This document shows positions 1-64,000 of a stretch of DNA of 64,000 nt, piece after piece. The translations under genes and the position numbers were made by a program. Positions within the stretch are counted from its first letter, which is position 1, and every line of letters starts with the position of its first letter. Under the pieces are notes generated by a model. It searched no databases. It saw only the letters and a list, made by a program, of their open reading frames with translations, and had not been told where the DNA came from. Origin of the DNA: Octopus bimaculoides (taxonomy: Eukaryota); the NCBI RefSeq assembly GCF_001194135.2, contig NC_068986.1, positions 76,369,602 to 76,433,601 on the forward strand, written 5' to 3'.

Positions 1-560
1 CCTTGAGTAAACAAGGCACCAGTTATCCTGGTCCTTTGTCATCTCATCTGAATGGTTCAGTGTCCTCCTTCATTATTTCATCCTGTGTCTTCCTGGGTCT
101 CCCCTCTTCCATGAGTTCCATCCACTTAGAGAGATCAGCATTTCTTTATGGAACTGTCAGCATCCATCCACATAACATGACCAAACCAGTGCAGTCTTTT
201 ATCTTGCACGCTGCATCTAATTCCTCCTGTGCTTAACTTCTCTTTCAATGCACCAGCACTCAGTTGAACATGTACACTTACATTACACATTCAGCAGAGC
301 ATACTAGTCTCATTCCTCTGCATGTCCTCTTCATTCAGGGCCCACATTTCACTACTCTGTTGAATTGCTGTTCATATATATGCATCATACAATCTTTTCA
401 CCTGGAGAGAGAAACCTTTGGTTGCCAACAGAGGTAAAAGCTCTCTGAATTTTCTCCATCCCACTCTTATTCTATCTATTACACTTTCTGTACATCTTCC
501 ACTGCTACTAATTTGGTCTCCTAGGTAGCAGAAATTATCCACTCTATTTCCTGTGAATAT
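1..560 (-). mobile_element. RTE-clade LINE, degenerate C-terminal reverse-transcriptase fragment
   Basis: Minus-strand translation gives VDNFCYLGDQISSSGRC...RIRVGWRKFRELLPLLATKGFSL, then RLHWFGHVMWM and GRGRPRKT, with stops and frameshifts. These are typical RTE ORF C-terminal motifs. Confidence 0.85.
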
Positions 561-639
561 TTTTGTTTTTTTAATTGTTGCATTTGCCATTTCATGGTTT
601 AAAATATTTTAAAGTGAGTAGTCTTGTAGCTCTTCTATA

Positions 640-902
640 AAAACCTGCTGTTTTCCCCCCACACCCACTTCCTTCAGGTTTGTAGTCTTGCAGACTGCAT
701 GATGACTTCAATAGTGCTGCTGCCATGAAAAGAGCATTCAGTACATACTGTAAAGTGGTTGGTGTTAGAAAGGGCATCCAGCCCTAGAAACCATGCCAAA
801 GTAGTCACTGGAGTACAATGCAATCCTAGGACCTATCAGATCCTGTCAAGCTATCCAACCAATACCAGCATGGAACATGGACACTAAATCATGATGATGA
901 TA
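640..902 (+). mobile_element. SINE family A (GAT-tailed), partial copy
   Basis: Contains gtggttggtgttagaaagggcatccagc...ccaacc.ataccagcatggaa...(gat)n, shared with many copies in the window. Confidence 0.75.
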
Positions 903-1065
903 CCATGTCTGTCCTATTTTCAACAAACATCTATGGTACAAATAGTCTGAGCACAGAATACTAGTAGTAATTGAACTGTTGACATTTTTTTCAGAATTTA
1001 TTTAAGTTGTTCAGTATTTAGATATTTACTATCTTTGTCTTTACATATTTATTAAACGTCATTAA

Positions 1066-1271
1066 CCCTTTTGATGCCAACCCATTTGAGACCGCTCCTG
1101 TTTCTGTGACACAAACTTCCAGTTTTAAAGTCACCTAAATTAAAACCTATCAAAATTTCATGTTGATTTATGTTCCGAGTACCAGTTTAATAATGACAAA
1201 GTTATTTTACTAACTTCTTCATTATTTTCAAAATTAATTAACACGAAGGTAGAAATATGGTTACAAAAGGG
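1066..1271. mobile_element. piggyBac-like MITE
   Basis: TTAA at 1062-1065 and 1272-1275. Termini CCCTTTTG...CAAAAGGG form an 8-bp inverted repeat. Confidence 0.65.
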
Positions 1272-1381
1272 TTAATCTAAACTTCTAAATGTGTTAGTTC
1301 TATTTGACAGATTTCCAAAATGACCTTGTTAAATGCATTGTCATCATTGTTTTCTATTATTTTTTTTATTATTTTCTTCAG

Positions 1382-1564
1382 GACATAGCTCGAGATTGTC
1401 TTCGCATTCAAAGCCTTCAGATGTTTGGAGATTATTTGTGTGGTATTGAAACCCCAATGCTATCTTTTGATGTTGAAACTAAATGTTACTCTTCAACAGA
1501 ACCCAGTTTATTAATAGATGAAGCAGAACTTGAAATGAATATTGAACAATATGTTACATCTGAG
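1382..1564 (+). CDS. SMG6: SMG6 internal coding exon (end of helical region and linker), phase 0-0
   Basis: ttttcttcag|GAC...GAG|gtgagt. Encodes DIARDCLRIQSLQMFGDYLCGIETPMLSFD..., matching my recollection of human SMG6 (IAADCKRV...LCGQEEPLLAF). 183 nt, in frame with the next exon. Confidence 0.9.
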
Positions 1565-1602
1565 GTGAGTCTTTGCCTTTTATGAACACACACACACACA
1601 CA

Positions 1603-1833
1603 NNNNNNNNNNNNNNNNNNNNNNNNNNNNNNNNNNNNNNNNNNNNNNNNNNNNNNNNNNNNNNNNNNNNNNNNNNNNNNNNNNNNNNNNNNNNNNNNNN
1701 NNNNNNNNNNNNNNNNNNNNNNNNNNNNNNNNNNNNNNNNNNNNNNNNNNNNNNNNNNNNNNNNNNNNNNNNNNNNNNNNNNNNNNNNNNNNNNNNNNNN
1801 NNNNNNNNNNNNNNNNNNNNNNNNNNNNNNNNN
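1603..1833. other. Assembly gap (N run) after a (CA)n microsatellite
   Basis: N run seen directly. Other gaps: 5877-5886, 15154-15338, 20169-20345, 58684-58902, 63110-63456. Confidence 0.99.
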
Positions 1834-2049
1834 CAATGATAGCCACAAATAAGTTAATCCTAACAGCTAGCCATCAAAAATGACCTTTTACTGAAAATCT
1901 ACATTCTCAGCATAGCAAAAAAAATAAAAAGGTAACCATCATAAGGGAGATTGCTTTTTCTTCTTTTTTTAACAAGCTCTGTACTGTCACATAGCTAAAA
2001 CATTGTCTCCACAAATTCTAGACCCCACAGTCATCAATAACCTTTCCTT

Positions 2050-2330
2050 GTGATCTCTCATCCACAACATAGCAAAAATTTCACCAACAAATTACAACCC
2101 TCTGACTTTCAGGCATGCTGTGTCCCCTCTCTGCTTTTAGTACTATTACTACATACATATGGCCTCTGCTCCTTGGAGCTCGTTGGTCTCATGCCATTTC
2201 CATCCAGGCCTACCAACTCACTTGTCTTTACTCTTCATTTCACTCATGTTAGCTCTCACCTCTAGATCCTGCACTAACTCTTAATTCTTTTTCCTGCAGA
2301 ATGTTGATTCTCTTGAGTTCACTCTCTAAC
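2050..2330 (+). mobile_element. CR1/L2-clade LINE 3' ORF fragment (degenerate)
   Basis: Translation ...YGLCSLELVGLMPFP... followed by RSCT resembles the conserved C-terminus of CR1/L2-group ORF2. Confidence 0.45.
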
Positions 2331-2374
2331 TTTCTCTCTATCTTTCTTTCTTTCCTCTCCTTTCTTTTCCTCCT

Positions 2375-2703
2375 GGGGTAGCCTAGTATCTCCTCTATTC
2401 TAAGACACTTATCCCTATCCCTCTATTATACTTTAATTTCTCATCTGGCACAAAGTCACCTCCCTCAGTACCACTGCCTCTCCCAGACAAGGGGTCTTTG
2501 TTTTGCAAGTTACTTGATGATCCTATTGGTGCTGGTGCCATGTAAAAAGCACCCAGTGCACTCTGTAAAGTGGTTGGCATTATGAAGGGCATCCAGCCTT
2601 AGAAACCATGCCAAAGCAGACAACAGAGCCCAGTGCAGTTCGGCTCATTAGCACCTGTCAAACCATCCAACCCATGCCAGTGTGGAAAATGCATGATGAT
2701 GAT
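2375..2703 (+). mobile_element. SINE family A (GAT-tailed) copy with 5' extension
   Basis: gtaaaaagcacccagtgcactctgtaaagtggttggcatt.tgaagggcatccagc...ccaacccatgcc...(gat)n. The same 5' extension recurs near 34050-34335. Confidence 0.75.
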
Positions 2704-2729
2704 ATTTTGTCATGCAATTGTTTAACCCT

Positions 2730-2850
2730 TTGGCTCAGTGGTTAGAGTGTCAGGCTCACAATCATGAGGTAGTGAGTTCGATTCCTGAGCTAGGCTGTCT
2801 TGTGTTCTCAAACAAGACACTTTATTTCACATTGCTCCTGTTCATTCAAT
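2730..2850 (+). mobile_element. tRNA-derived SINE family F head
   Basis: Pol III A box TGGCTCAGTGG and B box GTTCGATTCC, followed by the body ttgtgttctc...aagacactttatttcacattgctcc. Related copies at ~11910-12060 (+), ~12065-12210 (+) and ~21225-21358 (-). Confidence 0.75.
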
Positions 2851-2944
2851 TCACATATACATTATAATACACTTATAAATACATTTATAATACACTATTG
2901 GTATCATGTCCATTTTCTTCATTGCCCACAACCTGCATATTTCC

Positions 2945-2946
<2 letters not shown>

Positions 2947-2986
<40 letters not shown>
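2947..2986. repeat. (ATT)n microsatellite
   Basis: Seen directly. Confidence 0.95.
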
Positions 2987-3177
2987 GGAACTGGAGCTAA
3001 AAATACCATTTAAAATTCTGTTGTCAATCTGGATTCAAGCACTCATTATTTCCTACATTAAAGAGACACTACATTTCATGAACAAAGATTTTGTTATTGT
3101 AGTCAATAAAATTGATTAAAAATCCAATCAAATTTTTTTCGTTATTGAATGATATTCATGTCATTTGTTTCATCTAG

Positions 3178-3306
3178 GATGAGGCTGTAATGGAAACAGA
3201 AGAGGATGATATTACTGATGGGGAAGAGATGAAGATGTTGAAAGCAAAGAAAGAAGAACTGAAAAAGAGAGTTGAAAAACAAAGCCGCCACCAACAGAAT
3301 ATCCAA
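3178..3306 (+). CDS. SMG6: SMG6 coding exon (acidic linker plus coiled coil), phase 0-0
   Basis: catctag|GAT...CAA|gtaagt. Encodes DEAVMETEEDDITDGEEMKMLKAKKEELKKRVEKQSRHQQNIQ, equivalent to the human acidic linker and ...LRAKK...QEKIQ. 129 nt. Confidence 0.9.
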
Positions 3307-3518
3307 GTAAGTATATAAAGTGTAATTTTTCTCTTCCTCTTTTCTCCAGTGTCTTCTTGTCTTGCATGATTGACTTGGTCAGGTTGGTTAACTGTTGTAG
3401 TTGTTGCTGTAGGTGTTGTTGTTATTGTTGTTGTAGCTGTTGTATTTAGATTTCTTCTGTTGCCAAACTATATATCATTTTATCACTATTGCTCCCCTTT
3501 ATTTTCTTTGTGTGTGTC

Positions 3519-3519
3519 T

Positions 3520-3568
<49 letters not shown>
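3519..3568. repeat. (CT)n microsatellite
   Basis: Seen directly. Confidence 0.95.
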
Positions 3569-3571
<3 letters not shown>

Positions 3572-3822
3572 ACTTGCTTTATACTGCTTGCTTCTCACAT
3601 TTACGTTAGTTTGAGGTTTGCAGAACAATCATCGTTCCATAACAAAGGAAAGATTTGCTTCATAAAATTTCTGATGGTTAGTATAATTTTGGATAGAGAA
3701 AAATTCTTAATGATTGAGATAATATCAAATAGGATTGAGGAAAATGTCAACAGAAATTCAGGAATCATCCTAAAAATAACATATCAATGTTAATTGTATT
3801 TATTCCACTGAAACTTCTTTGA

Positions 3823-4184
3823 TCTTTTACTAGTTTCAGTCATTGGACTGCAGCCATGCTGAGGCACTGCTTTGAAGGGTTTAATCAAACAAATTGGCCC
3901 CAGTACTTATTTTTTAAAGCCTGATACTTATTCTATTAGTATCTTTTGTTGAACTACTAATTTATGGGAATGTAAACAAACTGACACCATCTGTCAAGTG
4001 GTGGTAGGAAACAAACACAAAGACACACACACACGACAGGCTTCTAGTTTCCATCTACCAAATCTACTCACAAGGCTTTGGTTTGTCTGAGGCTATAGTA
4101 GAAGATAAGTGCCCAAAGTGCCATGCAGTGGGGCTGAACCCAGAACAATGCAGTTAGGAAGCAAATTTCTCACCACACAGCCAC
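3823..4184 (-). mobile_element. tRNA-derived SINE family C, near full length
   Basis: Reverse complement gives head gtggctgtgtggt...ggttcagccccactgcatggcac, a central (CA)n, and tail ...atggctgcagtccaatgactgaaac..gtaaaaga. Confidence 0.85.
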
Positions 4185-5589
4185 AATAAATACCTCTAAA
4201 TATTGATGAAGTATCACAGAGCCTCTCAGCAATACACAATACACATAACATATCCCTATCCTTAAAACATGTGGCTTTGTATCTATGTTAAAAACCACTT
4301 TTATGAAAGGCAGAACTAGTAAAGTATAGTTAAGATGCTATGCCTCTTCCCATTTCTTGGTTTAACACCTTACTATTAGGACTTATTTTGAGTTAAGCCA
4401 ATGAGAAATAGCAGCCAAATCTTTAAATCACATTACTGTTTTTAAAATGGATACTTTGGATAATGTGGTCTTGGATTCCTTGCTTATATGCAAAATTAGG
4501 ATGGAAACAGCTGGAATACTTTTGATCATTGATTAAATTGCAGTAACAACTCAGTTGGATGAAAAATAAATTGAATCAAACAATAATATTATATTGGGAA
4601 TTAGTTGAATCACTGGCAGTACTTCTTGTTTATAAATTAAATGAAATAAATATAAAAATGAATTAAATTAAATATATTGGTGTTAGCCAATGTAAAATGG
4701 CATTCTCTTTGTGGTTAAAAACAAGTTTGTAGTTTTATTTATGCACTTTTTATAGGAAAGGTTTGTCATTGATTGAATAATGATCACTATGTCACGTCAT
4801 TGAGACCAGAGGGGATGAAAGATACATAGTTGATTGAATTTATTCATTCATTTACCAGAGAAACCCTTCTCTTGAAACCCAGCGCCATCTGTTTGGTTCT
4901 GGTCATTGCTTTGAGGATTTACCTTACTTGCCATGCCTGGCTTGTGGATTGGCATGGGTGCTTTTTGGGCTCTCTACATTCTGAGTTAAAATTTCACCCG
5001 GGTAGAATTTGATTGAGAATGCAGAGAGCAAGAACAAACACCACAAAGTATTTGGTCTGGCATTCTTACAGTCCCACTAATCTACAGCTCACAGCTCTGG
5101 ATTGGTATTTTTCATTTTATCAACTCCACAATGATGAGAGTCAAAGATGACTGCAACAGGATTTGATCTCAGGACACAACATGTCAGAACAAATACAGCG
5201 AGGTATTCAATTTAACGTTCTAACAGCTCGTTACCTTTTTGGTTGATCAGACATTAGCATATTAGTTATTTCATTTGATACCAATTATTTTCCGATATAT
5301 ATTAGTTATTACCATGACACTAGTGAAAAGAAATACTAAACTGACTTCTGATGTATTAGAACTGAGAAATTTGTACCATGAAATTAGATAACAGAAAGCT
5401 TCCAGTTTTCCATTCAACTGTTTGAAACTTTATAGCTCTAAAGCTATAAGTTATATTATATTTTAATAAGAACAGTGGCCAATTTATTTAAAAGGAATAT
5501 CATAACCAATTAAATCTTCTGTACTTTAATAATTTGCACAGTTTATCAATGTTTAGAATATGGATAGTCATTGTTATTCATAGTCATTC

Positions 5590-6163
5590 TTATTGCGGCA
5601 AGCGAAAGCGAAATCGGGATAGCACCTGTGCCCAGCGTCGCCTTTCTGGCACTTGTGCCCGTGACATGTGTAAGGATTTTCGAGCGAGATCGTTGCCAGT
5701 GCCCCTGGACTGGCTCTTTTGCGGTTGGCACATAAAATACACCATTTTGAGCGTGGCTGTTGCCAGTACCGCCTGACTGACCTTCATGCAGGTGACACGT
5801 AAAAGCACCCACTACACTCTCTGAGTGGTTGGCATTAGGAAGGGCATCCAGCTGTAGAAACTCTGCCAAATCAGATNNNNNNNNNNCCTGGATTGGCTCT
5901 TGTGCGGGTGGCACATAAAATACACCATTTTGAGCGTGGCTGTTGCCAGTACCGCCTGACTGACCTTCATGCAGGTGACACGTAAAAGCACCCACTACAC
6001 TCTCTGAGTGGTTGGCATTAGGAAGGGCATCCAGCTGTAGAAACTCTGCCAAATCAGATTGAGCCTGGTGTTGCCATCCGGTTTCACCAGTCCTCAGTCA
6101 AATCGTCCAACCCATGCTAGCATGGAAAGCGGACGTTAAATGATGATGATGATGATGATGATT
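5590..6163 (+). mobile_element. SINE family A (GAT-tailed), young copy with internal tandem units
   Basis: CpG-rich copy ending catggaaagcggacgttaaatgatgatgat. It spans a 10-N gap with a duplicated ~170-bp segment on either side. Confidence 0.85.
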
Positions 6164-6329
6164 GTGAAACATGAACTACGATATGCCTGACTACAAATAA
6201 TATATTGCAAGAAGTAATTCCACATCTGGTAACAATCCGTGTAACATGTAGTGCAGACAGTGTAGCTTAATGCGAAAGGTATAATGTTATGTCTTCAACA
6301 GTTTCAAGATGTAGAGCCTTATATTTACA

Positions 6330-6500
6330 TTAACCTGTGAGCATTTAAACCAGCCATATCTGGCCTAAATATTCTACACATTGTATGCTCAAACCAACCA
6401 GATCTGGCATTTCACACCTACCCTACAGTGTCATTCTAAAAAATAAACAATCACATCATCAAAATCTTAAAGTTATGAGATAGTGCATGATTAATTAAAA
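6330..6500 (+). mobile_element. piggyBac-like MITE family G, interrupted by a SINE C copy; resumes at ~6912-6950
   Basis: Matches copies at 10014-10229 (-), 20721-20865 (+) and ~35871-36079 (-). Confidence 0.7.
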
Positions 6501-6511
6501 ATAACCATTTA

Positions 6512-6908
6512 TCTTTAATCTTTTACTTGTTTCAGTCATTTTTCTGTGGCTATGTTGGGGCATTGCCTTGAAGGGTTCTAGTTGAACAAATTGACCTTAG
6601 GTCTTATGTTTTCAAGCCTAGTGCTTATTCTATGAGTCTCTTTTGCCAAACTGCTAAGTTACGGGGATGTAAACACACTGACACTGGTTGTCAAGCAGTG
6701 GCGGAGGACAAACACAAAGACTTTTTCTCACACACACACACACATGATGAGCTTCTTTCAGTTTCCATCTACCAGATCCACTCACAAGGCATTGGTCAGC
6801 CCGAGGCTATAGTAGAAGACGCTTTCCCAAGTTGCCACACAGTGGGACTGAACATGTAACCATGTGGTTGGGAAGCAAGCTTCTGATCTCACAGCCATGC
6901 ATGCGCTT
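6512..6908 (-). mobile_element. tRNA-derived SINE family C, full length
   Basis: Same structure as 3823-4184 and 54294-54627. Confidence 0.85.
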
Positions 6909-7690
6909 ATGCAATGTAAATAAGCATTACATTTGGTCGAGTAATCTGTAATAGAAAGTTGTCGATAGATTTTGAGTATCTTTCACTGGACTATAGCTGT
7001 GGCCTAATTGTTGCAAAAGCAGAATTCATGCATAGTTGTAATTTTGTTGGTTAAAGTGATATTTATCAGAGGATTTGTTAATGGTAACATGCCTATTCTG
7101 TTCTGATATTATTATATTCAAATACATGTACAGAAAAGAAAGATAGTTTAGATTCCTGTTTTCAGTTGTGGTTTTAGAATTGTTTTGGGTAACCAGCCAG
7201 TTCTTAAAGATTTATTTTAAGATTTTCTACTGCGTTATTATTTATTTTTATGTTTTTAGCTGTATCTTTGATCATATTTCTGCTGTAGAGACAAGAGTTG
7301 TCTGCTTTTAGATTCTGATTGTGTTGCTCTGCAACTAAATATTTTCTTCAGTAACCTGATGAGATAGCACAGTCTTCATTAAAGAGAAAAGTTACTTCAG
7401 ATAGCATCAGACTGAAATAGCTACTCCACAATAAAACAATGACTAAATGTGACAAAAACAATTGTGATCCTATTTTTGACATGGTGTACTTAATCATTAG
7501 CATGTTGCAAACAAATGTATGAATTGATCTGTTTTGCACTTGAAGTAAATCAATGGACTACTTGTAAATAAATATCTGTTGTTTGTAAAACCTTAAACTG
7601 CATGTTGTTTGCTTGCATGCTTCTTTTTTTTTATGTAATTTTTGTCTTATCTGCACACTTATCACATCTGCTCCATCGTCATTTCCAAAG

Positions 7691-7762
7691 ATGTTGAGAG
7701 CCAAGAGAGATGCGCTCCAGCAGCAAGTTGATCAACAGGCCAGCCGTAAGCAGAACATCCAA
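7691..7762 (+). CDS. SMG6: Candidate duplicated alternative SMG6 exon, paralogous to 3235-3306, phase 0-0
   Basis: atttccaaag|ATG...CAA|gtcagt. MLRAKRDALQQQVDQQASRKQNIQ aligns without gaps to MLKAKKEELKKRVEKQSRHQQNIQ (11/24 identical). No AG occurs in 7546-7688 upstream. Confidence 0.7.
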
Positions 7763-9240
7763 GTCAGTAACAATTTTGTTTCCTTATTCAGATTGAATGT
7801 CTGCTAACCCACTTTCCTAAGTTGTTTTTTGTGTGAGCTTTGTTTCTATTCTGATGTCTTCAATGTTATTTGAGCTAAATAACTAATATTGTTTTTTTAA
7901 TAACAGACGTTTTCCTTGTAATTTTTTTTCTAATGAACTTTACTTAATCACCATCTTCACCATCACTCTACCATCTTTCAGTTTGGTAAGTGTTTGTCAG
8001 AAAGTTGATATATAATACTTATTTGTGTATTGTATGTTTACAGCTTATTTCATCTAACAACAAAAGATTAAATCTTTTAAATAAAATTTCAAAGTCTATT
8101 TCATTGAAACTGTTCTGACATACCTTACATTTGTACATTTTCCCCATTCTTTAATATGCTTCCTTTCCAAAGTAGCTATATTGCTAACCATTACCAATGT
8201 TGTACACTAGCTACTAGAGCATATTGTATTGGACTTTTTTTTTTTTAAATAGTCATGTAAAAAATAGAAGTAAACAAACTAAATTAACTGTAGCATCCAA
8301 GCAACACACTTAAAACTAACCTGGCTTTTTTACCTTACTAAATATATCCTGTGATATTGAATATCAGTTCTTATTTTCTTAATAACTTTTGTCATCAGAT
8401 TTCATGACTGTTAATGGTTCTTGTTATTTTACTTCTTTATTTTTTATTAATTATTCAACATGATGTAACAGTTGTAGGTGTTGCAGCTGTTGTTTAAAAG
8501 CAAAAAGTAAGCACTAACATTTTGCTCAGTTACTAATGTATGTAGTAAAATATGAAACGTTTATGATAAACACACCCATTCTTTGGACGGTTTAAGTTGC
8601 TTTGGTGGTATTTTTTTCACCAAATAATTGAACTACCAAGAAGGTTTATGAGTAGCACAATAATCTGTTTCTCATTAACCTAGGAACAGAAAATGAAATC
8701 GAAGGGAGTTATTGTGGAAGTTGTTGCACTTTAATGATCATAGTACATATAAGTTTGCAGGCTATGCAAAGTAGAGCTACTGAAGTGTTTTGTGAGTAGA
8801 AAGCAAAATTTCCTGTCAGAAACAGCCACATAAATGGTGTAAGGAATCTGAAGGAAGCCCCTTTATTTTGTCTTTCCACATAGTTAAATTGGTATGGAGC
8901 TGTATGAAAGATACGTATAACTTTCGCTAGTGGAAGCAAAACTCTTATCTAAAGGTTGATTCTTTGGGATGAATCATATGTGATTGTTGGAAAAGGGCTA
9001 GAACGACAATGTTAAAATGTATTTGAAACAATGGACAACAGTTGAAATATCATAATGGATGGGTAAATAAGCATCCTTAAAGTGAAACAATGGTATCAAA
9101 GGTAAACAAAGGTATCAACAAATAGAAGAGAGGAAAGGGAACATCTCCTTTCAAGTAACTCAGAATAGGTAAAAGTAAGCTTGCCACAGTTTAATGCAGT
9201 TTAAATATGTAGATTAAGATAGTTTGGTATTCGATATTCA

Positions 9241-9780
9241 TCGTGTACAGCGTCCTAGTCAACTGAATCACCATCGTAGGTGGACAGCGAAAATAAATAG
9301 GCAAAATCCTTTCACTTTTATAAAAAGATTAAAGAAGTATGGAAGACCCTACATACAAAAAAAACTATGTCCATTTACGTCCAATTACGGCAGGAGCTCT
9401 GGGCAAAATGTTATAGTGCATGACCATCGTTGGGACATAAGTAACATGTGTGTAAAGTTTGGTGAAAATCGGTTGAGAATTGTGGAAATGTAAGCTTTAG
9501 TCATTATACACACACATACTGTGATTTATATAGGTATACAGTGGAAATTAATAGACAAAATCCTTTCACTTTTATGAAAAGATTAAAAAAGTATGGAAAA
9601 CCCTACATACAAAAAACCTGTCCATTTACGCTGGAGTTCTGGGCAAAATGTTACAGTGCATGACCATCTGCAGGACATAAGTAATGTGTGCATAAAGTTT
9701 GGTGAAAATCGGTTGAGACTTGTGGAAATGTATGCGTTAATCATTATACACACACCTACTGCGATTTATATATACTAGAT
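9241..9780 (+). mobile_element. Non-autonomous Helitron-like element with a tandemly duplicated ~254-bp 3' unit
   Basis: Starts A|TC and ends ...tatatatactagat|t. Two units contain aagtttggtgaaaatcggttgag (caaaatcctttcac at 9302 and 9556). CpGs are retained. Confidence 0.55.
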
Positions 9781-10013
9781 TAGATGTAGGTAATAATATA
9801 TCCGCAATAAATGTATTTATTAAATTATTAATCTGTGTGTGTGTGTGTGTGCAGTACATGAATCATGGCTTTGTCTGAATATTCCTCATCTTATAATCTG
9901 CTCTGAAAATATTTTCTAGTAGCTTCATACTTGACTACTAGTTACAATGACAAAGCCACTGTGGTCGCTCATTTTGATTGAAATAGCTGCCAAATCACAT
10001 CTACTGTCTTTAA

Positions 10014-10229
10014 CACTTTAACATTCAGATTACTCTGTCAAATGTAATGCTTATTTATTTACATTGTTTTGAGTTAACCATGCACTATCTCATAGCTTTG
10101 GGAGTTCAATAATATGGTTGTTTATCTTTTGAATGGCATTGTAGGATAGGTGTGAGAGGCTGGATCTGGCTGGTTTGAATATAAAACAGAATATTTGGTC
10201 CAAATACAGCCTATTTGAATGGTAAAGGA
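10014..10229 (-). mobile_element. piggyBac-like MITE family G
   Basis: TTAA at both ends (10010-10013, 10230-10233) with degenerate CCCTTTAGCATT-type termini. Confidence 0.75.
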
Positions 10230-10925
10230 TTAAAAGGAAGAACACCTTGAGCAAAGTACTTCTAGATACACTGTGTCTCAAGAAGCAGAATGGTCATGGT
10301 TGGAATGTCTTTTCACCACAAGTCTCAATGTTCATATCTGGCATAGAGCTAAACACCAGTAAATCATTACAAAATTTTTTTATTAATTCAATTGGGAAGT
10401 TTTCTTAATGAAACCATTTCATCATTGTTACTACTCTTCAAAGCATGTACTTTTTCTACTAAATCTCATTTTCCCTCTCAGTGCAGATCCCATTCTTATT
10501 GAGATATAGTTGGATATTCAATATTTTAAGCATATATTTCAGATTAAAAGAAACAAACTTTTTTTTTAATCTCCCCACTGCTTCTTTTTAACCTCTTTTT
10601 TTAAAGGATTTGATTAACCAGTGATTGCCTGCTTGACCAACATTTTCAGAGTTGCTACACTCCTTTAACCATTAAAACATACGCACATTCATTATATTGG
10701 CGTATGTGTACATTATAACCAATGGATTTGATCTGTTTTTGTTGTCTGCATTTTAATATTTATATCTAATTGCTTTGAAGTTGTGCTTAAAACTAATCGT
10801 TAATTGAATGATGACTGATGTGACTAACTTCTAACATAATGAACACAAATTGACTGCATGGAGTCTGATTACTTTACACAAAATATTTGGGTATTTTTCA
10901 TATAAACAACTTTGCTTTCTGTGTA

Positions 10926-10969
<44 letters not shown>

Positions 10970-11446
10970 CACTACCTAAAACACTATCTTAGATATATAA
11001 ATTTATGTAGGTTTTTTTCATAAACAGAGCAAGAGGCCATCTCTAACAATTGTCTTTTGTTGGTATTTAGACAACAATGGCAACAATGATAAACTGTGGA
11101 AAATTTTTCCTATTTTCTCTTGACTATAAATTAATGAATTGGGGTGGGCTTGGGTCTGTTGCTTTAATTACTCTTGTCTTTATTAGAAAAATCTGATTGT
11201 AATTTGCATATATAAGCATAATAGACCTTTATGCATATTATAATATACAATTATATGTGTATTATTACAGAAATTTATATCTGTTATGAATGTATTTATA
11301 GGTATATCATAATGTATATGTATATTATAATGTACATTTATATTTATACTATAATACATATTTGTATAACAATGTATATATAAAAAAAAATTTCAGAATG
11401 AGATAAAAATCCAAGGTTGTGAAAGATTTTAGAACATTTATAAATA

Positions 11447-11496
11447 AGTCTTACAGCTGTTTCTGGGATATTTTATATATCCCTTCATTGGAGACT
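11447..11496 (-). ncRNA. Degenerate minimal type I hammerhead ribozyme (Penelope-like element remnant)
   Basis: Minus strand: AGTCT CCAATGA A GGGATAT ATAAA ATATCCC A GAAA C AGCT GTA AGACT. Stems I and II and the palindromic loop III are present, but the core is mutated. Confidence 0.55.
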
Positions 11497-12847
11497 GTGT
11501 GAGAAAATGGTTAAGCAATAGTTAATTTAGATACGATAGGAAATAGAGAATGAAGTGGAGGAATGAAAATAGATGCGAGATATATGCAGGGATATTGCAT
11601 CTGTAGATCCATTATTTAGGCAGAATGGTATACACATGATTCCAGTACCTTACTCACAAAGTACTGGAATCTTTACTGGAGCTTAACTATAGTCTGTCCA
11701 TAGCACTTACTCAGCATTACCTGACACCTTTCGGTCTTATTGACACACCATTACCTCTCATAACCTCTATAATGCAATGAATATATATTTGTGTACAGGT
11801 ATAAAGCAGACTTTCCAGACACTGATGGTCCAAAACTTCATATAGACCGCACTAATTTATGAATGATCCACAGAGAAAATGCTGTGGATTGCTGGAGGTG
11901 TGTAGCATATGTGGAGGCACATGGCTTAGTGGGTAGGGTGTTGGACCCATGATCGTAAGACCCTGGTTTTGATTCCTGGACCAGGCGATGTGTTGTGTTC
12001 TTGAGCAAAACACTTCACTTCACATCACCCCATTCCTCTCAGTTGTAGAAATGTGTACCACTAGTGGAGGCATGTTGCCTAATGGTTAGGTTGTTGGATT
12101 CATGACCATAAGATTGTGGTTTCGATCCCTTGACTGGGCAATTCATTGTGTTCTTGAGCAAAACAGCTCATTTCACGTTGCTCCAGTCTAATCAGCTGTA
12201 GAAATGAGTTTAGCCTGTGGAGGGATGGGCTATGCCAAGCTTTCTCACCCTAGATATGCTGCATGGCTGCAGTGCCCCATCGATCCCCAAAGGGTTAAAG
12301 GACTTGTCAATTTATGAGTAGGAATTCAAATTGCCACAGCCACCAGACTAATTTGTTGGTTGGCCCTGTTTCACAGTACCTTGCATAGTACAATATTAAC
12401 AAACTTGTATCAATTATATTAATTTACAGAAACCTATATTTCATGTAGCTATTTGAGTAAATCTAATATTTTTCTACCTTAATGGTGGCTACCTCTGGTT
12501 TGGAAACATCAGTAATCTGAAAAGGCTTATCGATGTTATTCCTGTAAATATTTATATGTACATTATAATATACATATATAATATCGATATATTAGTTTCA
12601 TATTTTGATACAAGGCCAGCAATTTCGGGGGTGGAATGAAGTCAACTACATCAACCCCAGTGCTTAATAGGTACTTATTTTATTGACCCTGGAAAGGTGA
12701 AAGGTAAAGCGAACCTTGGTAGGATTTGAACTCTGAATGTAATGGTGGATAATGTGGTTATATTAGCACTAGATATTGTTTAAGTTCGGCTAAATATAAT
12801 CAATCTGGCTGCTTTTGAAGTGATATGTACATTGGTTAGTCAACTAA

Positions 12848-12852
<5 letters not shown>

Positions 12853-12892
<40 letters not shown>
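12853..12892. repeat. (GT)n microsatellite
   Basis: Seen directly. Confidence 0.95.
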
Positions 12893-12895
<3 letters not shown>

Positions 12896-13078
12896 CATGC
12901 ACATGCGCACACATGTCATTTAAAAAAAATATTTTGTGCTTATTCTGTTTGTTGTTTTTCTCTTAAGGTAGCCAAAGTTTTTCTAAATGTTTTTGTTGAA
13001 ACAAATATTTAATATATTGACAATGTTTGGAGTTTTTGTTCTTTATTTTTCTGACAATAAAATAAATTGCAACTGTAA

Positions 13079-13524
13079 ATTAATAATAATAATAATTCTT
13101 TCTACTTTAGGCACAAGGCCTGAAATTTGGTGGGAGGGGACTAGTTGATTACATCAACCCCAGTGTTTCACTGGTACTTAATTTATTGACCCCAAAAGGA
13201 TGAAAGGCAAAGTTGACCTTGGCGGAATTTTGAACTCAGAATGTAGCAACAGGTGAACTATTGCTAAGCATTTCATCCTGCATGCTAACGATTCTGACAG
13301 CTCACCGCCTTAATAATGATAATACTCCTTTCTACTAAAGGCACAAAGCCCGCAATTTGGGGTAAGGGGACTGGTCGATTAAATCAACCCTAGTGTTTTA
13401 CTGGTACTTAATTTATGAAAGGCAAAGTTGACCTCGGCAGAATTTGAACTCGGAATGTAGTGACAGACGAAATGCCACTTAGCACTTTGCCCGGTGTGCT
13501 AACAACTCTCCTAGCTCACCGCCT
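13079..13524 (-). mobile_element. Two head-to-tail tRNA-derived SINE family B copies
   Basis: Each has gaaaggcaaagttgacct.ggc.gaattt..gaactc.gaa...ctcaccgcct and a (TAA)n tail on the + strand. A further copy lies at ~12605-12745. Confidence 0.85.
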
Positions 13525-14704
13525 AAGTAACAACAACAACAATAATAATAATAATAATAGTTAGCATTTATAACTATTTGGTTAAGAAAGTTTAGTTTGC
13601 AGCTATTTGTCTTCAAGTTCAATCTCACTGCACAACACCTAGGACTGACCAGAGCATTGTGAGTGAAATCTAGCAGGTGTAAACTGTGCAGAAACCTGTG
13701 GAATAATGTGTATGTAAGTGCATAGTGCTGTGGAAAAGCAGAACCAAGTATGTTGGATGAAAATGCTTAGTCTTTGTGGTATTTGGCTTCATCTCAGTTA
13801 TGTCCTTTCAAATGCCTATTTGGCTATGCTTTTCATCATCCTCCAAGGCTGATAAAGTAAGTACCCAAGTACTGGTCAGTACAATTAATTAAATGCCCCT
13901 TGAAGGTAGTGCTCCAGCATGGCAACAATCCAGTACACTATGTATTCCTTTCCTATATTATATTAGTACAGATTCCTTTATCACAGGCATCTTTGTTAAA
14001 GCCAGGCACCTTGTCAATTGTGAAAGAATTGGTGGCTGGAAACTATGTATGTTTTCTATTATTTTGATAGGCAAAAGTTACAATATGACTCAAGGGTCGA
14101 GTGTTTCACGTATATCACTTAGCTGTGCATAAAACTTTTGGCCTTTGAGTCACTTTGTGATTTCTGCTGTTGAAAATAATGAAGTACATTTACTCATGTA
14201 TTAAGTTCTATTTATCCAGTTCTACCAAATATAGAAGTGTGCATTTGTGTGTTTGTTTATATTTGTGCTGTGTAGAAGCTACAAACTATGGTTGCTGGTG
14301 TTTCTGTCACTTCTCCTACCAACAAATCATTTCCTTGCTATACATGAAGAATAAATCCTTCATTTGTTTTTTTAATTATAATTGCTATAACAATATTGCC
14401 ATCACAGTGAAAATCAGTGTCAGTTAGACTAGTGGGTGAAAGTGACAAAGAAGTGAATTTAAGTTTAAAATGGAGACAAGAAAAAGAATAGGATGTGATT
14501 GCAGTGAATGAGAGTTGGGAAGAGTAACATAGCAAGAGCTCTGTGTGTTGCACCAAGATGGCATTCAAAATGAAAATAAAAGCAACTTTTATTTTTTTCT
14601 TATTAAACTATATCAGTATATCAAAATTGGAATTTTAAGGTTTTGCTATAATTTTAGATTGAACCAAAAGATTTTGTAAAGTCTTGGTTACATGTATTGA
14701 TACA

Positions 14705-15978
14705 TCAGGTCATCCCATAAGTTCTGTCCGATTTTACCTTTTTTAAAATTGAATGAAATTTAATAGTATTTTAGAATGTCTAATGGAATTAAAAATTATT
14801 TTTATGCATTTGTGTACATTTAAACTAATTAAATATTATTTTACAGAATAATAGAATTACAATTTCTTTGATTAAAACCCTTTCTAATATGGAAGTATCC
14901 AAAGAGCATTTAAGGCACAAAATGCTTTATGAGTACAAAAAAGGAAACTCTGCAGCCGAAGCGACTTGAAACATACATTCAGTTTATGGGTAAGAATGCT
15001 TGAATTAAAGAACTTGCAGAAGATGGTTTGCAAAATTCAGAAGTGGAGATTTTAGCCTTGAAGATGAAGATTGAACAGGACATCCATTTGAATTTGATGA
15101 TAAGCTGCTTGAGGCATTACTTGAAGAAAATCCTGCATTATCAGTTAAAGAATNNNNNNNNNNNNNNNNNNNNNNNNNNNNNNNNNNNNNNNNNNNNNNN
15201 NNNNNNNNNNNNNNNNNNNNNNNNNNNNNNNNNNNNNNNNNNNNNNNNNNNNNNNNNNNNNNNNNNNNNNNNNNNNNNNNNNNNNNNNNNNNNNNNNNNN
15301 NNNNNNNNNNNNNNNNNNNNNNNNNNNNNNNNNNNNNNATAGACTTGTGGCTGGTGACGAAAAATGGATCTTCTATTGAAATGTTAAATGTTGTAAGCAG
15401 TCGCTTGGTAAAAGGGAAAAAGCTCAACCACAACCGAGAAGGGAACTTCTATCTGGTGGGATTGCAAAGGAGTAATTCACTTTGAATTGTTACCACCTAA
15501 TGCAACAATCAATGCTCAAGTCTACTGTCAGCAATTAGAATGTTTGAACTAAGCTTAAGAAGAAAAAAACCCGCTTTAGTGAATCAAAAAGTAGTGATGT
15601 TTCATCAGGACAATGTGTGACCCCACACTGCAAAGATCACATCACAGAAGATCGGGGAGCTTGGATGGGAAAAAATTCCTCATCCACCTTATTCTCCCGA
15701 CCTTGCTCCTTCAGACTACCATTTGTTTTGTAGTTTACAGAATCATTTGGGGACATAACTTTTGCAAGCCAGGAGGAGGTCGAAACTGAAATTTCAGAGC
15801 TCTTCTGTTTGAAACCAAAGAGTTTTACATTGATGGGATTAACAAGCTTGTAAATAGATGGAAGGAAGTCATAGATAATCAGGGAAAGTACATTGATGAT
15901 TAAATTTCAATTAAATATAACATTTGATCACTTGTTTTCTTTATTCAAAATTCGGACAGAACTTATGGGATGACCTGA
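14705..15978 (+). mobile_element. mariner (DD34D) transposon, near full length, inactivated
   Basis: Perfect 27-bp TIRs tcaggtcatcccataagttctgtccga (14705-14731 and 15952-15978), flanked by CA (mutated TA) and TA. Transposase remnant 14889-15903 has HLRHKMLYEYKKGNSAAEA, GDEKWIFY, FHQDN and YSPDLAPSDYHLF, with in-frame stops, a deletion and an N-gap. Confidence 0.95.
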
Positions 15979-16449
15979 TATTTATTGTGCAACCATTACA
16001 TATAAGATGGTATTTATTTGTAGAAGTTGCCAGTTGTACCTCACCCCACCCCATCCCCTACTTTTCAACACCTCAACAGCTGTATTAATTTTCTCCTTAA
16101 ACACAGAACCAAAAGTTATATGTAAGGTTTAGTTCCCTTAAGAAAATTCTCTTCCTACTAATTATAGACACTCTCTATCTTCATTCACCAAGCCAACAGT
16201 TGGCTTTGGATAAGACTTTTCTTTCTTGTACACATTGATAATGCTTTTTATTACAAAAAAAAAGGGCCTAGAATTCTAGAATTTCAATTTCAGTTATTTT
16301 TATTCACATATGTGAGAAAAACTACAAAATGCCAGAGCTAGTAAAAGATGACCATTAAAACCTGTATTCATAGTTCATACTATGTTATAATTTAATTAGG
16401 AAGGAATGCAATGGCCAAGTGCCAAAAATTGGTTCATGGACATCAAGTT

Positions 16450-17251
16450 TAATAATAATAATGAAGGTTTCAAAATTTGGCGCAATGCCAGCAATTTTAA
16501 GTTAGAGGCTAAATTGATTACATCACCCCCATTGTTCCACTGGTACTTATTTTATCAACCCCAAAAGATAAAAGTTAAAGTTGATCTCGACAGAATTTGA
16601 ACTCAGAACATAAGGAGCTAGAAGAAATGTCACTAAGCATTTTGTCCTATTCAACAATGGTTCTGCCAGATAATGATAATTCTTTCTAATTTTGGCCATT
16701 ACTGGACTAGTACTCGTTTAATCAACCCCAAAAGAATAAAAGGCAAAGTTAACCTTGGTGGGATTTGAAATAGTTCTTTGAAATCATGATGATTATTATT
16801 ATTATTATTATTTCTTTCTACAATAGGCACAAGGCCTGATTGATGGGAAAGGAATTAGTCAATTACATTGACCATAGTACTTGACTGGTACTTATTTTAT
16901 TGACCCCAAGAGGATGAAAGGCAAAGTTGATCCTTGCAGGATTTGAACTCAGAACATAAAGATGGACAAAATGCTTAGTGGCATTTTTTTCCGACATGCT
17001 AATGATACTGCCACTTTGCCACCTTAAAAATAATAATCTTTTCTACTCTGGGCACAAGACCCAAAATTTTGGTGGGGAGGGATTTAGTTGATTGCGTCAA
17101 CTCCTAATGCTTGACAATTACAAATTTCATCAACCCCAAAAAATGAAAGGCAAAGTCGACCTTGGCAGCATTTGAACTCAGAACGTAAAGACAGATGAAA
17201 TGCTGCTGAGCATTTTGTCTGGCATGTTAACGATTATGCTTGCTTACCACC

Positions 17252-17287
<36 letters not shown>

Positions 17288-17498
17288 GTTTCAAATTTTG
17301 GCACAAGGCCAACAAGTTTTGGGGAGGAGGCTAGTTGATTACATCGACCTTGGTGCTTAATTGGTACTTATTTTATCAACCTCAAAAGGATGGAAGGTAA
17401 AGTCCACATTGGCAGAATTTGAACTCAGGACATAAAGACAGATGAAATGCCACTGTGCATTTTGTTTGGCATGCTAATGATTCTGCCAGCATAGTGCC

Positions 17499-17500
<2 letters not shown>
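16450..17500 (-). mobile_element. Cluster of about five head-to-tail SINE family B copies separated by TAA/ATT repeats
   Basis: The aaaggcaaagt...gatttgaactcagaac motif recurs at roughly 16570, 16740, 16915, 17145 and 17395, all in the same orientation. Confidence 0.85.
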
Positions 17501-17533
<33 letters not shown>

Positions 17534-17534
<1 letters not shown>

Positions 17535-17612
17535 GGCTCACCATCCCTACAGGAAGTGCAAAAAATCTTGTTAACTGGAACAACTCGTACTGAGAAGAGC
17601 ATTATTGCTGTG
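17534..17612 (+). mobile_element. Short 3' fragment of an R4/RLE-type non-LTR element
   Basis: PSLQEVQKILLTGTTR...RRAL resembles the RLE-domain C-terminus. It begins directly after a (TAA)n run. Confidence 0.45.
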
Positions 17613-17802
17613 AAAACAACATCCATTCATGAATTTATTTATTTATTAATTTTTTTTTAAATACATATTTTACCTGTGAATTTGCGTGTGTAAACTGGGA
17701 ATGCATACAATGAGCTTCTCTGCCCTAGGTGTATGGAAAACACTCGGTGAGAAATGGAAGAAAATTTGAAGGAAGAAAAAAAAAAGATAATAATAATAAT
17801 AA

Positions 17803-18533
17803 AGAGGATGCAAAACAAAAAAAATACAATCTCTTAAAATTTGAAATTGCAAGAATTTGGAGTATGAAAACTGTAAAGGTCGTGCCTGTAATAATTGGTG
17901 TGTTATGGACTGTAAGTAAAGATATTGACAAATGGTTGAAGGAGATTGGAATAGAATGTCCTGTAGAGCTCCTACTAAAAGTTTGCCTCTTAGGGACAGT
18001 AAAAATTATCAGGAGGGTTTTAAGTATTTGAAAGACTATTGAAAGCTTGTGGATATCTAAGGTTATAGGTAATAATCTGTTGTTGTTGTTGGCACTCCGT
18101 CGCTTACGACGTCAAGGGTTCCAGTTGATCCGATCAACGGAACAGCCTGCTCGTGAAATTAACATGCAAGTGGTTGAGCACTCCACAGACACGTGTACCC
18201 TTAACGTAGTTCTCGGGGATATTCAGCGTGACACAGTGTGACAAGGCTGACCCTTTGAATTACAGGCACAACAGAAAAAGGAAGTAAGAGTGAGAGAAAG
18301 TTGTGGTGAAAGAGTACAGCAGGGTTCGCCACCATCCCCTGCCGGAGCCTCGTGGAGCTTTAGGTGTTTTCACTCAATAAACAGTCACAACGCCCGGTCT
18401 GGGAATCGAAACCGCGATCCTATGATTGCAAGTCCGCTGCCCTAAACACTGGGCCATTGCGCCTCTACTAGGTAATAATCTACTACCCACATAAATCCTG
18501 CTTGGAATAAGAACAAACCTGAGCCAAATCATC

Positions 18534-18572
<39 letters not shown>

Positions 18573-18573
18573 C
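17803..18573 (+). mobile_element. 5'-truncated R4/Dong-like (restriction-like endonuclease) non-LTR retrotransposon, interrupted by a SINE
   Basis: KKYNLLKFEIARIWSMKTVKVVPVIIGVLWTVSKDIDKWLKEIGIECPVELLLKVCLLGTVKIIRRVLSI* matches the RLE C-terminus. (TAA)n lies immediately 5' (17788-17802) and forms the 3' tail (~18535-18573). Confidence 0.8.
18079..18468 (-). mobile_element. Young tRNA-derived SINE family E, full length, (CAA)n tail
   Basis: 13-bp TSD taggtaataatct at 18066-18078 and 18469-18481. A and B boxes are on the minus strand. Nearly identical to 25438-25803. Confidence 0.95.
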
Positions 18574-18899
18574 AAAATATAATAATCAGTAATGTATAAT
18601 TTTGTTGCTACCATTTCTTTAATAATCTTTTATTATTATTATTCCCAATCCAAATTTCTCACTTTTTTGATTTTTATGTATAACCCATGCCTCACTGTCT
18701 TTCAGTTATTTTCATTTTTGTTTTTAGTTTGAGCTGCAGCTAAAGAAACAAACACATCTTCATTTTGAGTCTGAATTATGTATTTCATTGAAGCTAATCT
18801 TGAATTTTCAAATTTTGTGGTTAACCTGTCATTTTATTTTTTTCTTTCATTTTCATCTCCAATGTCAATGTCCTCATAATTAAAGTGTATTCATTTCAG

Positions 18900-19050
18900 G
18901 CTCTCTTACGCAAACAGAGAAACTGTTGTATTGAGATTGAAATCCAGCCAGTATACCTTATACCAGATACCAACTGCTTCATTGATCATCTGCTTGGTTT
19001 ACAGAAACTAATTTTCAGTGAAAATTACACTATCTCTGTTCCACTAATTG
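18900..19050 (+). CDS. SMG6: SMG6 coding exon, start of PIN domain, phase 0-1
   Basis: tcatttcag|GCT...ATTG|gtgagt. Encodes ALLRKQRNCCIEIEIQPVYLIPDTNCFIDHLLGLQKLIFSENYTISVPLI, including the first catalytic Asp (PDTN). 151 nt. Confidence 0.95.
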
Positions 19051-19624
19051 GTGAGTATGTGCTGTACCGTTACAGCCAGTTGTTACATAAATACTAGTTG
19101 TTTATTTACTGTAAAATTAAACAACCAATGAATTTGATTAAAAGTGCCTTCCCTTTCCTTCTGAAATCTGAAATTTAAAACATGAATGAAGATGAAATAT
19201 ATAGCTTAACAGCACAATTTAATTCGTTAGAGCACAAAACTAGTTTCGCTTTATGAATGTACTTGTTTGTTTTACATTTGTCCCGTGTTCATCATCATCA
19301 GTGTTTTACATTCACTTATCTATGCTGATATGGGTTGGACAATTTTTCTGAGGCAATGTTTTATGGCCACACAGCTTGCCTGTTGCTAGCTTTTTAATCA
19401 CCTGTTTGAACATGCAAGGAACCCAGTGTACATGCAACATATTCTCTATACTGTAATTAAAGGTGATCTTTCAGTGAATTTGATCTCTTGTAAAAGTGAT
19501 CCTAACTAAATGGATTAGTCTTTAACATATGTAATGTTATAGTTTTTATGCTATTGTTTATAATGAGATATTTGCTGTACTGATCTACCCTAACACTGCT
19601 AGAATGTTTTACTATTGGTCATAG

Positions 19625-20500
19625 GCACTGGCGTGGCTGTGGTAAAAAGTGTGCTTCCCAACCACATGGTTCTGGGTTCAGTACCAACTGCATGGCATGA
19701 CACCTTGGGCAAGCATCCTCTACTATAGCCATAGGTCAACTAAAGCTTTGTGAGTGGATTTGGTAGACAGAAAATGAAAGAAGTCCATTGTGTGTGAATG
19801 TTTCATTTATAAATTTTTATGCACCATGTGCTCTGTTTTTGGCGCAAAACAAAACCAGTTGCACACTCAGAGACTAACATGAACAGTCACGGATTTAAAC
19901 TGGTGGTCCACACTGACGAGGCTCAGAGTTAAATACCCAAAAGCCGAAACCTGGTTTGTGGATATCCCTAATTGCATAATATTTTTATTTGTGCTGTTAA
20001 ATGTTTTAATTCTTTCTGTTTCCCTCGCATACTGTTTTTCTCTGTTATATTGGTGCGCTACGGTGGATTAATTTAAGACTTAGCTCTTATTTCTAGCAGG
20101 TAGATGCTTATTAAGCATCATTACGCTTCGTGCAAATTTATAATTCATAGCTGTTTAAAGCTATTATANNNNNNNNNNNNNNNNNNNNNNNNNNNNNNNN
20201 NNNNNNNNNNNNNNNNNNNNNNNNNNNNNNNNNNNNNNNNNNNNNNNNNNNNNNNNNNNNNNNNNNNNNNNNNNNNNNNNNNNNNNNNNNNNNNNNNNNN
20301 NNNNNNNNNNNNNNNNNNNNNNNNNNNNNNNNNNNNNNNNNNNNNATATGTATATATACACACACAATGTGTGTGTATGTGTATCTATCTTGACAACCAG
20401 TGTTGGGTTGTTAATGTCCCCATAACTTAGCAGTTCAGCAAAAGTGACCAATAGAATAAGTACCAGTCTTTAAAAAAAAGTACTGGAGTCAATTTATTTG
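19625..20500 (+). mobile_element. SINE family C split at its central microsatellite by a hammerhead-bearing insert and an N-gap
   Basis: 5' half at ~19625-19795 (gcgtggctgtggtaaaaagtgtgcttcccaaccacatgg...) and 3' half at ~20350-20500 (cttgacaaccagtgttggg...gaataagtaccag). Confidence 0.65.
19907..19962 (+). ncRNA. Minimal type I hammerhead ribozyme with consensus core (Penelope-like origin likely)
   Basis: TCCACA CTGACGA GGCT [18 nt] AGCC GAAA C CTG GTT^ TGTGGA: 6-bp stem I, 4-bp stem II with the G10.1-C11.1 pair, CUGANGA and GAAA core, GUU cleavage triplet, minimal near-palindromic stem III. Confidence 0.8.
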
Positions 20501-20720
20501 TGACTAAACCTTCAGTCACAAGTGAAACAAGTGAAAAATAAAAGATAAAAATAGGAGGCTCTTGACTTGCTACTATAATTGTTGTGTGTACTATTAATAA
20601 TTTATGGATTCATCAATATGTTATACTTCCACTAAAACACTGAAGATGCACATCTTTAATGGTGTCTTGGCTGTGAATTCTTTCTTTTTCTTGAAGCAAC
20701 ATATAAATGTTCATTATTAA

Positions 20721-20865
20721 CCCTTTAGCACTTAAACTGGCCATAACTGGCCCAGACATTCTACCCATTTTATGTTCAAACTGGCCAGATCCAACCTCTC
20801 ATACTTATCCTACAATATCATTGTGAAAATAAACAATCACATCATTGATTAATTCAAAACAAGGG
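20721..20865 (+). mobile_element. piggyBac-like MITE family G, internally deleted
   Basis: TTAA|CCCTTTAGCA...AAGGG|TTAA (TTAA at 20717-20720 and 20866-20869). Confidence 0.8.
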
Positions 20866-21016
20866 TTAAGCATTATGATGTTTTATTTTAAAATCTGTTT
20901 TCCCCTCGTTACTTAGAAAAGATAGTTGTGTTTGTGACTATGTTTGTTTGTTTGTTCACAGAAAAAGAAACCTATGTTACCAGCTGAAGTGGAAGTCTCC
21001 TTCAAACTTCTTTCCT

Positions 21017-21054
<38 letters not shown>

Positions 21055-21378
21055 CATCCATCCAGTTAGTTGCACTGCATCACACTTTGGGCAAGTGTCT
21101 TTTATTATAGCCCTGGGCTGGCCAAAACTTTGTGAGTATATTTGGTAGACACCAACGATGTTATCCAAGAGAAGGGCAAAGGCTGATAGAACTTGGCACC
21201 AGTGATGTCAGAACTCATTCCTACAGCTGAGTAAACTTGGGCAACATGAAATAAAATGTCTTTCTCAAGAACACAACACATAGCCCAGTCAAGGAATCAA
21301 ACTCACTACTTCATGATTGCAAGCCTGATTGCTCTAACCACTAAGCCATGCACCTTCAAGTGTGTTTGTATATAAATA

Positions 21379-22245
21379 CAGGGTGCGATGGGTAAATTGT
21401 TGCCATTTTATGTTTTTAATTTTGCGCATTGTTTGTTTTTGATTTTGTCATCTACACAGTATAGTAGGGTCAGTTGAGCACTGTCTGTGAGAAAAACAGT
21501 ACCATGATGCAATTCACTCTGCCAGAAATTTAGAAACAACATACTGTATTGCTTGGCATTCGCGCCAGAAGCTCCAATATGAATATTTCAGAGTGTTATG
21601 TACCGAGAGTGATAAAAATCAAACATCCAGTCAACATCATGGTGTTTGAAGTGATCACTAGTGATGGTGACGTTATGTCTCTGTTCTTCTTCCCCATGGC
21701 TTCAGACTCAACATAAGGCCTACTTCAAGTGCCTGGAGGAATTAGTGCTGCCCTGGGTCAAGAGGGTTTTCGCAGAAGGTGGAAAATGATGAACACTGCT
21801 CTGGGTCAAGACGGTGGCTTCTGAAAGACCCTATGTCTGGCAACAGGACTCTGCACCATGCCACACAAGAGAACCCAGTCATGACTATCAGACAATTTTT
21901 GCAACCACATCACTCCTAACATTTGCCTACATAACTCCCCAGACTGCAACCCCCTTGATTATTATGTGTGGGGCGCAGTTGAGCAAGAGACCAACAAAAC
22001 TCCTTGTAACACCAAAGATGAACTGAAGGCAAGGATTATGGTAGCATTCACCAACTTAAACAAGAGGCTGTCCAAAAGAGTTGCAGGAAATTTCGAAGTT
22101 GTCTGGTGGCCATGGTTGAACCCAATGGCAATTTTATTGAATATATTTACTCTTTAGCATTTCAAGATATTTTTATGTAATTTTGGTAAATACACCTGTT
22201 AAAATTTTTGCGTAATTTAGATGACAATATATTCACTGCACCGTG
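21379..22245 (+). mobile_element. Tc1/mariner-superfamily element of maT (DD37D) type, degenerate
   Basis: TA|CAGGGTGCGATGGGTAAATTGT left end and a degenerate inverted right end. Transposase motifs KHPVNIMVF, YVWQQDSAPCHT and NSPDCNPLDYYVWGAVE occur in shifted frames. Confidence 0.85.
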
Positions 22246-22345
22246 TGTATATATGTATATATGTATATGATAAATAATGATGATTATAATGACAGTGTTA
22301 TAATTGTGTGTGTCTCACCTTTTGTTTTCTTTATTTTCATTGCAG

Positions 22346-22557
22346 TAATTAATGAGTTGGATGGCTTAGTCCGTGGTAACTTAGAAGGACATTATGAATC
22401 AATTGAACACAGTGACATGGTGAAGGAAAATGCAAGGTTGGCCATGACATTTCTTGAGCAGCAATTTGAACAGAAAAACCCCCATCTAAGAGCTCAAACA
22501 ACTAAAGGCACCATGCTTCAAACAATTCTCTATCGTAGTGAAGCTACTGACACTAAG
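22346..22557 (+). CDS. SMG6: SMG6 coding exon, PIN domain, phase 1-0
   Basis: tttcattgcag|TA ATT...AAG|gtaaat. Encodes (V)INELDGLVRG...ENARLAMTFLEQQFEQKNPHLRAQTTKGTMLQTILYRSEATDTK. 212 nt. Confidence 0.95.
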
Positions 22558-22699
22558 GTAAATTTCATTTTTGTATTTTGTAACTAGTTTCACTTATTGG
22601 ACTGTGGCCATGCTGGGGCACTACCTTCAAGGCTTTTTAGTTGATAGCATCAAACTCCACTACATATCTTATCATTCTATATTTTATTGAAGTAGTAAG

Positions 22700-23060
22700 A
22701 AGTTTGCTTCCCAACCATTTGGTTTGGGATTCAGTCCTACTGTGTGCACTTTATGCAAGTGTCTTCTACTATAACCCCAGGCTGACAAAAGTCTTTATGG
22801 TCGAGAGAAAGAGGTGTGTGTGTGTGCATGTGTTTGTGTTATTGTTTCCTTGATTTGACTTGTGTGATAGTTGTAAACAAATGTCACTGTCATACAAGCA
22901 GTGTCTGTCATTTCCAATCTTCTGTGAAAACATGTCTGGTCATGAATGGAAACCGGTAATGGTTGGTGACAGAAAGTGCATCCAACCATGGAAAAATCCA
23001 CCTCAACAAATGCTACCTACCCTATACAAGCATGGAAAGGTAGATGTTAAAATGATGATG
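22700..23060 (+). mobile_element. SINE with a family C head and a GAT-type tail (family C')
   Basis: Head gtttgcttcccaaccat...ttcagtcc.actgtgtg, then a different 3' half ending caagcatggaaaggtagatgttaaaatgatgatg. A reverse copy lies at ~33425-33850. Confidence 0.75.
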
Positions 23061-23446
23061 TGTGTGTGTCTGTATGATGGTCTCTCATTGATTTGCAGTT
23101 GGCCATTCCTATCAACTGGTTGACCTACTCATTGAATTATATACTACACACACATTAATATTTGTACACATATATGTGTATGTGTCTAAGTTTGGAGTGA
23201 GTGATGAGCTTCCACACAATTTCTATTTAATTTTACTCACATGGCATTGGTCAGCTTAAGAGTACAGTAGAAAATTCTTGACCAAGATGCCACATTTTTC
23301 TTTTTACAAAGCATCATTACAGTTTGTTAAATTATCTTTCATCTTTTTGTATCATTGTAAATGACTGAACTGAAATATAGGATGCCATATTGCTAAAGAA
23401 ATTTAGTAAGGTTATTTGAAACACATTTCATTTTTTTTTCCTTCAG

Positions 23447-23528
23447 GGAAACAATGATGACCTAATTCTTACCTGTTGCCTTCACTATTGCAAAGACACT
23501 ACTAAAGATTTCATTCCAAAAGGGAAAG
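23447..23528 (+). CDS. SMG6: SMG6 coding exon, PIN domain, phase 0-1
   Basis: ttttccttcag|GGA...AAAG|gtttga. Encodes GNNDDLILTCCLHYCKDTTKDFIPKGK, including the catalytic NNDD. 82 nt. Confidence 0.95.
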
Positions 23529-23552
23529 GTTTGAACAATTTTATATTTCTGT

Positions 23553-23600
<48 letters not shown>

Positions 23601-24799
23601 CTTAATAATACTAAAACTCTAGAGATGTTTGTGTGTACCTGAAATATCTCAGAGTTTGGTGCAGCCTTCCAGCGTGCAAGCCCAGTCAAACCGTCCAACC
23701 CATGCCAGCATGGACAATGGACATTAAATGATGATGATGATATGTATATATGTGACAGGCTTCTTTCAGTTTCTGCCTGCCAAGTGCACTCACAAGGTTT
23801 TGGTTGACATTTACCCTAGGTGCCAGACATTACAACTGAAACTGAAAACATGTTGCAGAGCAAACTTCTCAACCACACAGCCACACCTGCACCTATTAAT
23901 ATCCTATTTTATTTGTATATGTTTATATGCAAATATAATTTAATCTCTTCAACCTTTAAGTATTCTAAATATGACTGTCCAGTTAATGCAAGTGTTATAT
24001 AGTATTTAGCTTTTCCAAACCAGTATTTTGGGTTCCCCTTGATATTCTGACTAAAACTTTATTGTTTTTGTGCAGAACTTCTATGATTATATATAATTAA
24101 TAATTATATTATTCATGATTTATCCATTTCTTTGGAGCCAGTAAAATAAATTAGTTTGGTGAATTGATCTCCTTCTTCTACACAATCTGGATTAAGATGA
24201 AAGAAGTTATTCACAGCATGCAATCGACAAAAATCAGGTTAAAGATATGACATGGCATGAGCGTTGAATAAAATTCCCATTTGACTTAGTCTCCATTTAT
24301 TTTTTAGTTAGGATATGAAACTGTAATGTGTCTCAGTGGAAACATCTACTGGTGCACAGCCTATTGACCAGAGACAACTGTATGTACAACTATAATCATA
24401 GGATATTTTGTGAACATAATAAATAACCTAATGGCTACCTTATTGGCATCTGAGTAAAGGTAATAAGGTTCAATCTAATCAATAAGAGATTGATAATAGA
24501 AGAATGTATGTCACTATTCCCAATGTAAGGATGTTATGTGGTCAAAGAAAATCATCAACATCAAAGCAGGACCAACAAATTTTGACCTTACATTGCATTC
24601 TCGATCTCATCTGTAAACTGTCCTAGCGTTCCTTAAAAGCATTGATAGTTTGTGTAACTTTTATAATTGTAGTAGTGAGAGTAACAACTCACTTTTGATT
24701 TTTTTTTTTTTTCTTTTTTACATATGCACATGGTCAATAATTCTAGTTTCCTTTCAGTTGTGGGATCTCTTCTGTCTGGCAAGTAACGAAGCAATCTTA

Positions 24800-25001
24800 C
24801 TAGTGCCACAAAAAAAAAAAAAAGAAAAAAAGTGCCCAGTACACTTTGTAAAGTGGTTGGCATTAGGAGGGCCATCCAACCATAGAAACCATGCCAAAAC
24901 TGAAACACTGGAGCATGATGTAATCTTTCAACTCGTTGAATCCTCTCATATCATCCACCCTATGCCAGCATGGAAAACAGACGTAAAATAATGATGTTGA
25001 T
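24800..25001 (+). mobile_element. SINE family A (GAT-tailed) copy
   Basis: gtaaagtggttggcattaggagggccatccaacc...gccagcatggaaaacagacgtaaaataatgatg. Confidence 0.75.
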
Positions 25002-25437
25002 AATCTTACATTTAAAAATATCCTCGCAAATCAGTTCATTTCCATCACTGTCAGTGTGTATCTTTTACTAGTTTCAGCTAAAGGCTGGGGGTTATGCTGG
25101 AGCACCACCTTTGTATGCTAGCAAAAATTCAATAACAAATCATGACACAAAAGTTTGTTTAAAAGCCATCAACTGATCAAGGGTGTGCATTTATATTGAA
25201 TTTGAAATTTTTTTTAGAAAAGGTTCAAGTCTCACTGAGAACACCTTAGTTGCTCACTTGTGGGTCACAATCTACCTGTTGCCAACCCCTGATGCACATG
25301 ATAGTGTACTGCCTAAATGAAATATGGTTTCTAATTCAGCATCTCAGTTTTGAAGTTGATTCCAGCTCTAAAATTACAAAACTACCCGTGTACCTTGAAA
25401 ACTGTTTCTTTTTTTTATATTGCTACTACTATTACTG

Positions 25438-25803
25438 TGGAGGCGCAATAGCCCAGTGGTTAGGGCAGCAGACTTGCGGTCATAGGATCGCAGTTTCGAT
25501 TCTCAGACAGGGCGTTGTGAGTGTTTATTGAGCGAAAACACCTAAAGCTCCACGAGGCTCCGGTAGGGGCTGTACTCTTCCACCACAACTTTCTCTCACT
25601 CTTACTTCCTGTTTCTGTTGTGCCTGTAATTCAAAGGGTCAGCCTTGTCACACTGTGTCACGCTGAATATCCCCAAGAACTACGTTAAGGGTACATGTGT
25701 CTGTGGAGTGCTCAGCCACTTGCGCGTTAATTTCACGAGCAGGCTGTTCCGTTGATCGGATCAACTGGAACCCTCGACGTCGTAAGCGACGAAGTGCCAA
25801 CAA
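25438..25803 (+). mobile_element. Young tRNA-derived SINE family E, full length
   Basis: 13-bp TSD actactattactg at 25425-25437 and 25804-25816. Inverted partner of 18079-18468, with a ~20-bp internal deletion. Confidence 0.95.
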
Positions 25804-26274
25804 ACTACTATTACTGCCACTACTACTGTCATAAAGAAGTATTATGTTGTATTGTGACAGTAAGTTGTGTAATTCGAATTGCCTTCAAACAATCATTAGT
25901 GTGTGTGTGTGCGATTACACATACATATCAATTGACATACAGACATACTTTATTTGATATGTGTGTGTGCACATGTGTATAAACATTTTAATATGAGGTT
26001 GGGTTAATATTGTATTGTGTGGAGGGGTGTCTCTATTTTTCTCTTTAGTCCTAGTTTTGTTCTGTCTCCATTATTACATTCTAAGTCACATTGTAAATAT
26101 TGTCATTTATAAAGGATTTCACAAAAAAACAAAAAAAAATTAAATTTTACTTTTTAGTTTACATTTAAAATTAGAATTTATTGAATTTAAAAAATGTTTA
26201 TGACAAAGAAAGTTTTTCAATTGTTTTGTTTCTTTCATTAGCATTCCTTTTTTTTGTTTACTTTTGTTATTCAG

Positions 26275-26405
26275 ATGAGCCTAACCGCATTTACCGTGAT
26301 GTAGTCCTTCTCACCGATGATCGTAATTTACGTCTGAAAGCCCACACTTACAATGTTCCTGTGAAGGATGTTCCCAGCTTCCTCAAGTGGTGTAAAGTAA
26401 CATGA
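26275..26405 (+). CDS. SMG6: SMG6 last coding exon, phase 1 to stop
   Basis: ttttgttattcag|AT GAG...TGA. Encodes (D)EPNRIYRDVVLLTDDRNLRLKAHTYNVPVKDVPSFLKWCKVT*, matching the human C-terminus (EVVLLTDDRNLRVKALTRNVPVRDIPAFLTW). 131 nt. Confidence 0.95.
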
Positions 26406-29400
26406 AATGTTCCTCTTCTGAAATCATTTCCTTGTTACCCTGTTTATCGAAGTGACGAGGTTCCTAATGCTTCAAGCTGAGCTGTGGTCCAAGCCAAACC
26501 CATGACAAAATGAGGAGACATAGAATAAAGACGAGGAGGAGAGAGTCAGTGCCAACAAACCCGTCACCCACTGGTTGTTGTATAAGCTCTATGACCAGAC
26601 ACTGACCACTACCAATGTCGGCTTCTATGCGAAGGCAGCTGAAAATGCCATACAAACGGTTTCTCCATCAAAGAACTGCATATTGGCCATTTAAGTTGAC
26701 CATCTATTAATGAGATATTGTTAATTACAACAACTCATTTTCACTCTAAATCTAATTTGGTAAAATAGGTGCATTGATGAGGGAATTTATTATTTTTTGT
26801 TTTTTTTTTATAATTATTTATTCATCTATTTTAAGAAATTTTACTTTTTTTTTTTTTCAGTTTTCCCCCCAAAATCTTCATTCATTATCATTGTGAAGGA
26901 ATTGCAGTTTCTCATTTTTATTTATTTTTAGAATAATTATTTCATTATTGCTTTCTAATTGTCATACAAAAAAAGATCTATAATGCATTGATGTATTTGT
27001 GAGACTTTGGTTTATTTTAATTACTAGCATAAAGTAATTTATTAGGCTTCCTATTTAAGCCAATTTGGCAACTGTGGCAGTTTATGTCATTGTCAAGAAT
27101 GTACTCCGTAGACATATGGACCTATTGACACACCCTGGTTGTTAAGTTGCTGTGTGTTACAGTTTGTCACTTAATGGAATGACTTACCAGGCAGCATAAT
27201 GAACCTCTGCATGTCCATGACCTGTTGACTTATGCCTTTGCACCAGTGGCTGTATTTGATGTATGCCTTGTCATCAAGTCATTTTATAAAACTATTGAAG
27301 GAATTTAAACCAAATGTCCTGCCCTAGAGAAAACAATCCCTAAGTATTATTAATCAAATAACAGATCTCTAAATTACTTATGCACCAGATATACTATGAC
27401 CAGTCTTGGCATTGGATTTGTCTTTTACACGTCAAAATCATAACAGAATGATCTGACAATATTAAGATTAATCTTTAAACAGTGAGTAATTATGAAATTC
27501 CTGTTAACCAATTAAGTAATATTTTACCAATGACAGGCTGATGAAATCTCAGGTATTCTCTTACCATTCTTTTAGTATTTCATATGAAATACTTCTGTTA
27601 ACAGCAAAAATGGTCAGGCGGCTTGACTTACAATCAGCTGTTCTCAGATGCAATCACACTTTTAAATCGTCTTCAATCACTTGTTCTAAATTTTATTTCT
27701 GATCTTCTGTGAATCATAATTTTGGATTTTAGTAGCATCTTTATTGCTCTACATCCAAAATCTAATACATCTGGTTGCATTAAACCAAATATTGATTTAT
27801 GGTAAATTCCAGTATTGCATTATAATGATAATAAAAACACAGTGGCTGTAGGGCTACAGTGCTAGACTACCAGTCACCAGTTCAACAGATCAAATCCTGA
27901 TACAGCTGTTATATTATCCTTTGTCACTAAACTAAAAAAACACGACACATGCTACTCCTATTTATGGTTGAAATTTAAGATTAGAAATGTCATTGAATTG
28001 TTTAAAAAGAAATTGAACAAAGTCATCCAATATTGCTAGCTGCATGGAAAGGACAGAAAAACGAATCCTTTAAAAAATTGTAAAATTCACTTTATAATCA
28101 TAATTTTAATTAATGGCACACCTCCACATAAATAATTGGAGGTGTACACTGAATTGTTTCTTCATTTCTCTTCCTAAACCACTCTTTCTTGAATGTTTAG
28201 CATTTTTTTATCTCTCACTGTTATAATATCCTGACACCCTCCATTGAAAACAAATAGTGACATCAATGATATTCTGTTTTTAACCTTAAATATAAATCCT
28301 TTTTGAAACAAAGAAGAATTGGTTCTTTAGAACTGTGAGATTCTTTTTTTTTTTTAATTTCTCTTGTTAAACTCTTGGCAAATATAAAGAATCAAAAACA
28401 AAAGCATTATATATATAATATATATTTCTCACCTGTCTACCCATGCCTACCTGGACAATGATAAGAACTATGAAATACTTTCAAAAATGTTTTCATTTTA
28501 ATATGTACAGGAATGCTTGATAAAGAATATTTCTCAGCGATATGATTTAGAAATATTACCAAAGTTATGTAATAGTATTGCTGAGAAAAAAATCAAACCA
28601 ATGCTTATTCAAGCTATCCTCTGAATGGACCCATTCTAATCCACTTTGGCTGCCACTGGTTCTCTTTGGGGTTTTTTGTAGTCTTTAGCCCAAATATTTT
28701 AACATTGTTAGCACTTGTAACAGGGTGAATGAAATCAAGAAAATAAATTAACTGTAAGATGTTGGTTATTAAGTGCAGTCTATCCAGTTACACAATTTGA
28801 ACGTACGTTAATTCCGTTTGAAAGTATTCAATAATGAATGCACTGCATTCTCTTGTTTTTGTCATGTAGGTTCTTTATGTTTGCCAAACCTTCTTTTTTT
28901 ACAACTGCCATTATGAGCTTCTGTTGTTTCAGTTTTATAAAATGTTAAAGTTTAATGGATTATTAAAAGAAAATATTATAATAAGAACATGTGTAAACAA
29001 AACAGAGAAAATAGGGCGAGAAGATGTTGAAGCTGAAGTAAATTATATTAGTATAATTAAAATGATCTCATCTACATGACATAGATATGTAAGTTTATGT
29101 AACTTAATAAATGGTGCAGTGGCAGTAGGTTGATAGTAAAGGGAAATTGGTTTAATTTCCATGTTGCCCATAGTATTTCTTATTCAATCATGTTTGTTTA
29201 CACATGTTCACGTTTAATATTTACAAATAAAAATCATTGAAAAATCTTGGCTCATTTACATATGCATTTTGAGGATAAAAATATTTTAATATGACACTGT
29301 TGAAAATTAAAATATCTAATTTTAGATTATAATTTTGAAAAGAGAAAAAAATCCTTTTAATAAAAAGAACAAAACATTTTTCTACAATTGGTGTGCCTGC

Positions 29401-29462
29401 CTTAAATCCAAAATTTATACAAACCTGACATTTATGTATAGGAATAAGCATACAAAATATTT

Positions 29463-29465
<3 letters not shown>

Positions 29466-29511
<46 letters not shown>
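29466..29511. repeat. (CA)n microsatellite
   Basis: Seen directly. Confidence 0.95.
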
Positions 29512-29514
<3 letters not shown>

Positions 29515-32500
29515 AAATATTAGTTTATGGATCTTTATATATTCAAACACTGTTGCTGTAATTTGTCCAATTCCGATCTAATCTCAGGCTTTCCTATTTC
29601 TTTTATTTTCTTCTGTGTTCTTTTTGAGTTATCTGAAAATTGATAGACTTTAAAGCAAGGGAGGGGTGGGGATCAAAGAGAAATGTTTATTATCATTTAA
29701 ATGGGTTTGCTTATTTAAAACCTAAACAGCCAAAAGAAGACAGCAGACAAATACTATGTGACTCTGGTGTAGACCAGTTGCCACTCAACGCACACTAATA
29801 TGCTATACAGGGAACTACATGAAAAAGAAGAGATAGATCTATTTTCTAGTCTTATAATAATAATAATTTGTTTTTAAATAAATTTGTTAGGTTTGTCTTT
29901 AACAGAAATAGTTACATTTCAACACATCCAAAGAAGCTGTGTGAGATATAATCTTAACATATTGTTGATGGAATTTTTGTTGTTTTAAATTGATTTTCAT
30001 TGTCAGTGATAGCATGTTGCCTTCATTTTTTATTGGCAATCTTCTCTTTCCTTGCTATATCTCAGGCATATTGCCTAAGTATCATTATTATTTTTATTGT
30101 AATTATTATTGTTAGGGGTTAAAGTAAATGGATCCTCTGTGGTGTACTGGGCAGAAACAGAGCACCACACTAAATGGCTTACATTATTTATTCTAATTCT
30201 CTATCTTCAATTTCAAATCTTGCCAGGGTCTATTGTTACCTGTGATCCTTCTGGAATTAACAGAATAATTACCATTCAAATATTGGGTAGATTTCACTTT
30301 TCCTCCCTCCAAAATTGTGGCCTTCTGCTAAAGTTGAAATAATTATCTTATATGACAATAGGCCCCTTACTCCCGATTCTTTTGTTCATTAATGCTACAG
30401 GCATTGTAATGTGTCCTTGATATAGAAACTTCTCTCCTATCCTTTATCATAGGTTAAAAAAAAAACAAAAAAACTTTGAAATCAAGAATTAATGTTTGTT
30501 CATCAATTTGTCTCAGATACTCAAATGTATTTTTGTTTCAGCTCTAAAATTCCATTCATGTTTAAGAAATCCTTAGTAACATTAAGCAGATGGCCATAGA
30601 TGCCCTATGCTATGTAATCTGGTGCTTCACTGTTCTGTATTCAAATTCCATGTGGATTTCATCTTGCATTTCACCCATCTGGAAATCAATAAAAACATTA
30701 ACCTCTATGAACTCTCCAGTTATAAGCAAGATCACTTGTTCTACGATATCAAACCTATTACCTCACCATTCTATGTAATGGTACGACTTTAACCAGAAGG
30801 AAGTACAATCAGTAAACACAGTATTATAACACAGCATATTCAGATAAGTAAATAACTTAGTACTAAACCATACTTTTCAATTTTCCTGCATCCTATTTTC
30901 ATCACTCTCTTTATACAGTTTGAATAAAAAGATGTTCATCCATTTTCATCAATATTAAGTTGTAAAAACTTCATAGTTGTGGATTGAGCTCTTGTTAATG
31001 GCTGTAGAAAATTCCAAGTCATTTATAGAAAATATATTTGGGTTTATTTAGTATGTGAGCAATTTTGAAAAATTACATCTTAGCCTTGTTAAATGGTGAA
31101 TATTATTTTGATTTAAAAATCCCTGTCTCTATCATCTGTTGATCAAAGTAATTAGTGTGTGCATTCATTAAATTTTTCAACTGCTAGATTATTGAAAAAT
31201 GTTTTCAATTGAGTCTGAGTTAATTGTTTCTAGATAACTTAGATAAATTTTATGTTTAAAATATTACTGTTTAGAACCTTTACTTAAAAAGATGCAACTT
31301 TTATGATTTTGAAAACTTTTTTTATATTTTTAATTAATACTGCTTTGTAATTGCTTCTTAAAGAAAGTTGATCAGTGACTTAGTGCCTAAAGTATAGTCA
31401 CAAATTCCTAGTTCTTTTTATCACTAACTTTTATGTACAGTTTGTGTGAGCCTCAAAAATGTCTACCTCTATGTGTATGTGAGAGAGAGAGAGAGAGAGA
31501 GAGAGAAACAGACAGAGTGTGTGTGTGTGTGTCTTACATTTTTTTTTTTTTCTAATCCCCAAAGTATCTCCAACTTGTGGCCTGCAGACAATATATGCGT
31601 GTGGAGGTATATTTATGCTGTCCTTAAAATATTTATAATTGCAATAACATTGACATGTTGTTGCCTACATTTATACTCTATTCGGAGTATGTCTGCGATG
31701 TTAAACTTGGGTACCTTAGATGCTTTCAAAAGTACTCAGCATTTATTATTATTATTCTTTATTCCATATTTTAAATGTCCATTGAATTTTTTTCTTCTTC
31801 CTCATTTCATCAGTTTACTTACTTGTAAAATTCACTCAGAATTTGCATTTTTTAAAAGTAAGTTTATTAAATTCTGTATTGCTGTATGTTTGGCTATAAC
31901 CCTCCTTTTAAACATTACCTAATTCTGAAAACACACACACACACACATATATATACAACCTGCTGTTGTAACAGAGTATTGATTCCAATAGGTTAAATAA
32001 TGCTGTGAAAATTGAAACTTCTTGAGATATTTAATTTATTTAGTTATTGCAGTCTCTCGGAGGTGAAAGAAGCTGTTTTATTATTGCTTTTTGGGCAGGG
32101 GGTAGGGCTTGTCTCATTTGTTGAAATAGAGGTTTGCAAATCAAGCCCCTAATTAAAAGGTGTAACAAAAGGTGTAATGCCAAAATGCCTTTTTATCTAT
32201 AACTGCCAAGTATTTTCTATTCAGAAGCTTGCTCGAATTAACTAGAGTTAATTTTTTATTCGCTTTCTATGAAAATTTGCTGTGCTATTGTATGTTGAAG
32301 CACTATCTTCTCTGACTCTTGCATACAGACACTTCAAGAATCCAATACTATGCCCCCCAGCCTTTAAATGTCATATAAGCCCATACTGTCCCTTCTGGTG
32401 AGTCTGTTGAACTGCCATTATCTCAAAGCACTAATTTACCAAACTGCCATGTTTTTATTTATTTAATATTTTGAGTTTTTTGGGGTCTTTTTTTTTCTTT

Positions 32501-33221
32501 AATGCCAAAATATAATTCCTTCCATAAATGTTTTTTTTTTCTTTTTGAAGCAAAAATTCTAACATGGCTATGATCTCTGTACTTATGAAGAATTATTCAT
32601 GCACACACACACACATGCACAAACAAACATACTCTTACATACACACATACACATGTGCATGTGTACAATGAAGTTGCTTGCATATAAAGAAGGCAATTTG
32701 ATAAATTGCCAACCTCAGTTAGAATTATTTACAATCAGAAGTTGATTGGAATTATATGCTAATTTCGTGTAATGCCATAAACATGACAAAGATTTTTAAA
32801 AAATGGGTTTGCTTTTAAAACCCTTTTTAAAACTTGCTTCACAGATGATGATTGTTTCCATAGTTACTGTGTCATCACAGTAATAGGTTAGTTTCTACAA
32901 ACAATGGCATCATTATATAAGATAGGCATTTACTAACTTGATTCCTTACTAAAGAGCTGGTCTCTTTTATAATAATAATGATGATGACGACTATCTACCA
33001 AGTTTTATTCCTTTCTACTCTTGTGCTATTGAACTATGAAATGATAATAGTGTGATTTTGATGAGTTAATTACTATAGGTTTACATTAATTAGCTTTTGA
33101 TTTCTATTGATTGATTCCAGCTAGACTCAGACAATTCTTTGATATTTCTATCACACATTTCCCCCCCCCCCTTTATGAATTTATATATTTTTTTTTTAAT
33201 TTGTGATTTGATTAAAAAAGT

Positions 33222-33227
33222 AATAAA
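33222..33227 (+). terminator. Candidate distal polyadenylation signal
   Basis: AATAAA preceded by ATTAAA (33211-33216) and followed by long U/GU-rich tracts, at the edge of the SINE-free zone. Confidence 0.35.
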
Positions 33228-33424
33228 AAAAATGTAATGTTTTCTTTTTCCTTTTCATTGTTTTTTTTTTTTATTAATATTTAATTTCATTGTTTGTTGG
33301 AGAAAAATATATGAACTGCTGAGTTGGATATAATATCAAGGGAATGTTTGTATATCAGCAGCCCCTGAAGTAGAATTAAACACTGATTAAATGGCTCCTT
33401 GAATTTCAGAAAAGCACTAATCTG

Positions 33425-33850
33425 ACATATCATCATTTAATGTCCACTTTTCCATGTTTGCTTGGGCTGAATGAAATTTGTTGAGGCAGATTTTCTATAG
33501 CTTCTTGTCTCTTCTTGTCAGCAACCCTCACCTGTTTCCAAGTGAAGTAATATTCCCCACAACCAAACATGTTAACACAGAAGATTGGGAATGAAGGACC
33601 CCTTTGCATGACAGTGACATTTGTTTACAACTATTACATGAAACCAAGGCAGGGAAACAGTAACACACACACACATGTACATACACATGATATGTACATA
33701 TATGCAGTGAGCTTCTTTTAGTTTTCATCTACCAAATCCACTCACAGGGCCCAGGGCTATAGTAGAAAACACTTGCCCAAGTTGCCACACAATGGGACTG
33801 AACTTGAGACCATGTGGTTGGCAAGCAATTCTTATATCACACAGATACGC
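33425..33850 (-). mobile_element. SINE family C' (C head, GAT tail)
   Basis: Reverse complement matches 22700-23060. Confidence 0.75.
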
Positions 33851-35251
33851 TAGGCCTATATATTTATGTAATTAGAATATAGAGCATTGTTTAAGATATT
33901 TTGGTTGAATAAATAACCGGAATGTCTGTTAATTGCTTTTCACACTGTTTTATATTCTCTAATTATACATCTTGTTAGCTGAGGAATTGTAATACCCCCT
34001 TGTACCTTAATATATCCTGACATCTCATCACCACCACCATCTCTCCTTTTCCAGCTGGGGTAGCTATGAATCTCCTCTTCAGCAAAACACCTGTCCCTAT
34101 CCCTAAATCATACTCTTGCCTCTCAACACCTGGTATAAGCCACCTCCCTCAATATTACACCCACCTCAGTCAAGGGTCTTGTTTTGAGAACAACTTAGTG
34201 ACCTCACTACTGCCAGTGACATGAAAAAGTACCCAGTTTACTCTGCTAAGTGGTTTGGTTATAGGAAGGGCATCCCCAGCAGATCCCATCTGACCTATGC
34301 AAGCATGAAAAAGTGGATGTTAAAACGATGATGATGATAGATTTTTAGCTCCTCATCCAATGTTTCTCCATATGTGAAGATGAAGAAATGAATTCTATGA
34401 TTTGTCCCTCATGATCCTTCTCACCATGCAATATAGCTGATTAAAAAAAGTGGTGGTGGGGAGAAGAATCAGCCCCAGTACTTGGCTGGTACTTAATTTA
34501 TCAAATCTGAAAGAATGAAAGGCAAAGTCAACGTCAGTGGGATTTGAACTCAGAATACAGAGTGTCACATCAATACTGCAAGTCATTCTTACTGATGTTC
34601 TTTTAAGAATTCTGGTACTTAAGTGTTCAGCCTAGGAGCAATGGAATGCCTACAACAGGAATGTATTCACAACTAATGAAATGGCAATCTTAATACATTT
34701 ATTTATTACACAGCAAAATTCAGAATAATGTTACCAATACAAAATTCAAGTTTTGTATTAGAAGTAGCTCAATAATCTAAGCATTATCACATACTTCTGT
34801 ATTTGATGATAACGTTTACATCACTGAGCTACTTCTAGCACAAAATTTGAATTTTGTTCTACTTAAGCAGCACTTTTTCACATCAACAAATAGATTTTAT
34901 GCTATTTGTATATACTTTTAGGTAACTGTTGCAGACTCATTTCCGAAGTAGGCTGAGTACACAACACTGATGATGAGAAAAAACTACCATATATTGTTCT
35001 CATTCATTTCTGGGGTGATTTTGTTTTGCCTAGCTTTGAAGTGTACTGAGTTTTTTGAATGTTATATGTCTTTAAAGGGACCTCCCTTAAACAAAACACT
35101 ACAGCTACATGTATTTAACAACACATACAATAAGTATGTAATATTGATAATGCTACTAGTATTAACAATATTTATAGCTATTGTGGTAGTGCTTCATGTA
35201 GTATGTTTATTGGTGAGTGGTATCAAATATGAGTAATTTTCCACTGTCTAT

Positions 35252-35579
35252 CTACTTCGTGCCGGTGGCACATGAAAAGACATTCGAGCGAGATCATTGC
35301 CAGTGCCGCTGGACTGGCTCCTGTGCAGGTGGCACGTAGAATACGCCATTTCGAGCATGGCCATTGCCAGTACCGCCTGACTGGCCTTCGTGCCGGTGGC
35401 ACATAAAAGCACCCACTACACTCTCGGAGTGGTTGGCGTTAGGAAGGGCATCCAGCTGTAGAAACTCTGCCAAATCAGATTGGAGCCTGATGTAGCCATC
35501 TGGTTCACCAGTCCTCAGTAAAATTGTCCAACCCATGCTAGCATGGAAAGCGGACGTTAAACGATGATGATGATGATGA
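35252..35579 (+). mobile_element. SINE family A (GAT-tailed), young copy
   Basis: Nearly identical 3' half to 5590-6163 and 41490-41595. CpGs are retained. Confidence 0.9.
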
Positions 35580-35870
35580 GTTTCTGTATAACTAATAGTA
35601 TTTTTGTAGTATAACATAGTTCATTGTTGTAAGCAGCAGCACTATAAAACTGTTAAGTGGTTGCTTATCCTGTGATACAGTGTTCAAGTCTTTCAATAGT
35701 CTTGGAGAAAATAATGGGAAAATTTCTCTAATACATTCTTCACATGAAGACCGGGTCCTCCATCAACCCATTAGGGTTACAAAACTAAGTATCACCCAAT
35801 AATCCCAATTGAAGATTTCTACTAATATTTGCACTCATGGGTTTTGGATTGTGCAGTTAATATATTGAAT

Positions 35871-36079
35871 CATTTAGCATTCAGAGTATTCTGTCAAATG
35901 TAATCCTTATTTATTCACATTATTTTGAATTAATCATCGCTTTGAGATTCCAGTGATGTGATTGCTTATTTTTAGAATGATATTGTAGGGTATGCACGTG
36001 AGGCTAGATATGGCCAGTTTGAACATAAAATGAATAAAACATTTGGGCCAGACATGGCTGGTTTAAATTCTAAAGGGTT
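35871..36079 (-). mobile_element. piggyBac-like MITE family G
   Basis: Reverse-complement match to 6330-6500 and 20721-20865, ending ...ctaaagggtt. Confidence 0.7.
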
Positions 36080-37792
36080 CATATGTGTAATAGAACCATA
36101 ATAATAGGGAAAAAAGCAATAGTTTTGAGATTCCATTGAGTAATACCTTGAAATTAGGTAACAGGAATTTGCTCCTGGTGGGGAATTTTAATGGCTGCAA
36201 CTGGGAACACCGTCATATACTGAAATGTTGTGCAAGGCTGAAGAAATTGCAAGTTTCCTGAATTTCTGTTTTGTTGCTAAAATGGTAGAATCGAGACTAA
36301 TTTATTTTGGTCTGTTTCAAAAATAAAGAATAAACGGTTATGAATATATTCTAGCCTTGGAGAGGAAACTGCACCCATTATAATTTACAAGTTAGGCTGA
36401 TTTGGGTTGAAAACTATGACAGTAGGAGAAAGAAAGAGGATGTCTTGATGGCAAATACTAAAGTATAATGATCCAGAGATAGCATTAAAAAAATAGATGG
36501 ATTATTGTGGTGGAAAAAGAAACTTGACCGAATTATGGTAGGTGTATCTTGCCTGGACCAAAAGTATCCAGGTTATTTAGCTAAGGGTAAAGAAGGAAGG
36601 TACACAGTTGTATCTTGCATAAAAAGAAACAGATAGGTATAACAATGCTCTTGTGGATATGAAAACACAAAAGTGTGAAGATGAACAAGATCATTGGCAA
36701 TAAGTGTGTCTTTAATGATCCCTATATAATAATAGCTGATATAAACGTTGGTTGATTCTTCAGTCATGTTTTACATTGTATAGAGAGAGTTAACATAAAG
36801 GGTGCAGGATGAGTGCACATACTAGGCTTTGTGGCAGACAATGAGTAAAATGCTACTCTCACACCCACTGAGAGAGAAAAAAATCATAGAGATAGAGAAA
36901 GAGGAGGAGATATACAAACAAGAAATTTCATTTAAGATAATAAATATTTTACTGTTGAAAATTAGTTTTTATTTCATTATTTTTTTATAAGCACCAATAA
37001 ATTTAATAAAAGTTACATTATACTTTATGTATATCATATTTCTGATATTACTCATGGTGGCAAAAGCATATTTACTATCATATGACTGGTAACACTCTAG
37101 TATTGTATAATGCTAGGTGGAAGTGTTGGACAAAGATATTCAATGATGTCTAGAGAATATTATCCAGTTTCAGCTATATGATGGAACTCAGTAGCAGATA
37201 CCTCATAGGAGACATTATATGAAGTAATTAAGGTTTTTATATCAAATCAAGTAAGATGTCTTGGAATCTGGAATTGTTATTTGTGGGTCTAGGAAACATT
37301 TTGAAAGGCCGAAAATAGTTTTAGCACAATTGGCAAAAACATTATGACGGGATTGTAACAAAAACATTTGTGTTGTGACTGCCATCAATAAACACGAAGA
37401 CAGGGAAAGCTGCAAGAGCTTGTTATTGCAATACAAATAAATACACAACACTGAAATGGTACAAGGATGTGTTATTTGAAAGTTGTTAATTAGGTGAATA
37501 GAGTAAGGAAATTATAGGCATCTCAAATTAATGAAGATACAGAATACAGTTAATTAGATGTGATTGAAATATATAGTAGGTCATGGTACTATAAATAAGT
37601 AGATTTCTGATAAGACAACTTCTAAAAGTAATATTTAACAAGCCTAAATGACTCCAGCTTACTGTTACTGAAGGACTTTTGATAGGAATCCATTTTTTTT
37701 TTCATGTGGTTCATAGTGAATTGAAGCTATTTATATTAAATGACTAAAATCAGATTTAGGATAAAAAGCAAAAGCACTTCAAATTAGGTTCA

Positions 37793-38208
37793 TGCTTTTT
37801 ACATGCCACTGGCTCCCGTGCCAGTGGCATGTAAAAAGCACTATCCGAATGTGGCTGATGCCAGTACCCCTTGACTGGCCCCATGCCGGTGGTATGTAAA
37901 AAGTACAATCCAAACGTGGCTGATGCCAGTACCCCCTGACTGGCTCCCGTGCCAGTGGCATGTAAAAAGCACTATTCAAACATGATCGATGCCAGGCCCA
38001 CTAGACTGGCTCCTGTGCTGGTGGCACATAAAAAACACCCACTACACTCTTGGAATGGTTGGTCTTAGGAAGGTCATCCAGCTGTAGAAATATTGCCATA
38101 TCAGATTGGATCCTGGTGCAGCCACTGGTTCTCCAGACCTCAGTGAAACCGTCCAATCCATGCCAGCATGGAAAATGGATGTTAAACGATGATGATGATG
38201 ATGATGAT
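37793..38208 (+). mobile_element. SINE family A with about four internal ~60-65-bp tandem units and a 5' fold-back
   Basis: Repeated unit gactggctcccgtgccagtggcatgtaaaaagcactat...gatgccag, followed by the standard GAT tail. Confidence 0.85.
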
Positions 38209-38631
38209 ATATATATATATACATACACATGCACATAACATTATTGATCCCTTAGCTTTTAACACCAATCACCGACCATACTTATTATTAATAGTAAATA
38301 ATAGCATATTTTCATTAAATAGCTCAATAGTTTATGTCAATAAAAAATTTCTGGTAGCTTTTGTTTCCTATATGTTAATTTTTTTCTCTCCTCTATCCCT
38401 TACCTTTTAAATGATTGCAATGCATGAGCTATAAAGTTTGATCTTATTAAAGAACACACTAATACGTGTCTGTACCACTTTATTCCCTTCTACCACCCAC
38501 CCTTTTCTACTACTGCTTCTATGAAGGATGTACATGTCTCCTTCCCCTCACAACTCATTACCAGCTCTCACTAGTGTATAAGTATGATGTAGTGTGCACT
38601 TGATTACATATGTTTAAGTATAAGGGCACAA

Positions 38632-38681
<50 letters not shown>

Positions 38682-39049
38682 TTGGTAAATATGTGTATTT
38701 TATGTCAAATGTGTGCATATGTGAGTGTGTGTATATGCTCACATGTATATAAAATATAGGTTGAGTGCTTAAGTTCACACATACACTCAATGTTACCAGA
38801 AGCCACTTGTGCCCAGCTAGAAGCATTCACTTTTTCGTTGCCTCTTTCTGCTTCTCTCTTCATCTTTGCAGGTGTTTATCCTTAAATATTTAGTGGGATT
38901 GATGGAATTTATAGTTCATGTTGAGTAATAAGTACTTGTTTCATTGAATATGTGCAAGGACCTACTGCCTGTTTGCAATTGTTTTAAAAAATCATCTTTT
39001 CTCTAGATGCTGAAAAGAGTTATCCAACAATACTCCCACTCTTCCCGTC

Positions 39050-40065
39050 AAGTCTACAACCTCAGAACTGCTACAATGATAGGTAGGTCTACTAAGATTG
39101 TTGAAATGCAACAATAGAGACATGTAGATGTGTCCTATGTGCAAGGGGTAAGGTGGAGGGGAGCCTCAGTCAGACTCTTCATGGGCCAGGAACAAAGTAA
39201 AATATTTTTGTAATGGTAACAGTAATGGTATGGGTTATATATGCATACTCCTGACAGAGAAATGGGCAAATAAAGTCATTGAAGTAGTCAGAGTATTTGA
39301 TAGTATTATCCAAAGCTAATCTTTGATAAGGCAACACAAACATTTTTCTCTGCATATGGTCCACAAGCTGGACTAGCAGATGAACAGAAGGACTGTGTTC
39401 TATGAGGCCCTTTTGCAGGTTAGCTCAATGACAAATAACAATGGCCTTATTATCATTGCTTGTGAATTCAAAGTCATGTTGGGAAGCACTTCAATGGTGT
39501 ACATAGAGGTTCTAGAACTGAGGAAAGAAGAAGGCTGCTGGAGTTCTGTGATGCAGATGATTTGTTGATCTGCAATACTGATTTCACCTGATCACCTATT
39601 ATTCTGGTAATTTCACAGCCATATTGACTACATTCTCACTAGAAATAGGGACAGATAGATGCTTGTGAATGCAAATTCATTCCCTGGTGAAGCAAGTACA
39701 ACCCAACATAAGTTAGTGGTTCAGATTTCAGGCTAGAAGGACTCAGAGACATAAGCCAGTTTGGGAAAGGAAGATACAAAAGATTAAAGATCCATTGAAT
39801 GGTTAGAAATTTAGAAAAGTAGTAATTGAAACATTTGATGAAAAAGAAGAGGAGATAAAGACATATAGCATAAAAGGCAACTGGAATTTCTTATGAGACA
39901 ACCTGCTGAGGGCTACAGACCAAATCTGTGACTGGTGCAAAGTCCCAGCCAGATTGAGGGTGATGTGGTGGTAGAATAGTGACATAGACAGCCATAACAA
40001 TGAAAATTAGGATTGAAAAGACCAGAAAAATGGGAGCAGAAGAGAATTGTATCAGGAAGCTTGGT
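39050..40065 (+). mobile_element. RTE-clade LINE, degenerate 5' fragment (APE endonuclease domain)
   Basis: Translations in shifting frames: GRSTKIVEM, VQGVRWRGAS, SAYGPQAGL, FYEALL, RLLEFCDADDLLICNT, IDYILTR, QHKLVVSDFRL and a WW motif. Confidence 0.85.
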
Positions 40066-40599
40066 ACAATGGTGCAACTCAACCAAATGTAGAAGACACC
40101 ATGCCCAAGGTGTCATACAGTAAGGTTAAACATGGAACCATGTGGATTCAATGCTAACTTCCTAAAAACAAAACTATGTATATGTTTACTTTTGGCTTAT
40201 CAGATTTTTTAAGTTGGCCTTCTTAAACCCAACTAGATATACTCAAAAACTCTAAATGGCATTCAAAACTACTGACAGGTTAAAAACTGTGAACTTTGGT
40301 TTTTCCGTGTCATTGTTATAAAAATATTTATTTTACTTTAATCAAAACTCTTAGGTATCAAATAGGCCAAATTGATAGAGCATCCAACAAACTTCCTTGT
40401 GCTATTTGTTTTGGCTCTTTGCATTTTGAGTTTGAGATCAACATTGCCTTTATCCTTCTAGGTTTGATAAATCAAAGTACTGGTTCAGGTAGAATTGTTA
40501 AAGAGTTGGACAAAATATTTAGTGGGACTAGTACAGGAAAAGAAAAAAAGCAGAGAACAACATTGGAGGTAGGGTGAGAGTAGAAAATTATGACTGGAA

Positions 40600-40812
40600 A
40601 TGATTGTTTCTAATTTGGGCACAAGGCCAGTAATTTTAGTAGGAGGGATTTAGTTGATTAAATCAACTCTAGTACTTGCTTGGTACTTCATTTTATTAAC
40701 TCCCACAAGACTGAAAGACAAAAGTGAGCTCAGAAGGAATTGAACCCAGAAAGTAAAGACTTAGAAGAAACACAGATATTTTGTCTGATGTTCTGAGTCT
40801 GCCAGCTTGCTG
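40600..40812 (-). mobile_element. SINE family B copy
   Basis: ggcacaaggccag...ggtacttcattttatt...gaattgaacccagaaag...gccagcttgctgc. Other copies at ~34440-34600 and ~61165-61351. Confidence 0.75.
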
Positions 40813-40973
40813 CTTTATTAAACTAGAAATAATGAACGAAAGATTCCTTTTAACACTACCATTACCAGTCAACTGTATTTGACTGACAAAAGTCACAGGC
40901 CATGACCTCCACCCACCTCTGATTAATCCATTAAAGAAAAATTATCATTGTCATCATCATTATTACAATCATA

Positions 40974-41908
40974 TAAGATGCATTCCAAAAGTTTGGAAGC
41001 TTTTTGGGGAGAAGCAGTTATAACTGTCCTAGATTATGGTAATTTTAATACATCATTACTAGACATCTAATAAACTGACCTGCCAACTTTTGTTATTTCA
41101 GGTAGAAGGAGATGGCTGTAACCACACTTTAAATACATCTTGCTAAACAGTGTTTGTCACAGCTGACTAGTTTGTAGAATGCAGTTGAGATGTGATGACC
41201 ATTTGGAAGCTTGTTGTGCAATAAAATTTTTGTGTTAATCTGGGCAAAAATGCTTTAGAAGCTTATGAAATTCTCCAGACTGAATTTGAACTAAACTGCA
41301 TGAGTCATTTTCTGCTGGCACAAGAAACCAGATAAAGCAAATCCCCTGGGAAGCTTATGATGATCCCTTTTTTCGACAGCAAGGGTGTCATCTACATCCA
41401 CTGGCCAGATGGTCAACAAAGAGAAGTTTGTGGAGGAAGTGGTTTTGCAGTAAAAGGCCAGAGCACCTGCACCAGTCCACAATTTCATCTTGGAGCCTGG
41501 TGTTGCCATCCGGTTTCACCAGTCCTCAGTCAAATCGTCCAACCCATGCTAGCATGGAAAGCGGACGTTAAACGATGATGATGATGATGATGATGTAACC
41601 AACTACATGACAAAACTGTCCCTCGCCTTCCATACAGTCCAGACCCTGCTTCCTATAATTTTTGGTTGTTTCCCAAGCTGAGGGAGAACTTGAAGGTGAG
41701 TCATTTTGAAGACAGTGAGAAGATGAAGGATGCTGTGACAAGAGTCCTGGGTACCTTCCCTTTGAAGGATTTCCATGGAATTGGAGTGCTACAAAAAATG
41801 CATTGAAGTCAGAGCATCCTGCTTCGAAGGACATTAGAGTTTTGTACTTTTTTGAAATTAATAAATGTCTCTCGTGAAAAAGTCTCAAATCTTCTGGAAT
41901 GCCACTTG
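40974..41908 (+). mobile_element. Internally deleted mariner element carrying a nested SINE fragment
   Basis: Degenerate TIRs (ta|taagatgcattccaaaag and cttctggaatgccacttg|ta). Remnants IKFCVNLGKNALEAYEILQ, MMIPFFDSKGVIYIHW and KKCIEVRASCFEG. Confidence 0.8.
41490..41595 (+). mobile_element. 5'-truncated SINE family A 3' end nested in the mariner
   Basis: Nearly identical to 6060-6160. It interrupts the transposase remnant. Confidence 0.85.
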
Positions 41909-42417
41909 TAATTATTTTTGCTTTTAGTCATTGGGCTGTAACCATTCTGGGGTACCAACTTCTAAGGATTTAGTCCATCATGTCAACCCCAGTACTTCTT
42001 TGTAGACTAGTTTTAACTGAGTTTTGTACAAGAGTAGAAAGAAAAACGTACAAATGTTTTAATATCAAATGCAACATTTTACTTTCATTATATATAACAA
42101 TCCAAGCCAGGGAACATTGAAATGGGATGCAGTATGGTCGATCTGAACTATTTTGGCAAATGAACTTATTGAATAAGTAATGAATATCACTAGATGCTGA
42201 GTAGATGAACAGAGAACAAACTGTCAATGGCTAGGATCAACCAGTCCAGTTAGCAAACTATTGCTATCGTCTGTAGTCGTGGCATATGCCGATGAGATAT
42301 TTCAGCTAGTGAAAGACCAATGTGATTAAAACTCCAGCTATGCATTCATGCTGCATCATTTGACTGAGATATCAAGTATGGAAAAGTTGCATTGGTCCAG
42401 GCAAGCCACCCGACCAT

Positions 42418-42455
<38 letters not shown>

Positions 42456-44354
42456 TTTATGTCCTCAGAGAAAGGCACTACAGGTAAGTGAAGTACATGG
42501 TGAACTTGTAGAATAATTAAGAAGTAGGTCAAAATGCCTTGTGGTATTGATTGCTTTGGTTTTTTGTACTCTGAGTTCAAAACTACCTGAAGCTAATTTT
42601 ACTTAAGGGATGAATTGATAAAATTGTTAGAGTATCCAATGAAATACTTCCTAGTATTCGTCCTAGGTTTTTGTGTTTCAAGCTCTTTGATGGTAAATTT
42701 AATTCATTGCATGGTTTCATACCATCATTTGATCCTTGGCTTCTTTTATTGAAGTTTATTCTATCACAGTAATTTGGGCCAGGTTTCTGGTTTTAGGATA
42801 ACTTCCTCCCTTCCACCCACAAGTACAGACAACAAAAAGAAAAGAAAAAGGATCATGGACACTGCCCTTTGCTCACCTTATCCTCAATGTGGGAAGTATT
42901 CCAGTGTAGTGGCGCCAAATTATAGCCACCATTGAGGAAGTACTATCTGCACATGCGCAAGGGACTTGCCTTTCTGGAAACCCCTCAAGTGCGCATGCGT
43001 AGTAAAACTAGTACTTAAAGAGTTTGTTTCACTTTCTAAGCCTCTTGAGCGCGATACCTTCGATGTGACAACACCTTGCTCCTCAACGAAGCACTCCTCA
43101 CCACGATGCCATCGATGTGATAGCTACTTGCTCCTCTGGCATGCATCAAGGAAGCTCTTAACCTTCCAATACCAAATTACAACTTAATCAGCGGCTGCGA
43201 AGCTGAATGACACGGGATTTGTAAAACCAAGCATCATCGAAAAAAATAAAACTTATTTTTATTATGTTGTTAATTGTTCTACTGTTACTTCATACATAAT
43301 TATGTTGAAAGGTGATAAAGAGAGACTAATGTCTCTATTGCAACTATCAACCTTTTACACCAGTATAAAAAAAAAAAAAAACTCTGATCATTCATGAGGC
43401 TTGTGGCTGTTTAGAGATGAAGTGTTTTGTAACCTAGAAAAGCAAACCAATTTCAGGGATCAAGGATGAGGATTTTCTTACTGAATTCAGCAGAATAAAG
43501 TGAGTGGATGGTAGTAACTACCATGCAGTAAAAAAGGGTTAAGTGAACAGAAAATAGATCTTCAACAGGTTACTGTTTGAAGAAGTAAAAGTAACTCTTC
43601 GTCAGGTATAGCATACAACTGTCCACTGATGATGTCCTCAGTGGATGAACAAATGCAACAATGAGTAGGTGGTTAGCCGTAAAAAATACACACAAAGGTA
43701 AGCTGCCTCAGCTTTGTTGTCAATTGGAATTAGGCTAGGGTGGAGATAGTAAGGCCTTGCATTTGTAATAGTGTTATAGTTTGAGTTGTGTAATGAGTAA
43801 TTAAGATGTAATGTTGTTGTTATGTTGTGACTGTTGGTTAGCTGAAGGCCAGCTCTGATCTAGTAGACTTATTTTCAATGATGTTTTAGCCATCACTGGC
43901 TGGCTGCCTTTCATTCACATATAGTGTATCTAGGACTATATTATTTAATGTGTTCTACATGATTTTCACAACGTTCATGTAGAATGCCCTTTGATGGGTC
44001 AAGAGGAAAGGAAGAAAGTAAATTCAAAGGGAAGACCTACAACCTTTATCCTATGCGTTATCCTAACAACCACATGATTGTAAAACAAACTTCTCATCCA
44101 CACAGCCATGCCTACAACCATTTCAGTAATAAAAATACTTCTACTACAAGTAATAATGATATATTGTAAATTCTTCTTATTATACTTCTCTACATTTTAA
44201 TTTATTTTCTATTTATTTTTCTTCAGATTTTAAATCATAGATTTTATTGAGTAAAACAGGAATTCGGTAAGGAATTTTGTTTAGTAAACATAAATTATAC
44301 AAACTATATCTGAATTTTAGATATTTACATGAAAGAGTCAATATTAAAACTACT

Positions 44355-44575
44355 GTCATGATGGTGGTATTGATGAAGATAATGATGGTGGTGATGGTGG
44401 TGATGATGATGCTGACAATGATGAGAACGACAACGATAAGGTAAGTGATGATGATGATGATGATGATGATGACAATGACAATAATATAATGGTGATAGTA
44501 GTAGTGCTGGTGGAGTTGATGGCGATGATGATGATTATGATGATGATGATCATCATGAAGATTATAGCATTTAAG
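44355..44575. repeat. Compound (GAT/GGT)n trinucleotide repeat
   Basis: Seen directly. Confidence 0.9.
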
Positions 44576-45376
44576 CCTATTCTCAAAAGAAATAGTCTAG
44601 AAAGAATTGCTTCATATATTAAAATACACCTAGTATTTTTTTTTTTTTAAAGACGGTACTTAAAATAATTGAAAAGATTGGTTGCTCCCACCACACACTT
44701 TCCAGATTAAAGTATATAAAAGATAAATTATTGGATTTGTTTTTTCTTTTTTAAATGAAAGAGCGGGTAGAAAATTGCTAGAAATGGTATTTAAAAAAAA
44801 ATAATATGATGTACACAGAAGGTAGGTAATAAACATATACTGTACTGAAAATATAATGCTAAAGTTGTTGACATTTTCTGTTTCTGTTTTGTAGATATAA
44901 CTGACATTCTGTGTGATCTTGTCATGAAATCAAAACAGGGTGAATGTCCTTGAAACCTTATGACATAGTGAAGGGCAAAATCTAATGCCTGTGAGGGTAG
45001 CATCAGTATATTATGTATATTGCAATTAATATAGGAGCATCCCTATGATAGTTAAAAGCTATGATAATTAACCTTATTAATTAATGTTACAGATTATGTT
45101 GCTTGTTTTTTTTGTTTTGTTTTTTTTCTCTCCTCATTAGTCATTAATATCGGTTTTAAAATAATTATGAAATAAAAAAAAAAGTGTTACCTATAAATAA
45201 AATTTTCAGGCTGCATGGCTGTATGGATAGGCACAGGCATAGGTGTGTAGTAAGAAGTTTGCTTTCCATGTGCATGGTTTTGGGTTCAGTTCCACTGCAT
45301 GGTGACTTGGGCAAGTGTTTTATAATAAAGCCCCAGGCTAATCAAAATCTTTGGAAAACAGACACTGAAAGAAGCT

Positions 45377-45650
45377 CATCATCATCATCATCATCATTAT
45401 TGTTTAACATCCGTTTTCCATGCTGGGCATGGGTTGGACGGTCTGAGAAGAGTTGGTCAGCTGTCCAGACTCCAATTGTCTGTTTTGGTATGGTTTCTAC
45501 AGCTGGATGTCCTTCCTAATGCCAACCACTTTACAGAGTGTGCTGGGTACTTTTTATGTGCCACCAGCATGAGTGTACTTATGCAGTGCCGGCACAAGTG
45601 CATTTTATGTGGCACTGGCATGAATACATTTTACATGGCACTGGCATGAG
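45377..45650 (-). mobile_element. SINE family A copy
   Basis: (CAT)n tail, then aacatccgttttccatgctgg...cagctggatgtccttcctaatgccaaccactttacagagtgtgctgggtac. Confidence 0.85.
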
Positions 45651-45924
45651 TGGTGTGTGTGTATTTATCTCCTTGTATCTTAATGGATCAGAAAAAGAGA
45701 CTGATAGAATAAATACCAGACTTTAAAATAAATAGATACTGAGGCCAATTCATTCAATTAAAACCCTTTATTTTAAAGTCTGGTACTTATTCTATCAGTT
45801 TCTTTTTCTGATCCATTAAGATACAAGGAGAAAAACACACACACACATACACACCACTCATGCCAGTGCAGTGTAAAATGCATTCATGCCGGTGCCACAT
45901 AAAATACACGTGCCGGTACTGCAT
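45581..45924. repeat. Long inverted repeat: arms 45581-45732 and 45767-45924, 34-nt spacer
   Basis: The arms are reverse complements over ~150 bp, with a few substitutions and a microsatellite indel. Confidence 0.95.
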
Positions 45925-45938
45925 ATGCTTTTAAATAA

Positions 45939-45976
<38 letters not shown>

Positions 45977-47834
45977 CAGATCCACAATGAGCAGAACTTA
46001 CCTGTAGGTATTGGTAGTACAAATCAGAGGTGCAATCTGTGTGGGTGTTTTTTCAGAACATTGTCTGGTTTAAAAAGCCACATCACACGCCATGAAAGGG
46101 CTAAGGTGTAGGTGCAGGAGGTGGTCAAACTCTGTGTAAGGAGTAGACAACCACTATATATATATTTTTTTTTTTATAAACTTGTGTGTGTGTTTGTATA
46201 TAAAAATTATTTTACATTAAGTAGCATTGGAAGCAGGGATCAAGAGGTCTCTTTAGACTTGTTGAGACTATGACAACCACTTTAGTGTTCATGCCATAAT
46301 AAACATGTACCCAGTAGACTCTTCAAAATGGCTGAACACAAAAAAAAAGCATCCAGTTATAGAAACTTCGTCAAAAATTAAATATAAGAATGAGATTTAT
46401 ATTGATCCTTCTAAGAGAGCAGTAATTTTGAATCGAAACGAACTTGCACTAATAATTCCTCATAACAGGACAATCCATTCGGATAATCTGGAGGAAAACC
46501 TCCACAAAAAACCCGGATTACGCAGCTATGCTCAAAGCATAAAAAAATGCCCTCTCTTCTTTCTATAAACACAAAGACGGTAGTATCTCCCTGTCTACTC
46601 TCACCTTCCTTTTCAAATGATACTTGACGAAATTGATGAAAACAGCCAGTTTGGAAAATGCCAATCTTCAAACCTCTCAGACGAGTTCACAAGTTTCTTC
46701 TGCCACAGCCACCAAGCAAAGTACTAATCTCCTTTCCCTTCTAAAAGAAGGTGGCTGGCCAATCTTCCTTACAGACTTGCTAAATAGCCAGATTCGTCCT
46801 ACGTCACTAATTGTTCGATGCAAGCCGACAGATTGCTAATGTGGACACTGAAAGATGTCTCGAACAACTGAATCCCGACTGTAGCACTGTTATGCCAAGG
46901 ACTTTTGAAAATTGTCTATCATCTCCGACCTGAAAGTTCTCCAAAAGAGGCGACTCGGACTGTTCTTGTCGATGCCTTGATTAAATCCTATGCTATCATC
47001 GCTCATATTCTCAAGTAGCTATCTACAGAAATCTAGAGTTGTTTACAGTCGTATCCAGCTGGTATACAGCGCGAGTGCCTGACAATATTCTAGAGGCCAA
47101 AAGCCCAACCCCGGTCTCCGCTTGACATATGATCGCAGCTTGGTAAAGATGAGCTGCAGAAAAGACATGTCGCACGAAATAGTAATCATAAGAGTGGCAA
47201 TGAGACAGAATCGTTAGGGTATCGGAGAAGATATATTGCAGAGTTTGTTCCGGCTTCTTAAACTCTTAGTTCAAATCCCTCCAAAATCAACTATGCCTTT
47301 CGTTCTTCTCTGGATCAATAAAATAAAGTGCTAAAGTAGTGACTTGCCTTATCCCTAATCATTTCTGGCCAAGCTGGCACAGTCGTTAGAGCGTCGGAAA
47401 ATGCTGCCTCTGAGGCCAACATTGCTTTTGGCAGTTCTTGCGTACCAGTCAAGTACAGAGGTCATGGACATTTGAGGGAGGGGTTGATATTGACTACACG
47501 TCCTCCTTCAGTATAAGTGTTTGCGCCTATATTAGAAACGATTGTTTTTTTATCTTTTGTAAAAAGCCGGAAGTCAAGATATGGAAACACAACAAACATG
47601 TTTTAGTTTTAAACTAATATAGTTTTATATTTCACTTTTTTTGCTTTCAATTAAAACAGCGTTTTCACATCTCAGTTTCTGTGAGAACATTCATCCCTGA
47701 TTCATCAGTATATACCTATATGTGTATGCGTTAACAAAACACCAGCTTATTGGGCCACAAGTCCAACGCCATCCTGGAGTTAGATGTTTGTACGTGTGTG
47801 TTTGACATATATACAGGCAGAAGTATATATCTGT

Positions 47835-47871
<37 letters not shown>

Positions 47872-48518
47872 TTAAGCAGGGGAAGTAACCGTACTTTGCA
47901 CGTTTCACAAGCGTTTTATTTGTTTTCAGTTTCTCTTCTGTTTCTCTTTATTCCTCTCTCTTTCTCCCTCTCTTTTTTCCTTTCCGTCTCATCCTCTCTT
48001 ATTTCTTTCTTTCAATTTTATCCTTCACACTTTTCTCTCTCTTCACTTTCCTAATCTTTTTTCATCTCGTAATATTTCGAATTTCGTTTTTGTCTCCCTA
48101 GACACAACATTTCGAATTTTTTTCCGATAAATTTTTCATCGTTTAATCATTTCATTCCTTTTCCCGTTTCTGTTTTCGCATGATTCTTTCTACTTGTTTT
48201 AAATTCATTTGATTTCGTAGTTCCAAATCATTGTCACTAAAAGGTGAAGGTACTTCACCTTTCCCATGGTCAAACATTCTCTACCAACCATATAAATTGG
48301 CGTTTTTAACCGCTCATTCTTCTCTGCCTCTACCTGTCTATTTATCTCTCTATCTCTCGCCTAATCTACCTTCACACATCTATTCTTCCTGTCTGTCTCT
48401 CCTCTCTTAATCTACCCTCACATTCTCTCTTTCATACTCTCACTCTCTCTTGTCCCATTCATCTACCCTCACTCTCCCTCTCTAACTCTCACCCTCCCGT
48501 ACTCTCTCTCTCTCTAAG

Positions 48519-48523
48519 TCAGT
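48519..48523 (+). promoter_or_regulatory. Candidate Initiator (TCAGT) / transcription start, after a CT-rich tract
   Basis: TCAGT lies 34 nt upstream of the ATG at 48555, preceded by ~600 bp of CT-rich sequence, in a CpG-retaining region. Confidence 0.4.
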
Positions 48524-48554
48524 AGATCTCGATGCGTGAGTGAGGAGTGAGAGT

Positions 48555-48621
48555 ATGAGTCTGAAGCCAACAGACATGGACCTTCCAATTGATGAAATAG
48601 TACTCTACAGAGATGAACACG
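48555..48621 (+). CDS. Candidate first coding exon of a PDZ-domain protein (SYNJ2BP/OMP25-like), ends phase 1
   Basis: ATG...CAC G|gtaagg. MSLKPTDMDLPIDEIVLYRDEH(G) is in register with the start of a PDZ domain (human SYNJ2BP EEINLTRGPSG-LGF, from memory). Exon 2 was not found in the window. Confidence 0.55.
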
Positions 48622-51600
48622 GTAAGGCATAATACAATTACATCAAACGTCAAACTTAACTATTCCTATCACACAATCTACCTTTGCAGTCGTTTCCACA
48701 CATTTTATTTACCATATATTTGTCTTCAGCTATCTCTAAACTTATTCCGAACTCAATATTTTTACCGTTATTCTTCAGATTCATTCACGTTTGTTAATGA
48801 CAAACATAAGAAGAATAAAATAATAATAATGATAACTTCTTTTTTCAAATGAAATACTTGTGTCCGATACTCATTTGAAATGTCCTGTAGATGACCTTTA
48901 CGTACGTACATACATACATATATGCATATATAAAATTTCTGTTGATTCACCAAGCAATAAATGACAAAACTCAATACGTAAATGTAGAGTATATGTATAT
49001 TTTTACATATAAACGTGTGTGTATATATAAATGTATATGCGTGTATAGATATGTGTATATACATGCATATATATTTGTATATATATATAGATATATGTGT
49101 GTGTGTATCAGTGTGATTCTTATTGTTGCTTTGATTCCTCAGTATTATATGAATACATTTCTTCCATCTACCCGTAATATTTCAATATTGCTGCACCTCG
49201 CCCACGCATTAAAGCGTGTAATGCATATATATATACATATATATATATAACTACGAATTGGTCCTCTCCTCACTCGACTTGGTTTCCTCATGACTTTCTG
49301 ATATTGCACATTTATTAAAAGAAATTTTCCTGAGATGCGTTTTTGAGTGTGTAGATTACAATTAAGTTGATATAGTTTAAGGAAACAATTTGAAGGAGTT
49401 TCGGATCACCTCGCCTCTCACCTTTGATATTGCCAATTTACATAACTTTAGCATTTTTCACTTGTTTCAAATTTACATATTTGAAATATCAATATTACGC
49501 AATCTACGTCCTCGAAAACGTATTTCTTCAAAATGCCATTTAAGCAATAGCCGGAATGTGGGGTAGAATGATCCTAAACTCTTTAAAAATAAAATTTAAT
49601 GGTAATCAAAATCATCGTAACCTATACCCCCCCTCCCAAAAAAAAAACATTTCTCTGCAAAATTTCATTTGTAAAAAAAAAAACATGCATTTTTCAGAAA
49701 GGTATGAGGAAACAAAGTCGATGTGGTACCGGAATGTAGTATAGCATCATCGAGATATAACGAGTTGTTGGATTGACTTCGTTGCTACTCTGAGTTTCAC
49801 GTACCGCCACGTGTGATCCTTCAGGCTTCCAACGAATAAACTCTACCATACATACATACATACAAATAAATATATATATAATGTGCTGCATACATTTCAG
49901 CAGCAACACGTTTTTCTTCTCATTACACCCATCATACACTCCAATATGTAGCCCATTTCATGGTAAAAATTAGTCCCGATTTCTCGTCCCACAGTATTTC
50001 AAATTTTCTTTCTGTTAGCATTGTGTCTCCTTTTATGAACTCGAAAACTTTCATAGCCAAGGTTTAAAAATTCTACTTTGTTTTATTTATAACAATAGTA
50101 GAGCAACACCGATCCATATATGTGTGTATATAGTCATGCCGTTGCTAAATGTGAAAATATCATAAACCTAATTGACCGTTTTAAAAAATAATCCCAGAAA
50201 ATGAAACCGGAATACATACAAATCCTCAGATTCTTAAACTCTATGAAACTTGTCAATATAATATGCTTGCAGTCAGTCTATATATTTATTTCTCGTATAT
50301 TATTTACAATTTTCAATAGAGTCTGAAATTATAGCTATAATTATTTATACACTCGGTGCCAGAAATCTTCTATACTCATTCAACATGTCTTTATTTCTAT
50401 AGATTTATTTCGTTCGTGGCTCTTGTTATTGTTTCGCCCTAGATCAGACCTAAAATGAGAAAATCTATGATCAAACACTTTTCGGCTATAAGCATTCCTT
50501 CTTTATATACACCGGGGTATACAGTATCCAATGTTTACTTCTTTATTTAACATAGTATGGTGTGATTTGAGGTAGATTCGGCTGCTATTTGTAACGAATT
50601 GAGCAACTTTGTTGAGGCACTGGCCGTCTGATTTTCTTTGTGTGTGTATACGATTATATTCATCCATGTTTTGTTGATTAAAATTGTTTGATTCACTATT
50701 TCTGTTTTCTTTTTGACTTCTTTTTCGTCAGAGAATGATGGAGTCAGGTTATTTATGTTCGTCTTTCTTTGTGTCGTCGTGTTCCTGCCTAATTGTTGGA
50801 GTCTGATAATAGACAGACACTAGTAACCAGGGCGGTGCCCACATGGTCGCTCAATATACTAGAAATAGCCGCCAAATTCTCTTCAAATCACATTCTATCA
50901 CCTAGATACAAAAACAGAAAAAAAAAAAGACGGGATGATCAAAATTGGGATGTTTTTGATCTTAGACCAGTTGATCATGGCTGACCTTGGGCTAAACAGC
51001 AATATTTAAAAGACGATCTTTAAAACAAGCAACTATATGTGACCGAGAGTAATTTCACGTGTTTATTTGCCGGTTAATTCCACAAGTTTCACGTTGATCA
51101 CTATGGTTGTTGATGTGGTCATTTTATAGACAAAACAAAAGAATTTATTACAAAAATAACATCTTATGCCATATATTTTACTATAAATGAAGCAAATAGT
51201 TTTACACCTTAAATCCAAGATCAGTTTGTAAATAGCTGGGGGAAAGACACCGTTTTTGCATCGTTTCATTCGTATAAGTTGTCTTTGTAGTTGGCATTAA
51301 TTAAATGCTAAGTAGAAAACACAATCTAGTAGTCTTGCTATGGCTTAATTTTTTTTTAATTTTTATCAAGATGGGTTAATTATAAACGCCTTCTCATCGT
51401 CTTTCCTTGTTGACTTCAAAAAATGGTTTTAAAAGGCTGACACTGAAAATATTTTCATCTATTTGGTATTAAAGTTCCAGTGCAAACAGTAAATATTATC
51501 CAAAGTATTTGGTCTTTCGTTAATTCGAGTAAAAGACCAACTTTTTGAAGGTTAGAAGACGTTATTGTCAGGCGAGTGGTTATTTCTGCTGCCATCTCAC

Positions 51601-53640
51601 CTGTCTGCACTGCGGTCGCTCGACCTACTAGAAATAGTAGCTAAATTCCCTCATTATCACACCGTACAGTCTTTGTAAAGAATGGTATATTGGATAAATA
51701 ATGTGAGAGCAGTCGCAATGTGCGTGGGCTAAACGTGGTGGACTTGGTGGGAACATCTTTGAGCATTGGCCTGTTCGATGAGGGTTGGCATGTCTCGAAT
51801 GAACAAATGTTTACGCATTTTCTTATATTATCTGTTGAAGTATTGATAAATAACAGTTTATCATTTCTAATTGATACTTGTACCTAATGAACTCGACTCT
51901 CTAGCATAGCTATACTCTCTCTCTCTATCTCTCTCTCTCTCTCTCGCTCAGTTAATTTGGCCTGTTGAGATCACCTAATTGCTACTCCCTCAGTTTAGAG
52001 AAAAATAAATACATCGTTAACTCCTTTCTATTTTCTCCGCTACACCTTTCTACAAAGGTGAAAATTGTCGTCAATTTTCTGTTATTTAACGGTGATTTAA
52101 GGTAGATTGTTTTCCGCAAAGATTAGAAACTCGTCGACTATTTTTTCAGTAGATTTATTCGGCGTTTTTATTTGTTTGTTTCGTCTGTATGTCCTTCTTC
52201 AGAGGACAACCACGAGCCATCGACACCTTTCGGAGATGAGACTAAACAGTAGCTCAGGATTTTGGGGCAGTTACAAATATAATTAAAATGTTCTGTTGTT
52301 CTTGATTGTCCGGTTTTAAATTTGACTAGGCTTTGGTTGTTTCAAACGTAATGAAAAAGTATTGTTTTCTTTCCTAATTTTCAATCGTAGATTTTTTTGT
52401 CATGCTGACACCCAAATTTAATCAGGAACTGTTTTTTTTAAATAGATTCCAGCCTGTAGAAGCTAAACTCTCTTAACTCTTCTGACCTGGGTTTTGGGGT
52501 ATACAAAATTCCTGCTTTTCCTGAACCTCAATTACGTAGATGACACAAGGGGGGAAATTAAAATTAATTTAAAAATTAACAAAAAACAGTTAATTTCACT
52601 TTTTCTATACTCGTATCAATCAAATAACCTCTATCATTAGATGAAGGTTATATATATACATATATATGAATTGTTGGTCGCTATAGGAAAGGAACTAAAT
52701 GATGGTTGTATATTTTCAAAAATATTGTATGTTCTCAGTTTCAATCAAGCCATCAGATACTTGATGCTGTGCGCAAAATGTATCTGTTGTTGCATCTCTT
52801 TTTTCTTTTTTACTTCTATGTTAAAATCGTTTAAGCCAAATTCGTAATCGAATTTTCGTTCCTCACTGATATTTTAAAATAATGTTTCTCTTGCTATCAG
52901 TAGTTATATGCATTTCCGATTGAGGCCGACAATCGATAGGTGGGTGACCTGAATTCCAACTGCTTCATCACTATTAGTCATTTCTTATCTTTCACACTTT
53001 CACTTCCAAATACATAAAAAACAGCTTCTCTTTTGAACTGGTTTTGAAACTGAAGTTTGACAGCTCTGTGTACCTGTATACCTGTGTTCAGTTATGATTT
53101 ACTTACACACTGACAATTGCGATGATGGAATTTTACCTGATGGGGTAGCAGTGTCATCCAACAGCCATGCAGTAGACGACGTGCAGAACTTGTTAGGAAA
53201 CGCAGTGTTGGAGAAATAATCAGAATTTGAGTAGCTGATAACTGAACATGCAGTTTAATATTGACTTAATGTTTATTTGATAAGGATCATTTGCATCCTT
53301 CAATGTCAACTTGATATTTAATCTCATGCCTCCTTCCACTTACTTTTAATAGCTGGAAATGAATTCCAATTCACTAAATAAAAGAAACAATCTTGTATTT
53401 CTTTAACATATTGATTTCTTAGTAGTAGTAACAATATATTTTGTGTAAAGGGCTGGTGTTAAAGAGTTAATATCCATGTTATTACTGGTATGTATTTTAT
53501 CAATCACACGGATGTTGTCAATATATTCTGTAAAATCATTTGCTGTGTGTTACACACTGATTTGTTCTGTTTGCATAAGGGTTGTCCTGAAAGTAATGCA
53601 AAAGTTGGAATAACTTTTTTTTTATCAAGTGATATCAGTA

Positions 53641-54204
53641 ATTCAAATTGCACAAGTTGGTAGAGTGACTTTTCTGTATAAAAGATACTACTCAACTCAA
53701 TCTCTATCACAAATGATGCACTTATTTGCTCCATCCTTGAAACCAACTCTCAAATTTTCTCTGAAATAATTCAAGTGTGAACTGCTGTATCCACTTCTTT
53801 ACAGCTGCTTTCACTTTATCTCTGTCATCAAATCTTTCCTTCCAAAGACTGTCCTTCATTTGACTGAACTGGTGAAAGTGGTAGAGCACCAGATTCAGAT
53901 TATATGGTGAATGGGGAATCACTGACCTATCCTATTTGCCATTTGTGTGCTTTGTTGCCAATGTGTGTAATGCATTGTCATGGTGAATCCTGGTTTCTAT
54001 TTTTTAAAACTTCTTCATCCATCTGTGCACATTGCTCTTGTCAATTGTGTAATATCCATAAACATTCTGTAGCCTTCAGTGGCGGTTGGACAGCCCGTAC
54101 CCCTCCTTCATCAAGAATTCATTTCTTTGCATGGAACCTAACTTTTGTTTGCAATGAAGGAAAATAAGAAGAAGAGTTACTCTACCAACATATTCAGTTT
54201 GAAT
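53641..54204 (-). mobile_element. Internally deleted, degenerate mariner-type element
   Basis: ~30-bp imperfect inverted repeats at 53641-53670 and 54175-54204. Minus-strand remnants EFLMKEG, IHHDNA and PHSPYN...MKDSLWKERFDDRDKVKAAVKKW. Confidence 0.7.
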
Positions 54205-54293
54205 GACCCATGTTAGTTACCAAAAGTTATGCTCACTTCTGCAGTACTTTTGGGATAATTCTCATAAAATAAAAATAAAAAAACTTTATCATT

Positions 54294-54627
54294 CGGGTTC
54301 AGTCCCACTGCATGGCACCTTGGGCAAGTGTCCTCTACTATAGCCTCGGGCCGACCAAGTGGATTGAGTGGATTTGGTAGACAGAAACTGAAAGAAGCCT
54401 GTCGTATATATGTATATATATATATGTGTGTGTCTGTGTTTGTCCCCCCGGCATCGCTTGACAACCGATGCTGGTGTCTTTGCGTCCCCGTAACTTAGCG
54501 GTTCGGCAAAAGAGATCGATAGAATAAGTACTAGGCTTACAAAGAATAAGTCCTGGGGTCAATTTGCTCGAATAAAGGTGGTGCTCCAGCATGGCCGCAG
54601 TCAAATGACTGAAACAAGTAAAAGAGT
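54294..54627 (+). mobile_element. tRNA-derived SINE family C, young and 5'-truncated
   Basis: CpG-rich copy ending gtgctccagcatggccgcagtcaaatgactgaaacaagtaaaagag. Confidence 0.9.
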
Positions 54628-57046
54628 ATTCATTCATCTTTTCTGTAAGAAACACTGATGACTGAAGTTATATAAGAAGCTATATTATAATCTATATACT
54701 TTGATGTCACAACAACCAATTGTAAAAGATTGTATATTTATTAGGTTTTTCAAGAATAGAACATTATCTTGTCAGGTTGAAACAATTGTCTTATAATTAG
54801 AGCAATTAGAAACTCTGTAGCTTCGTATATACTGACCATAGGCAGTGGTGTTGCCAAGATGTGGTACATGTGTGGATTAAAGCTGACCTGCATTCTTCAT
54901 TAAATTTCTCCTTAATCAGCTGTATATATATATATATATATATATATGGGGAAAATAAAGTTTATCATTTTGTCAAATGTGTTCTACATTTTCACAATTT
55001 TATGCACAGCTAATTTCTGGTGATGTGGTTGAACTGCTATAGTTTGGTTAGATAAATGTTTGTAATAACGGTGCATAGTATACAGTGAATAGAGTAAAAC
55101 CTGGAGGCCAAGGTAACTAGTGATGGTTACCTTGACAGCTACATGTTCATCAGGAGTGTTGGAAGAAGAATTTGATAAGTTCAGTTAGTGTTCATGTGAC
55201 TGGAAGATAAATGTTGTTTTGATTTATAGGCATATATATGTGTATACTCCCACACACTCCTGGATCTATGTATGTGTCTGTACTACTGTGTTTGTGAGTG
55301 CCTTCTATCAAAGAGGCTGTCTGTAAATGCATGGCAAGGCTGTGTGGTTAAGAAGTTTACTTCACAATTTCAGAGTTTTGAATTTGTCCTGACTTTATGG
55401 CACCTTGGGCGAGTGTTTACTATCAGAGCCATGGGTTGAGCAAACCTTTGCAAGTGAAACTTGGTCGACAGAAATTGTGTAAAACTTGATAGAGATTTTG
55501 TTGACTGATTGCATGGATAATTTTATTATTTACTAGCTTGTAACCAAAGCAACACCACCACTTTTGTTCTTCCTCACTCCCAGACAAAGGGCAAAGGTTC
55601 AAAATGTTAGTGTTCACTCTTTATAGTAGTTGTATTTACTGAACTCTCTTATTGATGTATATATGTCCACTGGTCATAATTGTGTTTACACGAGGTATGT
55701 TTATGAAAAATTTTAGATTTTATTTAGGTCATTATTCTGGGTTTTTTTTTTAATAACAATTCCCAATAGCACAGACTTTCTATAATAAAAGTGCACTGAA
55801 ATTGACTCATGAATGTAAGATGAGATGGTATCTCGATGCACAGGTGTAAAATGTTACATTTCATAATTTTGAAGGTTTTGAACTGACATAGATTTGGAAG
55901 AGACTACAAATAAGACAGTTTGAAAGGTAATACCTGTAAACAAATGAATTGACATGAAAGTTCAAGACTTTTTCATGTTATCAACACTAACACATCTACA
56001 AATGTTAGTTTTAAGTATACATGCAATATACCTTAGATTCATAATCATGTTGTCCTCTAAATATCAAGGTCATTGTATGTCTCACTATGTGTGTGTAATT
56101 TGGCAACAAGCTCTTGGTAAAGTTCATTAAAAGCATCAGATCACCCCCCCCACTCCCATATAGATTCATTAATTTCATACAGACAATTTCTAAAAGTTAA
56201 CTTTATAGTCATCAGTAATTAGCCTACATAGAAAACAAAATTTAAAGCTCTCAAAAATTTGATGTTGCATTTCTAATGTTTTTTTCATATTAATGGGGTT
56301 TGAACAGTTTTACAAATCATAATGTTTTCAAGAATTGTTGGAGTAACCGACTTGGTGGTTTTAATATATCTAATTCAGTCCTCCATTCCTTGTCATTGGC
56401 TTTAAGTTCTAACATTAGCATCATCATCATCATCATTATTATCTTATGCCCCTTTTTTTTATCCCATGCTGACATGGGTTGGACGGGTCTCACAGTGCCT
56501 CATCATTTACTATAGCCCTTTGCATCTGGCAAAAACCTGATACCTTTGCACAAGAGAGGCCATGTCTGACAAACTAAAAAGTCCCTGTCTTATCTATGTT
56601 AATTTGGCGTGGTCTTTTTTTTTTTTTGTATAGTTTTCACAGCAGGATGCTCTTCCTTTTATTAAACACATAGCATAGATTGATAGATTGGATGCAATTT
56701 AATCAGACCACCACTAGAAAGTTTGATTGTCTCAATCAAGACTAAAGAGTCCCTTCCACTCTGTGTCTCTTCTGTTTAAGTAAATTAAATGTCTAACTTT
56801 TTACTTAGCTTCTTGATATCCTCCTTTCTCCTTATCTTCCAAACCTCTTTACCTCATTCACTACTGTGTCATTTCTTATCTCTTGCACTGACACTGGTCA
56901 GTTGGTTACTTGTAGCAGTTTGTCTCTAAAGAGTGCTAATGTTCTTTTATGTTACCTTGATTGAAGTATCCATGACTTGTATGGAAGCAAACTCATAAAA
57001 CAATTTACTAAGAAAACTGTAACAAGAATTGTTACGGCCATATCAC

Positions 57047-57165
57047 GCTTACGGCCATATCACGCTGAGAGCACCGGTTCTCGTCCGATCACCGAAGTTA
57101 AGCAACGTTGAGCCTAGTGAGTACTTAGATGGGTGACCGCTTGGAAAACCTAGGTGCTGTAAGCA
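57047..57165 (+). rRNA. 5S rRNA sequence, full length (119 nt); isolated and probably retroposed
   Basis: gcttacggccatatcacg...ccgatcaccgaagttaagcaacg...agtacttagatgggtgaccgcttgg...gctgtaagca. Stem I pairs (gcttacggc/gctgtaagc). It lacks an oligo-T terminator and is followed by A15 and a SINE body. Confidence 0.9.
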
Positions 57166-57182
57166 TTAAAAAAAAAAAAAAA

Positions 57183-57334
57183 TCCAAGGTCGACTTTGCC
57201 TTTCATCCTTTCGGGGTCGATAAATTAAGTACCAGTTACGCACTGGGGTCAATGTAATCGACTTATTTCCTTTGTCTGTTCTTGTTTGTCCCCTCTATGT
57301 TTAGCCCCTTGTGGGCAATAAAGAAATAAGAAAA
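57183..57334 (+). mobile_element. SINE family B body and tail fused behind the 5S copy
   Basis: aggtcgactttgcctttcatcctttcggggtcgataaattaagtacc...cttgtgggcaataaagaaataagaaa is the reverse complement of the body and tail of 60729-60960. Confidence 0.9.
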
Positions 57335-58440
57335 TTTTGACTTCTACCTTTACTTGCTCACAAATAAGTACGAACATGGTTTTTATCAAAGTTTGGGGTA
57401 AATTTGAGTGTCGACGTTTTTGTTTCAAACTGAAAGTTCTCCTTTTATTGTTTTGTTAATGGCAGTAGAGATTAGCTATCAAGTGTTATTTCTCTCTCTA
57501 ATGTTACAAGAACTGACTTGAATACTATTAATATTTAATCATTTTACAAATGCCACTGATGAGAGAAAAGACAAATATAAGCCACAATAGAGGCTCTGAT
57601 TTCAAAGCTTTACTTAAGGGACTTTAATTTTGAATCATACATAATGATTTCATTCATGTTTTCTAAACATGTGATCTCAGCAATTGTTGGTAATTAATTT
57701 AGCTTTTAACATTTTGAAGCTCCTTTGGCAAATAATTATGCTACTATACTAGGTACATATGTTCACATTTTCTTGAGCCCTGTTGTCATCTTTGATACCC
57801 AATTTCTCTTTTAAATGCTCTAGTTCTTTTCAGTGTATTCAGATCTGTTATGTGTAGAGCAGAATTGAACTTCAACTTTTCTTCTTTTTATCACATCTTT
57901 CTCTTCTGTCATCCTTTCCCACTTATCTACAATGGATATCAGCATTGAATGCTCCCCATTTTAATCAGGAGTGCTGTCAACTTTGGTACCAATGATTAAT
58001 GCATGCCTTTTCCCTTACTGCAATTGTTATGTGTTCTTATGAATTTTGTTTTTGTCCTCTTAATGACTTAACGAGAGGAGGAAAGCAACATCCTTGACTA
58101 TTCCAGGGCCTCTAAAACTGATGAGAGGAAGTAGAAGTTATCTTCAAATTTGGCCTCTATTCTTATAGTAGTATGGACTCTACTAAACTCATGCAAGAAC
58201 CAGATGGTAGGGTTACACCAGCCAATGAATTAAATTTACTGCCTAGGGACAAGAACAGTCCTTATGACTGCTTTCCATGCAGTTTCACCCTAAGCTATAG
58301 TAGAAAACATTTTCCCAATTTACTACTCTTTGGGATCAAAACTGAAGCTACATTGTTGAGGTGAACTTCTAAAACACCTGTCTATGTCTTCAGATCTACA
58401 GTGGTATTGAGTACTTATATTCTTCTGTTCCTTTTTGATA

Positions 58441-58642
58441 CTCTTTACTCTTTTACTCTTTTACTTGTTTCAGCCATTTGACTGTGGCCATGCTGGAGCA
58501 CCGCCTTTAGTCGAGCAAATCGACCCCAGGACTTATTCTTTGGAAGCCTAGTACTTATTCTATCGGTCTCTTTTGCCAAACCACTAAGTTACAGGGACGT
58601 AAACACACCACCATCGGTTGTCAAGCGTTGGTGGGGGGACAA

Positions 58643-58683
<41 letters not shown>

Positions 58684-58923
58684 NNNNNNNNNNNNNNNNN
58701 NNNNNNNNNNNNNNNNNNNNNNNNNNNNNNNNNNNNNNNNNNNNNNNNNNNNNNNNNNNNNNNNNNNNNNNNNNNNNNNNNNNNNNNNNNNNNNNNNNNN
58801 NNNNNNNNNNNNNNNNNNNNNNNNNNNNNNNNNNNNNNNNNNNNNNNNNNNNNNNNNNNNNNNNNNNNNNNNNNNNNNNNNNNNNNNNNNNNNNNNNNNN
58901 NNCTTACCACACAGCCACTCCTT
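58441..58923 (-). mobile_element. tRNA-derived SINE family C spanning an N-gap
   Basis: Tail (ttttactc)n at 58441 and head cttaccacacagccactcc after the gap. Confidence 0.85.
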
Positions 58924-59741
58924 CTTTTTAATGATTCAAATTTTCAGATTAATTTTTACTTCTTTCACCATTATTAAAAAAAACTCCATAATAGTTAATG
59001 TAAATTTTTCAATGTGGTTAGCTAACTGGAAAAACTAATGTTATGCAAGCATAAGTTTTATTCTCATCCTATCTAAAACAAGAAAGTTAATGAAAACAAA
59101 GAAATTCTCTTGTATGTTTCTCTTCATAGCTTTTGCATTATCAAATTCTTTCATCTGTTGTTGAAAAATAAACAGCCTATAATAAATTATTTGGAGGCAA
59201 TTACCCATCATCACAACTCAGAACACATTCATACACAAGAGCAATTCTTGTAAGGAGAAACTGTCCAGAGTGTAAAATATGTATTTTCTTCTTGTGAGTC
59301 CAAGTTGCCAATTTCTTCAATTGCAGCTATGTAATTTGTTTCCTTCCACCCATCTTTTCTCAGCAGAGGTTGTTACAAGTCATATTCTTGAAGACAAAGC
59401 TGTTATAAACATTGTGTGCATTTCTTTCAACTCTCATCATCATAACCATTTTCTTTGCTTTTCCATGTTAGTGTGGGGTGGAACTTGTTCTTAGTTGATG
59501 TTACTGCTTCCCTAGACAGGTCAAGGATATTTCATTTTTGTTATGATTTCTATGGTTGGATGCTCTTCCTAATGCCACTTTACAAAATGGATGTACTTTA
59601 TTATGGCACCGCCCTATTGAAAGTATTTTGATCTCCAACTTACTATAATTCCGTTACTTCTGTACTGTTTACCCTTCATAACTCCATGTTCATAGTTGCT
59701 AAGTCTGATAATGCTATACATTTGTGTGTATGTGTGTGTAT

Positions 59742-59901
59742 AGGTGAAGGCGTGGCAGTGTGGTAAGAAACTTGTTTCCCAACCACTTAGTACTGGGTTC
59801 AGTCCCATTGTATGGCACCTTGGCAAGTGCTTCTACTATGCCTTGTGCTGACCAAAGCCTCGTGAGTGAATTTGGTAGATAGAAACTGAAAGAAGCCCAT
59901 C

Positions 59902-59950
<49 letters not shown>

Positions 59951-60063
59951 TGTGTGTGTGTGTTTGGTTGTCCCCTCTACCACTTGACAATCAGCATTGC
60001 TGTATTTATGTGCCTGTAACTTAGCGGCTTGGCAAAAAGAGACCAATAGAATAAATACCAGGC
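59742..60063 (+). mobile_element. tRNA-derived SINE family C, 3'-truncated
   Basis: Head aggtgaaggcgtggcagtgtggtaag, central (TA)(TG) repeat, partial 3' half. Confidence 0.85.
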
Positions 60064-60728
60064 CATCTTTTTGTCTGATGAGAAAGAACACTGCTCTGGA
60101 TCCTTTTCAGAGTCTCAAAGATTGATGGGAGGAAATCATTCTCAAACTGGAAACCTGGATTAAATGTGGCAACAGTGTTAACTTTACTAAAGGTGTACAC
60201 TAGTCCTAACCAGGAGTACCTTCCTCTTCACTCTGAAACCTTATATTCTTCACTCATTTTCCATGTCTTTAGTTTGTTCACCAGCAATTTCAACTACTCC
60301 CTCTGGGCTTTCATATCTTCTGTCAATTGCTAATTCCTAAAAGTCTTGTTAACATGTAATAGTAAACATTGGGGAATATCTAGAGAGAGAAAAATGTGTG
60401 ATGGAAGTCTCTAGAAAGTGCTGACTTGATATTGGATAACCTTGGTTGTTTGGTTGATGTGGAAGCAGTACTCTGTAAGGATAAATAGGAATTGATTAAT
60501 CATGAGGCAATTTAGTTGACATAGTAACGTTGTACATACATCATTTTATATATACATGCATGTCCTTGTATTTACATTATCAAATGTGTCTATAGAAAAT
60601 TATATACAATATGTTTTCATCATCATTTAGCATCTGTATTCCAAGCTGACATGGGCTGAACCTTTTGACAGGCTTTGACAATTTAAAAGACTGTGTCAAG
60701 CTCTAACGTCAGTTTTGGCATAGTTTCT

Positions 60729-60972
60729 TATTTCTTTATTACCCACAAGGGGCTAAGCATAGAGGGGATAAACAAGGACAGACAAACGGATTAAGTCAAT
60801 TACATCGACCCCAGTGTGTAACTGGTACTTAATTTTTCGACCCTGAGAGGATGAAAGGCAAAGTTGACCTCAGTGGAATTTGAACTCAGAACGTAACGGC
60901 AGATGAAATACCGTTAAGCATTTCGCCCAGCGTGCTAACGTTTCTGCCAGCTCGCTGCCTTTGATCCTTCTG
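60729..60972 (-). mobile_element. Young SINE family B copy nested in an older family A copy
   Basis: 19-bp duplication cagttttggcatagtttct at 60710-60728 and 60973-60991. There are 12 extra nt beyond the head. Confidence 0.9.
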
Positions 60973-62249
60973 CAGTTTTGGCATAGTTTCTGTGGATGGA
61001 TGATCTTTCTAAATATTAGATATATTCAATCTTGGTGTGAAAATATAAATCAAAAGAGTGGACAAACCAAAAGAGCTTTGAAAGCTTAGAGAGTAAAGTA
61101 TTTGCTCAACTAGTTTGCATTTCTTAACTGTTAAGAACAATATGTTATTAACTAAATAATGGATTCAGATTTTGGAATAAAGCCAGCAATATGAGGGGTG
61201 GGGTAAGTTAATTGCATTGACCCCAGTACTCAACTGGTAGATGAAAGGCAAAGTTGACCTTGGCAGAATTTGAACTCAGAATGTAAAGAGCCAGAACAAA
61301 TGCCGCTAAATATTTTGTCTGATGCATTAACAGCTCTGTCACTTTGCCGCCTTTTGTCTACTAAATAATGTAATGTACTTACTACTCAGTGTTCCTCTCC
61401 AGTCTAAACTTTACATCCAGTGGATTTATTGTCAACTCTAAAAAGATTAAGTGAGAACAATGAAATACTATCCGATATCTTGTTCACTGCCCTTGTTTCT
61501 GTGTCAAATGCATATCTTAACTAACTATTAAAGAGACCTTGTTTTAAATATATCTTTTATAGTAGCTATACATAGATACACAAACATACTGACAGTCTTA
61601 ATCCATTCAAAATATTTCTATATCCTTATTTAAACATTCACCATTCATTGCTATTGTTTCATCTATAAAGCTACTGTCAATTTTTCAGTGCTACAACAAA
61701 AGAAACCATTCTCTTATCAACTTGTTTTAACTATTACAAATATTTTCAGTTAAAACTACTCCATTTTTTTATTTTTTACAGTTAACATTTAAATCTTTCG
61801 AGGTAGACGTAGGTCATTCTTGCTATTTGCTCAAGCTGGTTTAAAAAAGAGGACATTGTTTATATATATTTATACATGTGTACATCTATTTACAATCAAC
61901 ATGCTTAAGTGGATTAAATACAGCATTCTGCCTTCATTAGAAAAAGTGTTAATATGTCAGAAGTGGTTTTTATGTAAGATACACTAATCTGGTTGTTGTT
62001 TAACCAATTAAGCACTATTTCAGTGATAAACAAGCAAAGTACAAATGAATAGAAATCATACAGATGCTCTGTGACTATTTTGTTATCATGTTGCTTAATT
62101 CCTTGTCGGTCCCGATCAAGCAGAAATTATGATCAAAATTATTCCAGCCACATCTTATTCAGGCATAGCATAGCTACAACCAAATTATCAGTTGTGTTCA
62201 GGGATCACATAGAGTTTTGCTCATTGGTTCATGTATTTTCTTTTATCAT

Positions 62250-63075
62250 GTACTTGTTTCAGTCATTTGGTTGCAGCCATGCTGGAGCACTGCCTTGAAG
62301 GGTTCTAGTTGAAGGAATCAACCCCAGTACTTATTTTTTTAAAAATCTGGTATTTATTCTGTTGATCTTTTTTTTGCCAAACTGCCAAGTTAGGAAGACA
62401 TAAACTAACCAACACTGGTTGTCAAACAGTGGTGGATGACAAACACGGGGACACACACATACACATGCACATACGTATATGCATATACATATATGTGTGC
62501 ACACACATCATCATCATTTAGCGTTTGCTTTCCATGATGGCATGGGTTAGACGGTTTGACTGAAACTGGTAAGCTGGAGGGCTACACCAGCTTCCAGTCC
62601 AATTTGGTATGATTTCTATGGCTGGATGCCCTTCTTAACGCCAACCACTCCAAGAGTGCAATGGGTGCTTTTTACATGCCACTGGCACAGGTACCAGTTA
62701 CATGACACTAGCATCGGCTATGACTATTTCACTTGGCTTGACAGGTCTTCTCAAGCATAGCATGTTGCCAGAGGTCTTGGTCACTTATCATTGCCTCCGT
62801 GAGACCCAATGTTCAAAGAGACTTCTCAATATATATATCTATATATATATCTTTATCTTTTACTTGTTTCAGTCATTTGACTGCAGCCATGCTGGAGCAC
62901 CGCCTTGAACGATTTTAGTCAAACAAATCAATCCCATGACTTATTTTTTTAAAGCCTTGTACTTATTCCATTGGTCTCCTTTGCCGAACTACTAAGTTAT
63001 GAGGATGTACACAGCAACACTGGTTGTCAAATGGTGGTGGTGGTGGTGGGGGAAAACATAGACACAAAGAGACAC
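62250..63075 (-). mobile_element. Cluster: SINE C 3' half (~62250-62460), SINE A (~62506-62818), SINE C 3' half (~62850-63075)
   Basis: Reverse-complement matches to the family motifs described above. Confidence 0.8.
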
Positions 63076-63705
63076 ACACATAGATATATACATATATATA
63101 TATATATATNNNNNNNNNNNNNNNNNNNNNNNNNNNNNNNNNNNNNNNNNNNNNNNNNNNNNNNNNNNNNNNNNNNNNNNNNNNNNNNNNNNNNNNNNNN
63201 NNNNNNNNNNNNNNNNNNNNNNNNNNNNNNNNNNNNNNNNNNNNNNNNNNNNNNNNNNNNNNNNNNNNNNNNNNNNNNNNNNNNNNNNNNNNNNNNNNNN
63301 NNNNNNNNNNNNNNNNNNNNNNNNNNNNNNNNNNNNNNNNNNNNNNNNNNNNNNNNNNNNNNNNNNNNNNNNNNNNNNNNNNNNNNNNNNNNNNNNNNNN
63401 NNNNNNNNNNNNNNNNNNNNNNNNNNNNNNNNNNNNNNNNNNNNNNNNNNNNNNNNATATATATTACAGTTACGTTGAAACAAGTGATACAAGAAAGTGC
63501 AGCATTCACGACTAAACATTTGTGGAGTAAATGATGAGCTAATTTGACTAAGCAACATACCATGCGTCCATTTGGAGTATTCCAAGCCCTAACCTGTCAT
63601 GGAAAATTGGGGGTGGGTGGGGTATGTGGTTTTTGAATGCACCAAAAAGCTGTCAGTGGATATACTCTCCTTTGTGGCAGTCGGCACTGCATCTTACACG
63701 ACCCA

Positions 63706-63999
63706 TCATCTGAAGTTTTGACACCTCCTTTGGGTTTGTTGTCCTTTCTCACTCATAAAGTAAATTTGGAGGAACTGTGGTTGTTCATTTGTGAGTAACA
63801 GGGAACCAATGATGTGATAGCCTTGCCTTTGAACTTTGAACATCGACGTAAATCCATGTTCAATTATCTCCTTAGATGCACCAAACGATGTCCTTTGAAA
63901 TGCAGAATTGTACTGTGTGATATTGTTCAGGAAATCTTTTGACTGGATGGAAGTGCCTTCCAGAAATCCATAAGAGGTTGGGGAGGAGCTGGCAATGTT
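63706..63999 (-). mobile_element. Helitron RepHel fragment, running in from the window edge
   Basis: 97 open codons: ...QSKDFLNNITQYNSAFQRTSFGASKEIIEHGFTSMFKVQRQGYHIIGSLLLTNEQPQFLQIYFM..., matching the conserved Helitron pattern FL.NIR.YNSAFQMTSFGA...FKVQGQVYH.IGSLL...FLQIYF. Confidence 0.8.
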
Positions 64000-64000
64000 A

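Follow-up and report, generated by a model that had tools for sequence, protein, structure and literature searches.

The window (the whole 64-kb stretch of DNA analysed) contains on its plus strand the 3' part of the Octopus bimaculoides gene for SMG6 (also EST1A), a nuclease of nonsense-mediated decay (NMD). All seven SMG6 exons in the window have AG/GT boundaries, and their coordinates are given with those of the intronic features in Table 1. The gene was recognised as SMG6/EST1A by a C-terminal PIN domain following an EST1/14-3-3-like region: the window exons form an exact suffix of Octopus EST1A models with PF10374, PF10373 and PF13638, and the best matches to the window gene in outgroups were SMG6/EST1A. 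Exon B has a TAG acceptor and a GTAAGT donor, and its flanking introns are not conserved. Between exons B and C lies a 72-nt copy of the end of exon B.

Table 1. Coordinates of SMG6 exons and intronic features in the window
Feature	Position	Strand	Description
SMG6 exon A (DIARDCL...YVTSE)	1382..1564	+	3' end phase 0; exact match to Octopus SMG6 models
SMG6 exon B, parent exon	3178..3306	+	19-aa acidic linker and 24-aa basic helix
Segment paralogous to the 72-nt copy	~3232-3314	+	
AG-free zone upstream of the acceptor of the copy	7546..7688	+	143 nt
Conserved upstream intronic element	7584..7690	+	TGCATG at 7599-7604 and 7614-7619; pyrimidine tract; acceptor aAG at 7689-7690
Copy of the exon B end (probable cassette exon)	7691..7762	+	72 nt, phase 0-0; encodes MLRAKRDALQQQVDQQASRKQNIQ; 51% GC vs ~30% in flanks
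Donor of the copy (gtcagtaac) and short conserved downstream stretch	7763..7789	+	First seven bases, gtcagta, same in three species
SMG6 exon C (ALLRKQRNCC...VPLI)	18900..19050	+	PIN domain start
SMG6 exon D	22346..22557	+	PIN domain
SMG6 exon E	23447..23528	+	PIN domain
SMG6 exon F	26275..26405	+	Last coding exon, TGA stop included

Paralogy with exon B

The last 24 codons of exon B encode MLKAKKEELKKRVEKQSRHQQNIQ and align without gaps with the copy, with 11 of 24 amino acids and 49 of 72 nucleotides identical and a BLOSUM62 score of 63. As a control, all 24-mers in the six frames of the 64 kb were scored against the exon B tail; the tail against itself reached 118, the copy 63 and the next best segment 26. 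An earlier reading of the DNA from its letters only (hereafter the sequence-only reading) had described an ungapped 24-aa paralogue of the exon B tail with this identity, different synonymous codons at four identical residues (gca/gcc, ctg/ctc, caa/cag and aat/aac), phase 0 at both ends (aag/ATG and CAA/gtcagt) and an AG-free stretch of intron in front of it, and each of these observations was reproduced.

The paralogy extends from 3 nt before the copy (the aag preceding its ATG) to about 8 nt after it (gt[a/c]agta), and no paralogy was found further into the flanking introns. Since it starts at this aag, the acceptor AG of the copy has its homologue in a lysine codon (AAG) within exon B, and since it reaches gt[a/c]agta past the exon end, the donor site was copied along with the exon. 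Reciprocal blastn cross-hits between exon B and the copy were obtained in all three species compared. The copy thus has the features by which a tandemly duplicated exon is recognised, namely similarity to a neighbour on the same strand, agreement in phase and splice sites, and selection.

Orthologous copies and outgroups

Three genomes were compared, those of the window (O. bimaculoides), Argonauta hians and Sepia pharaonis, and an HMMER scan of protein cluster representatives led to two cephalopod proteins (S. pharaonis and A. hians). The Sepia SMG6 protein (CAE1322979.1) reads ...KMLRAKKEELKKKVEAKTLHQQNIQ-MLRAKREQLQKEVEQQTNRRQNIQ-AILQEHR..., with both copies in tandem; at the Sepia locus these are separate exons (20089-20223 and 22570-22641), 2.3 kb apart, with the PIN exon next at 26469. 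The A. hians model (GAB1608422.1) has copy B only. At the A. hians locus, the intron that separates exon B from exon C encodes MLRAKRDELQQQVNRQASRKQNIQ at 32096-32167, a copy that is intact but absent from the annotation and identical to the window copy at 21 of 24 amino acids. Nucleotide identity of the 72-nt exon was 88% between the two octopods and 78% to Sepia. In 3/3 genomes the exon is 72 nt long and in phase 0-0, with AAG at the acceptor and CAA/GTCAGTA at the donor.

SMG6/EST1A of other animals (human, bivalves, gastropods) shares with the cephalopod protein the acidic linker, the basic helix (ELRAKK...KIQ-like) and the PIN domain, but has a single copy of the helix, unlike the two of cephalopods. 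No second copy was found in the SMG6 loci of Pecten maximus (scallop) and Babylonia areolata (gastropod), and among 177 SMG6-like proteins retrieved none except Sepia had a tandem helix. Pecten is without an intron at the exon B/C junction. Both cephalopod copies match the outgroup helix at 7-13 of 24 residues. From the presence of the copies in octopods and Sepia and the single copy in the outgroups, it follows that the duplication is cephalopod-specific and older than the octopod/decapodiform split. Published molecular clocks place the split between octopus and cuttlefish at ~250-300 million years.

Word-index protein searches (with the C-terminal region and with exons B, copy and C) returned zero cephalopod sequences, and hence no transcript fragments, the matches of the 276-aa query all being <=482 aa long, and the Octopus models were retrieved only by a full-length query (the Argonauta protein). 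Scanning metagenome DNA for ATGTTGAGRGCCAARAGRGA yielded 14 matches, all of them rejected as chance, with translations that diverge after MLRAKR[DE].

Selection on the duplicated exon

Between the window and Argonauta, pN was 0.06 and pS 0.42 in the copy, and pN was 0.02-0.11 and pS 0.44-0.75 in the six neighbouring exons. Between the window and Sepia the copy had pN 0.15 and pS 0.54, and the five scorable neighbouring exons had pN 0.07-0.20 and pS 0.71-0.88. Over the comparisons, pN of the copy was 0.06-0.18 against pS of 0.42-0.73, with a synonymous excess (Fisher p = 0.0016 and 0.006), so that the exon, judged from these substitution patterns, is under purifying selection. Its pS was below that of every neighbouring exon in both window comparisons, a reduction that is based on only 13 synonymous sites. 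The sequence-only reading had proposed an old exon duplication kept under selection, to be sought in related species, and the orthologues in Argonauta and Sepia, with their intact frame, identical splice signals and pN << pS, bear this out.

A non-functional pseudo-exon, or a chance similarity within the intron, could be suspected on the grounds that a 24-codon open frame is weak evidence by itself and that the splice sites are suboptimal. Chance is excluded by the score of 63 against 26, and a decaying pseudo-exon does not agree with a segment that keeps its frame and both splice sites where octopod introns at the other exons are unaligned (z 0-3). We rejected both on the score, the conservation of the flanks (see below) and pN << pS, and regard this explanation as extremely improbable; positions 7691-7762 are almost certainly a genuine exon under selection.

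Splice signals and intronic conservation

The acceptors of 18 neighbouring exons in the three genomes are all CAG or TAG, and the copy alone has AAG. Its splice sites are weak yet invariant across the three species, and its pyrimidine tract has 70-74% pyrimidines. In the window the nearest upstream AG is at 7544-7545, and the AG-free zone is also long in Argonauta (~133 nt) and Sepia (~117 nt). The 100 nt upstream of the copy were conserved with z = 11.4 against Argonauta and z = 9.4 against Sepia; the same test gave z of -0.3 to 3.1 at six other exons, where the introns are unaligned even between the two octopods. Collinear blastn alignments extended upstream (107 nt and 77 nt) at this exon only. 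Such conservation of the flank is what is expected of a conserved regulated alternative exon, and flank conservation of alternative exons was reportedly described by Sorek and Ast in 2003.

The motif TGCATG lies upstream of the exon at -92 and -77 in the window, at -187, -126 and -107 in Argonauta and at -56 in Sepia (2, 3 and 1 times within 190 nt, compared with a locus-wide density of 0.25-0.5 per kb). It is present in 3/3 upstream flanks of the copy versus 6/36 flanks of other exons. A conserved (U)GCAUG near the exon, as is typical of RBFOX-type regulation, is therefore found here, a link made through the 6-mer motif alone. The copy combines weak but invariant splice sites, a conserved flank, lowered synonymous divergence and (U)GCAUG, a combination that textbooks give for alternative exons that are conserved and regulated. 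In its sequence the copy shares with RBFOX-type cassette exons a length that is a multiple of 3, weak sites, ~80-110 nt of conserved upstream intron, reduced synonymous divergence and TGCATG 55-190 nt upstream in 3/3 species. Inclusion of the exon is thus probably regulated, and we infer an RBFOX-like factor as a candidate for its control. The splice sites of exon B are strong, its flanks are not conserved and its pS is normal; as it is without any hallmark of a regulated exon, it looks constitutive.

The ATG with which the copy begins had also been read as the possible start of a PIN-only isoform, in which an intronic promoter would make 7691 the start of an alternative first coding exon, encoding a helix-plus-PIN protein of ~215 aa. 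The sequence and the arithmetic are correct, in that the ATG has A at -3 and the product would be (72+151+212+82+131-3)/3 = 215 aa, and the ATG with A at -3 is kept in three species; vertebrate annotations moreover have short C-terminal SMG6 isoforms of 377-440 aa, which begin at other upstream exons. The methionine, however, goes back to exon B (KMLKAK or KMLRAK), and its conservation is hence no specific sign of a start codon. Both the adjoining upstream AG and the pyrimidine tract show no variation, which is expected of a 3' splice site, conservation ends 77-107 nt upstream with nothing promoter-like beyond, and no gene model starts there. We found nothing in favour of a PIN-only isoform and hold a first exon at this position to be highly improbable.

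Gene models and use of the exon

Nine cephalopod SMG6 models were compared (Table 2); the 72-nt exon is present in five, in each of them directly behind exon B, and is skipped in four. Exon A joined directly to the copy, or a model starting at the copy, was found in 0/9 models. Translation of exons A and B, positions 7691-7762 and exons C-F gives the exact C-terminus of XP_014773450.1 and A0A0L8HCQ7, and translation of exons A, B and C-F gives an exact suffix of XP_052824838.1. The sole difference between O. sinensis X1 and X2 is the 24 residues MLRAKRDELQQQVDQQASRKQNIQ, inserted after ...HQQNIQ. Both isoforms are in frame, the length of the exon being divisible by 3.

Table 2. Cephalopod SMG6 gene models and their treatment of the 72-nt exon
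Species	Model	Length (aa)	72-nt exon
O. sinensis	X1, XP_036360055.1	1548	Included after exon B
O. sinensis	X2, XP_036360056.1	1524	Skipped
O. sinensis	X3, XP_029637408.2	1523	Included after exon B
O. bimaculoides	XP_014773450.1	1520	Included after exon B
O. bimaculoides	A0A0L8HCQ7	1578	Included after exon B
O. bimaculoides	XP_052824838.1 (current)	1520	Skipped
O. vulgaris	CAI9723978.1	1499	Skipped
A. hians	GAB1608422.1	1521	Skipped
S. pharaonis	CAE1322979.1	564	Included after exon B

RefSeq/UniProt models of three species already contain the exon and present it as optional. As it is present in those of O. bimaculoides, O. sinensis and S. pharaonis, it is neither new as an exon nor hidden, as the sequence-only reading had called it. 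That reading also knew of no such duplicated exon in SMG6. As regards the gene models this is incomplete. In our search of the literature on SMG6 exon duplication, mutually exclusive exons and cephalopods, no paper describing the exon or its origin by duplication was found.

The evidence for both inclusion and skipping is confined to gene models (O. sinensis X1 and X3 versus X2; O. bimaculoides XP_014773450.1 versus XP_052824838.1), and the two occur together in one annotation in O. sinensis only. The skipping models of Argonauta, O. vulgaris and the current O. bimaculoides annotation could be prediction misses of a short exon with weak sites. If all skipping models were annotation errors, the exon would be constitutive and always follow exon B, as it does in the five models that include it; short exons with weak splice sites are of the type that predictors overlook, and A. 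hians and O. vulgaris have one model each. Against this, the O. sinensis RefSeq annotation has X1 and X2 side by side, 24 aa apart. As a rule, NCBI Gnomon predicts additional isoforms only at places with supporting transcript alignments. A constitutive exon would also leave aside the conserved upstream intron, the lowered pS, the TGCATG motifs and the long AG-free zone, which the six neighbouring exons do not have, and we regard constitutive use as unlikely.

The copy had further been proposed as the mutually exclusive partner of exon B, in which case choosing it would remove the acidic linker. The two exons are homologous, adjacent and in the same phase, the AG-free zone is long, and the length difference of 19 aa is tolerated by some screens for mutually exclusive exons. 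The gene models nevertheless join exon B and the copy in five cases and have the copy without B in none, nor was the exon A-to-copy junction used in any of the nine. Mutually exclusive exons are never co-included and have a mechanism that enforces this (a frame shift with NMD, a short intron, U2/U12 incompatibility or competing pairings), which is not what we observed here: double inclusion preserves the frame (72 nt), the intron from exon B to the copy is 4384 nt long (1510 nt in Argonauta, 2346 nt in Sepia) and so not too short, and all sites are GT-AG. No further island of intronic conservation that could serve as a docking site was found from exon A to exon D, a consensus fold had little support, and the single-sequence local RNA fold (z = +0.69) was no stabler than shuffles. 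Exon B itself looks constitutive, as shown above. Mutually exclusive use is on these grounds very unlikely, although a minor isoform joining exon A to the copy, without the acidic linker, may occur.

Discussion

Taken together, we consider it likely that the 72-nt segment is a cassette exon of SMG6, made by partial tandem exon duplication, kept by selection and present across coleoids. In the proposed course of events, the 3' 72 nt of exon B would have been duplicated in tandem together with the donor site, in or before the coleoid ancestor, and the new acceptor AG would have been recruited from an internal lysine codon (AAG) of exon B. On inclusion, the cassette would be spliced between exons B and C, so that the 24-residue helix segment would occur twice in succession, and when it is skipped, exon B would be spliced straight to exon C.

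Alternative exons born by tandem duplication were reportedly surveyed by Letunic, Copley and Bork in 2002 and by Kondrashov and Koonin in 2001. With this class the cassette shares a paralogue in the adjacent intron, on the same strand and in the same phase, purifying selection and alternative use. It differs in that the copy corresponds to no more than the 3' 72 nt of its parent, which has 129 nt, with an acceptor derived from an internal AAG, and in that the copy is added after the parent in the available models and not substituted for it.

Mutually exclusive exons are also known from the Dscam clusters. Exons 5a/5b of the SCN alpha-subunits are a mutually exclusive pair (PMC12772994). Common to these and the cassette are duplicated homologous exons and conserved sequence in the flanking intron; unlike them, the cassette is co-included in five models with the frame kept, and no frame shift, short intron, U12 introns or docking/selector pairing was found.

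The exon is of value mainly for annotation: a coleoid-conserved exon that older models or those of sister species include is missing from the O. vulgaris and A. hians models and from the current RefSeq protein of O. bimaculoides. It also offers a clean and datable case of a new cassette exon formed through partial tandem duplication, with its acceptor from a coding AAG, and predating the octopus-cuttlefish split.

The cassette is located in the linker helix adjoining the catalytic domain of the NMD endonuclease. AlphaFold2 was run on the isoform with exon B and the cassette, using an alignment of 35 SMG6 homologues (mean pLDDT 78). The acidic linker was predicted to be disordered (residues 41-74), followed by one continuous helix (residues 76-136), which runs from the tail of exon B through the copy into the beginning of exon C, and then by the PIN fold. 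Block-mean pLDDT in the helix was ~58-90, mostly 79-90. Because the helix is uninterrupted in this model, inclusion is predicted to lengthen the helix before the PIN domain by 24 residues, so that a single long alpha-helix would lead into the endonuclease domain. Inclusion may thereby change how the nuclease is placed relative to the UPF1-binding part of SMG6, and may affect SMG6 activity.

It is a more doubtful proposal that the cassette is a coleoid-specific, tissue-regulated switch (e.g. neural or muscle, through an RBFOX homologue at UGCAUG), which by adding 24 residues to the helix could alter the place or efficiency of NMD cutting in those tissues. If inclusion is tissue-specific, the exon would provide a handle on SMG6 linker length versus function, and otherwise it would be an ordinary alternative exon. 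If the switch is real, the rigid helix that connects the 14-3-3-like, UPF1-binding domain with the PIN nuclease would gain roughly 3.5 nm in length.

Exon structure and predicted RNA pairing around the cassette exon

At 27952-28065 of the SMG6 locus of the scallop Pecten maximus, a single exon runs from the helix straight into the beginning of the PIN region, and there is no intron at the site where cephalopods hold the cassette exon. In an RNAalifold comparison of three sequences, the upstream-intron stretch 7608-7616 (TTTGCTTGC), which overlaps the second TGCATG upstream of the cassette exon, was paired with 7746-7754 (GTAAGCAGA) inside the exon. This pairing comprises 9 bp with one compensatory change in Sepia, the three sequences being too few for judgement; within the exonic stretch, the Lys codon AAG is replaced by AGG (Arg) in Sepia. 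The overall RNA fold around the cassette exon was not significant.

TGCATG is also present at most 200 nt downstream of exon B, the exon of which the cassette exon is a partial copy, both in the window (~3362-3367) and in Sepia; the corresponding flank in Argonauta lacks the motif.

Variation among SMG6 protein models

Comparison of protein models revealed another alternative block of ~25 aa, located in the SMG6 mid-region outside the window, in the context ...DSCYQ[KSSSRYPSAGPPKLRKYQFETMPREY/N]GQGL.... It separates X1 and X2 from X3 in O. sinensis, and XP_052824838.1 from XP_014773450.1 in O. bimaculoides, and varies independently of the 24-aa cassette among SMG6 isoforms.

A Logan-derived ORF of 172 aa (P0036; window 26275-26480) was 100% identical to exon F, the last coding exon, but continued past it by reading TGA as Trp twice, first at the SMG6 stop. 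Read-through of the SMG6 stop was rejected as a gene-caller artefact, namely a code 4-like translation on an AT-rich eukaryotic contig.

Repeats, transposase remnant and assembly gaps

The window has 34.6% GC and contains 1169 N bases across several assembly gaps, none of which overlaps the SMG6 exons under discussion. Repeats, ORF fragments, a transposase remnant and examples of the gaps are listed in the table.

Coordinates of repeats, ORF fragments, transposase remnant and example assembly gaps in the window
Feature	Position	Strand	Match or translation
Short interspersed repeat	595-783	-	...GWMPFLxPTTxxxV...-like
Same family	2398-2598	-	as above
Same family	2560-2717		as above
Same family	5798-5875		as above
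Same family	5981-6162		as above
ORF fragment	9218-9490	+	...INRQNPFTF[IM]KRLKKYG[RK]PYIQK...
ORF fragment	9466-9775	+	as above
Mariner-type transposase remnant	15412-15549	+	Pfam PF01359 Transposase_1, E = 9e-14
Assembly gap	~1597-1830
Assembly gap	~15150-15340
Assembly gap	~20165-20340
Assembly gap	~58685-58900
Assembly gap	~63110-63450

The intron that separates the cassette exon from exon C holds the transposase remnant, which adjoins the gap at ~15150-15340; five further ORFs that were scanned, intronic or downstream, had no Pfam match. The two similar ORF fragments, side by side, indicate a local tandem duplication of a repeat; the first, the only one of the pair scanned, had no Pfam match. 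The interspersed family also occurs in the Argonauta SMG6 locus, where roughly ten copies or more are spread over both strands. An older O. bimaculoides model, A0A0L8HCQ7, carries an insert matching this family (FYNWMPFLTPATPRVLWVLF...), and therefore probably contains an exonised copy of the repeat.
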